Virus record (IMG/VR): IMGVR_UViG_3300032516_000021
Span: 1-62,202 of that record
Direction: 5' to 3' (one strand)
Length of the DNA: 62,202 bases
From: a virus
Taxonomy: Duplodnaviria > Caudoviricetes
The notes under the pieces are model-generated. The model worked only from the letters and a program-made list of their open reading frames with translations. It had not been told where the DNA came from and ran no database searches. A program made the translations under genes and the position numbers. Every line of letters begins with the position of its first letter. The stretch's first letter is position 1. Below are positions 1 through 62,202 of the stretch, in pieces.

Positions 1-152
1 ATATGGGAAGCCGCCGTTGTGGCACTTAATCCCTTCTTTCGTAGTGCTGTTATTTCCCCCCGATAGAGTGCGGCATCTTTTGCGCTGTAGCTGTATAGCC
101 CTTGATGCCCCACAACCAAGCCGGTGTCCAAATAGATGTCATAGCCGGAGTC
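1..152. repeat. Terminal direct repeat, left copy (circular assembly overlap)
   Basis: 1..152 equals 62051..62202 except T127 vs C62177. Confidence 0.97.
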
Positions 153-734
153 GTGTACTAATTGACAAAAGCCGCCGTCTTCGCCCTGCCGCTCGGAGCA
201 TGGAAACAATTCTCGTTTCGGGTCTTTCGTTATGCAGTCTTTGAGTAGCTTGGTGGAAATCAATGTGAAGCCGAAGCCTAACCCGCCAACTTTCAGCACC
301 TTGTTCGGTTTGAAATCGACCAGATAACGCATCTTCTTTTTCTCTGAATATGAGAAGTTCCCAACAACGGGGAGGTGTGGCGGCCTTTTTTTATAATACA
401 ACGCCCCGATCATATCTTTGCCATGCGACATCAACCTGATCAGGGCGTCTGCTGGAATGTTGGTTGAATCGGAATCTATGAAGAGGAGATAATCTGCCTT
501 GAGCTTGAGTGCCTGCTCAACAATGCGCGCCCGATTGCTCGGGAGCGACGAATTCACCATCACGAGAAACGGGACATACCCCCTCGTGAAAACATCTATG
601 CCTTTGCCTTTTGAATAGAAGGCCAACGTGCTGATTTCATCATAAAGTTGAAAATGCAGGAATCCGTCATAAGACGGCACTCCGATCAGCACGGTCGGTC
701 TTTTCCCTTCTGTTGCTTCTGGTTTCTTTTTCAT
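1..734 (-). CDS. Glycosyltransferase family 2-like (GT-A fold) protein, 5' part; continues across the junction into 62050..61987 (265 aa total)
   Basis: Manual translation from ATG 734: MKKKPEATEGKRPTVLIGVPSYDG...RARIVEQAL..ADYLLFIDSD..IPADALIRL...GLGFGFTLIS...GEDGGFC...IYLDTGLVVGHQG. Has DxD, GED and DT..GH motifs; frame is continuous with ORF 61987..62181. Missing from the ORF track because it is open at the window edge. Confidence 0.85.
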   Translation of the reverse strand, partial: MKKKPEATEGKRPTVLIGVPSYDGFLHFQLYDEISTLAFYSKGKGIDVFTRGYVPFLVMVNSSLPSNRARIVEQALKLKADYLLFIDSDSTNIPADALIRLMSHGKDMIGALYYKKRPPHLPVVGNFSYSEKKKMRYLVDFKPNKVLKVGGLGFGFTLISTKLLKDCITKDPKRELFPCSERQGEDGGFCQLVHDSGYDIYLDTGLVVGHQGLYSYSAKDAALYRGEITALRKKGLSATTAASH

Positions 735-815
735 GGGTTCCTTGGTGTTTTTATAGAGGGCGCGCGAGCGCGCGAACGTGGTGGTTATGCGAATGTTAGG
801 TTAGTTAAGAATGCT

Positions 816-1145
816 TCAGTCGGGATACGGAACGGGGATGTTCAGTTCCTCGTTGATGCGTGCGCTGAGTGCACTATACCAACTTCCGGCATTGACGATC
901 CGCCAACGTGCTGCCGTGTACCACTGTACGCCGTAAGCCTTGATTGCTACATCGATCTTTGCGTCAGTGGCATTGTCCGGTATGCGCAACGTCGTGGAAC
1001 AAGTGCTGTGGTCAAGCCCGACATAAGTCACGTCAATGAAGGTTTCGCCGTTCGCTTGTCGCGTCCCAGTTATGGTCGCCATGATTTCTGTGAATTGAGT
1101 TGCACAGACAAGCGTCGCCGGTGAGTCTGTAGTATAGTCAGCCAT
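816..1145 (-). CDS. Hypothetical protein, possibly tail fibre assembly or virion protein
   Basis: 109 aa with an AGGAG RBS, directly after the tail fibre gene. Confidence 0.6.
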   Translation of the reverse strand: MADYTTDSPATLVCATQFTEIMATITGTRQANGETFIDVTYVGLDHSTCSTTLRIPDNATDAKIDVAIKAYGVQWYTAARWRIVNAGSWYSALSARINEELNIPVPYPD

Positions 1146-1156
1146 TTATAATCTCC

Positions 1157-2734
1157 TTAGTCTACCTGAGTCCAGATCATAACTTTGCGCATGGATATGC
1201 TCGCCGTGCCCGTGCCGTTTGTACCGCGCATTGCCACAATCACATTAGCATCAGCGTTTGTCGCCAAGCTGGAAATGTCGACCACCAAATCAAAGAATGT
1301 CCCATTCCAAGTCGCCGGACAGTTGAATGTGCTCAGGGAGGGAGAGACCACCTGAGTAAGCCCCTGCACGGTCACTCCGGCATAACTATCACTCGCAGTG
1401 AGAGCCATTCCCGCTTCAAAGCGGACATGTAATTTCTTGGCGTTGGCCTTCTTGTAATAGGCTTTCCGCAATTTCGCCTTGTAAAGGTGATCGCCGTCAT
1501 CGGCAAGAGTCCACGCTGAAGCTGCCGTAGCTGCACTCCAGTTAGTAATGACATCGTTGATACCGAATGTGGCCTCAAGCGTCTGTGCATAGATTATGTC
1601 CGATATCACACTCGGATCAACGCCGTCGATTGTGACTCCGGCGGTAAGCGCAAGGTTGCCAGTTAGATTATTCGTGCCACTACTTCTAAGGAACTGTACG
1701 GCGAGTTTCGCCTCCGTGATCGTCGCATCGAAAATCTGCGTGGAAGTGATTGTCGCATTCGCAATTTGGGCGGCAGTCACAGTTAAATTGGCAATCTGTG
1801 TAGCGGTGATCGTCTGATTAGCGAGTTTGGCTCCGGTGATCGTCGCCGCATTGATTCGATCACCCGTGATGCCGTTGCCTGACGCACCAGTGGCAAGTTT
1901 AGACCCGAATAACGAGTCCGCTGTGATGTTTCCTATCGCTGCGTCGGTAGCCAGCTTTACAGCGGTCACGGCACCGCCTGCTATCTTCGTGACGGTGATA
2001 GCATCGGTCGCAATCTCCGCCCCTGTGACACCGAGGAGCGCTATCTTTCCGGTAGTGACATTGCGATCCTTAATTTTCGCGGTAGTCACTGCCTGGTCAA
2101 TAATGGCCGCCGTATTGACCGTAGCTTCGGGAGACATCTTGTACTCATGAAGCAGGTTCGTAATCGTGCCGTCGGTGATCGTCGCCGAAGCCGTGCGCGA
2201 GATTAGGGCAATGCTGACGTAGTAATGATCGGCGGGCGCCGTTGGCGGGGTGCTGTAGCCCTCGCGCTTGACAAAGGTAAAGGCAAGCCGTTGGTCGACC
2301 GCCGTCTCTCTGCCCCATTTCGGATTAACCAAAGTCACATCATCGACGGAATCAATGATCGGCAAGGTGATATCAACGTAGAGGCAATCGGTGCGCGTAC
2401 CGGCGGGCGTTGTCCAGCTGCCTACAATGGTATTGGTTGCAAGATTGCAGATTCGCGCCTTGTCGGTTTCGACCATGATGGCGGCGTCACCAGCGGAGAC
2501 GGTGACCTTGCCAAGACTATCCGTACCGAGACCGCCGGTGATAACCCAGCCAGTGCCGAAGCGGGCATTTTGCCGCTCAATCAGATTCCAGAGGTGGCGA
2601 GCAGTTCGCTGGTCGCATATCTGACCTACTTCATTGATGTCCGCATCAAGTGCTTGTGTTCCATCCTGCATGATCTTGCGCTGGACGGCCTTGGATTCAA
2701 GATATTGATCGCGAGTGACAGTATAGTCGCCCAT
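1157..2734 (-). CDS. Tail fibre-like protein with 10-aa repeats
   Basis: N-terminal QxG..LDADINE motif typical of fibre/baseplate anchors; a run of decamer repeats (AVTTAKIKDR, NVTTGKIALL, AITVTKIAGG, TITGAKLANQ, TITATQIANL); last gene of the baseplate module. Confidence 0.7.
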   Translation of the reverse strand: MGDYTVTRDQYLESKAVQRKIMQDGTQALDADINEVGQICDQRTARHLWNLIERQNARFGTGWVITGGLGTDSLGKVTVSAGDAAIMVETDKARICNLATNTIVGSWTTPAGTRTDCLYVDITLPIIDSVDDVTLVNPKWGRETAVDQRLAFTFVKREGYSTPPTAPADHYYVSIALISRTASATITDGTITNLLHEYKMSPEATVNTAAIIDQAVTTAKIKDRNVTTGKIALLGVTGAEIATDAITVTKIAGGAVTAVKLATDAAIGNITADSLFGSKLATGASGNGITGDRINAATITGAKLANQTITATQIANLTVTAAQIANATITSTQIFDATITEAKLAVQFLRSSGTNNLTGNLALTAGVTIDGVDPSVISDIIYAQTLEATFGINDVITNWSAATAASAWTLADDGDHLYKAKLRKAYYKKANAKKLHVRFEAGMALTASDSYAGVTVQGLTQVVSPSLSTFNCPATWNGTFFDLVVDISSLATNADANVIVAMRGTNGTGTASISMRKVMIWTQVD

Positions 2735-2744
2735 ATCGTCCTTC

Positions 2745-3992
2745 CTAAGTTACCCAGATAACTGCTGTGTCATACGGCGTGAAATTTGGAATTATCTTTT
2801 CGAGGTACTCTGCCTTGGCGTCCGCGTGAACAGGGGTGCCGCTCAAGGTGATGCGCAATTCCTTATCGAAAATTCCCTCGGTGAAAAACTTCGCTACCTT
2901 GTTGCGGTTGATGATGCGTAAGGCGAAATCGTCCCAGTCAACTATCGTCCGATAATCGACCCAGAGACCCTTCATAATTGGCTCGATGGCAGACGTATAG
3001 GCTTGCTCGTAAATCAGGGTGGTATTGTCCAGAATGATCGTCACTTTGCTGTCTTCGTCCCAAATGCGTAGAGTGTGTTCCCCTGTCAACCAAGTGAGGC
3101 CGGAGATATCGGCATAACCGAGAACGGTGCTGGAGCCGCCAACATATTCCACGACGGCAATGCTCTGCTCGCTGACATCTTTGTATAGTTGCACCCGCAC
3201 GAAGTTGGAGGCGTCCTGCCAGCGAACATTACAGCCGAAAACAATGTTGCCCGTTTTCAGGACGGTGAACTTAACTCTGAGAAAGTAGTCCCTATGCGTG
3301 TCATTGATATTGCAGCTCTGATATGGGCTATACCCCGCCGTGCCCTCGCCGATACCCCGGAGTTTCTGAGCCATCGGCAGGAAATGTCCATAGGCTTGGT
3401 TGACCCAACCCTGCACGGTGTTGTCATTCCAGTCATAGATTTGTTCCGAGACGACGCCAACGGAAGATGACGGATTCCAGAATGCAAATTGATTCCATAT
3501 CGCCGTGACCTGATAGTATTCCTCATACGTCGCTGTGAAGCCGAGTAACTCGATGATGCGGTTGATCGCCCAAAGCGTACCTCGACGAGCGTAGAGTTCG
3601 GGGATCGCTTCGACGAATGCCCGTCGCTCCGGCTGCGTCGCATAGGGCATGTCGATTAGCTCGAAACCGAAGTTGCCCGCAAGTAGTGACAGATATTTTT
3701 GCGGCGTGTCGGCAAAGCGAGTCAGGTAAGGTAGGCCGAATGCCCAGTCACGTATCCAATTCAGTTGATCCGAAATCGGAATGGCGAATTCAACCATGCC
3801 CGGCGAATGCTGAATCGCATCCATGAAGTCGAGCAGGTTGATCGGGCGCGGGTCAATGCGCTCTTGCGGCCACGTGCGTGATTGTCTTGGGTCCAAGTGA
3901 ACTTCCACTGGTGTCGGTTCCGGCCAGCGCGGATAGAATCTGGAATCGACCAGCGGGTCACCGCCATAGAATCGCCTGTCGCCTATTGTCAT
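2745..3992 (-). CDS. Baseplate wedge/tail protein I (P2 gpI-like) with inserted lectin-like beta-sandwich
   Basis: TPQKYLSLLAGNFGF...ERRAFVEAIPELYARRGTLWAINRIIELLG is gpI-like; central concanavalin-like segment (GEHTLRI..KVTIILDN..VDWDDF). Confidence 0.75.
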   Translation of the reverse strand: MTIGDRRFYGGDPLVDSRFYPRWPEPTPVEVHLDPRQSRTWPQERIDPRPINLLDFMDAIQHSPGMVEFAIPISDQLNWIRDWAFGLPYLTRFADTPQKYLSLLAGNFGFELIDMPYATQPERRAFVEAIPELYARRGTLWAINRIIELLGFTATYEEYYQVTAIWNQFAFWNPSSSVGVVSEQIYDWNDNTVQGWVNQAYGHFLPMAQKLRGIGEGTAGYSPYQSCNINDTHRDYFLRVKFTVLKTGNIVFGCNVRWQDASNFVRVQLYKDVSEQSIAVVEYVGGSSTVLGYADISGLTWLTGEHTLRIWDEDSKVTIILDNTTLIYEQAYTSAIEPIMKGLWVDYRTIVDWDDFALRIINRNKVAKFFTEGIFDKELRITLSGTPVHADAKAEYLEKIIPNFTPYDTAVIWVT

Positions 3993-3995
3993 CGC

Positions 3996-4811
3996 CTACC
4001 TGTGAGTCTTCGTGGTATCAGGAGCGTTGACCACATTTGAATACCGAGACGTCACTGTGCGGATATATGTCCATGCACCTCCCTGCCAGCAGAATATCTG
4101 CGCCGAATCTTTCACTTGGGTTTCTCCACCGGGGAAGAGTAGTTGCATCGAACTGTCGCATGGGACACCGATAAATTCCGATATCCATCTGATCCGGTTT
4201 GGCGTCGCTCGCAGCGAGTCAAGTCCTGCTTGAGTGATAATTGGCAAATCCGTCGTGAGCGGTCGCAAATTTACTGCGGCATGAATTGCTGCCAGTGAGT
4301 CAAAGAGACTATCTGGTAAAGTAGTCATGCCGCCAGTCCCGCCCGCCGACTTGATGACGCTACCAAGAGTACCCGGGGTTCCGGTAGCGGAGGCGGAGTC
4401 CCTCTTGATTGTTGAATCAGCCGCCGCCTTTGCCGCTTCAGGCAAACTCACATACGTATATGCAATGTCGCCGATAAACCAGATAGAATCGCCATGCGCA
4501 AACGCCTGCGGCACAGAATCATTGACCGTAATTGTCACATTCGGACTCGCATAGGCCACGCTGTAGATACCTACTGCAAAAGGCTTGTCCGTGCCTTGAC
4601 GAATAATGATTTTCTGATTGACAAGCGACCTGACTCTGGTCTTGCCAATGGATAAACTATCAACTACGAACTGGGTATAGGCATTGGCGCCGGCGGCATC
4701 GACGGTGTCGATGGTTTGCACTAATGGCCACTGATCGACGGGGGCACCTCTTGCCAGTTGGCAGAACCCGAGGATGATCAGCAGCAACAGAAACAGAATC
4801 AGTTTTTTCAT
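3996..4811 (-). CDS. Secreted hypothetical protein (signal peptide)
   Basis: ATG 4811 overlaps the upstream stop (ATGA); MKKLILFLLLLIILGFCQLARG-A resembles a Sec signal peptide. Confidence 0.75.
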   Translation of the reverse strand: MKKLILFLLLLIILGFCQLARGAPVDQWPLVQTIDTVDAAGANAYTQFVVDSLSIGKTRVRSLVNQKIIIRQGTDKPFAVGIYSVAYASPNVTITVNDSVPQAFAHGDSIWFIGDIAYTYVSLPEAAKAAADSTIKRDSASATGTPGTLGSVIKSAGGTGGMTTLPDSLFDSLAAIHAAVNLRPLTTDLPIITQAGLDSLRATPNRIRWISEFIGVPCDSSMQLLFPGGETQVKDSAQIFCWQGGAWTYIRTVTSRYSNVVNAPDTTKTHR

Positions 4812-7381
4812 GGCTTTCTCCATAGCCAGCGCATGCCGGTTGGTGGTTCTACATAACTCATAGTGGTAAATGATCTTGTCAATGACGGGTCGCTGAACGC
4901 CGTACCGTCGAAAGCGTACACGCGCCAGTAGTAAGTGCTATCATAATCTAAAACCGGGACTACTGTCCATGAAGTTGTGATCGTGCCTTCTGTGACTCCT
5001 ACCACCGAAGTCGTCAGCCATGTAAACAGTGAATCGGTACTGACTTCAAATTGGTAGGTGATAACATCTTCGTCATCGGGATCAGTTGAGTTTGTCACTG
5101 TCAATGTAGGATTGATAATAATCCCAGAGGAGTCGTCTATCGGTGTAACTAATACCGGAGCGGTTGGTACTCTATTCGTATCATTGCGCGTCGTAAATGA
5201 CCACGGGATAGGCCAGCCGCCGTAGTCTTCGCCGTCGTATGCTCGCACCTTCCACCAGTAAGTTGTCGCATAACTCAGTGGCGGATTGACCGTCCAAGAC
5301 GTTGTGGTGACGCCTGTATGCTGAAGTGGACTACTCACAACAAGAGACGTAAACGCCGAGTCAGTCGCAACTTGGAAATTGTAGGTCAGTGTATTCCCAT
5401 CTTCGTCAGTGGTATTGTTGACCAGCAAGATCGGATTGGGTGCCTGATCCGTTGCGCCCTTTATCGGACTCCCTAACACCGGTATTCCGGGTGGCGTGTT
5501 CAGAGCTTCAGGAACATCACCCTTAACGAGAATCAAACCGTCGCCCATCCAACATCGTTGCGCTGCTCCATTGATTGCCGTTGTCGTCCCGTCGTACTCC
5601 ATGCGATGCCAAGAGGTATCTGGTGGGGTCACATAGACATAGTGTTTCTCCGAGTGCAAGTAAGTCCAAGAATCTGTTTGCCGATATAGGTAGTAGAAGC
5701 GCGTATAGATGGAATCCTTGCCGTGCTTAACTCTGTAGAATGATCTCCAGAGTTTACAACTTGCACCACTGGAGTCTGTGATGGTCGTGTACTTGGCGAG
5801 AGTATCTTTATCACGTAACCCGAAGTCGAATGTCCGTGCCAATTTCGGTTGCGTAGTTATGAATGTATCGACTTCGGAGCGATCATTGCAATTAGGAGAA
5901 TAACTAAGTCCACTATAACCGCGTACGCAAGGCCAAAAGAGACCTGTGTTGCCTTCCCTGCTCCACGCCGTACCCCAAAAGGGCGGAGTGGTTGCGACGA
6001 TCCCACGATCACCCCAAAAGATTTTGTCTCGTATCCAAATTGCCTTGCCCGCCCCCGCTCTAAGTTCTCTATATACGGCTGTCGTATCCTGATAGTCGAT
6101 ATAAGCCGAGTTAATTATGAACATGTCGTTAGCTCGCATCAGGGAATCCATTGCCAAGAGCACTGCCGAAGTCCGGTGATAGTAGTTTGTAGCGTCATCT
6201 TTGGGTGTCGTAAACCAATGATGATTCATATCTGAAGTTCCGAACTCATTCATCATAATGTGTATCCCCGATGCCGCACTGAAATTAACGGTGTCACCAA
6301 ATGCCCCCCAAGCGTAACCATCGTTGCCCATGTTGCCAGCAAGGACTTTTGGTTTGTTGTTCCAAAAATTAGTTGAGTCCTCGAAATAGGAACCGAAGTA
6401 ACGCGACCCTTCTTGGAAATCTCGGTATATCTTGCGACTTGTTGAGTCCGCTCCCCAGACTCCAACACTCACGCCAGTACGACCGTGCATGATTGTACCG
6501 CCCTTTAGCAATACATCAGTTTCTCCATAATATCCCTGTGCCGTGTTGAAGTTGTCAAGATAGATACCGTCCCAAGACATACCACTGTCAGAAAGATTCC
6601 CCCATGCGTAAACATCATTTCCAGTTCCGCCAAGATTGCGATAGTTGGGAGCCGCGCCCGTTTTGCCGAGCGCACGCATCCAATAGTTTAGCAAGGCATA
6701 CCGCGCGAGGGGATTTGAGGCATCGGGGTTTGCTCTGTTAGTTGACCAGTATGTGCCATTGGTCTTGCCGCCGTATTGTCGATAAAACTTAGAACGAATT
6801 TGTCGGTAATGGCTATATGTTCCGTCACCCAAAACCGAGTATTTGTTTCGATCATAGGAATTCAAATAGACCGAGGCAGTATCGGCATCGGTTGCGGGAA
6901 TGTGGGCGCACGGCAAATGTTCTAACGTATCGCCAGTTGCGGTCAGAATCCAAGTTGTGTCCTTCCAATGGTAGAACATTGAGTTGTAACTTTGTCCTGA
7001 GTCATTGCAGACCTTTCGGTAGTGCGAGTATTCGTCTTGGTTGAAAGGCCACTCATTTGCTCCACCGATGTCGGTCGTGTCCAATCCCTGATTCGTATTG
7101 CCAAGATATGTATCTATCGACGTGTAGAGGACAATCGCCACATTCGGGAACCTACTTTTGACAATAGCGGCTTCACCAGCAGCGTCCGCCCAAACAATTA
7201 CACCGCGCCAGTTGCCACGAATAGCAAGCGTGTCAGCATCAGGCGGTTGTCCGCTATTCAGGCCACAGAGATAGGCTGACAAATCATCAAGTGTGCTTGT
7301 GGAATCGAGATAGCTATGGAGCGGGTTACGAGCGAACACAACGCTACAAAGGAATATGAGAGCAAGGAATAGGCGCTTCAC
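4808..7381 (-). CDS. Secreted protein: putative glycoside hydrolase-like domain plus two FN3/Ig-like repeats
   Basis: GTG 7381 with GGAGG RBS overlaps the upstream stop; MKRLFLALIFLCSVVFA signal; WDGIYLDN motif; two C-terminal repeats PxxPVLxxP...TYxFxVxTDSxF...TYxWxVxAxDG...SFTT. Confidence 0.7.
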   Translation of the reverse strand: MKRLFLALIFLCSVVFARNPLHSYLDSTSTLDDLSAYLCGLNSGQPPDADTLAIRGNWRGVIVWADAAGEAAIVKSRFPNVAIVLYTSIDTYLGNTNQGLDTTDIGGANEWPFNQDEYSHYRKVCNDSGQSYNSMFYHWKDTTWILTATGDTLEHLPCAHIPATDADTASVYLNSYDRNKYSVLGDGTYSHYRQIRSKFYRQYGGKTNGTYWSTNRANPDASNPLARYALLNYWMRALGKTGAAPNYRNLGGTGNDVYAWGNLSDSGMSWDGIYLDNFNTAQGYYGETDVLLKGGTIMHGRTGVSVGVWGADSTSRKIYRDFQEGSRYFGSYFEDSTNFWNNKPKVLAGNMGNDGYAWGAFGDTVNFSAASGIHIMMNEFGTSDMNHHWFTTPKDDATNYYHRTSAVLLAMDSLMRANDMFIINSAYIDYQDTTAVYRELRAGAGKAIWIRDKIFWGDRGIVATTPPFWGTAWSREGNTGLFWPCVRGYSGLSYSPNCNDRSEVDTFITTQPKLARTFDFGLRDKDTLAKYTTITDSSGASCKLWRSFYRVKHGKDSIYTRFYYLYRQTDSWTYLHSEKHYVYVTPPDTSWHRMEYDGTTTAINGAAQRCWMGDGLILVKGDVPEALNTPPGIPVLGSPIKGATDQAPNPILLVNNTTDEDGNTLTYNFQVATDSAFTSLVVSSPLQHTGVTTTSWTVNPPLSYATTYWWKVRAYDGEDYGGWPIPWSFTTRNDTNRVPTAPVLVTPIDDSSGIIINPTLTVTNSTDPDDEDVITYQFEVSTDSLFTWLTTSVVGVTEGTITTSWTVVPVLDYDSTYYWRVYAFDGTAFSDPSLTRSFTTMSYVEPPTGMRWLWRKP

Positions 7382-7977
7382 CTTTTGCTCACCCTCCTGA
7401 TTGCCGTATAAGCAGTAGGAGTTACTGATCCCACCACATGATAGACAGCATAGGCGCAAAGTAACTTAGCTGAATACCCTGAGTTCACCCACGGATTTGC
7501 TAATGTTCCACTACTGGTATATGCCTGATTATTGCCGGGCAGATCAAGGCGGAACACTCTGATATTGTCAGGATTCGTACACGACCCTTCGACAATGCAA
7601 ATTGTATCGCCCGCCGATACCGACAAAGAACATGCCCCCGCCAACCAACTATCACCAATAGCACCGGGAATGCTTATCGTAACCGCGATCAGGCTGTCAG
7701 TTGGCAAGTTGTTTCGCCAACGATAGATTGCCATTGATATTGAAGTTGCCGAAATACTGCGTCCACCAAAGACAATGCTGTCGATAACGATGTTCGCACT
7801 CGGAGAAAGCGTGTATGCCACTGCTGATAATGCTCTACAATAGTTCCCTGTCACATCATCAGACTTTCCAACCCATGTCGGATTCCCGAATGTCGCGCCT
7901 TCCGCCTTATTGCCGCCGAAACAGACGAAGAGAAATAGCAATGCCCCGGTGATCGCCACATTGCGAAACTTATTCAT
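7378..7977 (-). CDS. Secreted hypothetical protein (signal peptide, beta-rich)
   Basis: ATG 7977 overlaps the baseplate J stop (TGATG); MNKFRNVAITGALLFLFVCFGGNKAEG-A signal-like. Confidence 0.7.
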   Translation of the reverse strand: MNKFRNVAITGALLFLFVCFGGNKAEGATFGNPTWVGKSDDVTGNYCRALSAVAYTLSPSANIVIDSIVFGGRSISATSISMAIYRWRNNLPTDSLIAVTISIPGAIGDSWLAGACSLSVSAGDTICIVEGSCTNPDNIRVFRLDLPGNNQAYTSSGTLANPWVNSGYSAKLLCAYAVYHVVGSVTPTAYTAIRRVSKR

Positions 7978-9485
7978 CACAATTCCTTCCTCAGATTCAG
8001 GTAACTCGACTGCGCACTCCCCTCGTGTGTGATGATGTCGATTGAGTTGATTTCGCGGATCTGAGTGATCGCAATCGGAACATCGGTAGCAGGAGTCGTC
8101 ACTGTCGTCTTGTCCACTCCAGACACTCCCATGATTCCGACGTAGAGAAGGCCGAGGCTTATGTCCTCGCCGAATTCGTTGGGGTAAAGGCCATCCTCAT
8201 TCCGGTAGATCGGCGATCCATATTTGACGATTGCCTGACGGACTTGCTCGACAACGCCCGGAGCGAAGTAACCGGGACTGACCCAGATTGCGACGTCATA
8301 GTCGATCATGTAGTAGACCGGATCGTTCACGGCGATTTCCGTGTTGACCATTCGGCGTAAATCCAGAAAGGTTTTGACTTCAGCCTTGAAACCGGCTGAG
8401 GGTAGTCCACCGATCGCGGGCACAAAGCGTATGTCAGTCGTCAGATTATCAATACCGGCGGCAACTGACTTGGCGATAGTGCCATAAGCGGGAGAGACAT
8501 ATGAGTCAAGAAGAACCTGAACATCATCGGCAGTGACAATACGGTCATTCGCACGCAGACCGCCAGGCGCCAATTGCTTCGCGCGCGCAATTGTTTCTTG
8601 ATCTCTGCCGCCCGACGCTGCCGTGCCGTTCGTCACAGAATCGACATAGTCAACGCTCGTAAGGAGTGAAGTGATTGCGCCTGCCGCCACATTGCCAGCC
8701 GATCCGCCGCCGCGCCGGTAACTCGCCCGCACGTTGCTGACACCGATTGCCGGTATCTTGCCGTTGGTGCCGTCAGCGAAGTTGATGTAGTAGTAGCCGA
8801 GGTTGTCGACCTCGACGGTGTAGTGCAGGTCGGATGTGTCGCTGTTGTTGAAGTTTTCGACTCGCGTCCACGCGATAAAGCCCGCGCCTTCATCGACACT
8901 AACAGCCTCGCTATGCCAGACGACTGGACGGCGTGGCAGATAGAAAGCTTGGTAGGCCGTACCGTCCGACGATCCGAGGATATCATTCGTCACCGTCTCG
9001 CCCTGCTGACAGGGGATATCAACGGTCACCGTTCCGACGGTGATCAATTGCGCGCCGGTCGTTTCAAAGACGATAGTTTCTTGGTTAGTTGACCCGGACG
9101 TACCGATCTTAGTGCCTGCCGCGATTATGAATTCGGGGTGCCCGTCCGCACAAGTAAAGGTGACTGTGACAGTAGACGCCGATGCTTCTTGTAAGGTATA
9201 GCCAAGCTGGGTACAGAGCGCCCGCACGGCCTGCCGCTGATCGGCGGTTAGCAGGAAGCAATTGCGCGCCTGCTGGTTGATAGTCTGCCGCATCAGGTTT
9301 GTTAATGTGCAGACGATCCAAACGATTTGATTGCCAAGATCAGATGGAGAATCATCAGTCCAAGCTGGACAGTTTGCGTGCTTGATACTCATGGCACGCG
9401 CCATCAAGTCATAAATGCTATAATCTACGAGTTCAATTTGACTCAGCGGGAACTTGCGTACCTGATCGGGAACTAATATCGCCAT
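7977..9485 (-). CDS. Baseplate J/gp47-like wedge protein
   Basis: WTDDSPSDLG, LGYTLQEASASTVTVTF, INFADGTNGKIP, YRRGGGSAGNVAAGAI, ASGGRDQET, RIVTADD. Confidence 0.92.
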   Translation of the reverse strand: MAILVPDQVRKFPLSQIELVDYSIYDLMARAMSIKHANCPAWTDDSPSDLGNQIVWIVCTLTNLMRQTINQQARNCFLLTADQRQAVRALCTQLGYTLQEASASTVTVTFTCADGHPEFIIAAGTKIGTSGSTNQETIVFETTGAQLITVGTVTVDIPCQQGETVTNDILGSSDGTAYQAFYLPRRPVVWHSEAVSVDEGAGFIAWTRVENFNNSDTSDLHYTVEVDNLGYYYINFADGTNGKIPAIGVSNVRASYRRGGGSAGNVAAGAITSLLTSVDYVDSVTNGTAASGGRDQETIARAKQLAPGGLRANDRIVTADDVQVLLDSYVSPAYGTIAKSVAAGIDNLTTDIRFVPAIGGLPSAGFKAEVKTFLDLRRMVNTEIAVNDPVYYMIDYDVAIWVSPGYFAPGVVEQVRQAIVKYGSPIYRNEDGLYPNEFGEDISLGLLYVGIMGVSGVDKTTVTTPATDVPIAITQIREINSIDIITHEGSAQSSYLNLRKEL

Positions 9486-9486
9486 G

Positions 9487-9861
9487 CTATGTCCTTTGCT
9501 CTTGAATGAGTTCCTGAATCTGCTGACTCGACTTGAGTCGGTAGACGACCTTGTACCGCAAGAAACCGAACTCCGTAGTCGGCACTGACTCGACCGAAAG
9601 CAGGTCGATGCGTTTTTCCCAGATCAATAGTGCCTCTTCCGCGTCTGCACGGATCAAGGCCGATGAATTGCTTGGGTCAAATACCCGCTCGGGGATCCGG
9701 CTACCAAAAGTCGGTTTGAAAGGGAGCGAGCCACGGCGAGTCAAGAGAATTTGTTGAATCGAATGTCGGACATGTTCGTCATCCGATGATGGTCGCAACT
9801 TGCCGCGCCCGTCGAAAGTCAGCGGGAAGGCCGGGCCGGAGATGTTTAGGCTATCACTCAT
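9487..9861 (-). CDS. Baseplate wedge protein gp25/gpW-like
   Basis: GPAFPL...VRHSIQQILLTRRGSLPFKPTFGS...WEKRI; ATG 9861 overlaps the upstream TAA. Confidence 0.9.
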   Translation of the reverse strand: MSDSLNISGPAFPLTFDGRGKLRPSSDDEHVRHSIQQILLTRRGSLPFKPTFGSRIPERVFDPSNSSALIRADAEEALLIWEKRIDLLSVESVPTTEFGFLRYKVVYRLKSSQQIQELIQEQRT

Positions 9862-10406
9862 TATGTTTCCGCTTTCACTGAACTCGATCCAAAGGGATGG
9901 TTCGCTCCCGTATAAGCGCATTTGTGTTGAGTAGTTACAACACCGCCACCACCACCATTGAGATTGATATTGCCGGTTGCGGTGATGTCAATAGTTCCAT
10001 TTCCCTTTACTTCAATGATTCCACCGTTTACGGCTTTAATCGAAATACCGCGCGATTCCGTAAATGAGATATAATGTCCAGCAAGCGTCTTGAAAATCAG
10101 CACCTCTGCTGAACCTTGACTCGGTTTTCCTTTGCGCCCGCTCCAATGGTAGCCGAGGACAACCCAGTCACCAGACTCCAAGTGAGCGACAATAGCCTCG
10201 TCACCGACTTGAGGCACAGCGAAGAAACCATATCCGGCTCCAGCAAAAGGCATACAGGCGTGACACCACGGGGTGATGTTCATTCCCGCCACGTCCTCTC
10301 GAAATCCGATTAGCTGGATGCGAACGCGCCCGCGAGCTTGCTTGTCCTCGCAACCTGTTATGGGGTTCGCATCATCGATATCGTGAACTATGCCGTGATA
10401 TATCAT
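9861..10406 (-). CDS. Baseplate spike gpV/gp5 OB-fold protein
   Basis: GIVHDIDD...GRVRIQL...WCHACMPFAGAGYGFFAVPQVGDEAIVA; C-terminal H..C..TG..H tip motif. Confidence 0.9.
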   Translation of the reverse strand: MIYHGIVHDIDDANPITGCEDKQARGRVRIQLIGFREDVAGMNITPWCHACMPFAGAGYGFFAVPQVGDEAIVAHLESGDWVVLGYHWSGRKGKPSQGSAEVLIFKTLAGHYISFTESRGISIKAVNGGIIEVKGNGTIDITATGNINLNGGGGGVVTTQHKCAYTGANHPFGSSSVKAET

Positions 10407-11638
10407 TTGGGAATCTCACTGACGACGTAGCGGGCGACGTCGAACTTTGTATAGAAGCCCTTACCGGCCACGAAAGAATGCTTGACGCCGGTGATATTGT
10501 ATGACCCTGAGAATGCTTGTCCGAATGTCTTGAAAGTTCTCAGCCGGAAGTAATGCCGCTGTCCCGCGCGTAGGGGCACCCAGCCGTTCATCGTCACTTG
10601 TCCGGTTACCAGATCGCGCGCGCGGCGCTCAAGTTCCGCCTTGGCCAGAATGTTCGCCTCTTCGTCGGTCTTGGCGACTTCCCCCATGATGGTCAGTACT
10701 GGAATCGGCGACGACTCGATATAGATGCGCGTCAGGTTGCGCTCATCCTTGCGCAGTGCCATGCCGCCAAGTTGATCGGTGCCGTACCTTGCACCGGAGG
10801 CACTGGCCGAGCACCAAGACACGACCTTGACCGTCTCGCGTTGTCCTGGGGAGCGCAGTTCAGGCTCGAAACTATAGATCACCAAGCCCGATTCATCGTC
10901 GATGTCAGAGTCCAGCGGCGACAGGTAGAAATTCATGTGAAAAAACGTCCATGGGACAAAGAGGCCACCACCCGCAACGGACGTGTCGGCAAAGTAGTCG
11001 GGGTTCACAAAGTAGAAGGTATTCTCTTCCGAAGCGGCGCCGTACTTGAGGATGACCTGATAGCCTGTGCGCCCGGCGATAGTAGTCAAGACTTCGAAGT
11101 CCGTCTTGTCGGCAGCAAGCTCCGCCTCTTCGTCAGTAACCATGCGCTTCTCAAGCACATTGTCCGGATGTGAAATCACATAGTCGTCAATGATCGCTGG
11201 CAGTACCTTGCCCTTTTCGTCTTTGGGACGTTTGTTCCGCTCCAAAATATCACGCACGATTTGATTCCAGTTTTTCCCGTGTAGGAACGCCGGATTGCGC
11301 GGAGTCTTCATGCCAAAGCTGGCGTCATAGGCGGTCACTTCTACCTGTGCTGGTGAGTTAGCTTTGAATGCCGGACTGATGCTGACGATGCTCCCCTTGA
11401 AAATTGCTTCCTTCGCTCCGAACCAGCCGAGTGAGAACTTGACCGGCGTCCCGAACTTCAGGTCGTCAAAGGTGAGTGACATTTCATCACTGTCCCGGAT
11501 GATGAACCGGAAGCAGGACGTGTTGTTCATCTTCTCTTCAAAGCTGCATTCGGTGACGTCCAACTTCTGATCGTCTGTCAGTTTTATGCCACCGATTTCG
11601 ATGTCATAGTCGGCAGCGGAATTATCGATGTTAATCAT
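10403..11638 (-). CDS. Baseplate hub, gpD/VgrG-like late control protein
   Basis: LGWFG..IFKGSIVSISP..VTAYD, TDFEVL, FSGSYNITGVKHSF..GFYTKF; lies between LysM and spike genes. Confidence 0.85.
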   Translation of the reverse strand: MINIDNSAADYDIEIGGIKLTDDQKLDVTECSFEEKMNNTSCFRFIIRDSDEMSLTFDDLKFGTPVKFSLGWFGAKEAIFKGSIVSISPAFKANSPAQVEVTAYDASFGMKTPRNPAFLHGKNWNQIVRDILERNKRPKDEKGKVLPAIIDDYVISHPDNVLEKRMVTDEEAELAADKTDFEVLTTIAGRTGYQVILKYGAASEENTFYFVNPDYFADTSVAGGGLFVPWTFFHMNFYLSPLDSDIDDESGLVIYSFEPELRSPGQRETVKVVSWCSASASGARYGTDQLGGMALRKDERNLTRIYIESSPIPVLTIMGEVAKTDEEANILAKAELERRARDLVTGQVTMNGWVPLRAGQRHYFRLRTFKTFGQAFSGSYNITGVKHSFVAGKGFYTKFDVARYVVSEIPK

Positions 11639-11801
11639 GCTTGATCGTCAGTATTTGATTTGGGAGTGGGTAGAAGATGTTCATATCGGGGTTAGCCTCG
11701 ATGATTTTGAGATATCCGGCAAAGGCGTCGCCGTAAGTCCGCTCGGCGATCTGGTCGATGCGTTCGGCAGGTCTTACGATTATGCGTTGATCGTTCGCCA
11801 T
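11631..11801 (-). CDS. gpX-like LysM tail protein (56 aa)
   Basis: Manual translation MANDQRIIVRPAERIDQIAERTYGDAFAGYLKIIEANPDMNIFYPLPNQILTIKHD; below the ORF-track size cutoff. Confidence 0.85.
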   Translation of the reverse strand: MANDQRIIVRPAERIDQIAERTYGDAFAGYLKIIEANPDMNIFYPLPNQILTIKHD

Positions 11802-12319
11802 TCCTTGAATCCTATTCTGATAGTGGCGCGGCGCAGACGACCGTCAGGGAACCGATCTTCACCGCGAATGCCGATGAGTGTGATGCGTCCTTTATAAGAT
11901 GCGTCAGGGAGGTCGACCCACACCAGTGAAGGCCGGCGTTTGTCGAGTCGGATTGCCGCCCAACGCTTGATAACCGCGATCACATTCTCGATATTTATGA
12001 ATTTTCCGCCCCCTACATATTCACTGACTGGTGATAGGTTACAGTTGTTTTCAACATCCGGCGTGCCCGGGGCAACAATGAATTGCAGTGGCAACTCAAA
12101 CTGCGTTTGCCCAACGCCGAGAAACTGCGCGTGCGTCTCCGCCCTGCCGAGCCAAGCATCGTCAGCCCAGTTGTATTCGACCAGCGGTTCCGGTATCGGA
12201 TTGAATTGGAAGTGGAAATAGTGGTTATCATCGTCGTTGTAAAGCCGCCCGCGATGAACCTTCTGCGGCGTTGCCTTTGCAATGACGTTCCTGATCGGCA
12301 GGCGAATAGTGAGGGACAT
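11780..12319 (-). CDS. Tail tube initiator / CIS tube-like protein (gpU/Afp7-like)
   Basis: FHFQFNP...QFLGVG...PSLVWV...YKGRIT...RFPDGRLRRATIRIGFKEW; follows the tape measure gene. Confidence 0.75.
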   Translation of the reverse strand: MSLTIRLPIRNVIAKATPQKVHRGRLYNDDDNHYFHFQFNPIPEPLVEYNWADDAWLGRAETHAQFLGVGQTQFELPLQFIVAPGTPDVENNCNLSPVSEYVGGGKFINIENVIAVIKRWAAIRLDKRRPSLVWVDLPDASYKGRITLIGIRGEDRFPDGRLRRATIRIGFKEWRTINA

Positions 12320-14721
12320 TAGCGTTTGCCTTCGGCGCCACGTTCGACCTTCTGCCGCGCCCTCTTATCGATAATCGTGGCTGCCTTTTCCGCCGTGTCC
12401 GATGTCGCTTCCAAGAAGGTGAAGTAATTCGACTGATAGATCGTGCGAACGTCGGCGGGTTCTCCTGCAAGTGATTGAGTTCTCGCCGCTGTCGATTCTG
12501 CTGGCATACCACGCAGCAAGTCCGTGCGCTTTTCGTCTGACGTTTTTGGTCGACTGAACGAGGAATCTGCGTCAAGATTTTCCATCCAAGAACTCCGCAG
12601 CAAATCCATTCCAGAGAGTTGCTCTGTCTTCATATTCAGAAGCGCGCTCACCGCTGATTGAGCCAGAGTCGCCTTGTCTGATATCTGATCCAATAGGTCG
12701 ACCTGTGACATGAGGGAGACTGACAATGGGAATGCCCCGTTCGGATACTCACGAGCGGTGCCACCAAAGACATCCGCCATCGCTAATGCGTTAGAAACTT
12801 CTGCCGTCGGCGGGCCGATGAATTGATTTTGTAATCCCAGTTCACTCAGCGACTGCTTGCCGATATCTGCTGAAGACAATATCTCTTGGGCGAACACCGC
12901 CCAAGGGTTAGAGACGAATGCACCGCCCGCTTTCAGTGCACCAAATCCGGTTCCGGCCAACTTCGCTCCGATGCTCTTACCGAATGCACCAGATTTGAAA
13001 ATCGCTCCACCGAGATTCTCGCCGAAGGCCAATTGCAAAGTCTTTTCGAGTTTTGAGGGAATTTTGCCTAAGCCACCCGTTATGATTTCGGCAGTGGATT
13101 TCATTAGGGGGCGTCCGAACTGATCGACAATAGGACTCTGTTCTCCGAGGACGGATTTCAATGTCGCCAGATCAACTTCCGAAAGCACTCCGCCTGCCAC
13201 CTGCCCACCAGTACGTCCCAGAAGACCCTTGATGGCCTTGCTGCCTTTTTTGACGCCATAGATGCTTCCGGCAGTAGCGGTGCCGATCATAGCACCGGTG
13301 CCGATCCATGAAGCGGCTGTTGCACCCTTCGGATTCTTTTCCATCCATCGTCCCAATCCACCAGCTGCATCATTGAGTGCCTTCAAAAAGAAGTTCAGTG
13401 CCGGTGTGAGTTCGTCGCCGATCTGATCTTTGAGGCCGCTAAACTGACCACCCAGTAAGGTGGCTTGGGCCGCCGCTTGTTCAACTTCTGTCTTAAAGAT
13501 GCTCTGAGTCAGGCCGGCACTGGCAACGAACTCAGCGCGAGCCTGTCGCATTTCATCGGCATGGCCGAGATACATGCCGAATGACGGCCCCAAGAGCTTC
13601 ATAATCAACCCAGCTGTCGTGACATCAATACCCAGTCCCTTTTTGGCGGCCTCTTCGGGAGTCTGCCCTTCCTTGAGCATTTGAATGTAGTCGGCTTGTT
13701 GCTGTTGACTGACACGAAGCCCGGCAGTTACCTGATCGACGATATCGGCAAGCGGTTTGAGCATACCAGCCGGAGTAGTTACCTTGAGATTGAGCAACCA
13801 TTTTGACTTTGCAGGGATTGCCTCCGTCTCTTGCGGATTCAGTCCGAGGATGTCACCCCATGTAATTGCCTGCCCTTTTTTGGCCGGTTGTTTCTTCATC
13901 TCCTTGACCAGATCGGGGTAGGCTGCAAGAGCCTCATAAGTTTGCTGAACAGCAGCCGCAGCCATTCGCGGCATAGCCGTTTGTCTCGCAATGGGAGCGA
14001 TCGCAGAGAGCATGTCATAGAAGTCAGCACCATAAATGGAGGCATTCTTAGCGGCCCTGACCAAGATGTCGCCCGTTTCACCGATATCGAGTTTGTAGCT
14101 CTTGGCTTTGGCAAAGGCGTCCGCAATCGCCCAAATCTTTTCTTCGTCTGTTTTGCCGGGCAAGGAATTGCGGAACTTATAGAGTGAAGTGGCTGCGACC
14201 TGCATAGCTTGGGCGAAATCACCCGTTTGCGTGCCGATAAATGCGAGTTTGGCTATCGGTTCGAATGCGTCAAGATACACACCTTTGAAGGCACCACGCA
14301 TGTCGCCCGCAGCCGACTCCATTTTGTCGAGCATCCCGGGCACTTGCCGGTTGACTTCGTGGATACGGCGTTGGGCTTCGGATACCTTTTCAGTTGCGAC
14401 TTCGCCGGGAAATCCCTGTGCCATTGTCACGGTCATTAGGTCACGCAATTGCCGCTCAGATTCGAGTGCCTCTTTGATAATCGCCTTCACCGGCATCAAT
14501 GCGGCCGCTCCACCAAAGGCAGCAAAACCCGCCTTGACAAGTCCGGCAAGATTGCCAGCATGAGTGCCCAGTTGCGTCACCTGAGTGCCGAAGGATTTGG
14601 TCAGGCCTTCAGTGTCCGTCCGGAGCCCCTGAATATGACCCCTGGCACTGGCAACCTCGCGCGAAGTCTGATCAGTAAATTTGAGGAGAAACCCCAGTCC
14701 GAGTTCTCTAATCATGTCCAT
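12319..14721 (-). CDS. Tail tape measure protein
   Basis: 800 aa, Ala/Gly-rich helical; LGLGFLLKFTD N-terminus, GMLKPLADIV, IGDELTPAL; follows the chaperone genes. Confidence 0.9.
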   Translation of the reverse strand: MDMIRELGLGFLLKFTDQTSREVASARGHIQGLRTDTEGLTKSFGTQVTQLGTHAGNLAGLVKAGFAAFGGAAALMPVKAIIKEALESERQLRDLMTVTMAQGFPGEVATEKVSEAQRRIHEVNRQVPGMLDKMESAAGDMRGAFKGVYLDAFEPIAKLAFIGTQTGDFAQAMQVAATSLYKFRNSLPGKTDEEKIWAIADAFAKAKSYKLDIGETGDILVRAAKNASIYGADFYDMLSAIAPIARQTAMPRMAAAAVQQTYEALAAYPDLVKEMKKQPAKKGQAITWGDILGLNPQETEAIPAKSKWLLNLKVTTPAGMLKPLADIVDQVTAGLRVSQQQQADYIQMLKEGQTPEEAAKKGLGIDVTTAGLIMKLLGPSFGMYLGHADEMRQARAEFVASAGLTQSIFKTEVEQAAAQATLLGGQFSGLKDQIGDELTPALNFFLKALNDAAGGLGRWMEKNPKGATAASWIGTGAMIGTATAGSIYGVKKGSKAIKGLLGRTGGQVAGGVLSEVDLATLKSVLGEQSPIVDQFGRPLMKSTAEIITGGLGKIPSKLEKTLQLAFGENLGGAIFKSGAFGKSIGAKLAGTGFGALKAGGAFVSNPWAVFAQEILSSADIGKQSLSELGLQNQFIGPPTAEVSNALAMADVFGGTAREYPNGAFPLSVSLMSQVDLLDQISDKATLAQSAVSALLNMKTEQLSGMDLLRSSWMENLDADSSFSRPKTSDEKRTDLLRGMPAESTAARTQSLAGEPADVRTIYQSNYFTFLEATSDTAEKAATIIDKRARQKVERGAEGKR

Positions 14722-14724
14722 CTA

Positions 14725-14928
14725 TCAGCCTGCCGGTTTCCTTTTGAGCATTGCAACATGACGCATGCAACTATCATGGCGATCAGCGTGATTCATTTGT
14801 AATATCTCTGTCCGCGTAAATCCTGTGTGTTCGGCCAAGAAGGTTTCCTGTTCTTTGTAGCTTTTCCAATCATACCACGACGATGTTATCAGCTTGCCGA
14901 CTGTTCCGTCGGCGCCTGTGGTTCCCCC
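14725..14928 (-). CDS. Tail assembly chaperone C-terminal extension (gpT/gpE-like) reached by -1 frameshift
   Basis: GGGGGAA at 14928..14922; the -1 frame stays open as GTTGADG...FLAEHTGFTRTEILQMNHADRHD...KPAG to TGA at 14727..14725, just before the tape measure ATG. Confidence 0.7.
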   Translation of the reverse strand, partial: GGTTGADGTVGKLITSSWYDWKSYKEQETFLAEHTGFTRTEILQMNHADRHDSCMRHVAMLKRKPAG

Positions 14929-15389
14929 AAGGCTGCTTTGACCTTATCCGCAAACATGTCTTGCGTCTCCTGACTTACGGACATGTCAGTCATGACCTGA
15001 AGGACAACCTCAACGGGGATCAACATGGATGAACCGGTTCTGTGATAGGCGATCATCATTCCGATATCGCGTGAACTTAGTTTTAGCAACACCAGCCCCA
15101 TTAGCGGGCCGCGCTCAACCTCCCCTATCCTGTCAACAATCAACTTGAGCAGTTCTATGTGGTATTCCTGGAATTCCGTGAGTGCAAGTAATTGACCTGC
15201 TGGATTTTTCGATGATAGTGTACGAGAACTCTGTTCAAGTTTGAGAACTATGGCATTCGACTTGAGCTTTATCTGCTCTTCCATCGTCATCCGGTGCATC
15301 ACAACGGACTTGTGCACCTTCTTAGTCGCCGGATCGACGTAGCCGTCCAGCAACTCAAATGTGATCGGTTCCATTTCTTTGCCTTTCAA
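14889..15389 (-). CDS. Tail assembly chaperone
   Basis: FELLDGYVD....VHKSVVMHRMT...LSSRD; lies between tube and tape measure genes. Confidence 0.8.
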   Translation of the reverse strand: MKGKEMEPITFELLDGYVDPATKKVHKSVVMHRMTMEEQIKLKSNAIVLKLEQSSRTLSSKNPAGQLLALTEFQEYHIELLKLIVDRIGEVERGPLMGLVLLKLSSRDIGMMIAYHRTGSSMLIPVEVVLQVMTDMSVSQETQDMFADKVKAALGEPQAPTEQSAS

Positions 15390-15952
15390 AACGAGAGAGT
15401 CGGGACGTCGATTGAGATAGTCGCTGTTCCCAGCGGCGCGTCCTCGATTGATTCATAGATTAGTTGAATGCGTTCGAATGCTAACCCGGACTCGTTAGAG
15501 TTCAGGTCGTCAAGTCGCCAATCAGTCGGCCAAGCGTTGTAGATATCCCAACCACGAACGGCAATGGCGGTATCGACAGAGACTCCGATACCTGCCGCGC
15601 GCGCCGTGCGCGCGACTACGTGCTCCATAAGGTAAATTGACAGGTGCTTGCGATAGTCTGGTCTGCCCGGTCGCCAACCTTCTACATCCTTGATCCACTT
15701 GAATAATGCACCGAAGAAATCGACGCCGCGGACCAGCGTCAGTGGCTTGTTTTCTACCTTGTTGGGGAACTGGAAATCATGAGCGCTGCCGGGTTCGGGG
15801 ATAGCGAAGGGTGGGATACCAACCCCAAGGCCGATGACTTCCTGAAAACCCGCCTGGGTGATTTCTTCGTGGCCGTCAAGGGATATGAGAAAGGCGAATT
15901 TCTTGATCTTAAAATTCGCCAGTTTCTCGGCGAGTCCGCTGAATGTGGGCAT
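15386..15952 (-). CDS. Second T4 gp19-like tail tube protein (Afp5-like)
   Basis: AGFQEVIGL, LTLVRGV, W..YNAWPTDW..DLNS..LAFERIQL. Confidence 0.85.
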   Translation of the reverse strand: MPTFSGLAEKLANFKIKKFAFLISLDGHEEITQAGFQEVIGLGVGIPPFAIPEPGSAHDFQFPNKVENKPLTLVRGVDFFGALFKWIKDVEGWRPGRPDYRKHLSIYLMEHVVARTARAAGIGVSVDTAIAVRGWDIYNAWPTDWRLDDLNSNESGLAFERIQLIYESIEDAPLGTATISIDVPTLSF

Positions 15953-16398
15953 TAGACCGCTATGGAAGTGACCTTGGGCGCGGTGATAGTGAACTCAAAG
16001 CGTGCCTTGTCCTCGGCGTTGGCGTCGGTCTTGGGCGCTTTGAACTTGGAACAAATACCGTTCTCGAAGACTTCGCGGTGGAAGACGACGCCGGTCTGGT
16101 GATCCACGTAGTCAATCCGGCCACCACGCTTGTCCTGATCGCCCGCCTCGTACCAGTCGGCGAACAATTGGATCGCACTGTTGTCTTCGACGCGGGCGAC
16201 TTTGCCGATTACGATTGTCTGTGCGGCACGCAATCCCTTACTCTGTGTTTTCGTATCGTCATCCGTACCGGTACGGTTTTCGATCACGGTATAAGACGCC
16301 TCCGAGATATCGCAATCCTCAAAGGTGCCTATACTAATGCCGTCGATTTCGAGCAAGAACTTCGTCGTCAACCGGGCATTCTTAGTTACATCTGCCAT
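15952..16398 (-). CDS. Tail tube protein (gp19-like)
   Basis: FLLEIDGI..GTFE..IENRTG..KRGGRI..SKFKAPKTDA; directly after the sheath gene. Confidence 0.85.
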   Translation of the reverse strand: MADVTKNARLTTKFLLEIDGISIGTFEDCDISEASYTVIENRTGTDDDTKTQSKGLRAAQTIVIGKVARVEDNSAIQLFADWYEAGDQDKRGGRIDYVDHQTGVVFHREVFENGICSKFKAPKTDANAEDKARFEFTITAPKVTSIAV

Positions 16399-16431
16399 TG
16401 ATCTATTCTCCTGTAAGTGAATGATTCGAAG

Positions 16432-18150
16432 TTAGGCGGCTACCGCGGTGGTGATGCCAGCCGGAGACGAAGTCACGGTAAAGACGATCTTCTCGGCCAC
16501 ACCGGCAGGCTGATACTCGATCCAGCAATTGAGATAGCCGAGTGCAACCTGTTCGCTGGGGTTATTGCTGTCATCGCATTTGATCGAGTAGGCGATGATT
16601 CCGCCCTCTTTGACCTTCTCGTTGAAGTAAGCCACAATCTTGCGTACCAGCTTCGCGCGCGTCTCGGCATTGTTCGGTTCAAACGTCACGTTGCCGATTT
16701 CGCTCTTGAGCGTCCGCGAGATATCGTTGAACTGCTCGGAGTGATTGATAAACCGGAAGTTGGTTGTGGCAGAGCGCGTGCGGCCGCCCCAAGTACGCAA
16801 GCCCTGGCTGGCGATGATCGTGTTTACACCGGCGTCGTTGGCGGTTTCTTCTTCAGTACGAAGCAAGCCGCGCTCAAGGTCGGTGCCATAGCCGATGGGC
16901 TCATTGCCGATGCTCTTGTAGATACCGCGATCTCGATCTTTCTTGGCGGCGGTTCCGAGCACCGGACCGACTGGCGGCACCCAAACGGTAGCACCATTGT
17001 CGGTGATCTTAACCCACGGATACCAGATGCAAAGACGGCGCCCTTCAAAGTTGCCGACGAACGTCACGGCCTCAGCGACGGTCTTGCCATAAGGCACGTG
17101 CGCATAGACCTCAATGTCCTGTTGCGTGTTGGCGAAATTGAGCAACGCCTGTACGACCTCGATGTACCCGGCGTCTGCCGACGTCAGAATCTTCGGATTC
17201 GGGCAACCGATGCGGAACAGGTTAGGCACGGCGGCGAAAGCATAGATGCCAGTCGCGCTGCCAGCGGAACCCGTCCAGTGCGCCTTCTCGATGTTGGCAG
17301 TATCGTCAGCACCGGCGACGGTAGTCAACGCAGTCGGGGCGGAAGTCACGGCGGGCATAGTCAGATAGTTTGTGGACAGAGCATTATAGCCCGTCGCATC
17401 CAAGTCGACTACCTCGATGTAATTGGAGTTGTCGCTAATGACTTTCTCGCAGAAAAATGAGACGCTATCGTTCATCGACAGCCCTTCCCAGCGCTCGACT
17501 TCGACTGATCCCTCGTAAACGATGATCTTGAATTCGAGTGAGGAGATAACGCCGTTGACGGTAGTGTAGGCGTAGGTCAGACCGACAACCCACTGAACGA
17601 CGTTAGTCGTATGATTGACCGCCGTCAGTTCCCGATATTCGGTATTGGTGCCGTTGTAGAACTTCAGGAACGTTCCGACTTCCATGCCGGTCGTCGACCT
17701 AAGCGTCGCACTGATTGCGGTAGTAGTCGGGATATTCACTGTCGGCGCCGTCACAATCACGTTCTGATCGAGCACTTCGACAGTCAGGTTGTTGCCCCAA
17801 GCGCCTTCGGAGCGGGCTTGAATCCTCAGCGTACTTGCCGGTGATCCGGCTTTGTCCACCACGGTCAAGTATGCCTTCGCGGCAGCCGGGCCTTTGACAT
17901 TAATTACGGCAAGCGGTGCTTCACCGACAGCGGAGTAGAAACCCTGTACGTCATAGTAAGACGTGATGCCGGTAAGCGGGAACGCGCCGAACGTGCGTTC
18001 AAACTCGGCCATGTTGTTGACCACGATAGCTTTATTGAGCACCCCTTTCCAGAAGGTGCCCATAATGCCCGTGACCGTTTGCGAGGAACCGTCCACCGGC
18101 GACAGACCCTGTCCCTCGATGATATTCACACCCTTGTTGAAGGTAGCCAT
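16432..18150 (-). CDS. Contractile tail sheath protein
   Basis: GVNIIE, ARSEGAWGN, WYPWV, VPPVG, GVNTI..GLRTWGGRT, FEPNNAETR, PAGVAEKIVF. Confidence 0.96.
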   Translation of the reverse strand: MATFNKGVNIIEGQGLSPVDGSSQTVTGIMGTFWKGVLNKAIVVNNMAEFERTFGAFPLTGITSYYDVQGFYSAVGEAPLAVINVKGPAAAKAYLTVVDKAGSPASTLRIQARSEGAWGNNLTVEVLDQNVIVTAPTVNIPTTTAISATLRSTTGMEVGTFLKFYNGTNTEYRELTAVNHTTNVVQWVVGLTYAYTTVNGVISSLEFKIIVYEGSVEVERWEGLSMNDSVSFFCEKVISDNSNYIEVVDLDATGYNALSTNYLTMPAVTSAPTALTTVAGADDTANIEKAHWTGSAGSATGIYAFAAVPNLFRIGCPNPKILTSADAGYIEVVQALLNFANTQQDIEVYAHVPYGKTVAEAVTFVGNFEGRRLCIWYPWVKITDNGATVWVPPVGPVLGTAAKKDRDRGIYKSIGNEPIGYGTDLERGLLRTEEETANDAGVNTIIASQGLRTWGGRTRSATTNFRFINHSEQFNDISRTLKSEIGNVTFEPNNAETRAKLVRKIVAYFNEKVKEGGIIAYSIKCDDSNNPSEQVALGYLNCWIEYQPAGVAEKIVFTVTSSPAGITTAVAA

Positions 18151-18219
18151 GCTTTGCTCCTATTGTGAGATTGTTGGATTTGCAATTTTGGGGATATTGG
18201 ACTTGCGTCAGTGGCCGGA

Positions 18220-18432
18220 TTACGGTTCGACTTTGGCGGTCTTTGCCTTGGGCGCGGGCGGCTCGACTACGGCTCCGGCGACCGAGACTTCGTCTATCAT
18301 GACGGCGCCAAGTCGCTCAAGTCGCTTGAGATCGTCAGGCGCGGCGGGCACGACAAGAGATTCGCCGTGTTGCAAGAGCGTGCCATCAATCTTGATCCAC
18401 GTTGACAGCAGGTTCGTGATTTTGTAAGCCAT
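18220..18432 (-). CDS. Small hypothetical tail-associated protein
   Basis: 70 aa between tail terminator and sheath genes; AAGGA RBS. Confidence 0.65.
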   Translation of the reverse strand: MAYKITNLLSTWIKIDGTLLQHGESLVVPAAPDDLKRLERLGAVMIDEVSVAGAVVEPPAPKAKTAKVEP

Positions 18433-18433
18433 A

Positions 18434-19000
18434 TTATATTTCCTTTGGGACGGTAACTGTTTCGTCGTTGATATCGAAAATGGTGTGGAGTACCAAGTAT
18501 TCAGTCTCGGCGGCGTGCGCGTCAGTCAGCCATAGCGGCACCGAGAAGCGGTAGACCTTGGCGAAACCATCGGCGGTTAGATCATCCTGATTATCGCCGC
18601 CCTCATAGCGGGGATAGTAGGTCTCCAACAGCGGCGTGATGATTTCTTTTCCCGATGCAAAGAACCGGATGATGTCTTGCTGAAGCTGCCAGTCCTCGGT
18701 ATGCGTGCGCGTGAAGGTATGTAGCTGAATGAATAGGCGGAACGGCAGCGGGGGATAGGTCAGAGTCGCCGTGTTATCGAGATTTCTCGTGACGATGTAT
18801 TTCCTGCCGGACGTGTCGTTGTCGGGATCGGGGCGCAAGTCAAGTGCCGAGATTACAACCGACAAGAGCGCGACTTCCGTGTCATCAACAAGGCGATCAT
18901 CAGGATGACCGACGACGATCTTGTCGGCGGTCAATCCCGTAATGGAAGAGGCCAAGGATGTTTTCAACCCGGCGATGAAGTCTTCTGTGCGTGAGGTCAT
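18434..19000 (-). CDS. Tail terminator/completion protein (Pvc16-like)
   Basis: Position in neck module; PPLPFRLFIQLHTFTR..ED.QL..IIRFF. Confidence 0.65.
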   Translation of the reverse strand: MTSRTEDFIAGLKTSLASSITGLTADKIVVGHPDDRLVDDTEVALLSVVISALDLRPDPDNDTSGRKYIVTRNLDNTATLTYPPLPFRLFIQLHTFTRTHTEDWQLQQDIIRFFASGKEIITPLLETYYPRYEGGDNQDDLTADGFAKVYRFSVPLWLTDAHAAETEYLVLHTIFDINDETVTVPKEI

Positions 19001-19497
19001 TCAGTGCAGTCGATAATTACTTGTCTAAGTGCTTCAATCCATGCTTGTCGCAAATGAGGCTCGATAGCCAGAATAGTCGGACGCAGATACGAGCGCGCGG
19101 GGATATGCAGCAGATATGATTTGCCGGTCTTGGAATTCGTCACCATGCCGTAGAATCCGAATTCATGAACGCGGGCGATGTTGACGAGTGATGATTTGTC
19201 GCTTTTCCTCTGCGCAGTCCTGAGTATGCCGACGAATACAGAGAAGGGATTGACCAGTTGATGCGTGATCGAGTTTATCAGGTCGCCATGGTCGATCAGC
19301 ATCTTGCTGCTGCCCTTGCGCTTGATCGTGGCAGCTTTTAGCGGCGGCCATTGTGGCGGCTGATTACGGATGTATTTCTTTACGGAATCAGCGGCAACAA
19401 TGCCAGCCTTTCGCGTCTGTTGCTTGGCTTCGCGCTGGAGTATCGAGGTGAACTTTGCCAGCGCCCCGACGCCCTTGCCCCAGTCGCCGGTCATCAT
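18997..19497 (-). CDS. Virion morphogenesis / tail completion protein
   Basis: WPPLKAATIKRKGSSKMLIDHGDLINSI...IARVHEFG...IPARSYLRP. Confidence 0.88.
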   Translation of the reverse strand: MMTGDWGKGVGALAKFTSILQREAKQQTRKAGIVAADSVKKYIRNQPPQWPPLKAATIKRKGSSKMLIDHGDLINSITHQLVNPFSVFVGILRTAQRKSDKSSLVNIARVHEFGFYGMVTNSKTGKSYLLHIPARSYLRPTILAIEPHLRQAWIEALRQVIIDCTE

Positions 19498-19501
19498 TCC
19501 C

Positions 19502-19921
19502 TTAGCGATTTCGTTTGCCTCCGACCTTGCGCGTGATAGCGACTTCGAGTGTCAGGAATTCATCGCCCGACTGTTGCGCCTGTGCAACCTTGGTGACATA
19601 GTAGGGCATGGTATCATTGATGAAGAACCGCCCCGCACTATCGACAACGGCATTCATTTGTGCGCATTCCTCTATGAGCAGCGTCAGCAGTGCGACAACA
19701 TCTTCACTCAAGCCTAACCGTTGCCGCGTCGCTTCACTCGGCGAGTATTCTATCAGCGCGTGCAGGCTTATCGACGTGGGATAGCAGGCTTCGGAGTCGA
19801 TGACTTCTTTAGTCAGTGCATTGACGTTGCCGGACGTTTCGACAAAGGGCTGATACGTGACCAGCGTGCCAATTTGCTTTAGCAATGCGGCCTGATTTGC
19901 TGCAAGGCGGGCGGTAGCCAT
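19502..19921 (-). CDS. Head closure/stopper-like protein
   Basis: Size, beta-rich pattern and synteny in the neck module. Confidence 0.55.
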   Translation of the reverse strand: MATARLAANQAALLKQIGTLVTYQPFVETSGNVNALTKEVIDSEACYPTSISLHALIEYSPSEATRQRLGLSEDVVALLTLLIEECAQMNAVVDSAGRFFINDTMPYYVTKVAQAQQSGDEFLTLEVAITRKVGGKRNR

Positions 19922-20283
19922 TAGGGCTTGATCGTCGCTTCTATCGCCGTCAAGCGATTTGAGTTGATGTCGATCTTTATGGCGATCTCTTTCATTGACA
20001 GATCGAGCTTGTCATTCAGCTTACTCAATGCTATCGCAATTGTACCGCGCTCCAGCATGGATTCCGCCTTGCTCTCCAGCGATATTTCCCTTCCAGCACT
20101 AAACGACACCACCGCAACTGACAGTATGATAGCCCCCCACTTTATCACGAGTGCCGCCTTGTTGGCCTTGTATATCTCGGCGATTTGGGATTTCATAACC
20201 CCATGTTCTTGCACCCAGTCTGAGTCAATAGGACATTCTCTCGTAGGTCCAGTACAGTCGTCGGGCATATCAATCAATTCCAA
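19921..20283 (-). CDS. Single-pass membrane protein with coiled coil
   Basis: TM segment ALVIKWGAIILSVAVVSFSAG followed by a heptad-rich C-terminus. Confidence 0.6.
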   Translation of the reverse strand: MELIDMPDDCTGPTRECPIDSDWVQEHGVMKSQIAEIYKANKAALVIKWGAIILSVAVVSFSAGREISLESKAESMLERGTIAIALSKLNDKLDLSMKEIAIKIDINSNRLTAIEATIKP

Positions 20284-20286
20284 TGT

Positions 20287-20940
20287 TTAGGTTGATGCTA
20301 TACCAAGACGGCGATATCCATGAAGGATGCCGTCGATTTCAGGGTCGCCAAAGAAACCAGCCTGTGCGGCTTCGGAGAGCGTGTAGGAATATCCCTTCAG
20401 GCTCTCTTGGACAATGCGACCGGTGCCGATTGTCCCGATACGATCAACGGTCGGCGGCAGATACTTGGCGACAATGAGAACCGCCGCGCGCTTAATCATT
20501 CGCGGTGCCGAGTATGTCTCCGGGGTCGTCCCCATTGGAAACACGAAGCCGAATGAGCCGGTGATCTTGTAGTTGTTCTCGCCCTTGACCCAGTAAGCAT
20601 CGTATCGTTTCAACTTCGGATTTCGGAGAGCGACCTCGGCGAGAAGATCGCTCTCTTGGGCATAGGACGCGGAGGGAATTTCTGTTAGGACTTCTGTCCC
20701 TGTCGAATGGTCGGATTCATTCACCGATGTAATTGTAATCGGCGGATGCGGCAGCAGGAGGATATCTCTATTCCTCCCGCTGGCGTAAACGGACGTGTCC
20801 ACCTTGCGGAATAACCGCCCGGTGATCTTCTCAATGACATCTTCGGCGTCAAGGATCAACTCTTCCGCGCGCGCGCGATTGTACGTCGGACTGTTAATCC
20901 CTTCCGTCTGAAGGTCATCGAATGTGATGATGTTGCCCAT
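20287..20940 (-). CDS. Head-tail adaptor protein
   Basis: LILDAEDVIEKITGRLF...LLLPHPPI...NYKITGSFGF...PRMIKRAA...QESLKGYSYT. Confidence 0.8.
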   Translation of the reverse strand: MGNIITFDDLQTEGINSPTYNRARAEELILDAEDVIEKITGRLFRKVDTSVYASGRNRDILLLPHPPITITSVNESDHSTGTEVLTEIPSASYAQESDLLAEVALRNPKLKRYDAYWVKGENNYKITGSFGFVFPMGTTPETYSAPRMIKRAAVLIVAKYLPPTVDRIGTIGTGRIVQESLKGYSYTLSEAAQAGFFGDPEIDGILHGYRRLGIAST

Positions 20941-20943
20941 GAA

Positions 20944-21483
20944 CTACGGGTTCTGCACCGTGGCCGGGTGCTGAAGATTGCGGACAGTGTGGTCATAAAC
21001 GAATGTCATGGTGTCAATATCGCCGGTTCTGTTGATAGTCACGTTAACCGTGCGCAAATAGACCGTACCTGTGGCGAGTGTCGCTTCGATTTGGGCGTTC
21101 GTCGGGGCAACCACGGCGGCGGTCAGTGCGACGGCGCCCGCATATATGCCCTGCCGGATCACGTTGTCAGCGAGACTGCGATAGTAGTAAATCGCATAGA
21201 CAATGGACTGACCGTTTGCCAGAATCGCGTTGCCAGTAGTTCCTGATCCGAGATTGATATCAGCGGCGGCGGCAATCTGCGAAACAAGACCGTCGAGGAT
21301 GATGATTCCCCCCGGGGCGGCAGCACCGCCCATCGGATGAAGGTTGACATGGTAGTGGTAAGCGCCGGTTCCGGTTGCCTGCACGCACACGGTAGTCGCG
21401 GTCCCGTACGCCATACCCTGAATCACACGGGTGTTGAAAAATTGGTCATGGGATAGTCCCTGACCATAAACGGACTCTTTCAT
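20944..21483 (-). CDS. Hypothetical virion (capsid decoration-like) protein
   Basis: AGGAG RBS; downstream of the capsid gene. Confidence 0.55.
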   Translation of the reverse strand: MKESVYGQGLSHDQFFNTRVIQGMAYGTATTVCVQATGTGAYHYHVNLHPMGGAAAPGGIIILDGLVSQIAAAADINLGSGTTGNAILANGQSIVYAIYYYRSLADNVIRQGIYAGAVALTAAVVAPTNAQIEATLATGTVYLRTVNVTINRTGDIDTMTFVYDHTVRNLQHPATVQNP

Positions 21484-21534
21484 ATTGAACTCCTTATGAA
21501 TTGTTAATCAGATTTGAAGTGACGACTCCGGCGC

Positions 21535-21939
21535 TTACGCGGCCAGATACCCCTCACAGGCGGCGATGATCTTGTCAGCGGTCGCTTTACCGATACCGCT
21601 GATTTCGGTCAACTTCTCTTTCCCCGCCATGATGACTTCTCCGACAGTTGTATAACCGGCGTCATACAGGGATTCGAGCAGGGCAGGAGCCAACGCTTCG
21701 ACCGATGTAATGTCATCGGCCTCCGTCGGTTTCGGCGGAGGTTTGTCAGGTGCCGGGACTACAACACCAGCGGGATCGGGAATGATGCAAGGTTCAGATT
21801 TGAAGGCCACTTCACCTTTAAGCTTAAGGTAAAGTGGATCGTTCGCGGCCAGTTCGGCGACCCAACCCTTTGCGCAAGAGAAGTCCTTGCAACTAAATGA
21901 ACTGGCCAGACAAGTCATTCTAAATCCATTTGCCATCAT
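21535..21939 (-). CDS. Helix-hairpin-helix domain protein
   Basis: LYDAGYTTVGEV..AGKEKLTEISGIGKATADKII. Confidence 0.75.
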   Translation of the reverse strand: MMANGFRMTCLASSFSCKDFSCAKGWVAELAANDPLYLKLKGEVAFKSEPCIIPDPAGVVVPAPDKPPPKPTEADDITSVEALAPALLESLYDAGYTTVGEVIMAGKEKLTEISGIGKATADKIIAACEGYLAA

Positions 21940-21943
21940 TCAC

Positions 21944-23206
21944 CTACCAGGTAGCCGGCGGCGTAACCGCCACGCGCTCGTGAACGACGAAGGTTTGCGG
22001 CAAGGGTACGCAGACATCGCCATACCAGTAAGTGGTGATTTCGAAGCGGTCGAAATCCTTGTTGTAGGTACGCGAAGACCGCATCGTCTTCCATGTGATC
22101 TGGTTGATCGCCTTCGGATTGCCGAGGATGATCGACGTTTCGTCGGCGTAAGTGATCGTGTAATCAGTATTCGTCGCGCTGATCACCTGTTGGCCGAGTG
22201 ATGTCGTGGTGGTGATGGTGTTAGTCGCTCCACCCCAAACTGCCGGAAGGGTTTCGGAAATTCCGGTCAGAACGCATGTAACCTTGACCATGCGTCCGGC
22301 GATGGTGGTTGCGCAGAGCGTGGTTAGAGTGACCAAGCAGGTTGTCGCGGTTGCGGCCGAAACCGATGTCGGCGCAATCGCGGTCGGACCACCGGTCGCC
22401 GACACATACGGAGTGAGAATCTGTGGACTGCCGTCAGGCGGGACTCTCATTTGGGTCTGAATGACCTGATCGCCGAGTCCAGAACGCATACCCGCCGTCG
22501 TGCCAGCGATGTTTGTCAACGACCGGCGCCACATAATGTCCACCATGTCGTTGTAAATCCAGGCCAGCCCCGGATCGTTGCGGTACTTCTCCGGCATTTT
22601 CGTTCGCATATGTGACCAGATACCGGCACCCCAGGCAGCGCCGGCAGCATTGAAGACATTCGCACCGGTATGCAGAACCTTCAGCACGCCGTTAGTCATC
22701 CGCAACATGCGATTAAGGCGGGTGGCTGAACTGAGAGTCGTGTCGCTGTTCATGAGGATATTCGCGCGGTCGTTGCCCAGTGCAATACCGAACCCACGAG
22801 TCATCTGAGCTTCGAAGTCACCCATGCCCGCATCGGCGGCATCTTCGATTTCTTCGTAGGTTACGTACCACTCTGACTTGTATTTCTTCAGAGTGTACCC
22901 GACATTAGCGGTCGGTGGGCGAGTAGTAACGGGCGTGCCATCATTCTCGCCAACGCCTTCGGTGACCGGCTCGTTGAAGTCGATAACCGGAAAGGTGCCG
23001 ATGCGACTTCCCACGGTACGGTTCGTCACCGCACGGGAAATTTCGGATTGATCGCGGGCGGTTGAGAGTATTTCCTGCACTAACGGCCAGGGCAGGATGC
23101 CCCCGAAGTCATCGGCAGAGGTATTGATTATCCCACCTTCAGCCTTGGCGACGATGTTTTGCTTATTCGCCCACTGCTCAAACAGTTGTTTTGTTTTATC
23201 GGACAT
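21944..23206 (-). CDS. Major capsid protein (HK97 fold)
   Basis: GGILP..., VTYEEIED, ALGNDRANILMNSD, GVLK, KMPEKYRN, IILGNPKAI; follows the protease/scaffold gene. Confidence 0.9.
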   Translation of the reverse strand: MSDKTKQLFEQWANKQNIVAKAEGGIINTSADDFGGILPWPLVQEILSTARDQSEISRAVTNRTVGSRIGTFPVIDFNEPVTEGVGENDGTPVTTRPPTANVGYTLKKYKSEWYVTYEEIEDAADAGMGDFEAQMTRGFGIALGNDRANILMNSDTTLSSATRLNRMLRMTNGVLKVLHTGANVFNAAGAAWGAGIWSHMRTKMPEKYRNDPGLAWIYNDMVDIMWRRSLTNIAGTTAGMRSGLGDQVIQTQMRVPPDGSPQILTPYVSATGGPTAIAPTSVSAATATTCLVTLTTLCATTIAGRMVKVTCVLTGISETLPAVWGGATNTITTTTSLGQQVISATNTDYTITYADETSIILGNPKAINQITWKTMRSSRTYNKDFDRFEITTYWYGDVCVPLPQTFVVHERVAVTPPATW

Positions 23207-23274
23207 ATTGTCCTCTCCTGATTAAGATGTCGATTGAGTTGTGGCGCCAGAGCGCCGAGTGTAGGGGAAGCGAG

Positions 23275-24486
23275 TTATTTCGTCGCGAAGCTGAAGGCGG
23301 TTCCGCCCGTCTTTGCCTCTTGAGCTTGAGCGGCCTTCGCCAATTTTTCCTTCTCTGCCTTGTCTTCGGCGGAAGGCTGGTTTTCCAGGGCATTCGAACC
23401 CCAGACGCGCTTTCTGACATCAGTCATCATCGCGGTGAGTCTGTCGATGTCCTCAGATACGGATTTCCCGAACTCCGTCTCCTCGAGTTTCGTCTCTGCC
23501 GACTTCTTGACTTCACCGAGTTGGGTGGTGACTTCAGTTTTGAAGTCGTCTAGCGCCTTTTGGATAGGCGCGACGGCGTCATCAATCATCTTCTTGAGTG
23601 CTTCCTGGGTGATTTCCATTTCCAGTACTCCTTCTTTCATGGCGGCTTTACCGCCGCTCATTTTATCAATTGTGGATTTATCTGCTGATTTCGGTGCAGG
23701 GTTGAATAGACCGATGAAGGCATCGCGGCACTGATTGAATGAGTTCTCAATTTGCGTCGCCTTTTCCTCTTGGGTGGTCGTGTCATCATAGATGATTGAC
23801 CAGAGAGAATTTTCGAGCGCGTTCATCATCTCCGGCGACTCGTCATAGAATCGCTGTAGCGAATAGGTGGAGTCGAAGTCGGCTGAGTCTTTGGCAATGG
23901 GATGCTTCCCAAAGAATTCCTTGAGAGCTTCGCGCAATCGTTTTGCTTTGCCCACCGGTATCGGTTCCCGCTCGGCGAATGCGCCCATTGATACACCGGT
24001 GTAAGTGCCGTCGAGAATTCCTTTCCAGACTTCCTCACTCACAATCTGGAATTTGATCAGCCAAGCTCCGGCGACTGACTTGGCGAATCCCAGTGCCTTG
24101 CCGAGTGAGCCGTCAACGTCGATACAGGACTGGGCAATCTTGGCGATGTCTTCAAAGGTCTCATGCGAGTCGCCCGCGCCCGTACCCTTTTGTCGTTTGT
24201 CACTAAGGATCATGCCGAAGTTGTCACAAGCTTTTTCGACTTCTTCTTTAGTGACGACATCGCCTTCGCGGTCGGCGTCATCGGGGATCAGGACATAAGC
24301 ATAGACCTGCTTTTTCATTTCGTCTTTGTGCAGGAAGGTGACGGCTTTGGTCAGTCGGTCGCCAACGGCCTTAACGTCAGCTGACTTAATCAATGCGATC
24401 ACTGCCCCCGGGACCATCGGCGTCCCGCAAATCGACACCTCGACCGGCATAATGTTCTTGAGGAAATTCTTGCGCTCCAGAGTCAT
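23275..24486 (-). CDS. XkdF-like prohead protease with C-terminal scaffold
   Basis: EVSICGTP, VYAYVLIPDDADREGDVV..EEVEKAC, GAWLI..VWKGILDGTYTGVSMG; coiled-coil tail. Confidence 0.88.
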   Translation of the reverse strand: MTLERKNFLKNIMPVEVSICGTPMVPGAVIALIKSADVKAVGDRLTKAVTFLHKDEMKKQVYAYVLIPDDADREGDVVTKEEVEKACDNFGMILSDKRQKGTGAGDSHETFEDIAKIAQSCIDVDGSLGKALGFAKSVAGAWLIKFQIVSEEVWKGILDGTYTGVSMGAFAEREPIPVGKAKRLREALKEFFGKHPIAKDSADFDSTYSLQRFYDESPEMMNALENSLWSIIYDDTTTQEEKATQIENSFNQCRDAFIGLFNPAPKSADKSTIDKMSGGKAAMKEGVLEMEITQEALKKMIDDAVAPIQKALDDFKTEVTTQLGEVKKSAETKLEETEFGKSVSEDIDRLTAMMTDVRKRVWGSNALENQPSAEDKAEKEKLAKAAQAQEAKTGGTAFSFATK

Positions 24487-24508
24487 GGTTTATCCTTTGT
24501 TGGGATTG

Positions 24509-25135
24509 CTAATCTGCTTTGAACAGCATGGCGACGGTGACACCCTTGAGCGTGCCCGCTACGTAGTCGATACCGATGGTGATAGTCTTGGCCGCTTCGA
24601 TGGTCAAGTTGGCGGCAGGTACGTTATGCACCCAGCCGTAGACGGCGGCAAGTGGATAACAGCGCGCTGACCAGATTGAATCGGTTGCGAATGCCAGTGC
24701 GGCCACTCTCGATGATGCGCCCTTGAGGATGTGGATGTAAGCATCACCCGTCGCCCCGACGTACTCGGCTATGACAGTAACCTTCAGAATCTTGCCAGCA
24801 ACAGCGGTATAGAAAATGGCGTGATTTTCGTCTTCGTTGACATCGGCGCTGATCGTCCCGGTGACTTTCGACACCCAGAGTTCCGGCAGCTTCATCGCAT
24901 AGTCAGCCGTGACGTGATTCAGCGATTTGAAAAACAGTCCGCCGACATAGATGTCATACCAGCCGGTCGGTAGCGACGCGACATTCACGACGCCGAATTG
25001 GTCTGCATTGCCTGACCAGATAACGGGTGTCGTGGTAGCGGCAGCGTAAATGACGATAGGAGAATTTGGGAAAAGGCGAATCAAGTCGCTGTCAGGTTCA
25101 GTCCTGAAAATTACATCTTGGTAGTCTTGGGACAT
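24509..25135 (-). CDS. Hypothetical structural protein
   Basis: 208-aa beta-rich ORF in the head operon with GAGGA RBS. Confidence 0.6.
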   Translation of the reverse strand: MSQDYQDVIFRTEPDSDLIRLFPNSPIVIYAAATTTPVIWSGNADQFGVVNVASLPTGWYDIYVGGLFFKSLNHVTADYAMKLPELWVSKVTGTISADVNEDENHAIFYTAVAGKILKVTVIAEYVGATGDAYIHILKGASSRVAALAFATDSIWSARCYPLAAVYGWVHNVPAANLTIEAAKTITIGIDYVAGTLKGVTVAMLFKAD

Positions 25136-26722
25136 TTAATCCTCTTCGTTTTCCGGCATGAAGATTTCGACATTGCCGCATTCCTTAGCGGCTTTCTTGG
25201 AGTCGCCTTTCACGAATACAAGCACGTTCTGGTGAGTCTTGCCGATTTTGCGGCCACTAACAAAGTACTTGCCTGCTCGCACTGGCAACGAACCCACGGA
25301 AGTGACAAGGATCATCTCATTGAAATAACTGAACCCGCAAGTCTTGAAAGCGGCAATTGTATCGGGAACAAAACCGTTATAGTTGCCGGACTTCTTATCT
25401 CGGTATTCGCCGACAACAAAACAGGCAAAGCGGTTGTCCCGTAGCTTGTCAAAGCAGTGGCCGATGATCGTTCGGTAGTTCTTCATAAAGTCGGCGTAAT
25501 TCATGGTGCTTAAATCGGCGGGGTCATCGCTGTAGACTTCCAAATCACCGTAAGGTGGACACGAGAAAATGAAATCGGCGGCGGGTGCTTTTGCAAGTTT
25601 GTTGAGGCTGTCGCCGACAACCCATTGGGGCTTGATTGCGTCATTTTCCAATATCGGGATTGCTTGTTGCGTCGCTGTGTGTTTTGCCGCGTCGTTGTCT
25701 TTTAGCATAGCGTATTTGTAGCCACTCAGTTTTGCTGGAAAAGATTTCGCGCCCGCTTCACATTGTTTCATTATTCGTGACGCTTCTGTCTGTCCGAATA
25801 TCTGCGCGAGACTCCATGCGTGTGCCTTATATGCAGGAATCGACCCATTGCCTTTGTAACATTTGAGCAGCCGATACCTGTTTCTGACGATGAGCGTGTC
25901 GCTTGCATTAAGGGTGAACGGTGACGCTTGACAGCCAAAGGGTTTTTCGTCGCCGTGTATTCCACACAATCCTTCTTGGGTTTTGAAGGGACAAAGACCA
26001 CGCTTGTCAGCAGCGATAAATCCATCAACCACCCTCGCGCCCAATTTCTCTATTCGCTCAACTTCGCTCCGATGCACTGTGACCATAATTTTGCCAGTGC
26101 CTTGACAGCATCTTCCCTTACAGTTCTTAGTGATGTATTCCATGACGCACGGTTGAAAAGCCTGACGCAACATATCACCAGATATGTTGATCGTAACCGT
26201 GTCGGGATAATCCACCGGATTGACTAAAGGCAACTTACTCGTGCCAACGCCTCCGTTTATATCGCGCCATTGCAATTCATTCGCCGCTATCTGTTGCTTA
26301 CTCAAGTCAATGCCATGATATTTATAGCCGAGCAATCCCGCAACTATCCCGCGAACGCTACCACCGGCAAAGGGGTCAAGCACCTGTCCTCCCGGCGGAC
26401 AAAACCAACGATAAGCAAGTTCACAAAGCACCGGATCAAATATCGACGTGCCAGTTTGTTCCGAGGCATAGCCCTCGGTGCCAAAGTCTTTGGCACCGAG
26501 GGCGGGTTTTCGACCAGCCGCAAGATTCTTGCGGCTGGTCTCGTCGAGCTTGTCTTTGTCTCTATTTCCCTTAACCCAAGTGAGGTTTCTTGTCTTGTTT
26601 TTCTGCAATCCCGACTGTCGGGATTGCGATTTGAATGCTTTGGATGCTTCGGACTTATTCTTCACAGAATACCCCCCCCCTATGCCGGAGGATATTGTCC
26701 TGATTTGAAGGGATTGCACCAA
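25136..26722 (-). CDS. Amino-DNA methyltransferase (N4C/N6A type) with inserted YkgJ-like Cys cluster; true start uncertain (GTG 26665, or fused to the upstream ParB ORF)
   Basis: GTSIFDPVLCELAYRWF, motif I VLDPFAGGSVRG..GIDLS, motif IV FSCPPY, KTHQNVLVFVKG; insert C..C.GRCC...CPF..GLCGIH..KPFGC..SPF. Confidence 0.85.
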   Translation of the reverse strand: MVQSLQIRTISSGIGGGYSVKNKSEASKAFKSQSRQSGLQKNKTRNLTWVKGNRDKDKLDETSRKNLAAGRKPALGAKDFGTEGYASEQTGTSIFDPVLCELAYRWFCPPGGQVLDPFAGGSVRGIVAGLLGYKYHGIDLSKQQIAANELQWRDINGGVGTSKLPLVNPVDYPDTVTINISGDMLRQAFQPCVMEYITKNCKGRCCQGTGKIMVTVHRSEVERIEKLGARVVDGFIAADKRGLCPFKTQEGLCGIHGDEKPFGCQASPFTLNASDTLIVRNRYRLLKCYKGNGSIPAYKAHAWSLAQIFGQTEASRIMKQCEAGAKSFPAKLSGYKYAMLKDNDAAKHTATQQAIPILENDAIKPQWVVGDSLNKLAKAPAADFIFSCPPYGDLEVYSDDPADLSTMNYADFMKNYRTIIGHCFDKLRDNRFACFVVGEYRDKKSGNYNGFVPDTIAAFKTCGFSYFNEMILVTSVGSLPVRAGKYFVSGRKIGKTHQNVLVFVKGDSKKAAKECGNVEIFMPENEED

Positions 26723-26939
26723 GCGTCCGTGTCAAACTATCGCCCTACCCGTGCCGTCGCCGCGTTGCCGTTTTGAGTAGTCGCACGCCGGACGCGGACT
26801 TCCTCCCGGTGATACTTTTCTTTGCGCTGCATCGGGAGTTGTGCATGGCCATCTTTATCTGCCCCCCCCTGACGATTGCGATAGAAATTTAGATTTTCCG
26901 TTGTCACTTGCTCCCGGGTCATTAGTAGCCCCCCCCCCC
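26672..26939 (-). repeat. Three poly-G tracts: G11 26939..26929, G8 26869..26862, G9 26680..26672
   Basis: Counted directly from the sequence. Confidence 0.95.
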
Positions 26940-27492
26940 GTCCTAATTCGCCCTTGATGCCCAGTGCCAACCATGCCCGCTTGCGTTCTTGCCAGTAGCC
27001 TTGTCGGGCGTCTAATACAGAAAACGGCGGAACGATGAATTTCTCGGCGAGGGTTGCGCGCGCTTCTTGTTGGGTTAGCTCGTCGTCTGTCGATAGCGAT
27101 GCAAGTAATTCATCGAGGTCAACCTGCGAGAACCCCGTACTCTCGAAATCGAATCCATTGCCGGACGACAACTCTTTCAACTGCGCGGCCAGTGCTTCGT
27201 CGTCCCACGTTGCTAATTCTGCTGTACGATTGTCGGCGATTGCATAGGCCGTCGCCCGCTTGCCAGCAAGTTCACTGACGACAACCTTGACCGTCTTCCA
27301 ACCAAGCTCACGCGCGGCCTCAAGGGTGGCATTGCCAGCGATCACGATGTTCTTGCTGTTGACGACAATCGGTTTCTGCTGTTTGAATTCTGCCAGCGAC
27401 CGCTTGATCGCGTCGATGTTATCGCGGTCATGCAGTCGCACGTTGGCCGGATCGGTCTTGAGCTTGCTGATCGGGAGTTCGATTATCTTCAT
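26737..27492 (-). CDS. ParB/Srx-like N-terminal domain protein carrying the N-terminal motif of the downstream MTase family
   Basis: LKTDPANVRLH..IKRSLAEF.QQKPIVV..VIAGNATLEAARELGW..AIADNRTAELATWD; then LAEKFIVPPFSVLDARQGYWQERKRAW; ATG 27492 overlaps the MuF stop. Confidence 0.85.
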   Translation of the reverse strand: MKIIELPISKLKTDPANVRLHDRDNIDAIKRSLAEFKQQKPIVVNSKNIVIAGNATLEAARELGWKTVKVVVSELAGKRATAYAIADNRTAELATWDDEALAAQLKELSSGNGFDFESTGFSQVDLDELLASLSTDDELTQQEARATLAEKFIVPPFSVLDARQGYWQERKRAWLALGIKGELGRGGGLLMTREQVTTENLNFYRNRQGGADKDGHAQLPMQRKEKYHREEVRVRRATTQNGNAATARVGR

Positions 27493-28391
27493 GCCGCAAT
27501 AATCCCGCATCGGCATTCGAAATGGACGGGCGGCATACCTATTCCGGCTGCTTGCAGTTCCATGTTTGACCTGCTTGTGATGTCATTAAGACTTGGCCAC
27601 GGTGCGACTTGCTTCACGTCTTCGGGGTTAGAGCAGTTCATTAGCTGCTGACGTTGACCCATAGCGGAGGCAACTGAGAAGACCTTGCCATTCATTTCGT
27701 CGCAAACTTCACAGACACGTGAATCTTCCATCGAAAAAAACTCATAATCGGTAAATCCAGCATCCGAGAATCCCCCTATCGCTCCGAAGTTGCGCGAGCG
27801 GCTCATGGCGTTGGCCGCTAATCCCTGCCAGTAGTTGGCGGGCTTCATCGGCACGCCGGGATAGTCTTCGAAGAAATTGCCGAGCATCTTGCCGATGTCT
27901 TTGCGTCCTAAGCCTTGCGCCATGCCCTCGGCCACGGTATTCGCAATCGCGCCGGATAGATTCTTGTCGTAGTAGTTGCCGATCCAATACAAGTGATGAT
28001 CCGTGAGCCAATTCACTGCCGTCTTGTCCATTATGCCAAAGCTGATTTCGATTGAGGGTATGGCGTCGGCGACAATCGCCTTACCCATGACATAGGATTT
28101 GTCAAAAAGGTCAAGTAACCCAGCCCTCAGTGGCGTCGCCATGTCTGGCCCGATATGGTTGCGGAGAATGTTCAGCACGACGGCAATTTCGTCTTGCATC
28201 ATTGTGCTCTGGACGGCCTCGATATAGGCGCGGGCGGCTGCCAACCCTTTTTTCTGTGCGGTTATCCATTCTTCCCAGACGATAGTCAGCCAAGCCTCTT
28301 CGTAGGGCAGGCGGCGGCGCTTCTCGATGATCTGGTCGATCAGTTCGACGGCATAGTCGCGTTCGTCAGTAGTCAGGCAGTGGAGGCACAT
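27489..28391 (-). CDS. Minor head protein (MuF/SPP1 gp7-like)
   Basis: DSRVCEVCDEMNG...MPPVHFECRCGI; follows portal. Confidence 0.9.
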   Translation of the reverse strand: MCLHCLTTDERDYAVELIDQIIEKRRRLPYEEAWLTIVWEEWITAQKKGLAAARAYIEAVQSTMMQDEIAVVLNILRNHIGPDMATPLRAGLLDLFDKSYVMGKAIVADAIPSIEISFGIMDKTAVNWLTDHHLYWIGNYYDKNLSGAIANTVAEGMAQGLGRKDIGKMLGNFFEDYPGVPMKPANYWQGLAANAMSRSRNFGAIGGFSDAGFTDYEFFSMEDSRVCEVCDEMNGKVFSVASAMGQRQQLMNCSNPEDVKQVAPWPSLNDITSRSNMELQAAGIGMPPVHFECRCGIIAA

Positions 28392-30061
28392 TAGGCGGCC
28401 TTGTGTTTCGACAGGAAATCTCGCAGCCTCTTGAGTATGCCGACAATGGCCGACTTCTGCACTTGCTCCTGTCGCTTGCCCTTCTCCTCGGCGGTAGCGG
28501 CATTTGTGTCTGGTGGCTCTTCCTCTTGCCCGAAACTGCCGAACATCGGGGGCGGCGCATAGGTAGACTTAAATTCGCCAAGCAGCATATTGCGCACGGA
28601 CTCATCGAGCTTCGGCGGCTCCTTGCCCATAAGTTCGGAGATCCAATCGACAGCATGACCGACCGGCACGACATCCTGCATTTGCGACATGGCGGTTATG
28701 ATATTCGCATCGTCTGCCGTGGGCGTGCCACGTGACTTCATCCGCCAACGCTGGACACCCATATCGGCAATGATGGTGCGGTTAATTTTTTCGTCGAATG
28801 CCGTGCGCTCGGGCTGGAATACCTGCTGCTCTGCCACGATCTTTGCCTCTATCGCGGCGGCGTGACTATACTCTTCTGCGGCGCCGATCAGTAGCGGAGG
28901 CAAGCGGTACGACTCACGAATAGCCTTGGCATTGCTCTTGATGTATTCCTGAAAGAGCGCGTCCTGCTGTAGAAACTCGGTCATCGGCTTGACGTCGATG
29001 CGGACTGCAGGAGCCTTCTCGTCACCTAGGGGACCGCCGCCGGTTCCAACAGCCTCAAGCAGTAAGACCTTGTGGAAATTATCCGAGCCTTTGAAATGTT
29101 GGTCGAGGTAATCGGCCAATTCCTTTTCCGAATTGCCATTTAACTCACCACCAGAAACCGTGATGATGAATGGCGGAATCGTCTTGTTGTCGAAGTACAG
29201 GTAGTTGACTTTCTTCGCTTCGGTGCTGCCCATGATATTCATCAGCTCAGACAGCCACGGCGGTTCACCATAAACGGAGTTCTGCACGTCATCCGCTAAG
29301 TGGATAATCTCTGTGGCTTCAGTCCCGACAGGCCAACGGGAGCCGTCCGTCGCATATTCGCCGGTAGTCTTGTTCAGCGACCGCGGATCGCCGAATTCCT
29401 TAAACCATACCTTCTGGTCATTGACCATTTGGAGGAAGCGGCGGAACTTCGTCAGTCGTTTGATCTGAATCCACTCGGCTCCATCACGCAACCACTGAAC
29501 GTGCTCTGTGAGCGTCGTCTGTCTCGCGGTGAGCCTGATCGTGTTTGACGGGACGTAGTGCAACTCGGCTATTTCATCGCCGATATTGCGGACTACCTCA
29601 AGATCGGCATAGCCGGTGAGGCACTTGTCCGCCCGCAAATTCATCTTGATGTTGACCCAGGAGTCGTGCGCGTTCGGGTAGTCGAAGAGCAATTGCAGCC
29701 GGCGGCGTTCAGCGTCATCGGCTGTACTCGGCTCGGCGTCCGGTTGTTCGACAGTCGGCACGAATTCCACCTGCCAACCCATGCCATCGATGTTCACCTT
29801 CATGGCCTTGACGCATTGCGCCATGACATCACAGTTGATCGTGAAGCGAGAGAGAATCGCCGGATTGTATAGCGGCTGAATCAGTTGGTTGGCGTCGTAT
29901 TGCGAAGAGAACTGATCGAGAGCATTCGACAAAGGCACCGAGCTTGAGACGGTAGACATCTTGGCGAAAGACTTAATGCGCAGATGAACCGCACCCTTGT
30001 CAGCGCCTTCATCGGCAAACTCAAAACGCCGTAAGCGGGTTTTGTTATGCAGTTCGGTCAT
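28391..30061 (-). CDS. Portal protein (PBSX-like)
   Basis: QPLYNP..L, WFKEFGDPR, ATEIIH, YGEPPW, YFDNKTIP, DALFQEY, YRLPPLLIG. Confidence 0.93.
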   Translation of the reverse strand: MTELHNKTRLRRFEFADEGADKGAVHLRIKSFAKMSTVSSSVPLSNALDQFSSQYDANQLIQPLYNPAILSRFTINCDVMAQCVKAMKVNIDGMGWQVEFVPTVEQPDAEPSTADDAERRRLQLLFDYPNAHDSWVNIKMNLRADKCLTGYADLEVVRNIGDEIAELHYVPSNTIRLTARQTTLTEHVQWLRDGAEWIQIKRLTKFRRFLQMVNDQKVWFKEFGDPRSLNKTTGEYATDGSRWPVGTEATEIIHLADDVQNSVYGEPPWLSELMNIMGSTEAKKVNYLYFDNKTIPPFIITVSGGELNGNSEKELADYLDQHFKGSDNFHKVLLLEAVGTGGGPLGDEKAPAVRIDVKPMTEFLQQDALFQEYIKSNAKAIRESYRLPPLLIGAAEEYSHAAAIEAKIVAEQQVFQPERTAFDEKINRTIIADMGVQRWRMKSRGTPTADDANIITAMSQMQDVVPVGHAVDWISELMGKEPPKLDESVRNMLLGEFKSTYAPPPMFGSFGQEEEPPDTNAATAEEKGKRQEQVQKSAIVGILKRLRDFLSKHKAA

Positions 30062-30194
30062 TCTTGAGTTCCTCTTTCATCGTCTCTTTGTCTTTGCATC
30101 TGGGGCAGGATGTCGGCTTCTGTTTCTCTACGGGAATGCTGGTGTTGCCAATCTTCTCATGGCAAATGGCACAGAATATCGGGTACTGTTTCAT
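30045..30194 (-). CDS. Small zinc-ribbon protein (49 aa)
   Basis: MKQYPIFCAICHEK...SCPRCK; lies between TerL and portal. Confidence 0.55.
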   Translation of the reverse strand: MKQYPIFCAICHEKIGNTSIPVEKQKPTSCPRCKDKETMKEELKNDRTA

Positions 30195-30208
30195 CCTGCC
30201 GGCTATCC

Positions 30209-31855
30209 TCAACCGCCCCTGGAATACAGCGTACCCGCCGCCCGTATTCTTGACTTTGGTTTGTTCCCATTGCCGTTTCCGTCTCCGCCGCCTCTCAGTG
30301 TTTTCAGCTTCTCCAGTACGTCGATATGTCGCCGGGCACCGAAGTAACCGATCCATAGCGCCGATAGTCGGTCATCATGCTTGGCCTCTTCTGGGTTGTA
30401 TAGTTCGGAACAGAGGCCATCGGTGATTTGCTTGTCTGATTCTGTTTTATAGGGTAAGCGAATTTGATTGTTTTCGAAGAGGACGGAGAGTGAGGGATAA
30501 CCCTCATAGGGGTCGAACTTGTTCCGTCCGGTATGGTGGGGCACCACTGGAATGCCGGTCTCAGTTTTCAGTTTCCAGTGGATGATTTCGCCGAAACTAT
30601 TTGTCTCGGTGAATTGGAACTTAGGATTGAATAGTCTCGCCTGACTGACATAGAGGTCGTGAATCTCTTGCGGCGACAGACCGCGCGTGCGAGTTAGTCC
30701 GATTAAGTCAAAGTGGTAGTTGGGGAGAATGCCGAGTGTGATGATGACCGTGTAATCAGTGTCGCGTCGTTCGGCGTCCTTGCGGTTCATCGTCAGCGCC
30801 GGGTCGGCGCCCTGCACGATCGCGATGTAGGTCCCCGGGTTGAAGACGCCATAGGACAGGTTTAAGTCTTTGCACTGGTCAAGCCACGCCTTCTTGATAA
30901 GCGCGTTTTCGTCGTCAACAACTTCGGCCTGGAATTCGCGGTTAAACGCGATTGATCCCATGCTCTGCCGCTTGATGAGCAACTTGACCATCGGCCATTG
31001 TTGCGGGCAGAGAACCTCGCCTTGATCGCCTTCACCAATAGAGACACGCCACTTGGTGTCCTTGCCCCATTCGTCTAACTCGAAAGTATCGAGTTCGGTG
31101 ACAATATAATTTTCCGGCTCCCTGATTAATGCCGGTGAGACGATGATCCTGTAGCCCGAATTCTTGAGGAAGTAGTTGTACAGATCATCGGGATGCTTGC
31201 GGTTACCGAGAATCCAAAGAACACCCCAAGGCTCTAAGCGCGTGAGTACCGAACCCTCGATGTACTCGACAGTCTTCTGTCGGACATCGGGACTGCGAAC
31301 CGTCTGGTCGTCAACTGGATCGTCGATGATAATCAGGTCAAAGCGCGATCCGATAATGGAACTGCCAACTCCAAAAGCTTCAAAGGTGGGGTCTTTCAGT
31401 CGGGCAGTCCGAATGACTGTGAAGGATGTTTCGCCCCAAGGTTGATTCTTAGATTTGAAGTGCCCGTAGTCAGCAATGAGCTTTGGGTTTTCCAAATCGT
31501 TGCGGAGTAGTGATACATTCTTCTTGGCAAGTCGCAAACTCGCCGACACACAGCCGATGCGGATATTGCGTGGTTGTATGTCTCCAATACCGTGGAGGAT
31601 TAGATCAAGGGGCTTGTAGCGGGCTACCAGTTCAGTCTTGCCAGCCCCGGGTTGACTGATGATGCCGCCCATGCTGATCTTGTCAAGGTCTGCCGACCAT
31701 GATTCTTGACATGGCCAGAGGTCGCGGTCCAGATAGCAATTGACAAGATATCGCAGTGATTTCTTTGATAGAAACCGTCTACCGGATGATGTGGAATTGC
31801 CGAGCTTGAGTAGAAATTCAACGGGAGGACCAACGTTAGGTTTTGCCACCGCCAT
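30209..31855 (-). CDS. Terminase large subunit
   Basis: Walker A QPGAGKT, GSRFDLIIIDDPVD, HPDDLY, FNREFQ, nuclease GADPA...DYT...HDDRLSAL. Confidence 0.96.
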   Translation of the reverse strand: MAVAKPNVGPPVEFLLKLGNSTSSGRRFLSKKSLRYLVNCYLDRDLWPCQESWSADLDKISMGGIISQPGAGKTELVARYKPLDLILHGIGDIQPRNIRIGCVSASLRLAKKNVSLLRNDLENPKLIADYGHFKSKNQPWGETSFTVIRTARLKDPTFEAFGVGSSIIGSRFDLIIIDDPVDDQTVRSPDVRQKTVEYIEGSVLTRLEPWGVLWILGNRKHPDDLYNYFLKNSGYRIIVSPALIREPENYIVTELDTFELDEWGKDTKWRVSIGEGDQGEVLCPQQWPMVKLLIKRQSMGSIAFNREFQAEVVDDENALIKKAWLDQCKDLNLSYGVFNPGTYIAIVQGADPALTMNRKDAERRDTDYTVIITLGILPNYHFDLIGLTRTRGLSPQEIHDLYVSQARLFNPKFQFTETNSFGEIIHWKLKTETGIPVVPHHTGRNKFDPYEGYPSLSVLFENNQIRLPYKTESDKQITDGLCSELYNPEEAKHDDRLSALWIGYFGARRHIDVLEKLKTLRGGGDGNGNGNKPKSRIRAAGTLYSRGG

Positions 31856-32330
31856 TTTCTTTCTTCAACTCAGCTACCGCAGCGGCAACCAACATCTTGG
31901 CAGTATCTTCAGTTAGCAGGTTTAGGATATCGGCGACCTTATCACTCTCTGGGGCTGTGGGGACATCAATCTCCACTTCCTTGAGCAATTCCCGCTTACC
32001 CTCGATCAGGTGCAGTAAGTTCGGGATTGTCGGTTCTATCTCGTTTTTCTTGAGTAGTTCCGCGAGACGCTTGATATGATGCTGTATGAAAACGTGGAGT
32101 GCATTAAGTTCGCTCGTCAATTTGAATGCTTGCCTGTCGTCCCCGGATTTCTGCGCCTTAACGAGAATTTCGTCCCGTCGCTTCCGCCAGCCGTCTTTTT
32201 TCATGTACTTCTTGCAGGTAACTGGAGAAACTCGACACTTGCGGGCGACTTCCAAGACAGATTGACAGTCGAACCATGCACGAAATAGTTTGTCGCGCTG
32301 TCCTGCGGACAACTCGCGTCCTGATGGCAT
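31836..32330 (-). CDS. Terminase small subunit (putative, N-terminal HTH)
   Basis: SVLEVARKCRVSPVTCKKYMKKDGW; directly upstream of TerL. Confidence 0.7.
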   Translation of the reverse strand: MPSGRELSAGQRDKLFRAWFDCQSVLEVARKCRVSPVTCKKYMKKDGWRKRRDEILVKAQKSGDDRQAFKLTSELNALHVFIQHHIKRLAELLKKNEIEPTIPNLLHLIEGKRELLKEVEIDVPTAPESDKVADILNLLTEDTAKMLVAAAVAELKKENGGGKT

Positions 32331-32798
32331 AAATCCTTTGGGTTACAAATTCAACGGCGCGGCAACCGGATGTCACCGCACCGTATCGGGAGGGTCAGTT
32401 TGCCTGCTAAGGCTCTATACCCTATGCAGTATTTTGCATTTTGAAGTCAAGCCGTTGTCCGCCAATAACTTTGTCCAATGACGGTCTTTTTGACCCTACG
32501 CCAATTGTGAAACTTCGCGCAAAAACGGGATTGTCACCCATGTTTGCCCACTTTCCTAAGTGATGATGCGGCAGGGGATTGCGGCGACTTAAAGTTTTAT
32601 TTCCGTCAGTTGTCCGATATTAGCGGACAACCTAATATGCGCCTCACGGCGTCCGCAAACATGATCCTGGCCCAGGGTTCCTGGAGCGTTTTTTTGAGCA
32701 AGGTGCAGTTCTCGCAATGTCGGCTAATACAACTATTGCAGTCGTCTTCGTGTTTCGGAGCGCAATCGAAATCATACCCTGCTTTCACTTCTCCTCCT

Positions 32799-33248
32799 CT
32801 ATTCGCATACTTGTCCGTCTTTCTCCTTTTTCTCCCCCTCATACCGATAATCCCACATAACCGCGAATGTACACCCTTCCTCAATGATGCCCAATTGAAA
32901 GAGTGGGAGAAGATATGTCGCTAAGACCATTTTGGTTGTGACGAGAAAGACAAAGTGTGGCGGCACACCGTCAATCGGGAATATGCCGTCTACTGCCGTC
33001 CATACGAGATTATGGCAGGGAGCCAATACCTCGGCCCCACTCACTCGCTCCTGGTAGAGCGCGATAAGGCACGGTTTTCCACCGCGCTCATACCCGTTCC
33101 CAATTGCGATCTCCTTGATATCTGTGACAGGAGCAGACGGTTGAATACGAGCATTCTCAGGGCAATCAATTCCTAATATAGCAGACCCAAGACAAGGGCC
33201 GTGATCCCGAAGTTCTGCAAATAGTTTTGACAATTTATCAGGGTTCAT
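32799..33248 (-). CDS. Hypothetical protein
   Basis: 149 aa with AGGGA RBS, co-oriented. Confidence 0.5.
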   Translation of the reverse strand: MNPDKLSKLFAELRDHGPCLGSAILGIDCPENARIQPSAPVTDIKEIAIGNGYERGGKPCLIALYQERVSGAEVLAPCHNLVWTAVDGIFPIDGVPPHFVFLVTTKMVLATYLLPLFQLGIIEEGCTFAVMWDYRYEGEKKEKDGQVCE

Positions 33249-33293
33249 AAATCCCTTTTTTACTTTTCTGACTTTGACCGATTTTATCAGTCG

Positions 33294-33503
33294 TCATAGT
33301 ACAATCTCCCAATCCCAAGCAAGCAAGTCGTCAATATGCAACAAACACTCACGGTTCAGAGGCGACCATAAATACCCTGAATCATCCAATTCTAATGGGT
33401 TCCTCGAATTAGGTCTCCTGACTGCAAGTCGGCAGAGATTCCCAGCCTCTCTGTCTTTTCTTAGTTGCTCAATCGCCCAAGTAAAGTTACGAATCTCCAT
33501 CAT
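33294..33503 (-). CDS. Small protein, possibly of the DUF2829/Tad2-like pattern
   Basis: NFTWAIEQLR....VRR.....DDLLAWDWEIV resembles the F..Al..l...V.R....D.LA.DW pattern. Confidence 0.45.
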   Translation of the reverse strand: MMEIRNFTWAIEQLRKDREAGNLCRLAVRRPNSRNPLELDDSGYLWSPLNRECLLHIDDLLAWDWEIVL

Positions 33504-33892
33504 GACCTCATTGCCGTCAATTCAACCCGCATCCAGCACCACGGATGCTGAACCACCGGCGAGTAACTGACCTGCTTGCCGGTTGATCCGAGATAGATCA
33601 ATATCTTTTCGCCGTAGTTCGCGCCTGTCTTCGCTGGAGCGTACCGATCGTCAGCATAGCAGGCGGAAAATCGCATCATGCCGGGGGCGAAGAAGACGCC
33701 CGCGCCGCAAACCGTTCCGTCTTCGGTCTTGAAAACAATCTCAGTGCCCGCGGGAACGAGCACGCCGTCAAGGGTTGCCTTTGCCGCAAAATAGTCGAAC
33801 CAAATCGGGCAGGGGATCACCCCATATTTCGCTTCAAGCGCCCGCTGAATCTCCGCCGCTGTCGGCGGCTTGGTTTCTGTCTTGGTTGCCAT
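33500..33892 (-). CDS. Hypothetical beta-sandwich protein
   Basis: ATLDGVLVPAGTEI..EDGTVCGAG...YADD..TGANYGEKI; coupled to its neighbours. Confidence 0.55.
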   Translation of the reverse strand: MATKTETKPPTAAEIQRALEAKYGVIPCPIWFDYFAAKATLDGVLVPAGTEIVFKTEDGTVCGAGVFFAPGMMRFSACYADDRYAPAKTGANYGEKILIYLGSTGKQVSYSPVVQHPWCWMRVELTAMRS

Positions 33893-34464
33893 TAGTTACT
33901 CCTTTGTTTGTGTGGATTTCTTGCCTGCTTGACATCCCGCTTTGGCGGTGTGCTGCCGAGCCGTTTGAAATTGTAGAGTGCGACGGCCGTTTCGACCAGC
34001 GCGCGCACTTCTTTGTCTCGTATTGATTCCGCCGCCTTGGCCGCGCATTCGACCTGAGCATCCAGTTCATCGCCTGTGTGGTCTGTGTCAGCGATCAGGC
34101 AGTTCCGGTCGTAGCCTTGGAATATCTGTGAAAGCAAATGGCCGTAGGGTCTGGCCAGCCCTGGCAACTGACGCCACAGTTCAGGGTCTTCCGCCTGTGC
34201 AAAATAGGCTACGTATATGCGCAGGATCGCCAACGTCCGTTCATATATCGCTTCGAAGCGCCTCTCCGAACCGGTACAGACATCGAATTTTTTCATCAGT
34301 TCGGTCGTGGGCAGTCCAATCTTAAACTTGTTGACGATCAACTCCCGCTCCTCTGGAGTCAGCCGCGCGAGTGCCAGCCTGACGGCGCGCTCAATCTCCG
34401 GTGAATGCACAAGCTCACGCCCGAGCGCGCTGACGATGTCGTTATTGTTAGACGAGTTCAACAT
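33892..34464 (-). CDS. Sigma-70 region 4-like transcription regulator
   Basis: RLALARLTPEERELIVNKF.IGLPTTELM. Confidence 0.55.
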   Translation of the reverse strand: MLNSSNNNDIVSALGRELVHSPEIERAVRLALARLTPEERELIVNKFKIGLPTTELMKKFDVCTGSERRFEAIYERTLAILRIYVAYFAQAEDPELWRQLPGLARPYGHLLSQIFQGYDRNCLIADTDHTGDELDAQVECAAKAAESIRDKEVRALVETAVALYNFKRLGSTPPKRDVKQARNPHKQRSN

Positions 34465-34981
34465 CACTCACACTTACCTTACATGGCGTCACCTGGTCAA
34501 AAAATGGAATCTCTACCACGATATCGTTGCCGCTGGTCCTGCCCGTGACCTGACCCAGTATGCCGCCGAGTTTGCCGGATGTTATCAGTACGATCTTGCC
34601 GACATAAGTCACCGCGAAGTCACCGGCATTGGCGCGGCACCGGCTCAGGGCGTTCATCTTTTCTACCGAAGCGCGGACTTCGCTGAGTTTCTCGTCGGTG
34701 ATGTTAGCGATCCAGTTGCCGAGGATCACGGGCGTCACCGAGACCTGGCCGATGTAGCGGATCAGTTGTATCGGGCTTAGTTCCACGTCCGTCTTCGGCA
34801 GTCTCATCGACACGAACAAGTAGTTCGGATATGCCGGTGTTGCCTGCCACTCTGTCCGACCACCGACATCCACCGGTTCATTGATCGTGGGGCAATAGCA
34901 ATCCACGGTCAGATTGCGGCGCGCAATCTGGTCGAATACCTGCTCGTACTTGCAGTGGTATGTTGTTAACAGCCAAGTCAC
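34448..34981 (-). CDS. NusG-family transcription antiterminator (NGN + KOW)
   Basis: MTWLLTTYHCKYE...YCPT...PAYPNYLFV...GKIVLITSGKLGGILGQV..IVVEIPFF. Confidence 0.85.
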   Translation of the reverse strand: MTWLLTTYHCKYEQVFDQIARRNLTVDCYCPTINEPVDVGGRTEWQATPAYPNYLFVSMRLPKTDVELSPIQLIRYIGQVSVTPVILGNWIANITDEKLSEVRASVEKMNALSRCRANAGDFAVTYVGKIVLITSGKLGGILGQVTGRTSGNDIVVEIPFFDQVTPCKVSVSDVELV

Positions 34982-35180
34982 GCGGGTACTCCGATTGTGG
35001 TTTCAAACATGGCCGCGCCTGATGACGATAAAGCAAAAGCGCATAGTACAGGATCGTCAACTATCGCGGATTTACCTTTTGTGAGTAGAATCTTTTTCAC
35101 GTCTTGTCCATTATCCTCATATCAAATTCCAGAGTTTATATCCCCGGTGGCCGTCCGTGGCTTGAATCCGATTCCTTTCA

Positions 35181-35684
35181 TCACCGGGGCTCCAATGTCA
35201 TTTGTTCTGCCGGTATCGATTCCACCCGGACTTCCGTCCAATCCTGCTGGTTGCCGTCACGGTTGTCGAACCGCGTGATATAGGGGTTGTCGTTTGTTAG
35301 ATTTTCTATGAACGGCAGAGCAACTGCATCCTTGTCATTCTTGAAAAAGATTCCCTGCAATGCGTCAAGAATTGCCTTGCAGATGTTATCCGCGTCGCAT
35401 ACTGAGCGGCCTTTCCAGTATTGCTTGCCGTCTTTGCGTTTGATCAGCGTGTGAGTACCAACGAGGAAGTGCAGGTATACGCGGGTTGTCGTGTGCAGTT
35501 CCGGTTGATTATAGCCGCACGCTGCCACTTTTGCCGCCAACTGAATCACTTTGCGTGAGTTGTCGTATTCTTTGTTGCGAAACGCTCGCATGACTTTCTT
35601 TTTCCTGTCATAGAACCTATCCGCCCGATGATGCCCACTAACGCGACCAATAACCGTGAAGGAGACGCTTTGCTTCTCTGTCAT
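35181..35684 (-). CDS. rusA: RusA-family Holliday junction resolvase
   Basis: DADNICKAILDALQGIFFKND. Confidence 0.85.
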   Translation of the reverse strand: MTEKQSVSFTVIGRVSGHHRADRFYDRKKKVMRAFRNKEYDNSRKVIQLAAKVAACGYNQPELHTTTRVYLHFLVGTHTLIKRKDGKQYWKGRSVCDADNICKAILDALQGIFFKNDKDAVALPFIENLTNDNPYITRFDNRDGNQQDWTEVRVESIPAEQMTLEPR

Positions 35685-35702
35685 GGATTTCTCCTACTAT
35701 CC

Positions 35703-35990
35703 TTATCCCTCCGGTCTCGCCCCGGGGTTCCTTCCTATCGCATTTTGGTTGATGAAGTCGGCGGCAATTTGCAGATCAAATCCTAATCCCTTGCCGAGCA
35801 AATGTGGGTGACTTGGAAACACAACGTCCTCAATCACCTTCACCGGTAATACCACGTCGATGGTGCGCACGGGGTCAAGGTGTTTGTGGATCGTATGTCT
35901 CAAAGCGATTCTATCTGACGATCCATTATCAAAAGGAATCCAATCCTTCACTATCGCCTCAATCACTTCGTTGAACAAGTTCATATTCAC
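35703..35990 (-). CDS. Hypothetical protein
   Basis: Coupled small ORF with GGAGGAG RBS. Confidence 0.55.
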   Translation of the reverse strand: MNMNLFNEVIEAIVKDWIPFDNGSSDRIALRHTIHKHLDPVRTIDVVLPVKVIEDVVFPSHPHLLGKGLGFDLQIAADFINQNAIGRNPGARPEG

Positions 35991-36358
35991 TTCTCCTCCA
36001 AATCCTCGTAGAGGTCGTCGATCTCTGTAATCTTACCCTCTGAATACATTTGATACCAATTGCCAGTATCCATGTTCAAGATGTCGAAGATGAATCTATC
36101 AGGCCAATTTTTCCGGTCTCGCCATTCCATGATTGCATCAAGCGACAAGAACCTCCCAACGATATTGCTATGCGCTCGGGCAAAGTAATAATATCGTTCC
36201 TCCCTACTCCCGATCTTTATATCCCAAGCAAAGACCAAGAATCGCTTCCCGATCGCCATGCCCAGAGTCGCGGGATCGAGATACCCCCGATGAAGCCAGT
36301 GAAAGAAGATTTCCAGCTTTCGGAATTCATCCTCGCTTACGATCTCATCAGAAGACAA
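35987..36358 (-). CDS. Hypothetical protein
   Basis: 123-aa co-oriented ORF. Confidence 0.5.
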   Translation of the reverse strand: MSSDEIVSEDEFRKLEIFFHWLHRGYLDPATLGMAIGKRFLVFAWDIKIGSREERYYYFARAHSNIVGRFLSLDAIMEWRDRKNWPDRFIFDILNMDTGNWYQMYSEGKITEIDDLYEDLEEK

Positions 36359-36456
36359 CCAATCGCCACAAACTTTACCCTCTAATTCTTCGTTCTGAGA
36401 CGCGGGATTTTCTGTTCTGCGATATAGGACTCTCGCTCTAAACTTCGGTATCTCAC

Positions 36457-36723
36457 TCAGGGCTGGCCTCCTTTAAGGGCATGGTAAGCATGTAAAATTG
36501 TTAAGGGGCAGTCTTGTTCAAGATCGTTGATCGCTCTGAACAATTCCCCCAAGTTCTCCGGGTGCTCCAGTCCGGCGCAAGCGTTGACGCGGGTGGCGAT
36601 CATCTCCAATAAGTCTCCCTCAGCATCGTCTAATACGACGTTCCCGTCAGCATCAAAAAGCAAGAAATACAACTCTTCTGGTTCAACAATCCACGGCGTC
36701 GGGTGCTTCTCGATTAGGGTCAT
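36457..36723 (-). CDS. Hypothetical protein
   Basis: KHPTPW...IATRVNACAG pattern common in phage early ORFs; ATGA overlap. Confidence 0.6.
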   Translation of the reverse strand: MTLIEKHPTPWIVEPEELYFLLFDADGNVVLDDAEGDLLEMIATRVNACAGLEHPENLGELFRAINDLEQDCPLTILHAYHALKGGQP

Positions 36724-36917
36724 AGCAACCTTTCCTGCCGATTCTCTTTCGGCTTTCTGAATTCCTTTGCGGGCACGCAATCGAACCAGTGCGGTTCCTT
36801 CGTGGCAAAGTTCACTGGCATCATCTTCCCGCTCGGATGGGCGTAAAAGTAGATCATGGCGTCGCACTCCTTGCACTTGCGGACAGGTTCACCGGAGTAG
36901 GGGTAGATGGTCTTCAT
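36720..36917 (-). CDS. Small Zn-binding protein
   Basis: CKECDAMI...GKMMPV...PHWFDC; GGAGG RBS. Confidence 0.65.
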   Translation of the reverse strand: MKTIYPYSGEPVRKCKECDAMIYFYAHPSGKMMPVNFATKEPHWFDCVPAKEFRKPKENRQERLL

Positions 36918-38299
36918 GCTTGCGTCCTCCACGGCTGTGTAATGTTCTCAAATCGCACCATGTTTTCGTGCCAATATGTCTTGGCCATGCCGGTAGGCCC
37001 CGAATTCTGTTTCCGCACGTAGATATGCGCCTCATCCGGCGGATAGGTGATCTTGCCCTTGTCGTCGATAAAGACTTTGTATGGATGCCATAACATGATA
37101 ACCCAGCGCGCATCCTGCTCAAGTGAACCGCTGTCACGTAGGTCATAGAGTTCCGGCGCCCGCTGATTCTTGACGGAGTCACGGCTGAGTTGTGAGCAGA
37201 CGACAACTGGAACATGCAACTGCCCGGCCATGAGCGATAGTTGCCGCGATATCTCGGAGAGGCGCGCATTCGCATTGTCATACCCCTTACCGACAACTTC
37301 CATGAGTTGGACGTAGTCAACTACGATCAGTCCGATATTATGCTGCTTGACCAACTGCGTAGCCCGTCGCTTCACCTCGTGCGGTGTTGGATTATCGACA
37401 ATGTTTTCAAAGTGGATCAGGCCGTCCTGCAAACGCGAGACGCTTTCGATCACTTGTCGATATTGGTGATCGGACAAATCGCCAGTCCGGATATTCCAGT
37501 GGGGAATCCCCGTCTCCCAACAGAGCATCGTTTGAAACGCTTGCGCGGGATCTTCGGTAAGAAAGAAAGCTGACGATACGCCATTGTCGCTCATGCGTCG
37601 ACAGAGTTGTAAGGCCAACGTCGTCTTGCCCTCACCTGGGCGACCGGCGAGTAGACCGACCTTGTCGCGCTCAAGGCGGAATAGAATCCTATCCAAGTCC
37701 GTCAGCCCGAAGCGTACCCAAGTTTTCATGACCTCCGGGTGCTCGTGCGAATCCATAAGTTCGTCAAGTCCGGTGATGAAGTTGACTCCCATTTCGGTCA
37801 TAGCCTGTGCGTCAGCGCGGTGATGTAGGTTCGATAATTTGAGAGTGCTTGAGTCGATGTACTGCAAGATATCATCGGCTTCGTCCTGTTGCGCGCAAGC
37901 CTTCGAATAAACCTGCTGTCCCAATTTCGACAACTTTCGCAGTAGTGATTTCTCGTGGATGATTTTGGCGTATTGTTCAGAACTTGCGGCGGAGTAAACA
38001 TCGTCAGTCAAGCCAATCACGAACCCGGAGCCGCCGAGTTTATCAAGATGACCATCACGCTTGAGCCTATCGGCAACCGTGACTATGTCAGCGGGGGAAT
38101 TTTCTGATACCAGAGAAACGATTGCCGTATACACTGGCCCGTGCTTAGGATTATAGAAATCTCCGGCAGTAATCTTGTCAGCCACACGGTCAACGTATTC
38201 GTTATTAATCAGCAACCCGCCAAGTAATGCGACCTCGGCGGCCAAGTCACACGGTTGCTTTGGCGCTGATTGATTTTCTGGCGTTGTGACACCATTCAT
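36914..38299 (-). CDS. dnaB: Replicative DNA helicase DnaB-like
   Basis: AEVALLGGLLI..DFYNPKH, AGRPGEGKTT, IVVDYVQLM, SQLSR..RAPELYDLRDSGSLEQDA, KQNSGPTG. Confidence 0.96.
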   Translation of the reverse strand: MNGVTTPENQSAPKQPCDLAAEVALLGGLLINNEYVDRVADKITAGDFYNPKHGPVYTAIVSLVSENSPADIVTVADRLKRDGHLDKLGGSGFVIGLTDDVYSAASSEQYAKIIHEKSLLRKLSKLGQQVYSKACAQQDEADDILQYIDSSTLKLSNLHHRADAQAMTEMGVNFITGLDELMDSHEHPEVMKTWVRFGLTDLDRILFRLERDKVGLLAGRPGEGKTTLALQLCRRMSDNGVSSAFFLTEDPAQAFQTMLCWETGIPHWNIRTGDLSDHQYRQVIESVSRLQDGLIHFENIVDNPTPHEVKRRATQLVKQHNIGLIVVDYVQLMEVVGKGYDNANARLSEISRQLSLMAGQLHVPVVVCSQLSRDSVKNQRAPELYDLRDSGSLEQDARWVIMLWHPYKVFIDDKGKITYPPDEAHIYVRKQNSGPTGMAKTYWHENMVRFENITQPWRTQA

Positions 38300-39152
38300 G
38301 CAAGTTCTGTCCGTTCCCTGGAGCGCACATTGTTTCGATATGCGCGTAAAATCGTTCTTCGGTTTGTGGACTACCAAGTCCAGCGATTAGTATCTCTTGA
38401 AAAAACTCTGCCGACTCCGGCGAGTTCTTCTCCCAGTTTTTGCCGAGTCCCTTTTTCAGAATGTGCCCGAAGGCATAACCGGCCATGCGCCCGAAATCCC
38501 CAGTCAGAATCGGATATTGTTCGGGTATCCATTTTTTCAGTGCAGCCACAACGTCACCAGACAGTAGTGGTTCCCGCCTCTTCACTCCGATCAACTTCAG
38601 GACATCAACCTTTTCTTGGTCGGTTAACTTACCGTTATTCCCCGAAGGCGACTTTGTCGCGTCCCCGTCTTCTGTTTTAACTGGTGAGGAAGGAAGGTTA
38701 GGAAGGTTAGGAAGGTTAGGAAGGTTAGGGGCATCGCTTTGGCACTCTTTTGGTGTACCAGTGGCAGTGCCACTCGCATTACCAGCCGCACTTGATCGGT
38801 ACTTGTCCCAACGTGATTTCGCATTGAGTCGGTTGCGTTGTTTTAGCGCAGATAAATGCCCTTCATGTTCTTGCCAGTTATGGAGTTTGGTGGTTCCATT
38901 ATATCTATCTATAAAGCCAGTCTGTATCAATGCTTCAATCATTTTTCCCTTCTTACCCCACCAGTGACAAATCTTTTCGAGGTCAGCATCAGAATAATTC
39001 GACAAATCGCCGTCGGCCTCGTGATATTCAGCCGCATAAGACCATAACCTGAGGGGTAAAACCTCTGAACCGCGTCCAAGTACGCCGATCAACCTACGGG
39101 TCTTAGGATGATCAAAATATCGGGTGTCAAGGTTTAGATACGACATCTTCAT
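38247..39152 (-). CDS. Phage replication initiator (O-like / DUF4373-type N-terminus)
   Basis: LDTRYFDHPKTRRL...LRLWSY...IEALIQTGFID..LHNWQEH; low-complexity linker; directly upstream of DnaB. Confidence 0.8.
   Translation of the reverse strand: MKMSYLNLDTRYFDHPKTRRLIGVLGRGSEVLPLRLWSYAAEYHEADGDLSNYSDADLEKICHWWGKKGKMIEALIQTGFIDRYNGTTKLHNWQEHEGHLSALKQRNRLNAKSRWDKYRSSAAGNASGTATGTPKECQSDAPNLPNLPNLPNLPSSPVKTEDGDATKSPSGNNGKLTDQEKVDVLKLIGVKRREPLLSGDVVAALKKWIPEQYPILTGDFGRMAGYAFGHILKKGLGKNWEKNSPESAEFFQEILIAGLGSPQTEERFYAHIETMCAPGNGQNLHEWCHNARKSISAKATV
38692..38727. repeat. 4 x 9-bp tandem repeat GGAAGGTTA (candidate iterons/origin)
   Basis: Perfect copies at 38692, 38701, 38710 and 38719; encodes (PNL)4. 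Confidence 0.9.
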
Positions 39153-39318
39153 CCTCTGGCATCAACTCGATAAATAGATCGGCTAATTGACGATATAGGT
39201 CGTTTTGGACCTCATCAACCATACAACCGTCATTATTCCAGTCGGCCCAACTCGGACTTATTTCCTTTTCGATCAATGCCTTGACCTTCTCAAAGATTTC
39301 CTTGTGAACGTTTCTCAT
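39127..39318 (-). CDS. Hypothetical protein
   Basis: ATG 39318 after a GGAG RBS. Confidence 0.55.
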   Translation of the reverse strand: MRNVHKEIFEKVKALIEKEISPSWADWNNDGCMVDEVQNDLYRQLADLFIELMPEDEDVVSKP

Positions 39319-39370
39319 AGGGAACTCCAATACAAAAAGCCCCCATCCGTCATTAAATAACTTTTGGACA

Positions 39371-39811
39371 TTAGGCGGCCTTCTCTTTCTTATGAAGTTG
39401 TCGATGATGCTTAGGGCAGAACCAGACGATTTCTAATGGTTTAGAATAGTCAGGATGATGCGCATGTGTTTTGTCATTACCGCAGATAACGCAGGGTTCC
39501 CGCTTTAACTTGCCCCTGAAAATTCTAACAGCAATAAGAGTGTGAGCACGAGCGCGATCAGGGTGTTTGCTGCGGTATCTCCTTGTTTGAACCGTTTGCA
39601 ATCCGGGATGGGTCTTTCTATAATTTTGCTGGTATTCAAGCTCCCGTTCTACGTGCTTCAAATAGCGAGTGTAGCGTTGTTCTTTTGATTCTTTTGGACG
39701 TTGTAGTTCTCTTCTACATTCCTTGCAGTAACAACATAGCCCAGAAGGACGACGGCGATTGCGGTGAAAGTCATCGGGAAGTTTGTCTGTCTTGCATTTA
39801 GCGCAGATCAT
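39371..39811 (-). CDS. HNH-like Zn-finger endonuclease
   Basis: CAKC..CKEC; PCVICG..HAHHPDYSKPLEIVWFCPKHH. Confidence 0.82.
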   Translation of the reverse strand: MICAKCKTDKLPDDFHRNRRRPSGLCCYCKECRRELQRPKESKEQRYTRYLKHVERELEYQQNYRKTHPGLQTVQTRRYRSKHPDRARAHTLIAVRIFRGKLKREPCVICGNDKTHAHHPDYSKPLEIVWFCPKHHRQLHKKEKAA

Positions 39812-39822
39812 TTGAACTCCAT

Positions 39823-39894
39823 AACAAAAAACCCCCTTCGAGCTTCGGTGTGTATGTCAGTACCGTTAGGCAATGACCCGAAACCCTCCGGGGG
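39823..39894 (-). terminator. Long leader hairpin followed by a U-run (attenuator-like)
   Basis: CCCCC-GGAG..TTTCGG-GTCA...TGAC..CCGAAG-CTC..GGGGG-TTTTTTGTT on the minus strand. Confidence 0.55.
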
Positions 39895-39939
39895 TATTGT
39901 AAACTAAGAAATTGGACGATACTAACATACACAAGGGTC

Positions 39940-39968
39940 ACAGTACCACATATCATGTTTGTTGTCAA
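39940..39968 (-). promoter_or_regulatory. Sigma-70-type promoter
   Basis: TTGACA-17 nt-TACTGT with extended -10 TG. Confidence 0.65.
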
Positions 39969-40015
39969 CAAGAATTTCCTACACGTTTTGCAAGCGCTGT
40001 TGTGAGTGGCGGGCG

Positions 40016-40342
40016 TCATAATAGCTGTCCCTGTCGTCTTTCTATTAGTTCCCGTGCAAGCCGCTTTTGCAGTGAGCAGTTTTTAAGCTGTACCAATGCG
40101 GTCTGCTCAATGTGCCGGCAGACCTTGATAATTTCCTCCGGCTCCGCAAGCCAATAGCCCTTGTCGCTGCCATTCCGTTTCGATCCGATCAATGCGAGTG
40201 AGTGCTTCTTGATATACCCGACGACCATGCGCACGTCACTATCGTCATGCCAGCCGAGTTCGGCGGCGATCTCGCGTCCCTTCATTCTGCCCCGTTGCTG
40301 TAGCAGGTCGATCAGGCGGGCGGCGAGAAGGTCGTGGGTCAT
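40016..40342 (-). CDS. Winged-HTH DNA-binding protein
   Basis: MKGREIAAELG..DSDVRMVV..I...IGS...GYWLA. Confidence 0.65.
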   Translation of the reverse strand: MTHDLLAARLIDLLQQRGRMKGREIAAELGWHDDSDVRMVVGYIKKHSLALIGSKRNGSDKGYWLAEPEEIIKVCRHIEQTALVQLKNCSLQKRLARELIERRQGQLL

Positions 40343-40346
40343 AGGG

Positions 40347-41315
40347 TTATTCCTCTGCCTCAAATAAATTCTCCTGCTCTTTAGCGCGCTTGCCTCCGTA
40401 AGCCAATTGTACGTTTTTCTGTGCTTGTCGATAGTAGCTCGGTTTGAGCTCAATCCCGACTCCTAATCGCTCTGCACATAATGCGCAATATACTTCGGAC
40501 CCAACCCCCATGAATGGGGTCAATACTTTTTCTCCAGGATTAGACCACAAAACCATAACCCGATCAATAACGTCGAGCTGTAACGGATGTACGTGCTTCT
40601 CATCGTCCGAGTCTTTTGAAGCAATAAACGGCAGCACCCTACCAATGCGAATATCATCCCAAAACGCCGAAGCGTATTGACGCCATATCCAATGCGAGTA
40701 CCTGTTTTCAATTTGATTCCCCGACCAATTGCGGTACTTGAGAAGCTCTTTGGGCACTTCCCGCCCCCCCACGTACTCGCTCAATCCTGTTGGATGGCCG
40801 ATAGGAGTTTTGTTTTCCCCACCTTTGCGAAAGACCAAAAGATAATCAGCGGAGGCGACACTGCATCTACTGGAATCTTCGACAATGGTTTTGTGTGCAA
40901 GGTTCTTCGCCATTGTGCGGTTACGCACGGCAAGGGGTTCCTTCCATATGGCATACCTCGCTATGTATTTCCATCCATGTTTTTCGTGGAGTCTAATAAT
41001 ATCTCCTGGAAAATCAATCAAATGATCGGTTCCATGATTCCCGCTCGGAACATCCATGCAATGCACGGCGGTCATTCTCCCCTCCATCGTTAGACGAGCG
41101 ATCTCCTTGACAACAAAAGCGTAGTGTTCAAAGAATTGGTCGTAATCACTACAGTTAGACAGGTCTTTTGCACTACTTGAATAGTTGTATAATCCCCCGA
41201 ACGGCGGGGAGTAAATTGACAGGTGCATGGAAGCTGTCGGAAGTGTCGCCATGACCTCTATGCAATCGCCGTTGTATAGGGCATATTTGTTTGTGATGTC
41301 TTGGTCTATCAGCAT
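40347..41315 (-). CDS. DNA methyltransferase (N4C/N6A, beta class)
   Basis: GDCIEV, motif IV YSPPF, HVHPLQLDVI, motif I VLTPFMGVGSE, GIELKPSY. Confidence 0.92.
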   Translation of the reverse strand: MLIDQDITNKYALYNGDCIEVMATLPTASMHLSIYSPPFGGLYNYSSSAKDLSNCSDYDQFFEHYAFVVKEIARLTMEGRMTAVHCMDVPSGNHGTDHLIDFPGDIIRLHEKHGWKYIARYAIWKEPLAVRNRTMAKNLAHKTIVEDSSRCSVASADYLLVFRKGGENKTPIGHPTGLSEYVGGREVPKELLKYRNWSGNQIENRYSHWIWRQYASAFWDDIRIGRVLPFIASKDSDDEKHVHPLQLDVIDRVMVLWSNPGEKVLTPFMGVGSEVYCALCAERLGVGIELKPSYYRQAQKNVQLAYGGKRAKEQENLFEAEE

Positions 41316-42718
41316 GTAACCCTTTCCTGTTTCTCAGATTCTTGCAACCAGTTGGGCACTTCCTCTTTCTTGGTAAAGGCGATGTTGGTGTCGATGTGTT
41401 CCGCGTCATTCATGTATTGGCAAAGACTCGCAAACATCTTGTTCGCGGCCTCACCCTTGCGTTGAAGATTCCGCAACACGTTCGCCTCCCCTTTGGTTGT
41501 TATTATATCAACTTTCACATTTTCCTTTTGACCATACCGCCAACACCTACGTACACTCTGGTAGTATTGCTCAAACGAATGTGAGGGAAAGCAGGCAACA
41601 TGCGAACAGTGTTGGAAATTTAGTCCCCATGCTCCGATCTTCGCCTTTGTAACCAACACTCGTAAATTGCCACGTACAAAATCAAGAAACAGTTCTTCTT
41701 TTCGAGCATCCGAATCTTTCCCGCTCACTTGTTTGCTGTCTTTTATGAGTGATTCCAACTTGTCACCTTCGTCGTTAAGGTGGCACCAAAGAATAGCCTG
41801 ACGATTTGTTTCGCTCACAAGAGACGCCATTTTTTCACACCGCTCATTGATACTTCGGCGTCGTTCGGCGCGTTGTTCTTTCAGTCCGATAGCAGGTAAG
41901 TTAAATAAGAATCCATCGGCAATGGTTTCAACATCAACATGGTGTTCTTCTTCAATAAGCTCAGGAAGAATAAAGCCATCATCGTCAAATCCCAAGTCAG
42001 ACGGCTTCCGACACGACCTCGCCCATGAACTAACCCAACGCCAAAACGGAATCTCGGCGTGTCCCCTGAATCGCCATTTGCCGGATTCACTTAGTTTGTT
42101 CTGGAATCTCATCGGGCGAACTGTGTTTTGATCGTTTTTGAAAAACCTATTCAACATATCAGTATGACCAAGTTCCCCCAATGCCTCTGAACTCGTACCT
42201 AATTCGATGTAATCATTTGGGGCAGCCGTCGCGGTACACAGCAGGCGGTATCGCATCTTCTTCATAAATTCGGTTATCTCTTTTCGCCTGACCCCGTCAA
42301 ATGATTTCAAGATGCTGGATTCATCGCAAACACAACCTGCAAAGTCATTGGGATCGAAGTAGTGCAAACGCTCATAATTAACGACGTTAATCCCGGGGCG
42401 AAACTTACCATCGGCGCATCGGTATGCTTCGATTCCGAATTTATGAGCCTCCTCTATTGTCTGATGAGACACAGCGAGTGGCGTCAAAATCAGAACCGGT
42501 CTATTTTCTTTCCGCACTATATTCTCAGCCCATACAAGTTGCATCGGGGTTTTGCCTAAACCGCAGTCGGCGAAAATCGCAGACCGTCCTTTTCGTATAG
42601 CCCAAGTCGTTAATTCTTTTTGAAAATCAAAAAGGAAATCGGGTATCCATTCTGGTTCAAATCCATCCGTCTGACCTAATTGTTCCTTGCGTTGCAAAAA
42701 CTCCTCATAGTCATTCAC
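41309..42718 (-). CDS. SF2 (SNF2-like) helicase
   Basis: FADCGLGKT, DESSILK, TATAAPND, GLNFQ, QSVRRCWRYGQ; GTG start with GAGGAGG RBS. Confidence 0.92.
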   Translation of the reverse strand: MNDYEEFLQRKEQLGQTDGFEPEWIPDFLFDFQKELTTWAIRKGRSAIFADCGLGKTPMQLVWAENIVRKENRPVLILTPLAVSHQTIEEAHKFGIEAYRCADGKFRPGINVVNYERLHYFDPNDFAGCVCDESSILKSFDGVRRKEITEFMKKMRYRLLCTATAAPNDYIELGTSSEALGELGHTDMLNRFFKNDQNTVRPMRFQNKLSESGKWRFRGHAEIPFWRWVSSWARSCRKPSDLGFDDDGFILPELIEEEHHVDVETIADGFLFNLPAIGLKEQRAERRRSINERCEKMASLVSETNRQAILWCHLNDEGDKLESLIKDSKQVSGKDSDARKEELFLDFVRGNLRVLVTKAKIGAWGLNFQHCSHVACFPSHSFEQYYQSVRRCWRYGQKENVKVDIITTKGEANVLRNLQRKGEAANKMFASLCQYMNDAEHIDTNIAFTKKEEVPNWLQESEKQERVTC

Positions 42719-42935
42719 TGCCTGTTTTCGCCTCCTCGTATCGTAAACAAATTTTCTCAACATCCTTTTCTTCGATGGCGTCCCATAATGACCGCAACTT
42801 GTCGGGGTCAATCCCTAATAGGTATGTATGCCGATTTGCTCGAATACAACGACAACAGCAATTTCCGACACGACAGTAATCTTCGTGATCCTCAAATGGC
42901 CGACCAATCCTGTCCTCGGACGCGGGGATAATCAT
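42711..42935 (-). CDS. Hypothetical Cys-containing protein
   Basis: Coupled small ORF. Confidence 0.5.
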   Translation of the reverse strand: MIIPASEDRIGRPFEDHEDYCRVGNCCCRCIRANRHTYLLGIDPDKLRSLWDAIEEKDVEKICLRYEEAKTGSE

Positions 42936-43606
42936 AGGGCGAGTACCTCCTGCGCGAGGCGTTGCTCGGCGATCTTACAGTAATCCAGATTGATCTCAAT
43001 CCCTATCGCCCGCCGTCCGAGATTTTTAGCAGCCACCAGCGTTGTGCCGGAGCCGAGGAAGGGGTCGAGGATGGTTTTTGCATCATCGACTAAACGCAGA
43101 CACCACTCCATAAGAAGAACTGGTTTTTGTGTTGGGTGCTGTGCTCTTTGACCACTCTCGGATTCTTTGTAAGCACCTATCCAAAGATGATGGAAAACTC
43201 GGCTCCTGCCGATACAGTTTCGAGTCCATGCAATCTCAGTGTCAGCTTGTCGTATATTGACATCGTCTCGCATGGTTTTGACCCACGTTAACCATTGCTT
43301 CGATTTAGGTAGTTGGTTGGCAAAGCAATTTCCTCCCCACAAAATCAACCTACTATATTTGAGCATTGGTGTTGGGTCAAACGCGGCATTGTCACCAATG
43401 ATGTTCTGGCGTGCGATTCCGTCCTTGTACTTGGAATGGCTGGCATCGTAATCTATTCCGGATGGCGGATCAGTCAGCACCAAATCAATCGCCTTGTCGG
43501 GTATCTTTGGGAGAACAGTTCTGCAATCCGCATGAATTATCACGTGATCGCCGTACTCGCCTGCTTGGTAGGCGGCAAAAGCGAATGAGGCAGAGGGGAT
43601 AATCAT
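42932..43606 (-). CDS. DNA methyltransferase (N6A type, beta class) with atypical DPPS motif IV
   Basis: IIHADC, DLVLTDPPSG, HPTQKPV, ILDPFLGSGTT, GIEI. Confidence 0.88.
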   Translation of the reverse strand: MIIPSASFAFAAYQAGEYGDHVIIHADCRTVLPKIPDKAIDLVLTDPPSGIDYDASHSKYKDGIARQNIIGDNAAFDPTPMLKYSRLILWGGNCFANQLPKSKQWLTWVKTMRDDVNIRQADTEIAWTRNCIGRSRVFHHLWIGAYKESESGQRAQHPTQKPVLLMEWCLRLVDDAKTILDPFLGSGTTLVAAKNLGRRAIGIEINLDYCKIAEQRLAQEVLAL

Positions 43607-43884
43607 CGCACTATCCTACTCCAATTGCTGATGATCTTCTCCGGTGATAGACGCTGGATGTCTACGGGGTTGAAACTCCGTACCGCCGGCCGAGCAATAG
43701 CGACCTCGCTCCATGCTTTGGGCTTCTTCTTGTAGGTCAGGTTATAGACCCGCTGGTATTCTTTCGCCTCTTCCCGATGCGCAAGATAGTAGTCCTTCTG
43801 ATACGCCTGAGTTCGTCGCTTGCGTTCGCCTTCGCTGAGTTTCGCTGTTACTGTACGGCGTCTGAGTCGTCTGTGCTTCGTCAT
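43603..43884 (-). CDS. Basic hypothetical protein
   Basis: Coupled ORF; Y..Y..(HRE) repeats like HNH linker segments. Confidence 0.5.
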   Translation of the reverse strand: MTKHRRLRRRTVTAKLSEGERKRRTQAYQKDYYLAHREEAKEYQRVYNLTYKKKPKAWSEVAIARPAVRSFNPVDIQRLSPEKIISNWSRIVR

Positions 43885-43896
43885 CGTGACTCCGAG

Positions 43897-44358
43897 TTAG
43901 TTGACCGTCTCTGACAGCGTATCAATCGCCGCCTGCTTCTCCGCCTCCGTCTGCGGCTTCCTGTCGTCCAGCTTGAGGCCGATTTGTAATTCCTCAGTCG
44001 TGAGAGTGCGGCTGGCAAGTACCTTACCAGTATCGAGACGCACCGTGCTTTTTGTCTTTGCCATGTAATCGGTCACTACTTCACAATCGACCTGGCGGCT
44101 AACCGTTTTTGATCGCACCTGCTCCGAGTACAGATTTATGTCAGCTTCGCAACGCGCCGTCTGCGACTTAAACTGACTCTTCACACTCTCGAATTCATCC
44201 TTAACTCTGTTAGCTTCTGCCCAAGCCGCCGCCATTTTTGCGGCTGCGTCGGCGAGTTCATCCTTGGTCAGTTCGCATGGGAGGACTTGCTGAATGCGCT
44301 CTCTGCGCGTCGTGTCTTCTGTTGCTACTTTTGCTTTCTTGGCTGGCATTGCTTCCAT
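43897..44358 (-). CDS. Hypothetical coiled-coil protein
   Basis: LPCELTKDEL...RQVDCEV..D..TVRLDTG..SRTLT.EELQ pattern of phage ORFs. Confidence 0.65.
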   Translation of the reverse strand: MEAMPAKKAKVATEDTTRRERIQQVLPCELTKDELADAAAKMAAAWAEANRVKDEFESVKSQFKSQTARCEADINLYSEQVRSKTVSRQVDCEVVTDYMAKTKSTVRLDTGKVLASRTLTTEELQIGLKLDDRKPQTEAEKQAAIDTLSETVN

Positions 44359-44435
44359 CCTTGGTTATCAGTTCCTTTTAGGTGAGCCGGGGCACCCCAC
44401 GTACCCCGGCCCTGTGAGTGCCACCATGTCGGTGG

Positions 44436-44579
44436 TTACTGGGTATCGTCCCTCTTCTTCATTATGGTTAGTACCCCGTGTGTTGCTTGCTTGCGGACGT
44501 ATCTCAGACCTCGCTCAAGGCCGCAGAAGTAGCCAAGAGCGAAGGCCAGAATCGCAAGCATCACAATCAGCCAGTTCAC
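44436..44579 (-). CDS. Small membrane protein (47 aa)
   Basis: Manual translation MNWLIVMLAILAFALGYFCGLERG...; GTGA overlap. Confidence 0.55.
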   Translation of the reverse strand: MNWLIVMLAILAFALGYFCGLERGLRYVRKQATHGVLTIMKKRDDTQ

Positions 44580-44917
44580 GGCTTCAGCGTCACCGTTAAA
44601 TTGCCGTGAGTCGCTTCCGGTGTCGCCGGTGCCATTGCCGTAAAGATTGCCTCAAGGATAATCGGCTTTACGTCAGGGCCGAACTTTGCGTCACCTGTTA
44701 CGGAGACAACAACTTGATCCCCCGGCTGGAATGCACTGGTATCAGCGATGGTTATCTTCTGACCATCACCTTCGGCCTCGACAACAATCCGCTGGTCGCT
44801 GGACTGCCAGTTCTCTGATTCAACGTACCGCTCAATTTCCTGATCGTCGAGCCAGACCGAGTCTGCCGAATACTCAAGTGATCCGACTTTAATTTCAAAA
44901 TCCACATTGCTCGCCAT
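44576..44917 (-). CDS. Hypothetical acidic protein
   Basis: AGGAG RBS. Confidence 0.6.
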   Translation of the reverse strand: MASNVDFEIKVGSLEYSADSVWLDDQEIERYVESENWQSSDQRIVVEAEGDGQKITIADTSAFQPGDQVVVSVTGDAKFGPDVKPIILEAIFTAMAPATPEATHGNLTVTLKP

Positions 44918-45035
44918 TAACTTCTCCTTGTTCGTGTTATTTCCTATCCCCTTGCGGGGCGTGAGCTCAATTCAACCGGCGGCTGTGTGGTTGCCTTCGT
45001 TCGTCAGCCGCCGGCGCCGGTTGACTGTTACCGGA

Positions 45036-45911
45036 TTATTTCTTGTCCCCAAGTTCAAGTTCGTGCCCCTGATGCGTCGTTGGATCGCCGGGGGTTAAGT
45101 CAGTCTCACCAATCTTGCTGGCCGGTTCTGTGACATCAACTTCTTTGCCAGCGAGAGGGAACAGCGTATCTGCCGACTCGGCTCCGTCGTCGAGTGCCTT
45201 GATATCGCCCTGTAAGATTACAAGGGTATCAATATCCCAAGCCCCGAACTTCTGATTCAGCCGATCTTCGACCCGTTCTTGGGTGACACTATGCTTTGCC
45301 AATACCTTCAATGCGTATTGTCTGGCTGCCGCGAGACCGTTCTTTTCGATATACTTCTCAAGTTTTTCCCGCACACCCTTCTTGGCCTGCTCAATCATCG
45401 CGTCAATCAGCCAAGCCGGAATGAAGTTCAGGATCACATTGCGGGCGGCTTTGCTCTGACCAATCTGAAAGCGAATATCCTCTTTGCGAAATTCATCGAG
45501 TTTGCCGTAGACTTGCCAGTTCTTTGACTGCCGGAATTGACGCATGATTGTGACGCCGCGCTCAAGGTCGATTGCAGCGGCGGTGAAGATGTAGGCGGTC
45601 GGCGTATCCTGCACTGGCAGCATTTCCAGCGCCGAGTTGCCCCAGTTCATCAGAGCGATCATGGCGCATTTGATGCTCGGCCCTTCAATGCGATCTTTGC
45701 CTGCCGACCAGCCGTAGTAGATTGATTCTCCGGCTAAGTTGGCCTCTTCTTGGCAACGTTTCTTCACGTCCGTTAGGTTACGCTCCTTCTGGACGGCAAC
45801 AGCCGTAGCGTAAGTCGTCTGCATTTGGCGGACAGTTGCACCTGCCGCGATCATCGCTCCAGCGGTATTAAAAGCGTCGCCGGTCTTGTCTTGTCTCTGT
45901 ACTTCGTTCAT
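45036..45911 (-). CDS. Putative recombination (single-strand annealing-like) protein
   Basis: IEGPSIK.A....WGN..AIDLERG...GQSKAARNVIL..IP; adjacent to the exonuclease. Confidence 0.6.
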   Translation of the reverse strand: MNEVQRQDKTGDAFNTAGAMIAAGATVRQMQTTYATAVAVQKERNLTDVKKRCQEEANLAGESIYYGWSAGKDRIEGPSIKCAMIALMNWGNSALEMLPVQDTPTAYIFTAAAIDLERGVTIMRQFRQSKNWQVYGKLDEFRKEDIRFQIGQSKAARNVILNFIPAWLIDAMIEQAKKGVREKLEKYIEKNGLAAARQYALKVLAKHSVTQERVEDRLNQKFGAWDIDTLVILQGDIKALDDGAESADTLFPLAGKEVDVTEPASKIGETDLTPGDPTTHQGHELELGDKK

Positions 45912-45928
45912 TGTGTTTTCCTTCCGTG

Positions 45929-46747
45929 TTAGTCCCTCTTGCTGAAAAAACAACATGTATCTGCGAATCCACAAAAACGGCGTGAGCACATAAAATCGTC
46001 AGCCCGTGCCGGGGTAAACGCTTGATGCCCTGATTTAACTGATTCAATGATTTCGATTGCCCGCTCGATACGCTTTAGCACTGGCGGCAACCACTTGTCT
46101 TCGGGCATCGCTTCAACGGTCACCGCTTTTGGTACTTTCGTCTTGACCAGCGAGTCGATATAGACGTGCTCCGGTAGCTTGCCGTGCATCACCTTGTGAG
46201 CGAGCGAGTAGACAGCCATTTGCATTGAAGCCGCCGCGTCTTTAGTCGGTGACGTTGCCGCCGTCTTAGTGTCCCGAATCGCCGTCGCTTCTCGAATGTC
46301 AATGCGACCGGACAGGTCGTATGGTTGATTCTTGAGTGTGATAACCCACGGCTCCTCAAGTGCGACCGGCTCGATGTTCGGCGCAAGTTCAGTGTAGTGG
46401 AGCGTCGATAGCGCAACTGACATATCAACCATGTCAGCCAATGTCTGCTTGAGATCCGCCCCTTCATCTTCAGTGAACATCATCCCGCCATTAAAGCAGG
46501 CGTGGACGCTGTCTCGCGCTATGTCGGCGACGGCCTCAATTGGCAGGAGTTCTTTGTTCGTCAACTTATTGGACAGGTTCGCGTCGACGCTCTTGTGCGT
46601 CGATATACCAGTAACGAGTGCGACCCCGGGCGGAATGATTTCCTCTCGCTCCCAGACTCCGAAACGGGCGCCGTACCGCCGTTGGAATTGGACACCACAG
46701 CGTGATAGCATGTCCAACATGCTGAAATGTATTTGAGTCTTGCTCAT
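45929..46747 (-). CDS. PD-(D/E)XK (RecB/Cas4-like) exonuclease
   Basis: SML..C..Q, LSGRIDI..IRDTKT, MQMAVY, C-terminal CSRRFCGFADTC. Confidence 0.88.
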   Translation of the reverse strand: MSKTQIHFSMLDMLSRCGVQFQRRYGARFGVWEREEIIPPGVALVTGISTHKSVDANLSNKLTNKELLPIEAVADIARDSVHACFNGGMMFTEDEGADLKQTLADMVDMSVALSTLHYTELAPNIEPVALEEPWVITLKNQPYDLSGRIDIREATAIRDTKTAATSPTKDAAASMQMAVYSLAHKVMHGKLPEHVYIDSLVKTKVPKAVTVEAMPEDKWLPPVLKRIERAIEIIESVKSGHQAFTPARADDFMCSRRFCGFADTCCFFSKRD

Positions 46748-46992
46748 ACCGGCTGCTCCGTTGTCGCGTCTTTTAGGTCGGTGATTTCGTCGTCAAGGGC
46801 ATTGTACTTGGTCGAAAACTCATCGTATTCCGACTGCCATTTCTCTCGCTCTTCGCGGTACTCATCTATATGTCGTTGGCAATCAGCGATATTGATTTCA
46901 CACAACCGCACTCTCGCAGCCGCGTCATTACGGACGCTTTTGGCGTAATCCCGCTCGGCTTCTTTAACTGCTAATTCATTTCGTACTGACAT
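46744..46992 (-). CDS. Coiled-coil hypothetical protein
   Basis: GGGAG RBS before MSVRNELA; coupled to the nuclease gene. Confidence 0.55.
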   Translation of the reverse strand: MSVRNELAVKEAERDYAKSVRNDAAARVRLCEINIADCQRHIDEYREEREKWQSEYDEFSTKYNALDDEITDLKDATTEQPV

Positions 46993-47083
46993 GCGTCTCT
47001 CCCAGACGATATTCAAAAGTTTAGTCGAGCAAATTCACCATCAACCATGGCAAATTCACCCCTTGTGAGTTCAATCGTTTTCA

Positions 47084-47308
47084 TCACAACTTCGCAATCT
47101 CAGCACTCACGGCCTTTAGGCTCGCGGTGATTTGCTCTTGCGATTTGGCCAATTCCTGAAAGGCAACCTCAACTGCCGCCTGTTTCTTTACTGACTCGAC
47201 GCGCGGCAGGTCAAGGCCAGTGAGCATCGTGATAACTTCCTCAATCAATGCCTGCTTCTTGGCGGCGCCATTCGTCAGCGTGACTTCCTGTTTGTCTACC
47301 AATTCCAT
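47084..47308 (-). CDS. Hypothetical protein
   Basis: GGAGG RBS. Confidence 0.6.
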   Translation of the reverse strand: MELVDKQEVTLTNGAAKKQALIEEVITMLTGLDLPRVESVKKQAAVEVAFQELAKSQEQITASLKAVSAEIAKL

Positions 47309-47399
47309 TTTCCTCCTTCAAAATCCGGCCTTAGTTTCCTGATGTCCGCGATCAACCGACTCATGCCAGCGTAAGCGTAGCCGTTTGTGAGGATGAAGA

Positions 47400-47777
47400 T
47401 CATGCTGGCACCGCTTTCTTCCTGCCCGACAACTCCTGCATGACCGCTTCGAGTTTCTCCTTGGCGCGCCGCACGTCAGTGTTCGCACTTGCGATCTTCT
47501 GAAAGATGTCAGCGCTATCGATGTCCGGGGCTGGCACCGCTTTCTTCCTGCCCGACAACTCCTGCATGACCGCTTCGAGTTTGTCCTTGGCGCGCCGCAC
47601 GTCAGTGTTCGCACTTGCGATCTTCTGAAAGATGTCAGCGCTATCGATGTCCGGGATTGTCTCTTTGCCGAAGGTGATCGACGAACCGATGCCGTTCAGG
47701 TTCCGTTCAACTTCGGACAGCAGGGCGCGAGTGCCCTCTGCCTTGCGAATGATGGTAGTCCTCAATTGTGCCATCAC
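47400..47777 (-). CDS. Coiled-coil protein with internal 42-aa duplication
   Basis: PDIDSADIFQKIASANTDVRRAK(D/E)KLEAVMQELSGRKKAVPA occurs twice. Confidence 0.65.
   Translation of the reverse strand: MMAQLRTTIIRKAEGTRALLSEVERNLNGIGSSITFGKETIPDIDSADIFQKIASANTDVRRAKDKLEAVMQELSGRKKAVPAPDIDSADIFQKIASANTDVRRAKEKLEAVMQELSGRKKAVPA
47404..47655. repeat. 126-bp tandem duplication
   Basis: 47404..47529 vs 47530..47655, one mismatch seen. Confidence 0.95.
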
Positions 47778-47971
47778 TCAGCCCCCGCATGAATCGTCGG
47801 GCAGTCAGTTTCGCAGCCGGATGAAACGCGCTTAACGAAAAGCCCCTGTCGCTTTGCATTCGCAAGCATGACCGTCAACTCGCGTCTTGACTGCGCAAGC
47901 TGATTGCGATCTTCCATGACGCACTGCATGGCCTTCTTGACTTGATCGTGGGTGATGAATTGATCTGGCAT
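47774..47971 (-). CDS. Hypothetical protein
   Basis: Coupled small ORF. Confidence 0.5.
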   Translation of the reverse strand: MPDQFITHDQVKKAMQCVMEDRNQLAQSRRELTVMLANAKRQGLFVKRVSSGCETDCPTIHAGAE

Positions 47972-48147
47972 TAGTTTCCTGCCTTTACCAAAATCGCGTG
48001 TCCAGCGGCGAGATTAGCATCATGGATTTGTTCGGGCGTCGCACAGTCCCCGCAGATGATTCCGACAGGATTGGCGGACGACAATGCCGCCAAAGACGAC
48101 ATCAATTCCTTGCCGCAAATCCGACAGTTGGTTTGAATGAATGCCAT
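47971..48147 (-). CDS. Small Zn-finger protein (58 aa)
   Basis: Manual translation MAFIQTNCRICGKE...IICGDCATPE; TGATG and TAATG coupling on both sides. Confidence 0.6.
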   Translation of the reverse strand: MAFIQTNCRICGKELMSSLAALSSANPVGIICGDCATPEQIHDANLAAGHAILVKAGN

Positions 48148-48389
48148 CACATACCCCCTAACGAGCCAAGCGTCGTCTTGGCTTCAGGCACTGCCAACTT
48201 GGCTTTGAAGTAATTCATGACGTAAGCAGCGAACCCCGTAGCACAAGGGCTGCATAAATCAGCCTCGAAATCGGCGACAATGCGGTGGTCAATCTCAACC
48301 TTCACCGTTCGCTTGCATAACCCGCCTACCCTGACCTTGTGGCAGTGGTCGCACTTGATAATGGTCTTGGTTTGTGTTGATGTGGACAT
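48147..48389 (-). CDS. Small Zn-finger protein
   Basis: CDHC...DLCSPC; GGAGG RBS. Confidence 0.65.
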   Translation of the reverse strand: MSTSTQTKTIIKCDHCHKVRVGGLCKRTVKVEIDHRIVADFEADLCSPCATGFAAYVMNYFKAKLAVPEAKTTLGSLGGM

Positions 48390-48421
48390 TGATCCTCCCA
48401 GATCAAAATTTCTCTTGCTTT

Positions 48422-48736
48422 TTATCCCAGTTTCGCTATCTTGCTTTCAACCAAATCAGGATTAACGTCTGCCAAGGACGGCGAAGGAGTTACCGTATGC
48501 CGTCCATTCAACCGCTTGAAATACTGCCGAACCCACCAGTCAGACGTGATGTAGATCGGATTGCCGTCTTTGGTTTCGCCGATTATGCAAGCCTTCAGTT
48601 GACCGTCTTTAATCCGTCGGAGTATTGTGTCGCTCGAAACTCCGAGCGCTTCTGCCGCCTGACTGATTTTGACGACCTTGCCGACAATATCCGGCACAAT
48701 CCAATTCGGCGTCGGCTTGGCGTTGGCGAATATCAT
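48422..48736 (-). CDS. Excisionase-like HTH DNA-binding protein
   Basis: VKISQAAEALGVSSDTILRRIKDGQLKA. Confidence 0.78.
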   Translation of the reverse strand: MIFANAKPTPNWIVPDIVGKVVKISQAAEALGVSSDTILRRIKDGQLKACIIGETKDGNPIYITSDWWVRQYFKRLNGRHTVTPSPSLADVNPDLVESKIAKLG

Positions 48737-49251
48737 GTACTCGGCTCCGCACCCAGCGGTTCGCCGGTTTCGGGATTGATGGGCTTCAATTTCAATAATG
48801 AAGTATGATATGCGCGATGATGCTTAGGACAAAACCAGCGAATTTGGAACGGCTCCGAATAATCGTCATGGTGGGCGTGAATCCTGACGCTTGAGCCGCA
48901 ATCTTCACACGGTTGGGCTACCAGTTGCCCTGATCGGATAGCCGACTTTACCGCCCAGTGCGCTTTGAGTTTTTCAGGATAACGCTGGCGGTACACCTTC
49001 ATGACTCTACCCTTTGAGGCGCGCGCTTTTTCGGGATTGTTTTTGATCCAAGCATCTTTGCCCGCCCTGTATTGTTCGGGATTTTGCTCGCGCCAAGTCT
49101 TTCCCAGTGCACTCTTGCATGGCTTGCAACAACAATCGACAAATCCCCTCGTGCGATAAAATTGATCTATTGGTTTGTTAAGCCTACACGTTCGACACTG
49201 CCGCGTTTGTAGAACGGTCTGGTTTGAGACTACAAATAGATCGGGGTTCAC
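48733..49251 (-). CDS. HNH-like Zn-finger endonuclease (paralog of 39371..39811)
   Basis: CRTC..CKPC; PCEDCG..HAHHDDYSEPFQIRWFCPKHH. Confidence 0.82.
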   Translation of the reverse strand: MNPDLFVVSNQTVLQTRQCRTCRLNKPIDQFYRTRGFVDCCCKPCKSALGKTWREQNPEQYRAGKDAWIKNNPEKARASKGRVMKVYRQRYPEKLKAHWAVKSAIRSGQLVAQPCEDCGSSVRIHAHHDDYSEPFQIRWFCPKHHRAYHTSLLKLKPINPETGEPLGAEPST

Positions 49252-49421
49252 GATTCAAGTCCCAACTGGACGACCGTCGCCCGTATGGTTTTTCTGAGCC
49301 ACATACTGACGTTGCCCTCAGTCTCTTTATTGGCCGCCGCCTGTATCTTTGATTTCAGGTCAAGATCAACGTTGAAAGTGATCGGCTCGGTATTGTTTTC
49401 GGTTTGATTTTCTGTTGCCAT
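49248..49421 (-). CDS. Ribbon-helix-helix-like regulator
   Basis: ITFNVDLDLKSKIQAAA...NVSMWLRKTI; first gene after a promoter-like element. Confidence 0.6.
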   Translation of the reverse strand: MATENQTENNTEPITFNVDLDLKSKIQAAANKETEGNVSMWLRKTIRATVVQLGLES

Positions 49422-49440
49422 ACTTTTTCCTTTTGGCATC

Positions 49441-49468
49441 AACTTACATGAACATTAGGAAAAGTCAA
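49441..49468 (-). promoter_or_regulatory. Putative early sigma-70 promoter
   Basis: TTGACT-16 nt-TAAGTT in AT-rich intergenic DNA. Confidence 0.45.
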
Positions 49469-49825
49469 GAAGTTTTTTGCAGATTTAATAAAAATAATTG
49501 CGTACATCACATACGCAATAGAGAGCATATATACTCAAGAAAAGAGGACGGCGGCTTTCCCTCTTGCTTAAAAAAATATGGATACAGTCTGACGTGGAAA
49601 AACTTGGTAGGAGTTTGCGGAAACGAGTCCAATCCGGCTGTATAATAGCCACAGATCGCTCTGAGGCGCGCGAGATTGAACTCGAAATACTTGCAACGAT
49701 AGATTCCATTAACAGATCGTAAGTCGTGCCATAACCATCCTATACGTTTTTCAACCGCAAATACATCGAAATCACCCACCCCGCCAGCGAGCGCGAATGG
49801 TAGGGTCAATTCAAGCAGGCGTAGA

Positions 49826-50026
49826 TTATTCGGTTTTGTTGGGGAATAACGTCTTGACGAAGACTCCGAGCGCCCTGGCCAACTTTGCCATTGTTGAACG
49901 GTGCGGTTTCTCCACCGCACCGTTCTCAAGATTATAGAGTGATTGACTGGTGATTCTTGCTCGGCCAGCCAGTTCGCAAATCGACCAGTTCTTTTTCTCA
50001 CGGTACTTTCTGACCGTGTTCTTCAA
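49826..50026 (-). CDS. XRE-family HTH regulator
   Basis: VRKYREKKNWSICELAGRARITSQSLYNLENG..KPHRSTMAKLARALGV; start overlaps the TROVE stop. Confidence 0.88.
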   Translation of the reverse strand: MKNTVRKYREKKNWSICELAGRARITSQSLYNLENGAVEKPHRSTMAKLARALGVFVKTLFPNKTE

Positions 50027-51477
50027 AGTTCGACTCCCTCAATCGCGTCAATCGGGGAACCGGTGCCCTCTTCCACGGTCTTGATAAAGGACAAAACGTT
50101 CTCAGACCAACCAGCGATCAGATTGACCTTGCCCTGTAAGACCGCCGGAGTAGTTCCTGACCCATTAAGGTCAACTATATGCAACCAAGCATCGGGGGCT
50201 ATCTTCTTGTAAGCAGACCAGAACTTCTGCAAGTCGGCCGGACGATTGTATCCTTGGCGGGAATTCCACAATTGGCAATCGGTAAAGAAGATTACACGAT
50301 CAACCTTTAATCCTTGTTTCATCAGCCAATCAGGAACGAGCCAGCCGTTGGTTGATGAGCCGACTTGAGTGCTGGCAAATCGTTCGGCTATCGCAATCGG
50401 CGAAGAAATCCCGTCATCCGTGACAATGGCAAACTGTTCACCGAAGACAGAAGTGATCGCATTCTTTGACAGGCGCGCCATCAACGCGGACATCAAGTTT
50501 GCCACATCTATGTAATTTGCCTTACCCATGCTGGAAAGCGGAGATTGCATCGATCCTGAATTATCGGCAGCGATCATAGTAAGACCGCCAATCTCTGGCA
50601 AATTGGCGATTGAATAAGTCAGTGCGTCCGAGATAGCCTTCAGCGCTGGTCTTGCCGTTGGAATGCCGGACAACTCCCGATAGGCGGTGTAAAACCGAAA
50701 TGGCAACTGGCGACTGCGTTTCACGGCTTCGGGGTTAGCGATCATGGCAAGAATATCATCCAATTTAGTAGCACCGGATTCAATGATATTCCGCAAGTTC
50801 CGCAGTGCCGCCATGTAGGGGAGTTTCTTCTCGGCAATCAATGCGTCCCACACTTCGGCAGTATTCCCCTTTCCCGATACCTGAGTTTCCCAAGTGATCG
50901 GCACTTCCAACTTATCGTCGAGCAACCGTTTCCAAAGAGCCGCCTGTTCCGCATCAATCGGCTTGGCGTGCGAGATAAGCAGAATGTCGCGGAGTTTGAC
51001 CTTGCCTGCGCGGTTGTATTTTGCCAGTCGGTGTTCATCGAAAGTACCCAGTACGTCGGCCAAAGCAAGACGCACTTGCTTGATTTTCTTGGCAAGCGAG
51101 AAGGTATTCCCTTGCTCAAGAAACGCTACCAACTCCGTCAATTGATCGGGGCGAGTGCAGACCATGTTGATTGTCCGGCGTACTAATGGGCGACCCTTGG
51201 CGTCCAATGCCAACAGTCCGCACATAACAGTCGGTATCGTGCGTAATTGCATCACGTTCCGAGCATAGATTGCTGCCTTAGCGACAAACGCCGGTTCCTT
51301 GCCGATCAACTCTTTGGCGTCTCGGATTAGATCATCGGTATTGTCGCCGTAAAACTTCGGTTCCCGATAAAGACTCGTCATCAATTGTGAAACGAACCTC
51401 TCCTTGAGCGGAAGATCATAGGCGCCCCCGCCTTCTTTGTTGATGGTTTTGATTGTGGGAATGGAATTGATTTTCAT
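50023..51477 (-). CDS. TROVE-domain (Ro60/Rsr-like) RNA-binding protein with C-terminal vWA domain
   Basis: NKEGG.AY, EPKFYG, FVAKAAIYARN, RPDQLTE, FDEHRLAKY, TWETQVS, LPYMAALRNLRNI, SRQLPFRFY; MIDAS DNSGSM and FFTDCQ; IAGWSE; AGGAG RBS. Confidence 0.93.
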   Translation of the reverse strand: MKINSIPTIKTINKEGGGAYDLPLKERFVSQLMTSLYREPKFYGDNTDDLIRDAKELIGKEPAFVAKAAIYARNVMQLRTIPTVMCGLLALDAKGRPLVRRTINMVCTRPDQLTELVAFLEQGNTFSLAKKIKQVRLALADVLGTFDEHRLAKYNRAGKVKLRDILLISHAKPIDAEQAALWKRLLDDKLEVPITWETQVSGKGNTAEVWDALIAEKKLPYMAALRNLRNIIESGATKLDDILAMIANPEAVKRSRQLPFRFYTAYRELSGIPTARPALKAISDALTYSIANLPEIGGLTMIAADNSGSMQSPLSSMGKANYIDVANLMSALMARLSKNAITSVFGEQFAIVTDDGISSPIAIAERFASTQVGSSTNGWLVPDWLMKQGLKVDRVIFFTDCQLWNSRQGYNRPADLQKFWSAYKKIAPDAWLHIVDLNGSGTTPAVLQGKVNLIAGWSENVLSFIKTVEEGTGSPIDAIEGVEL

Positions 51478-51506
51478 AACGGCTCCTTGTTAAGGGCTAA
51501 AGAAAA

Positions 51507-51569
51507 GCTCCGGCAAAAAACGATAACGGACGTTTCCAATAGAAGTAACCGTTATCTACGTCTCGGAGC
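51507..51569 (-). ncRNA. Short Y-RNA-like (Yrl-like) RNA, 63 nt
   Basis: Outer stem GCUCCG/CGGAGC, inner stem GAUAACGG/CCGUUAUC, GUUACUUC motif shared with its neighbour; directly upstream of TROVE. Confidence 0.75.
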
Positions 51570-51577
51570 AAATCAGT

Positions 51578-51684
51578 GGACTCGGCAAAAGGCGATTACA
51601 GGCATGACGGCCTTGAACCGTCACTCCCCTTTTCAGGGGAGTTCATCTCGACCAAGAAGTAACTGTAATCTACGTCTCGAATCC
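51578..51684 (-). ncRNA. Y-RNA-like (YrlA-like) RNA with a T-arm-like hairpin, 107 nt
   Basis: Outer stem GGAUUCG/CGAGUCC, inner stem GAUUACAG/CUGUAAUC, GUUACUUC motif, 8-bp GAAA hairpin, T-arm GACGG-UUCAAGG-CCGUC. Confidence 0.8.
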
Positions 51685-51702
51685 AAATCTTCATACGGGA
51701 CA

Positions 51703-51731
51703 AGGATATATTATTAGTAAAACTTTGTCAA
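51703..51731 (-). promoter_or_regulatory. Sigma-70-type promoter of the Y RNA-TROVE-HTH operon
   Basis: TTGACA-17 nt-TATCCT, ending 18 nt before the first RNA stem. Confidence 0.7.
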
Positions 51732-51761
51732 GTTTTAATTTCATAAATCTTTTGGGCATAG

Positions 51762-51793
51762 AAAACCCCCGTGCTTCTCATGAAACACGGGGG
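51762..51793 (-). terminator. Rho-independent terminator ending the late/lysis operon
   Basis: CCCCCGTG-TTTC-ATGA-GAAG-CACGGGGG followed by TTTTCT. Confidence 0.8.
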
Positions 51794-51830
51794 CGGCCAA
51801 GAAAGGAACCAAAGAACCGCGAGAAGCGGG

Positions 51831-52268
51831 TTATGTCTTGACGATTTCGGGGAAGCTTAGGTGGTCTACCCAGTCCTGGCCGAGTTTCAGGTTCAGCCAC
51901 TCAATCAACTTGTCGATCAGCCAGCCGATAATCACGCCGTCGAAAGGCTCCAAAAAGAATGGCAGCTTGATAATCTCGTCGAGCAGTTCAACCAGTGCCT
52001 TTTTCTTCTCGCCGCCGGACGCAACGGCGCCGGCATCGCGGCAGACTTTTTCGACAACAATGCCGAGTGACTTAATTAGCTCAACGGCCATGCCGGGGGC
52101 TTTGACGATGCTATCGTCGAAACCTATCGGCTTGCCGTCGGAGTTCAGTTTGAAGGGATTCCATTCCAGATTGCCGGCCTGTCCGGCGATACTTCTGAGT
52201 TTGTCGACATCAAAGTAGTCAAAAATCTGCCCCTTGATGTCGGCGCTTTTGATTGAGACGGTTGTCAT
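51831..52268 (-). CDS. Hypothetical protein in the lysis cassette
   Basis: GGAGG RBS, ATGA overlap; SGGEKKKALV..LD..IKLPFFLEPFD..II..LID pattern. Confidence 0.65.
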   Translation of the reverse strand: MTTVSIKSADIKGQIFDYFDVDKLRSIAGQAGNLEWNPFKLNSDGKPIGFDDSIVKAPGMAVELIKSLGIVVEKVCRDAGAVASGGEKKKALVELLDEIIKLPFFLEPFDGVIIGWLIDKLIEWLNLKLGQDWVDHLSFPEIVKT

Positions 52269-52567
52269 GGTTTTCCTCCGTTCACTCTCGCGGCCACACT
52301 CTTGATAAATTCCCAACCGATGACCGACACCAATGCGGCCAGTATCCCAACGCGGAGCCTGTCGGCAATCACAATCCCCGGGATCATCAATGCAATTCCG
52401 ATCCCGGAGATGAATGGCACAAGGAGAACCTTGTTCCCCGAGAGCCATGCAATTTTGACCTTGAGAGTTTCGGTCAAGGCAGTTATGAACGCCGCGACAA
52501 TGATAAGTGCAATCGGCTGAATCTTGAACAGGTCAGCGATTTGGTCGATGGTGATGTTCTGATCCAT
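52265..52567 (-). CDS. Holin-like membrane protein
   Basis: Three hydrophobic segments; close to the endolysin. Confidence 0.7.
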   Translation of the reverse strand: MDQNITIDQIADLFKIQPIALIIVAAFITALTETLKVKIAWLSGNKVLLVPFISGIGIALMIPGIVIADRLRVGILAALVSVIGWEFIKSVAARVNGGKP

Positions 52568-52632
52568 CAGTCTGTTCCACCTTTCTTGCCGATTTTTCCA
52601 CCCCTCTTGGTTGTTCTGGTGCCTTTGGGCAT
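52567..52632 (-). CDS. 21-aa basic peptide
   Basis: MPKGTRTTKRGGKIGKKGGTD; AAAGGA RBS; TGATG coupling to the holin-like gene. Confidence 0.5.
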   Translation of the reverse strand: MPKGTRTTKRGGKIGKKGGTD

Positions 52633-52657
52633 AGTCAATTCCTTTCGATTGATATTG

Positions 52658-53245
52658 TTAATTTGAGTTCTTTGGCAAGAACTCGATCAGTCTATTGAGC
52701 CAGCCGCGCGCATTTTCTTCTTGATCTTGGTGCTTCTCGGCAAGGATTAAATGCCCGTAGCCACGGAGGACCGCCATTGCCGTGACGAGCAGGTTCGCGC
52801 TGGCGGCTGCCTTGTTGATCGCGGCAAGCGTAGCCTGTCCCGGTCTACCGTCGACCGCGATGTCCGCCCAAAGCTTCCCTTGCTTATTCAGCGCGTTCAG
52901 TGATCGCTGCAGATATATCACTGCCGTCGTCTCGCCGCAAAGAATTGCGGTATCAAAAACGATGTTTGCCAATTCCTGAGTCGGGAACGATTGACAATGC
53001 AACCGTCCCCAGAGGCTCCGGTAGAAAGCCACGACCAGAGAGTCAAGGACTTGATCGTTCGCAAGGCGTTGCGGGAAGTCAGGCGATGCCTTCGCCTTAT
53101 CAATAATCGGCCAGCCTAACCAGTCGGGATTGTATACCCGCGAGACGCCGCGATACGTCTCGCCGCCTCTGTCCACTGGTCGATTTGAATAACCGCCCTC
53201 GGCGCGGTCTGACTTGCTGAATGAGATTGCAAAGTCGGCTGTCAT
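52658..53245 (-). CDS. Endolysin, glycoside hydrolase family 108 with PG-binding domain
   Basis: EGGYSNRPVDRGGETYRGVS, VFDTAI..G, LQRSLN, VDGRPGQATLAA, GWLNR. Confidence 0.93.
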   Translation of the reverse strand: MTADFAISFSKSDRAEGGYSNRPVDRGGETYRGVSRVYNPDWLGWPIIDKAKASPDFPQRLANDQVLDSLVVAFYRSLWGRLHCQSFPTQELANIVFDTAILCGETTAVIYLQRSLNALNKQGKLWADIAVDGRPGQATLAAINKAAASANLLVTAMAVLRGYGHLILAEKHQDQEENARGWLNRLIEFLPKNSN

Positions 53246-53246
53246 A

Positions 53247-53684
53247 TTACACCACGACCACAGTCGGGGCAACTGTTGCGGCTACGATGGATACCGGGGT
53301 CGGCCTGACATAGGTCGGACGCATCATCTGAAGGTTTTGGATCTTAAGTTGAATTTGCTCGTTGTAGGTGATCGGCGTTGCGCCGGTGGTCACGATCTGG
53401 AATGTGGCCGCGTGGTATTCATAATCGAGGCCGGCACTGAGGGAGAGAAATACATTGTCTGCCGGCGTTAGTGGAAATGAGAATTCACCACTACTGTTGA
53501 AGTACGTGCGGACATCTACCAGTGATCGCGCATTGATGATCTGACTTGTCCCGTACAGAGTCAGCGTCATCTTAGCCGTAGCGATATTGGCGACGGGGAT
53601 CGCGGTGCCGTCCTCGTCTTTTAGCACAAATTCCAACGTGGCGGTAGCACCTTCATTGATCGGAGTTATTACTTCCAATGGCAT
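53247..53684 (-). CDS. BppU-like virion protein ending in one copy of the giant-protein repeat
   Basis: EGATATLEFVLKDEDG..GEFSFPLTPAD; C-terminus PTPVSIVAATVAPTVV. Confidence 0.55.
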   Translation of the reverse strand: MPLEVITPINEGATATLEFVLKDEDGTAIPVANIATAKMTLTLYGTSQIINARSLVDVRTYFNSSGEFSFPLTPADNVFLSLSAGLDYEYHAATFQIVTTGATPITYNEQIQLKIQNLQMMRPTYVRPTPVSIVAATVAPTVVVV

Positions 53685-53687
53685 CGT

Positions 53688-56600
53688 CTATCCTTTGATA
53701 TCGAGATTAGTTATTGTCGGTTGCTTAATTGTGGCGCCGCTGATTGCGTTTGTCTTGACAGTTACACCGGTAAGTGAACCTGTCTTGATGGTCGGCGAGA
53801 CAATGCGGGGCGAGGTGAATGTTGGGTGCCATAAAGTGACAGTCGGAGCGACCGTCGCGCAAATCAGTGTCCCTGCTGAGGGAGTGACGGTCGCACTTGT
53901 CAGAATCAGTACGGGGTCGATGGTTGCGGCTACCAGTGTCACCGGAGCTGGAGTAAGAAATACCGCGTCGAAAAGATAAGTAGGATCAACCGTAGCGGTG
54001 ACCAAGGTGGCAGCCGCCGGGGTTATACTGAAGCTACCGAGAATCACCGTTGGCGGTATGACAGCAAGCACGGCGGTCGCCGCTGCCGGAACTATCGTTG
54101 CGCTGGTGAGTGTGAAGGTCGGGGCAACGGTAGCGGCAATCAGACTCGCCGGGGAGGGTGTGAGGGCAACACCGCCGAAAGAAAGACTGGGGTCGACTGT
54201 TGCCGTGACCAGCGTTGCTGCTGAAGGGGTAACACTGAGGCTTCCCAGTACGACGGCGGGTGTGACGGTCGCAACTACAGCAGAGACGGCTGTCGGCGTT
54301 ATCGCTCTCGATCCTAATACAACGGTCGGCGCAATGGACTGCGCAACAAGGGTTGAAACAGACGGTGTGACCGCTACCGATCCCTGCACAACCGTTGGCG
54401 CCACTGAGGCCGCAACCAATGACGCGGTCGTGGGAGTAATCGCAAGACTTCCAAGAATAACGGTAGGGGCAACCGTTGCCGTCACACAGGTAGCCGGCGT
54501 CGGGATAATCGTACCCGTCACTATGTCGACGGTCGGATCGACTGACGCGGTCACTAAGGTTGCCGCTGCCGGCGTTATGGCGAGCGATCCCAAGACCACG
54601 CTCGGCGCGATCACCGCCGTGACAAGGGAACCGACCGCCGGAGTTAGTGCCAGCGATCCAAGAATAACGGTCGGATCAACCTTGCCACAAACGAGTGTAG
54701 CCACCGGCGGCGTGATCGAAAGTGATCCGAGAATAACGGTCGGCGTGACTGAAGCTGCAATCAGAGTGACAGGATTAGGAGTAATCGTCACACTGCTCAA
54801 TAGACAAGTAGGGGCAACCGTCCCCGCCACCAAGGTAGCGGCACTCGGTGTGGCGCCGATACTTCCCAGTACCGCCGTCGGATCAACCGTGGCGACCACA
54901 CTTGTAGCCGGACTGGGCGTTATCGCTACCGAACTACCCTGTACTATGCAGCCAGTCGTGGCTGTCACGAGACTTGCTGCTGAGGGCGTTATCGCAATGG
55001 ATCCAAAAACGGCAACAGGGTCAATCGTGGCAGCGACAAGCGAACTGGCCGCCGGAGTTATGGCGAGGCTGCCGAGGACAGTAGTTGGCGCGATGCTTCC
55101 TGTTATCAGACTGCTGGCAGCCGGAGTAATTGCCAGACTGCCAAGAACCGTAATTGGGTCAACCGTGGCCGCAATCAATGTGCTTGCGGTAGGAGTAATT
55201 GCGACACTGCCAAGAACCGTAGTTGGGTCAACCGTCGACGCTATCAATGTGGCGGCGGTCGGAGTGATTCTGAGACCGACAATCGGGGTAACCGAAGAGC
55301 AAATCAGCGTCGCAGCGTTCGGCGTGATTGCAAGGGCGACGGTCGGAACTACGGAATGGCAAACAAGCGTCGCGGCAGTCGGCGTGATCGTAAGAGTGAC
55401 GCTCGGGGCGATGGATGTCGTAACTAACGTGGCGGGCGTCGGCGTAATTGCCATTGACCCCAGAATCGGAGTAGGCGCTACCGAGGCCGCTACAAGGGTT
55501 CCCGCAGCAGGGGTGACTACCACACTGCCGAGGACAACGGCAGGCGTAACTGAAGCGGTTACCAATGTCGCAACATCAGGGGTGACCGCTACACTCCCAA
55601 GAATTACAGCCGGGTCAACCGAGGCAGTTACCAGCGTACTCACCGCCGGTATGATTGAGAGACTGCCAAGAATAGCTGTCGGATCAACGGTAGCCGCTAC
55701 CAACGTCGATGCATCGGGCGTCACCGCCACGCTGGTCAGGACGATGGTCGGGGCAACTGAAGCCGCAACCAGAGTCCCAGCGGACGGCGTGATCGCTATG
55801 CTGCCGAGAATGGCGACGGGATCGACTGATGCCGCTACCAGCGTAGCCGCTGAAGTGATACCCCTGAATCCGACAGTCGGCGCAACCGAAGCTGCTACCA
55901 GAGTAGCCGGAGCCGGAGTGCAAAGGAATACGTAACCGTCGATTGTCGCGTCAATCGTCAGCAGTAACTGACGCCCGCCCAAAATGCTGGCGTCAATGTA
56001 GAATCCCTTGACCTCTTGCTCGCCGAGGATGATGACCGGATCGAGGGAGTAGCCGTAAACCTTGATCTCGTAAATCAGTGAATCGATATCTTCGTGTGGA
56101 GTCGCCTCATTACTGGCATAGAAATCGACCTTGACCGAATAGTGGCCGCCGAGTAGTCCCGTGAACGAATAGACTTCGTCAACCGGAGTACCCCAGGTTG
56201 CCAAGACCATTTGTCGGGTCTCGTCGGCTACAATGTTCAACGGGTCGTAGACAGAACCCCGCGACAGCCAGACGTGATAATCGCAGGTTTTCCCTTGTTC
56301 AGCTGCCCCGCTTTCATTTAGCGTGGTTCTGACTTTAACGTCGATGCGACCGACGCCAAGAAAGTTTACCGCGTCATCGTAGTAGATGTCATCGTACTTG
56401 CCGTCACACCATGACTCGTAGGTTGCCGAGTGATCTGTGGGATCGCCTAATAGTAAAGCGCCGTACCAGATCAGCACTTCAGGGTCAATATTGCCGTCCA
56501 GTGGACCTATAACCTGATAATCATTGACGCCGCCCGATTTGCGCAGTCGGCGGGAGACCTCGATGGAGTCGAAATAACATGCAGTGTTATATGCGTCTGA

Positions 56601-59600
56601 TCTGCATCTAACGGAATCTGCAGACGTGATGCCGGCAACTTCGGCTGCTATCAGCTTACCATTTACCCAAGCAGAGCAACCCTTATTCGTCACCTGGGCT
56701 TCAACAATATCGTAGGAGTATTTGCCGGCACGATGCGTTGCATGAGCGTGCCAAGTTCCATCATAATAACCAGCATCCCAAACGTTCGAACCTACGCTCT
56801 TGCCAGCTCCAAATTCACCCACGCCACTATTCTGGAGTGACACCCATTGACTTGGATTGCCTTGAGCTTCATTCCATATTGCTGCTTTAACGTGGATGTT
56901 TTCATAACTTGCATTCGCCAGGACTGTGGCCTCAGGAACAACCTTTGACTTGAAGACTGCTGATTGTTCTCCTCCTCCCGCTGTTGCAAAATTCTTTTTG
57001 ACATCTAACGGAGCGGAAGTGCAGATGCACTTCATCGAAGTCGCGCCAGCATGGACCTTATTCCCTTCGTGTACCGATCCCGAATAGTAAGCTGCAGCTG
57101 AGGTGCCAGCTATTAGTTCCCAATCCCGCTTACCAGCGATCACTTCACCATCAGCATAGGTCTCGAAACTTTCAAAGTAGATCAGGACTTCATTCGGATC
57201 AGATAGTGGATTCGTTGTCTCATTCGGATTGCCGTATTCAATGTAGTAGTCTTTGGCTCCCGCCGCCGCGCCTGCCGGCAGTACCTCCTGGAGTTTGAAG
57301 CGTATCTGCGTGTTCTCAAAGTTAGCGTAATCGATAATGCGATCAATCTCCGTATCCCCCCAACGGATTCGCAAGTCGCGCGCGTCATGGCGAATCAGTC
57401 CATAAGGTTCATTCGTGTAATAGAAAACGTCGTACCCGCTTGACCAGACAATCCCAAGTTGGTCATTCGAGTAGTACATCTTGCCACCCATCATCGCCAT
57501 GCCGACGGAAGAATTTTCCGATATGCGATTAGCTACCCAAGTATCGCCGTTATCTGCTGAAGCTAAGTGAACAATTTCTTGTCCCCAGAGTTCGTCGTTT
57601 GAAGCGTAGTTGACCTCAATAATCCGATTACAACGGCTGGTGCGAACAACAGTATCCTCGGTAGTATCACTCTCCGAGAAACCAAATTCCGCCGCTTCTA
57701 CTGCGGCCTTTGTCCAGGCTGCGCTCGTTGCCGGATTCGTGTCCCACCATGTCCTGTAAATAGCATAGAGACCATTGGGAACAAGAATTGCTGCTCCCTC
57801 ATAGTCCACTCCGCCGATTCGCAATAGATGCTTGTAGGTAGTCGTGCCCTGTCCAAAGGAACGACGAGTCACCGTTTCCACGCCAACCCTCAGAATCTTG
57901 ATACCATTGGGAAGTGTCTTGCTGGACGTGAACGTGCATTTTTGCACAGCTCCGGTCTTAGCCAAATAACTGGAGTCCCAATCCATATTATTACCACCGT
58001 CATCGACAAATTCGTAGAGTGCCGTACCTATGCCGTACCCCGTCGAGTCGGTATAGTTACCATTCCCCGTCGGAACATGATGCTTGATGCAACGGCTGTC
58101 CTCACCAGTGAACATATGCAGGACGCCGTCACGGTCACAGATCATCGGGTCTAAGGCGTCATGGATTGTGATGTCGTGGGCTTCAGAGATAGACGTATGA
58201 TGCCAAGCACCCGTATAGTAGCGGGAGACGCCGAAGCCATTATTTTGATAGGGATTGGCGGCCTGAAATCCGTTTGCCTCGAGGTAAGCCACAATCGGCC
58301 AGCGAACGCCGTTCGCATCGGGTGCAAGCATGGTGAGGTAGCGAATGAAATAAGTCATCGAACCGTCGGCGGCGTTTTTAATTACTGGACCGCCACTATA
58401 CTCGGCAGTCGTTCTATTTATTGGGGCAGAGTGCGTCGTACCACAGGCCACATCAGCAATCGTACACCACGAACGGAAATACGGTGCTGAGTTCGGTTCT
58501 AATGTAGAGTATGCGTACCAGACGCCTTGAGTGACATTATTCCCATCTACGAAACTGAAGGCGACGTGAACGCGCTTTGTCGTCTGGTCGTAATAGAGTG
58601 CATTGAAATAAAGCCGGAATGCAGCACCGCCATCATTTACGGCGACTTTCTGTTCACTTGACCAGGTTAATCCACCATCGGCGGAACAGAAGAAACTCCC
58701 ACCAGCCTCGCCATGCCCCCTGAAAAATACAAAGAGCAAATTACTGTCTTGGTCACAAGCAGGAATTGGATATGACGTATAGCATTGTCTCGTCCACTGC
58801 GTCGTCGAACCGACTGCATTAGGTCGAAGAACCTCTACTCCGTTTCCATGCGTAACTTCGATCCAGACTTGTAGCACAAGAATGCTCGTTGCGGTGCCCA
58901 TAGCATTTGAGTATATTCCTGCCTGCAAAGCATTCAACTCAGAATAAAGCCATGTTGCACTCGTGTCCGGGTTTGTTGTCCAGTCCGTTGAATAAGTTGC
59001 CAAGGAAGCAGTTATAGTAAATGCCGTTCCTTGTCGGTCTATCGAACTCGGGCGCAGAACTGCTTTGAGTGCTGATGTTGTTCCGCTTGCAGCTTTTGCC
59101 CTAATCTTAACAGTGACTTTCGAGATTATGTCGCCAGAACCCAATGCGGTTGCACCAAGATTGTAAGTGTCCGTCTTACCCGTAACGTAGGCAAGCAAGC
59201 CGTTATTATTAAGTTCTGTGGCCAAATCTATGTATTCGAAATTCTCTCCCCCCAATGAAATAACACCCTTCAATGTCCAACCGCTCGTTTCACCCGGCAG
59301 AGCACCTGATTGATCGGGGGCGTTCGAAACCGCATGGTAAAGAGCACCGACGTGTGCACCGTAGAACAAATGCAGGTAACCGTCGTTATCTCTAATAATA
59401 TGCGGACAGTTATGCGGGTCGGAAGACGATTGGGTGCTATCAACACGATACGGCGTGCCCCACAATTTCGTGAAGTGGTCATAGCTTTGAATGCTCACGC
59501 CGTACATGCCGTCTACGTCGGAGATATGACTTTGATAGCAGACGTGCGTCTTCCCGTGGGCGTAGAGCACCTGATTGCTTGGCTCACGGATCGCTTGATT

Positions 59601-60617
59601 GAAGCACCCGTCGTTGGCGATCTTGTACCGCGTACCCGTCGGCATATTGAACGACGCCGTATAGTCAGCGGGGATTTCCGGGTGGTCAGTCCTGAACGTG
59701 AGTTTGCGCCGGAAGGTAGTAGCCGGATTTGTCCATGCGCCTTTTCTTTTGATCAGAACCGTAGGGGTGACGGTATGAGTTACCAGCGTGGACGGACTCG
59801 GCGTCTTCGCAACGCTGGTCATAATTATGATCGGCGCGATGGTGGCGGCCACAAGAGTCGAGATAAGCGAACTGATGACGATAGCGGTAATGGGAGCCAC
59901 AGTTGCGCAGACCAACGTACTTGCATCGGGTGTGATGACCACCGATGACAATACAACTGTTGGGGCTACGATCGCGCAGACCATCGTACTCGGGGCAGGC
60001 ACCACTATCCCAACCATCGGATCAACGGTCGCACAAACACAAGTGGCGGCGGCGGGCGTGATCGCGACTGATCCTAAGGCAACGGTCGGTGTGACACTTG
60101 CGGTGACCAGCGTGGCTGCTGCCGGTGTGACCACAATCGGTTCGGCGGCGGCGGTATAGACGACTACCAGCCAGACATCGTAGACATTAATCTGTCTGCT
60201 GTTAGCACACGCCACACACTTTACGCCAAAATAGCAAGCGTTGACCCGTGCCGATGTTCCCCACGCACTCCCGTCAGGATGATTTGCAAAGGCAAAGGAT
60301 GTCTCTGCAATACTCGTAGAGGGGGCAAAAACCGGACTTTGCAGCAAGGCGGTATTCACACCATCGCTGCAAGCCAACGCTATTGTGTTTGTCCCATTCC
60401 CACTATCCTTAGCCCGCGCATAGAGAGTGACTGACGTAATCGCTGAAGCAGCTGGCATGTCTGCCATGTAGTAGAGATCAAGTCCGCCAACGTAGGTCGG
60501 ATTCGCTGCTATGGACGTACTATCAGACGCATCGTTGACGTAGCTGTAGTTATCAACTTCGGGCGACCATACAGGACTATAATCAGCACTTGGGCGTAAT
60601 GGATCAGTCGTAGCCAT
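53688..60617 (-). CDS. Giant (2309 aa) putative virion appendage: BNR/Asp-box propeller, DUF2341-like and lectin-like domains, ~23-aa T/A/V/P repeats
   Basis: DPHNCPHI..DNDGYLHLFYGAH (BNR_4-like), Asp boxes SADGGLTWS and SADNGDTWV, DLRI..YYIEYGN, dozens of TPAAATLVTASVDPTVILGSLAI-type repeats. Confidence 0.85.
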   Translation of the reverse strand: MATTDPLRPSADYSPVWSPEVDNYSYVNDASDSTSIAANPTYVGGLDLYYMADMPAASAITSVTLYARAKDSGNGTNTIALACSDGVNTALLQSPVFAPSTSIAETSFAFANHPDGSAWGTSARVNACYFGVKCVACANSRQINVYDVWLVVVYTAAAEPIVVTPAAATLVTASVTPTVALGSVAITPAAATCVCATVDPMVGIVVPAPSTMVCAIVAPTVVLSSVVITPDASTLVCATVAPITAIVISSLISTLVAATIAPIIIMTSVAKTPSPSTLVTHTVTPTVLIKRKGAWTNPATTFRRKLTFRTDHPEIPADYTASFNMPTGTRYKIANDGCFNQAIREPSNQVLYAHGKTHVCYQSHISDVDGMYGVSIQSYDHFTKLWGTPYRVDSTQSSSDPHNCPHIIRDNDGYLHLFYGAHVGALYHAVSNAPDQSGALPGETSGWTLKGVISLGGENFEYIDLATELNNNGLLAYVTGKTDTYNLGATALGSGDIISKVTVKIRAKAASGTTSALKAVLRPSSIDRQGTAFTITASLATYSTDWTTNPDTSATWLYSELNALQAGIYSNAMGTATSILVLQVWIEVTHGNGVEVLRPNAVGSTTQWTRQCYTSYPIPACDQDSNLLFVFFRGHGEAGGSFFCSADGGLTWSSEQKVAVNDGGAAFRLYFNALYYDQTTKRVHVAFSFVDGNNVTQGVWYAYSTLEPNSAPYFRSWCTIADVACGTTHSAPINRTTAEYSGGPVIKNAADGSMTYFIRYLTMLAPDANGVRWPIVAYLEANGFQAANPYQNNGFGVSRYYTGAWHHTSISEAHDITIHDALDPMICDRDGVLHMFTGEDSRCIKHHVPTGNGNYTDSTGYGIGTALYEFVDDGGNNMDWDSSYLAKTGAVQKCTFTSSKTLPNGIKILRVGVETVTRRSFGQGTTTYKHLLRIGGVDYEGAAILVPNGLYAIYRTWWDTNPATSAAWTKAAVEAAEFGFSESDTTEDTVVRTSRCNRIIEVNYASNDELWGQEIVHLASADNGDTWVANRISENSSVGMAMMGGKMYYSNDQLGIVWSSGYDVFYYTNEPYGLIRHDARDLRIRWGDTEIDRIIDYANFENTQIRFKLQEVLPAGAAAGAKDYYIEYGNPNETTNPLSDPNEVLIYFESFETYADGEVIAGKRDWELIAGTSAAAYYSGSVHEGNKVHAGATSMKCICTSAPLDVKKNFATAGGGEQSAVFKSKVVPEATVLANASYENIHVKAAIWNEAQGNPSQWVSLQNSGVGEFGAGKSVGSNVWDAGYYDGTWHAHATHRAGKYSYDIVEAQVTNKGCSAWVNGKLIAAEVAGITSADSVRCRSDAYNTACYFDSIEVSRRLRKSGGVNDYQVIGPLDGNIDPEVLIWYGALLLGDPTDHSATYESWCDGKYDDIYYDDAVNFLGVGRIDVKVRTTLNESGAAEQGKTCDYHVWLSRGSVYDPLNIVADETRQMVLATWGTPVDEVYSFTGLLGGHYSVKVDFYASNEATPHEDIDSLIYEIKVYGYSLDPVIILGEQEVKGFYIDASILGGRQLLLTIDATIDGYVFLCTPAPATLVAASVAPTVGFRGITSAATLVAASVDPVAILGSIAITPSAGTLVAASVAPTIVLTSVAVTPDASTLVAATVDPTAILGSLSIIPAVSTLVTASVDPAVILGSVAVTPDVATLVTASVTPAVVLGSVVVTPAAGTLVAASVAPTPILGSMAITPTPATLVTTSIAPSVTLTITPTAATLVCHSVVPTVALAITPNAATLICSSVTPIVGLRITPTAATLIASTVDPTTVLGSVAITPTASTLIAATVDPITVLGSLAITPAASSLITGSIAPTTVLGSLAITPAASSLVAATIDPVAVFGSIAITPSAASLVTATTGCIVQGSSVAITPSPATSVVATVDPTAVLGSIGATPSAATLVAGTVAPTCLLSSVTITPNPVTLIAASVTPTVILGSLSITPPVATLVCGKVDPTVILGSLALTPAVGSLVTAVIAPSVVLGSLAITPAAATLVTASVDPTVDIVTGTIIPTPATCVTATVAPTVILGSLAITPTTASLVAASVAPTVVQGSVAVTPSVSTLVAQSIAPTVVLGSRAITPTAVSAVVATVTPAVVLGSLSVTPSAATLVTATVDPSLSFGGVALTPSPASLIAATVAPTFTLTSATIVPAAATAVLAVIPPTVILGSFSITPAAATLVTATVDPTYLFDAVFLTPAPVTLVAATIDPVLILTSATVTPSAGTLICATVAPTVTLWHPTFTSPRIVSPTIKTGSLTGVTVKTNAISGATIKQPTITNLDIKG

Positions 60618-60619
60618 GA

Positions 60620-60985
60620 TTAGCCTTCATCCTCGATGTCAATGATCTTGCGGGTGAACAAATCGACAGCTTTCATCGTGCGGTGTCCGCCTATTCGATA
60701 GCCGATGCGGTACAACAAAAAAACGAGGGAGCCAGAACCCAGATTGTCTCTTGTTACTAATCTGTGACAAATGGGTGTAGCTCCCTCGGGAACGTTCATG
60801 CTAATTTCGGGATAGGATGGATCAAGCGGAATGAGGCTGATCCTCCGCGCCTGTCCGTACTCAGCCGGAGGACATTGCGGGTCAATGCGATCCTCACGGC
60901 TCAGTTTGCGTTGGGTCAGGTCATCGACACTTCCTTTGTCCCAGTCGATGCGCCAAGAATAAATCCGCTGCGGATCAAGTTCCAC
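60620..60985 (-). CDS. Hypothetical protein
   Basis: GAGG RBS, co-oriented, fills the gap. Confidence 0.6.
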   Translation of the reverse strand: MELDPQRIYSWRIDWDKGSVDDLTQRKLSREDRIDPQCPPAEYGQARRISLIPLDPSYPEISMNVPEGATPICHRLVTRDNLGSGSLVFLLYRIGYRIGGHRTMKAVDLFTRKIIDIEDEG

Positions 60986-60986
60986 A

Positions 60987-61523
60987 TCAGACCTCTTCCC
61001 AACTTATGTTCGGGACATAAGATGCAATCGCGCCCTGAGTCGCCGCTTCTTCGACCTTGAGTTGCAAGACCAGATAGTTCGTCTCTTCGTTGACCGCATT
61101 GATCTTGCTGTCCCCGGGATCAACAGGCAGAGTCAAAGCCGTGCCCGCGCTGTAGTAGTTCGTATCCTGCCGTGTCGTGGCGACACTCGATACAGTATTT
61201 ACAGGCGTCGCTCCGGTCGCAGTCGTGGCGACATTGATCGTCATCTTGTTGCCTGGCGAGTCCAAGTAATCAGGCCGATGATCCGGCCCGTAGAATTTGA
61301 AGTTCTGGCAGTAACTATCCGGCGCGGCGGTACAGCGCAACTTCAACCAGAGTTCATAGGAATAAGTCGGATTGCCGCCCGCGATTGGTGCCTTGATCGG
61401 ATAGGACGCAGTGTCGGTCGAAACGATGTCGGCGTTTAGAAAACAGGGATGGGCGCTGACATCCGTTTCCGTCTCCGCGCCCGAACCTGTACATTTGAGT
61501 GTGGCAAAAGTCGCGGTGGCCAT
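60987..61523 (-). CDS. Hypothetical virion protein
   Basis: YPI.AP..YSYELWLKL...NFKFY...TNYLVLQLKV..WEE; TAATG coupling. Confidence 0.65.
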   Translation of the reverse strand: MATATFATLKCTGSGAETETDVSAHPCFLNADIVSTDTASYPIKAPIAGGNPTYSYELWLKLRCTAAPDSYCQNFKFYGPDHRPDYLDSPGNKMTINVATTATGATPVNTVSSVATTRQDTNYYSAGTALTLPVDPGDSKINAVNEETNYLVLQLKVEEAATQGAIASYVPNISWEEV

Positions 61524-61975
61524 TAACTCTCTTTGAGCTGCAGTTCGCAGTCCTGAAGAGTAAAGGTCTGTCCGGTAGTCACCGTCACCGGTCCGCCGGT
61601 CACAGTCCAATAGGCGATGACGTTCGGCGTCGCATTGTCGTCGACGAGGACGGCATAGGAAATAGAACTGATTGACCCGCCGTTGGCAGTCCAGACCAAG
61701 TCCTTGATCTTGAATGATGCGAGATCACCGGAATCGTCCTCGGTCACCGTATCGAATCCGGTAGCACTTCGCTCGACGGCAATGCCGCCGGCAGTGTAGC
61801 CATAGGCGGTTTGAGTATTGACCTGCGTTAGCTGTGAAAGGGTATTGGTGTCCTGTGTCGGAGCCGACGCAGTAGTGACAAGGGCGACCTTGAAGGCGGT
61901 CGGGATATCGGCGGCGGTGGCCAGCAAATAGACCGATCCCATGAGTTTCTTGCCGCGATTAGTAAATCCAGCCAT
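61523..61975 (-). CDS. Putative virion structural (fibre-associated) protein
   Basis: FKVALVT...GYTAGG...DLVWTANGGSI..YAVL...VTVTTGQTFTL; AGGAG RBS. Confidence 0.7.
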   Translation of the reverse strand: MAGFTNRGKKLMGSVYLLATAADIPTAFKVALVTTASAPTQDTNTLSQLTQVNTQTAYGYTAGGIAVERSATGFDTVTEDDSGDLASFKIKDLVWTANGGSISSISYAVLVDDNATPNVIAYWTVTGGPVTVTTGQTFTLQDCELQLKES

Positions 61976-61986
61976 TGTTTTTCTCC

Positions 61987-62202
61987 TTAAGTGTGTTTTG
62001 GTTTTTTGGGTATCTTGTCAGGGTCAAGGCCAAAGGCGTACTTCATTTCGATATGGGAAGCCGCCGTTGTGGCACTTAATCCCTTCTTTCGTAGTGCTGT
62101 TATTTCCCCCCGATAGAGTGCGGCATCTTTTGCGCTGTAGCTGTATAGCCCTTGATGCCCCACAACCAAGCCGGTGCCCAAATAGATGTCATAGCCGGAG
62201 TC
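61987..62202 (-). CDS. Glycosyltransferase 3' end (continuation of 734..1)
   Basis: In frame with the ORF at the window start; TAA at 61989..61987. Confidence 0.85.
   Translation of the reverse strand, partial: DSGYDIYLGTGLVVGHQGLYSYSAKDAALYRGEITALRKKGLSATTAASHIEMKYAFGLDPDKIPKKPKHT
62051..62202. repeat. Terminal direct repeat, right copy
   Basis: Matches 1..152 with one mismatch. Confidence 0.97.

What the first reader, a model, noticed from the sequence alone, without database searches (positions are those of the whole stretch)
51507..51684. Two paralogous RNAs with compensatory base changes: one T-arm-bearing, one minimal
Seen: both RNAs share CGAGACGUAGAU.AC.GUUACUUCU and C.GU.AUCG..UUUUGCCG. 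The inner helices GAUAACGG/CCGUUAUC and GAUUACAG/CUGUAAUC differ at two positions, each fully compensated, and the outer stems GCUCCG/CGGAGC and GGAUUCG/CGAGUCC also co-vary. This is direct evidence of selection on RNA structure. The 107-nt copy has a GAAA-capped hairpin and a T-arm-like GACGG-UUCAAGG-CCGUC but no clear D arm. The 63-nt copy has almost no effector module and is followed by UUUUCUUU just before the TROVE RBS. Neither shows the metazoan-type GGUCCGA/UUGAC bulged helix. Inference: a constant protein-binding scaffold with exchangeable cargo loops; the short copy may act as an autoregulatory attenuator or gate.
Basis: partly seen in the sequence, partly recalled or inferred. Interest (0 to 1): 0.7.

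Follow-up and report, generated by a model that had tools for sequence, protein, structure and literature searches.

The report
Two phage Y RNAs beside Ro60
Two small structured RNAs just upstream of a phage Ro60 (TROVE) gene are Y RNAs, the known RNA partners of Ro60; they belong to a large, unannotated phage family that shares one stem and carries different heads.

Summary
On the minus strand, a 107-nt RNA (51684..51578) and a 63-nt RNA (51569..51507) share a two-helix stem. All differences between them at paired positions keep pairing. The short RNA ends 29 nt before the ATG of a TROVE/Ro60 gene.

A covariance model built only from 40 RNAs of other viral contigs hits exactly these two places in the 62-kb window (E 8e-11 and 5.5e-6). 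It also finds 177 further copies in 69 of 82 related viral loci, all on the TROVE strand. Covariation is strong in that set and in a second, metagenome set.

The shared module is a bulged outer stem, a GYAG-type internal loop, an 8-bp helix and WUACUUC. The heads differ: most are minimal, some are full tRNA-like YrlA types, and some, like the long window RNA, have a hairpin plus a T arm only.

These are bacterial/phage-type Y RNAs. The closest precedents are Thermus phage phiLo Yrl1/Yrl2 and Mycobacterium smegmatis YrlA/YrlB. They are new members of a known kind and Rfam does not detect them.

The attenuator idea is not: the U-run is not conserved across the family. Ro60 binding and expression remain untested.

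The parts
51765..51794 (-). Intrinsic-terminator-like hairpin that ends the upstream gene (51831..52448) and sets the left limit of the RNA-TROVE transcription unit
   Evidence: 13 pairs, 8 of them G-C, 4-nt loop, then a T-run.
51703..51731 (-). Sigma-70-like promoter candidate (TTGACA, 17 nt, TATCCT), about 19 nt upstream of the long RNA
   Evidence: 10 of 12 hexamer matches. It is the only candidate between the terminator and the TROVE start. This is a consensus match only.
51578..51684 (-). Long Y RNA (107 nt). Outer stem 51684-51678 with 51584-51578. Motif CGAGACGUA 51679-51671. Inner helix 51670-51663 with 51601-51594. UUACUUCU 51662-51655. Spacer 51654-51643.
   Evidence: Model R1 hit at 51686..51576, 28.5 bits, E 5.5e-6. 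The spacer carries a 5-nt deletion in contigs of 3 of 4 other runs laid.
51623..51642 (-). 8-bp hairpin capped by GAAA in the head of the long RNA, in the position of a long tRNA variable arm
   Evidence: Sequence and fold. The same hairpin-then-T-arm layout is seen in L052:2173-2277, L022:502-608 and L031:1815-1927.
51606..51622 (-). T-arm mimic GACGG-UUCAAGG-CCGUC
   Evidence: Sequence and fold. The T-arm regex finds such an arm in 35 of 52 distinct family members of 100 nt or more.
51507..51569 (-). Short Y RNA (63 nt). Outer stem 51569-51564 with 51512-51507. Motif CGAGACGUA 51565-51557. Inner helix 51556-51549 with 51529-51522. 19-nt loop 51548-51530 that begins UUACUUCU.
   Evidence: Model R1 hit at 51572..51504, 43.8 bits, E 8.1e-11.
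51499..51506 (-). U-run UUUUCUUU after the short RNA
   Evidence: Sequence. Not conserved in the family and not called as a terminator.
51483..51488 (-). Ribosome-binding site AAGGAG of the TROVE gene, 5 nt before the ATG
   Evidence: Sequence.
50023..51477 (-). Ro60/TROVE gene (484 aa), the presumed protein partner
   Evidence: Pfam TROVE E 2.4e-32; vWA_Ro60 26.3 bits, just under its 27.7 cut-off. PDB: phage phiLo Ro60 chains 9kop/9l5y E 1.5e-20, RO60 9nen 1.3e-5, Deinococcus Rsr 2nvo 6.1e-4. D305, S307 and S309 are invariant in 30 relatives; I recall D-x-S-x-S as the MIDAS motif of vWA domains.

Best explanation
The two elements are phage-encoded Y RNAs, the small non-coding RNAs that bind the ring-shaped Ro60/TROVE protein encoded immediately downstream.

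Proposed mechanism:
1. One promoter near 51731..51703 transcribes long RNA, short RNA and the TROVE mRNA as a single precursor. Only 29 nt separate the short RNA from the ATG, too few for a separate promoter.
2. Host RNases release the RNAs from the precursor.
3. Ro60 binds the shared basal module: an outer stem with a bulged 5'-strand nucleotide, the CGAGACGUA / UUUUGC internal loop, and the 8-bp helix followed by UUACUUC. Binding stabilises the RNAs.
4. The differing heads are effector modules. The long RNA shows a hairpin stacked on a T arm, a partial tRNA mimic that displays the T loop. The short RNA shows only a 19-nt pyrimidine-rich loop, like YrlB/Yrn2-type Y RNAs.
5. By analogy with Deinococcus, Salmonella and phage phiLo, the RNAs tether Ro60 to a host enzyme such as PNPase. 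They may also gate access to the Ro60 ring, re-directing host RNA decay or repair during infection.

What is shown and what is inferred:
- Shown here: the structure, the covariation, family membership, gene order and strandedness.
- Inferred: co-transcription, processing, Ro60 binding and the effector role.
For: 1. The partner gene is a Ro60 orthologue.

2. Model R1 was built from 40 RNAs of other viral contigs, none from the window. It gives exactly 2 hits at E <= 10 in 62,202 bases on both strands, and they are the two RNAs.

3. In the window plus 82 related viral loci (564,705 bases) R1 gives 179 hits at E <= 0.01, 179 of 179 on the TROVE strand.
- 69 of 82 loci have at least one hit.
- Of the 177 hits in those loci, 165 lie upstream of TROVE, 12 downstream and 0 inside.
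- The loci were not de-duplicated.

4. In five whole viral records (1,071,410 bases) 16 of 16 hits lie at the TROVE locus.

5. Covariation on 126 distinct rows:
- 87.2% of cells paired, against 57.4 +/- 0.8 in shuffles
- score 0.786, against 0.240 in shuffles and at most 0.302 with slid partners
- inner helix 96.3% paired, with 8 of 8 pairs changed on both sides
- RNAalifold on the MAFFT seed alignment, which was not fitted to any structure, also finds the 8 inner pairs, all with compensatory changes

6. Replication in 80 metagenome loci: 112 hits, 110 on the TROVE strand; 83.8% paired, score 0.704 against 0.230.

7. The roughly 140-nt members of the same family carry V, T, acceptor-like and D arms. 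They match Rfam YrlA below threshold: 6 hits in 5 loci, 32.3-44.7 bits, E 4.9e-7 to 0.002. This ties the shared stem to known Ro60-bound RNAs.

8. UUAC directly after the helix fits the YUAY that Chen 2014 places at the start of the V loop. The UA there is conserved in YrlA.

9. Precedents read in papers:
- YrlA and YrlB upstream of rsr, made from one precursor, in M. smegmatis
- Yrl1 and Yrl2 upstream of phage phiLo Ro60, which bind it and form complexes with host PNPase
Against: - No Rfam family is hit. Nothing reaches gathering score, nothing relevant appears at E <= 10, and YrlA RF02553 gives no hit.
- The published 5'-strand motif GNCGAAN0-1G is only partly present. The window has UCCGAGACG and UUCGAGACG: the CGA core is there, the first G and the second A are not.
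- Most family members have no CGA at all (GGCAUUGUAG, GGUGGCGUAG, GGUAGUGUAG). That the conserved motif is the Ro60 site therefore rests on position and analogy.
- The outer stem pairs less well in the model alignments: 76.6% and 69.2%. This is partly a one-column register problem, which also affects the two window RNAs.
- Alignments A4 and A5 were fitted to the model's structure.
- One contig (run X11, depth 3.96) carries two changes in the long RNA's outer stem (51583, 51684). Each breaks a pair and they do not compensate each other. Differences at depth under 5 may be errors.
- Binding, expression and RNA ends were not observed.
Confidence: 0.85

Rival explanations
1. The structures are a cis-acting leader of the TROVE mRNA. 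The short hairpin plus its U-run would be a partial terminator or attenuator, or a Ro60-responsive translational operator, controlling TROVE expression rather than making stable trans-acting RNAs.
For: - The short RNA ends 29 nt before the ATG and is followed by UUUUCUUU.
- No promoter candidate lies between the RNAs and the gene, so the RNAs are part of the 5' leader.
- The 223-nt fold pairs part of the AAGGAG region in a small hairpin.
- This role could coexist with the Y RNA role.
Against: - The U-run is not conserved. TTTT lies within 10 nt after the stem in 10 of 50 last-in-array copies against 9 of 75 internal copies. Mean T content is 3.36 against 3.24 of 8.
- The module occurs in arrays of up to 9 copies, hundreds of nt from the gene, and 12 of 177 copies lie downstream of it.
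- The terminator scan did not call it.
- Sister members are YrlA-type RNAs, which the literature describes as stable Ro60-bound RNAs.
Confidence: 0.1
2. They are degenerate tRNA genes or tRNA fragments, for example decoys for host tRNA-targeting nucleases, that act without Ro60.
For: - The long RNA has a T arm that fits the tRNA consensus.
- tRNA genes and tRNA-shaped Y chimeras sit in the same arrays in other phages.
Against: - ARAGORN finds no tRNA in the window and Rfam tRNA gives no hit.
- The short RNA has no tRNA feature at all, yet shares the whole basal module.
- The module is confined to TROVE loci: 16 of 16 hits in 1.07 Mb of whole viral records.
Confidence: 0.03
3. The repeats work at the DNA level, for example as protein-binding iterons or recombination sites, and the RNA folds are incidental.
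For: There are two direct repeats of about 25 and about 19 nt.
Against: - Changes are compensatory in the RNA sense and include many G-U pairs, which would be A-C on the other strand (pair tables).
- 289 of 291 model hits lie on the TROVE strand.
- Helix sequences diverge freely while pairing is kept (96.3% in both sets).
Confidence: 0.02

Closest known systems
Yrl1 and Yrl2 of Thermus phage phiLo with phage Ro60 (Nucleic Acids Res 2025, PMC12135203; abstract and passages read)
   Same: - Two Y RNA-like RNAs lie directly upstream of a phage Ro60 gene.
- The layout is stem, bulge, stem, with the conserved motif in the basal region.
- That phage protein is the best solved-structure match of the window's TROVE protein (9kop/9l5y, E 1.5e-20).
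   Different: - The phiLo RNAs were picked by a CGAA motif. The window has CGAG, and its wider family mostly has no CGA.
- The passages read mention no T arm in the phiLo RNAs.
- Binding and PNPase complexes were shown for phiLo; nothing has been shown for the window.
YrlA and YrlB of Mycobacterium smegmatis, and YrlA/YrlB of Salmonella Typhimurium (Chen et al., RNA 2014, PMC4201824; Results parts 1-2 of 3 read)
   Same: - One tRNA-like and one small hairpin-type Y RNA sit beside rsr on the same strand.
- In M. smegmatis both lie upstream of rsr and come from one precursor.
- YUAY follows the stem, and the heads are modular.
- M. smegmatis YrlB also has a possible T arm.
   Different: - The window's long RNA lacks the D arm and the acceptor-like stem-loop that define YrlA.
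- It does not match Rfam RF02553.
- The GNCGAAN0-1G motif is met only in part.
Yrn1 and Yrn2 of Deinococcus radiodurans (as described in Chen 2014)
   Same: - Yrn1 has a T arm but no full D arm, like the long RNA.
[quoted passage not shown]
- Both are encoded upstream of rsr in a polycistronic precursor.
   Different: No sequence match was tested here. Yrn1 is described with an anticodon-like arm, whereas the window RNA has a GAAA-capped hairpin abutting the T arm.
Metazoan Y RNAs
   Same: A terminal stem formed by the 5' and 3' ends, a bulged helix as the Ro60 site, a variable apical module, and a U-rich 3' tail.
   Different: - No Rfam match at E <= 10.
- GGUCCGA/UUGAC is absent as such.
- The genes are not stand-alone; they sit in an operon leader.

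Membership tests
Bacterial/phage Y RNAs (Ro60-associated ncRNAs) | Encoded within about 4 kb of a Ro60/TROVE gene, on the same strand | tested here: met
   The RNAs lie 29 and 100 nt upstream of the TROVE ATG on the same strand.
Bacterial/phage Y RNAs (Ro60-associated ncRNAs) | Long stem formed by pairing of the 5' and 3' ends, interrupted by a bulge or internal loop | tested here: met
   Folds. Covariation of both helices in 126 and 104 distinct relatives.
Bacterial/phage Y RNAs (Ro60-associated ncRNAs) | 5'-strand motif GNCGAAN0-1G (Chen 2014) or CGAA (phiLo paper) | tested here: inconclusive
   The window has UCCGAGACG and UUCGAGACG: the CGA core is in the right place but the motif is not exact. 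Most relatives read GGCAUUG, GGUGGCG or GGUAGUG instead.
Bacterial/phage Y RNAs (Ro60-associated ncRNAs) | Bound and stabilised by the Ro60 protein | not testable with these tools
   The complex predictor on hand takes protein and ligand chains only, and the one run search listed no RNA run.
YrlA (Rfam RF02553) | Score at or above the gathering threshold of 69 bits | tested here: not met
   No hit at gathering score, none at E <= 10 in 51300-51900, none in the family search of the record.
YrlA (Rfam RF02553) | tRNA-like domain with a T arm, an acceptor-like stem-loop and a D arm | tested here: not met
   The long RNA has a T arm but only AUGC between it and the 3' strand of the stem. The short RNA has none of the three.
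YrlA (Rfam RF02553) | YUAY directly after the helix that stands for the anticodon stem | tested here: met
   UUAC follows the inner helix in both RNAs. WUAC is near-invariant in the family. The equivalence with the published YUAY is judged by position; cmscan aligned that region with low confidence.
Phage TROVE-linked Y module (model R1, made here) | Significant match to a model built without the window's sequences | tested here: met
   43.8 bits (E 8.1e-11) and 28.5 bits (E 5.5e-6). These are the only 2 hits in the window.
tRNA | Cloverleaf recognised by ARAGORN or Rfam RF00005 | tested here: not met
   0 tRNA genes in the window; no Rfam tRNA hit.
Intrinsic terminator / attenuator | Compact G+C-rich hairpin followed at once by a U-run, conserved among relatives | tested here: not met
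   A U-run is present, but the hairpin is a 63-nt interrupted stem that the scan did not call. U-runs are no more frequent after last copies than after internal copies.

The most novel reading that the evidence does not exclude
Phage Ro60 operons may carry small libraries of adaptor RNAs. One Ro60-docking stem, matched to the phage's own Ro60, is fused to interchangeable heads: none, a variable-arm-plus-T-arm half-tRNA as in this window, a full YrlA tRNA mimic, or a true tRNA body with the docking stem in place of the anticodon arm. Each head would bring Ro60 to a different host tRNA- or RNA-handling enzyme, or act as a decoy for tRNA-directed defences. That would make Ro60 with its Y RNAs a programmable counter-defence or RNA-remodelling device. 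Because the RNAs sit in the leader of the Ro60 mRNA, the protein may also sense its own RNA supply.
Probability: 0.25. Interest if true: 0.65.

Novelty: new member of a known kind. Interest (0 to 1): 0.4.

Why it matters
Y RNAs are the regulators of Ro60, a protein studied from human autoimmunity to bacterial stress survival. Few bacterial or phage Y RNAs are annotated, and Rfam's YrlA model missed every RNA examined here at its threshold.

This window adds a clean two-RNA example. It also led to a simple model that finds 289 further copies beside TROVE genes in 162 viral and metagenome loci. That gives a way to annotate the small YrlB-like Y RNAs, which the authors of the 2014 study could not trace by sequence outside Salmonella.

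A phage Ro60-like protein has been reported in a preprint to counter a bacterial defence system (Bas63 gp130 against Ppl; passages read). The phiLo study proposes hijacking of host PNPase. The partner RNAs are therefore relevant to phage-host conflict.

For the finding itself, the value is correct annotation rather than surprise.

Tried and rejected
- **Exact-pattern scan of viral contigs** with the window's 5' block: 0 matches. Among the 162 loci, a regex for the core of that block (GA[G/A]ACGUA) matches in a Y-module context only in the window's own copy, L001.
- **Close relatives of the TROVE protein.** A scan with the single protein gave only 2 viral loci. The closest metagenome relative (L084, 53% identity) is cut at the contig start, so its upstream region could not be read.
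- **Expression.** No RNA holder was listed for 51300-51900. Only DNA contigs could be laid, so nothing can be said about transcripts or RNA ends.
- **Earlier findings of this scan** were not open to the session.
- **The 2020 Annual Review on bacterial Ro60** (PMC10870794) is not held.
- **Supplements of Chen 2014**, which list the 22 phages with YrlA, could not be seen. Some of the loci used here may already be listed there.
- **D-arm regex** was too crude. Some RNAs it classed as "T arm only" do have D arms on inspection. I therefore give no total for that class and name only inspected examples.
- **Co-phylogeny** of motif flavour and TROVE protein was considered but not run.
- **A complex prediction** was not run, because the predictor takes no RNA chain.

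Full report
**Context**

The window is a single IMG/VR virus record of 62,202 bases, estimated 58% complete. All long ORFs lie on the minus strand. They include a large terminase, a portal protein, a head protease, a tape measure protein and DnaB- and SNF2-type helicases, and a GH108 endolysin.

The ORF at 50023..51477 (minus strand, 484 aa) is a Ro60 orthologue:
- Pfam TROVE matches at E 2.4e-32. The Ro60 vWA domain scores 26.3 bits, just under its cut-off of 27.7.
- The best solved relatives are the Ro60 of Thermus phage phiLo (9kop/9l5y, E 1.5e-20), RO60 (9nen, 1.3e-5) and Deinococcus Rsr (2nvo, 6.1e-4).
- Known phage genomes hold relatives in 112 records, all below 60% identity.
- The closest proteins anywhere are 53-54% identical. 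The nearest named ones come from Clostridia and Bacillus, at about 40-43%.

**The observation**

Read on the minus strand, the region contains, in order:
- a strong terminator-like hairpin (51794..51765)
- a promoter-like TTGACA-17-TATCCT (51731..51703)
- a 107-nt element (51684..51578)
- an 8-nt spacer
- a 63-nt element (51569..51507)
- UUUUCUUU, then AAGGAG, then the TROVE ATG

The two elements share a 25-nt 5' block and a 19-nt 3' block.

- The inner 8-bp helices differ at two pairs, both changed on both sides.
- The outer stems differ by two more double changes and one U.G to U-A change.
- No substitution at a paired position breaks a pair.

Both RNAs fold better than all 200 shuffles (z -4.0 and -3.3). 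In a 223-nt fold of the whole leader the two structures form independently.

The head of the long RNA is an 8-bp GAAA-capped hairpin. It is followed with no spacer by GACGG-UUCAAGG-CCGUC, which fits the T-arm pattern of tRNA. There is no D arm.

After the outer stem a single 5'-strand A is bulged and the next G pairs with a C of the 3' strand. A bulged helix therefore sits where Ro60 binds in other Y RNAs.

**Relatives**

Two scans for TROVE relatives in viral contigs gave 82 loci. A plain motif scan showed WUACUUC, preceded by a 7-nt helix strand and a GYAG-type motif, in several tandem copies on the TROVE strand next to the gene in most loci.

I aligned 40 short examples, none from the window.

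- RNAalifold on this unfitted alignment recovers the 8 inner pairs, all with compensatory changes.
- A covariance model, R1, was built from the alignment with the outer stem added.
- R1 finds exactly two hits in the whole window at E <= 10, and they are the two RNAs (43.8 bits, E 8.1e-11; 28.5 bits, E 5.5e-6).

This is the key test, because the window's RNAs are recognised by a model that never saw them.

**Distribution**

- Over the window and the 82 loci (564,705 bases, both strands) R1 gives 179 hits at E <= 0.01, all on the TROVE strand.
- 69 of 82 loci have at least one hit, and 13 have none at this threshold.
- Hits per locus run 1 (20 loci), 2 (21), 3 (15), 4 (4), 5 (3), 6 (5) and 9 (1).
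- Of the 177 hits in loci, 165 lie upstream of TROVE, 12 downstream and none inside.
- The last upstream copy ends a median of 85 nt before the start of the protein match.
- Loci were not de-duplicated, and several are near-identical contigs.
- In five whole viral records totalling 1,071,410 bases, 16 of 16 hits fall at the TROVE locus. That search uses a coarser first filter.
- A second set of 80 metagenome loci gives 112 hits, 110 on the TROVE strand and 2 on the other strand in one locus, L086. A few of these contigs are the same as IMG/VR ones.

**Covariation**

| Measure | Viral set | Metagenome set |
|---|---|---|
| Distinct rows | 126 | 104 |
| Cells paired | 87.2% | 83.8% |
| Cells paired in shuffles | 57.4 +/- 0.8% | 58.2% |
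| Covariation score | 0.786 | 0.704 |
| Score in shuffles | 0.240 | 0.230 |
| Highest score with slid partners | 0.302 | 0.289 |
| Inner helix paired | 96.3% | 96.3% |
| Outer helix paired | 76.6% | 69.2% |

In the viral set 8 of 8 inner pairs and 7 of 7 outer pairs show changes on both sides.

Two caveats apply. These alignments were fitted to the model. The outer stem is also off by one column for some subtypes, including the window's, which lowers its percentage.

**What the module is**

The shared part has four elements:
- an outer stem
- one bulged 5' nucleotide followed by two pairs
- an internal loop with conserved letters on both strands (5' YGYA; 3' U-rich, then the partners of the two pairs)
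- an 8-bp helix followed by WUACUUC

The two pairs after the bulge co-vary between subtypes: GC-AU with AU-C, GU-GG with UC-C, GU-AG with CU-C, GA-AC with GU-C.

The window's CGAGACGUA is closest to the GGUGACGUA subtype of L052 and L054. Within the fetched loci the GA[G/A]ACGUA core appears in a Y-module context only in the window.

Copies within one array share the loop motif more than copies from different loci do:
- 5' motif identity 0.756 within a locus (143 pairs) against 0.572 between loci (7,732 pairs)
- 3' loop strand 0.725 against 0.545
- helix strand 0.532 against 0.482 (no permutation test was run)

This is what a docking site for the locus's own protein predicts.

**Link to known Y RNAs**

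Family lengths are bimodal. Of 126 distinct RNAs, 74 are under 100 nt and have no T arm. Of the 52 of 100 nt or more, 35 have a T-arm motif.

The roughly 140-nt members show, after UUACUUCG, a small hairpin, a T arm, a closed acceptor-like stem, UA and a D arm. This is the order described for YrlA.

- They match Rfam YrlA below its 69-bit threshold: 6 hits in 5 loci, 32.3-44.7 bits.
- None of 20 loci has a YrlA hit at threshold.

The same stem therefore carries known-type YrlA heads in sister RNAs.

Chen 2014 describes three points that match. Y RNAs lie within 4 kb of rsr on the same strand. A conserved YUAY follows the stem. [quoted passage not shown] In M. smegmatis both lie upstream of rsr and derive from one precursor.

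The phiLo study found two Y-like RNAs upstream of a phage Ro60. It showed binding and ternary complexes with host PNPase.

**The two heads**

The long RNA's layout is spacer, hairpin, T arm, then a few nt and the 3' strand. It recurs in unrelated contigs:
- folded: L052:2173-2277, L022:502-608, L031:1815-1927
- by inspection of sequences: L119:3397-3514, L121:3998-4116, L091:1078-1196, L090:423-538

It is a recurrent subtype. It looks like the variable arm plus T arm of a class II tRNA without the acceptor and D arms, and it resembles what is written about Deinococcus Yrn1 (T arm, no full D arm).

The short RNA is the minimal type.

**Natural variants**

Contigs of 3 of 4 other sediment runs carry a 5-nt deletion in the spacer at 51648-51654, with the stems unchanged. 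The spacer therefore seems length-tolerant.

One low-depth contig has two non-compensating changes in the long RNA's outer stem. This counts mildly against strict selection on its outermost pairs.

**The attenuator idea**

The RNAs must be part of the TROVE leader, so a cis effect is possible. The comparative data do not support a conserved terminator:
- U-runs are as rare after last copies (10 of 50) as after internal copies (9 of 75).
- Copies also lie downstream of TROVE.
- The scan did not call a terminator here.

I give this rival about 10%, and it could coexist with the main reading.

**Verdict**

These are phage Y RNAs of the bacterial type: new members of a known kind, missed by Rfam. 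The long RNA shows a partial-tRNA head.

- Confidence that they are Ro60-partner RNAs: 0.85.
- The tether or gate mechanism rests on analogy only.
- Interest is moderate. The single locus is ordinary for a specialist.
- The family-wide docking module, the arrays of up to 9 copies and the tRNA-shaped permuted forms noted in passing may be worth a follow-up.

I found no description of such arrays in two full-text searches. The supplements of Chen 2014 and the 2020 review could not be read.

Noticed in passing
L003:2720-2865, L028:4098-4224, L059:2238-2365: These stretches hit Rfam tRNA at 47.8, 47.4 and 42.2 bits over 126-146 nt. Folds show an acceptor stem, D arm and T arm with open ends at the acceptor stem. 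The anticodon arm is replaced by the Y docking module (GYAG, helix, UUACUUC) closed by a loop. L059 ends in CCACCA. This looks like a circular permutation of YrlA, a tRNA body carrying a Ro60 site.
   Followed up: partly
L019:163-1895; L030:1572-2308; L031:1711-2420; L074:1402-2131: Arrays of 6 to 9 tandem Y modules upstream of one TROVE gene, mixing minimal, half-tRNA and full YrlA-type heads.
   Followed up: partly
L031:538-886; L069, L075 and L054 flanks: A phage tmRNA gene (119.5 bits) and clusters of tRNA genes lie beside the TROVE gene and Y RNA arrays in several large viral contigs.
   Followed up: no
L011:175-317, L054:2061-2199 and other roughly 140-nt members: The small hairpin after UUACUUCG has a 4-bp stem and a 7-nt loop of the form CU-NNN-AA (for example CUGCUAA, CUCGUAA, CUGUUAA). 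This is the shape of a tRNA anticodon loop.
   Followed up: no
window 51648-51654; 51583; 51684: Contigs of other sediment metagenome runs carry a 5-nt deletion in the long RNA's spacer (runs X2, X8, X11). One contig at depth 3.96 (X11) has two single-letter changes in its outer stem.
   Followed up: partly
window 53688-60617 (minus strand): A 2,309-aa ORF with a BNR repeat match (E 1.9e-11) lies upstream of a GH108 / PG_binding_3 endolysin at 52658-53272.
   Followed up: no
window 51478-51498 (minus strand): In the 223-nt fold a small hairpin pairs part of the AAGGAG ribosome-binding site with CCUU just upstream. It is weak and was not compared across loci.
   Followed up: no
L086:366-639 (minus strand): This is the only locus where the two model hits lie on the strand opposite to TROVE, upstream of it in divergent orientation.
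   Followed up: no
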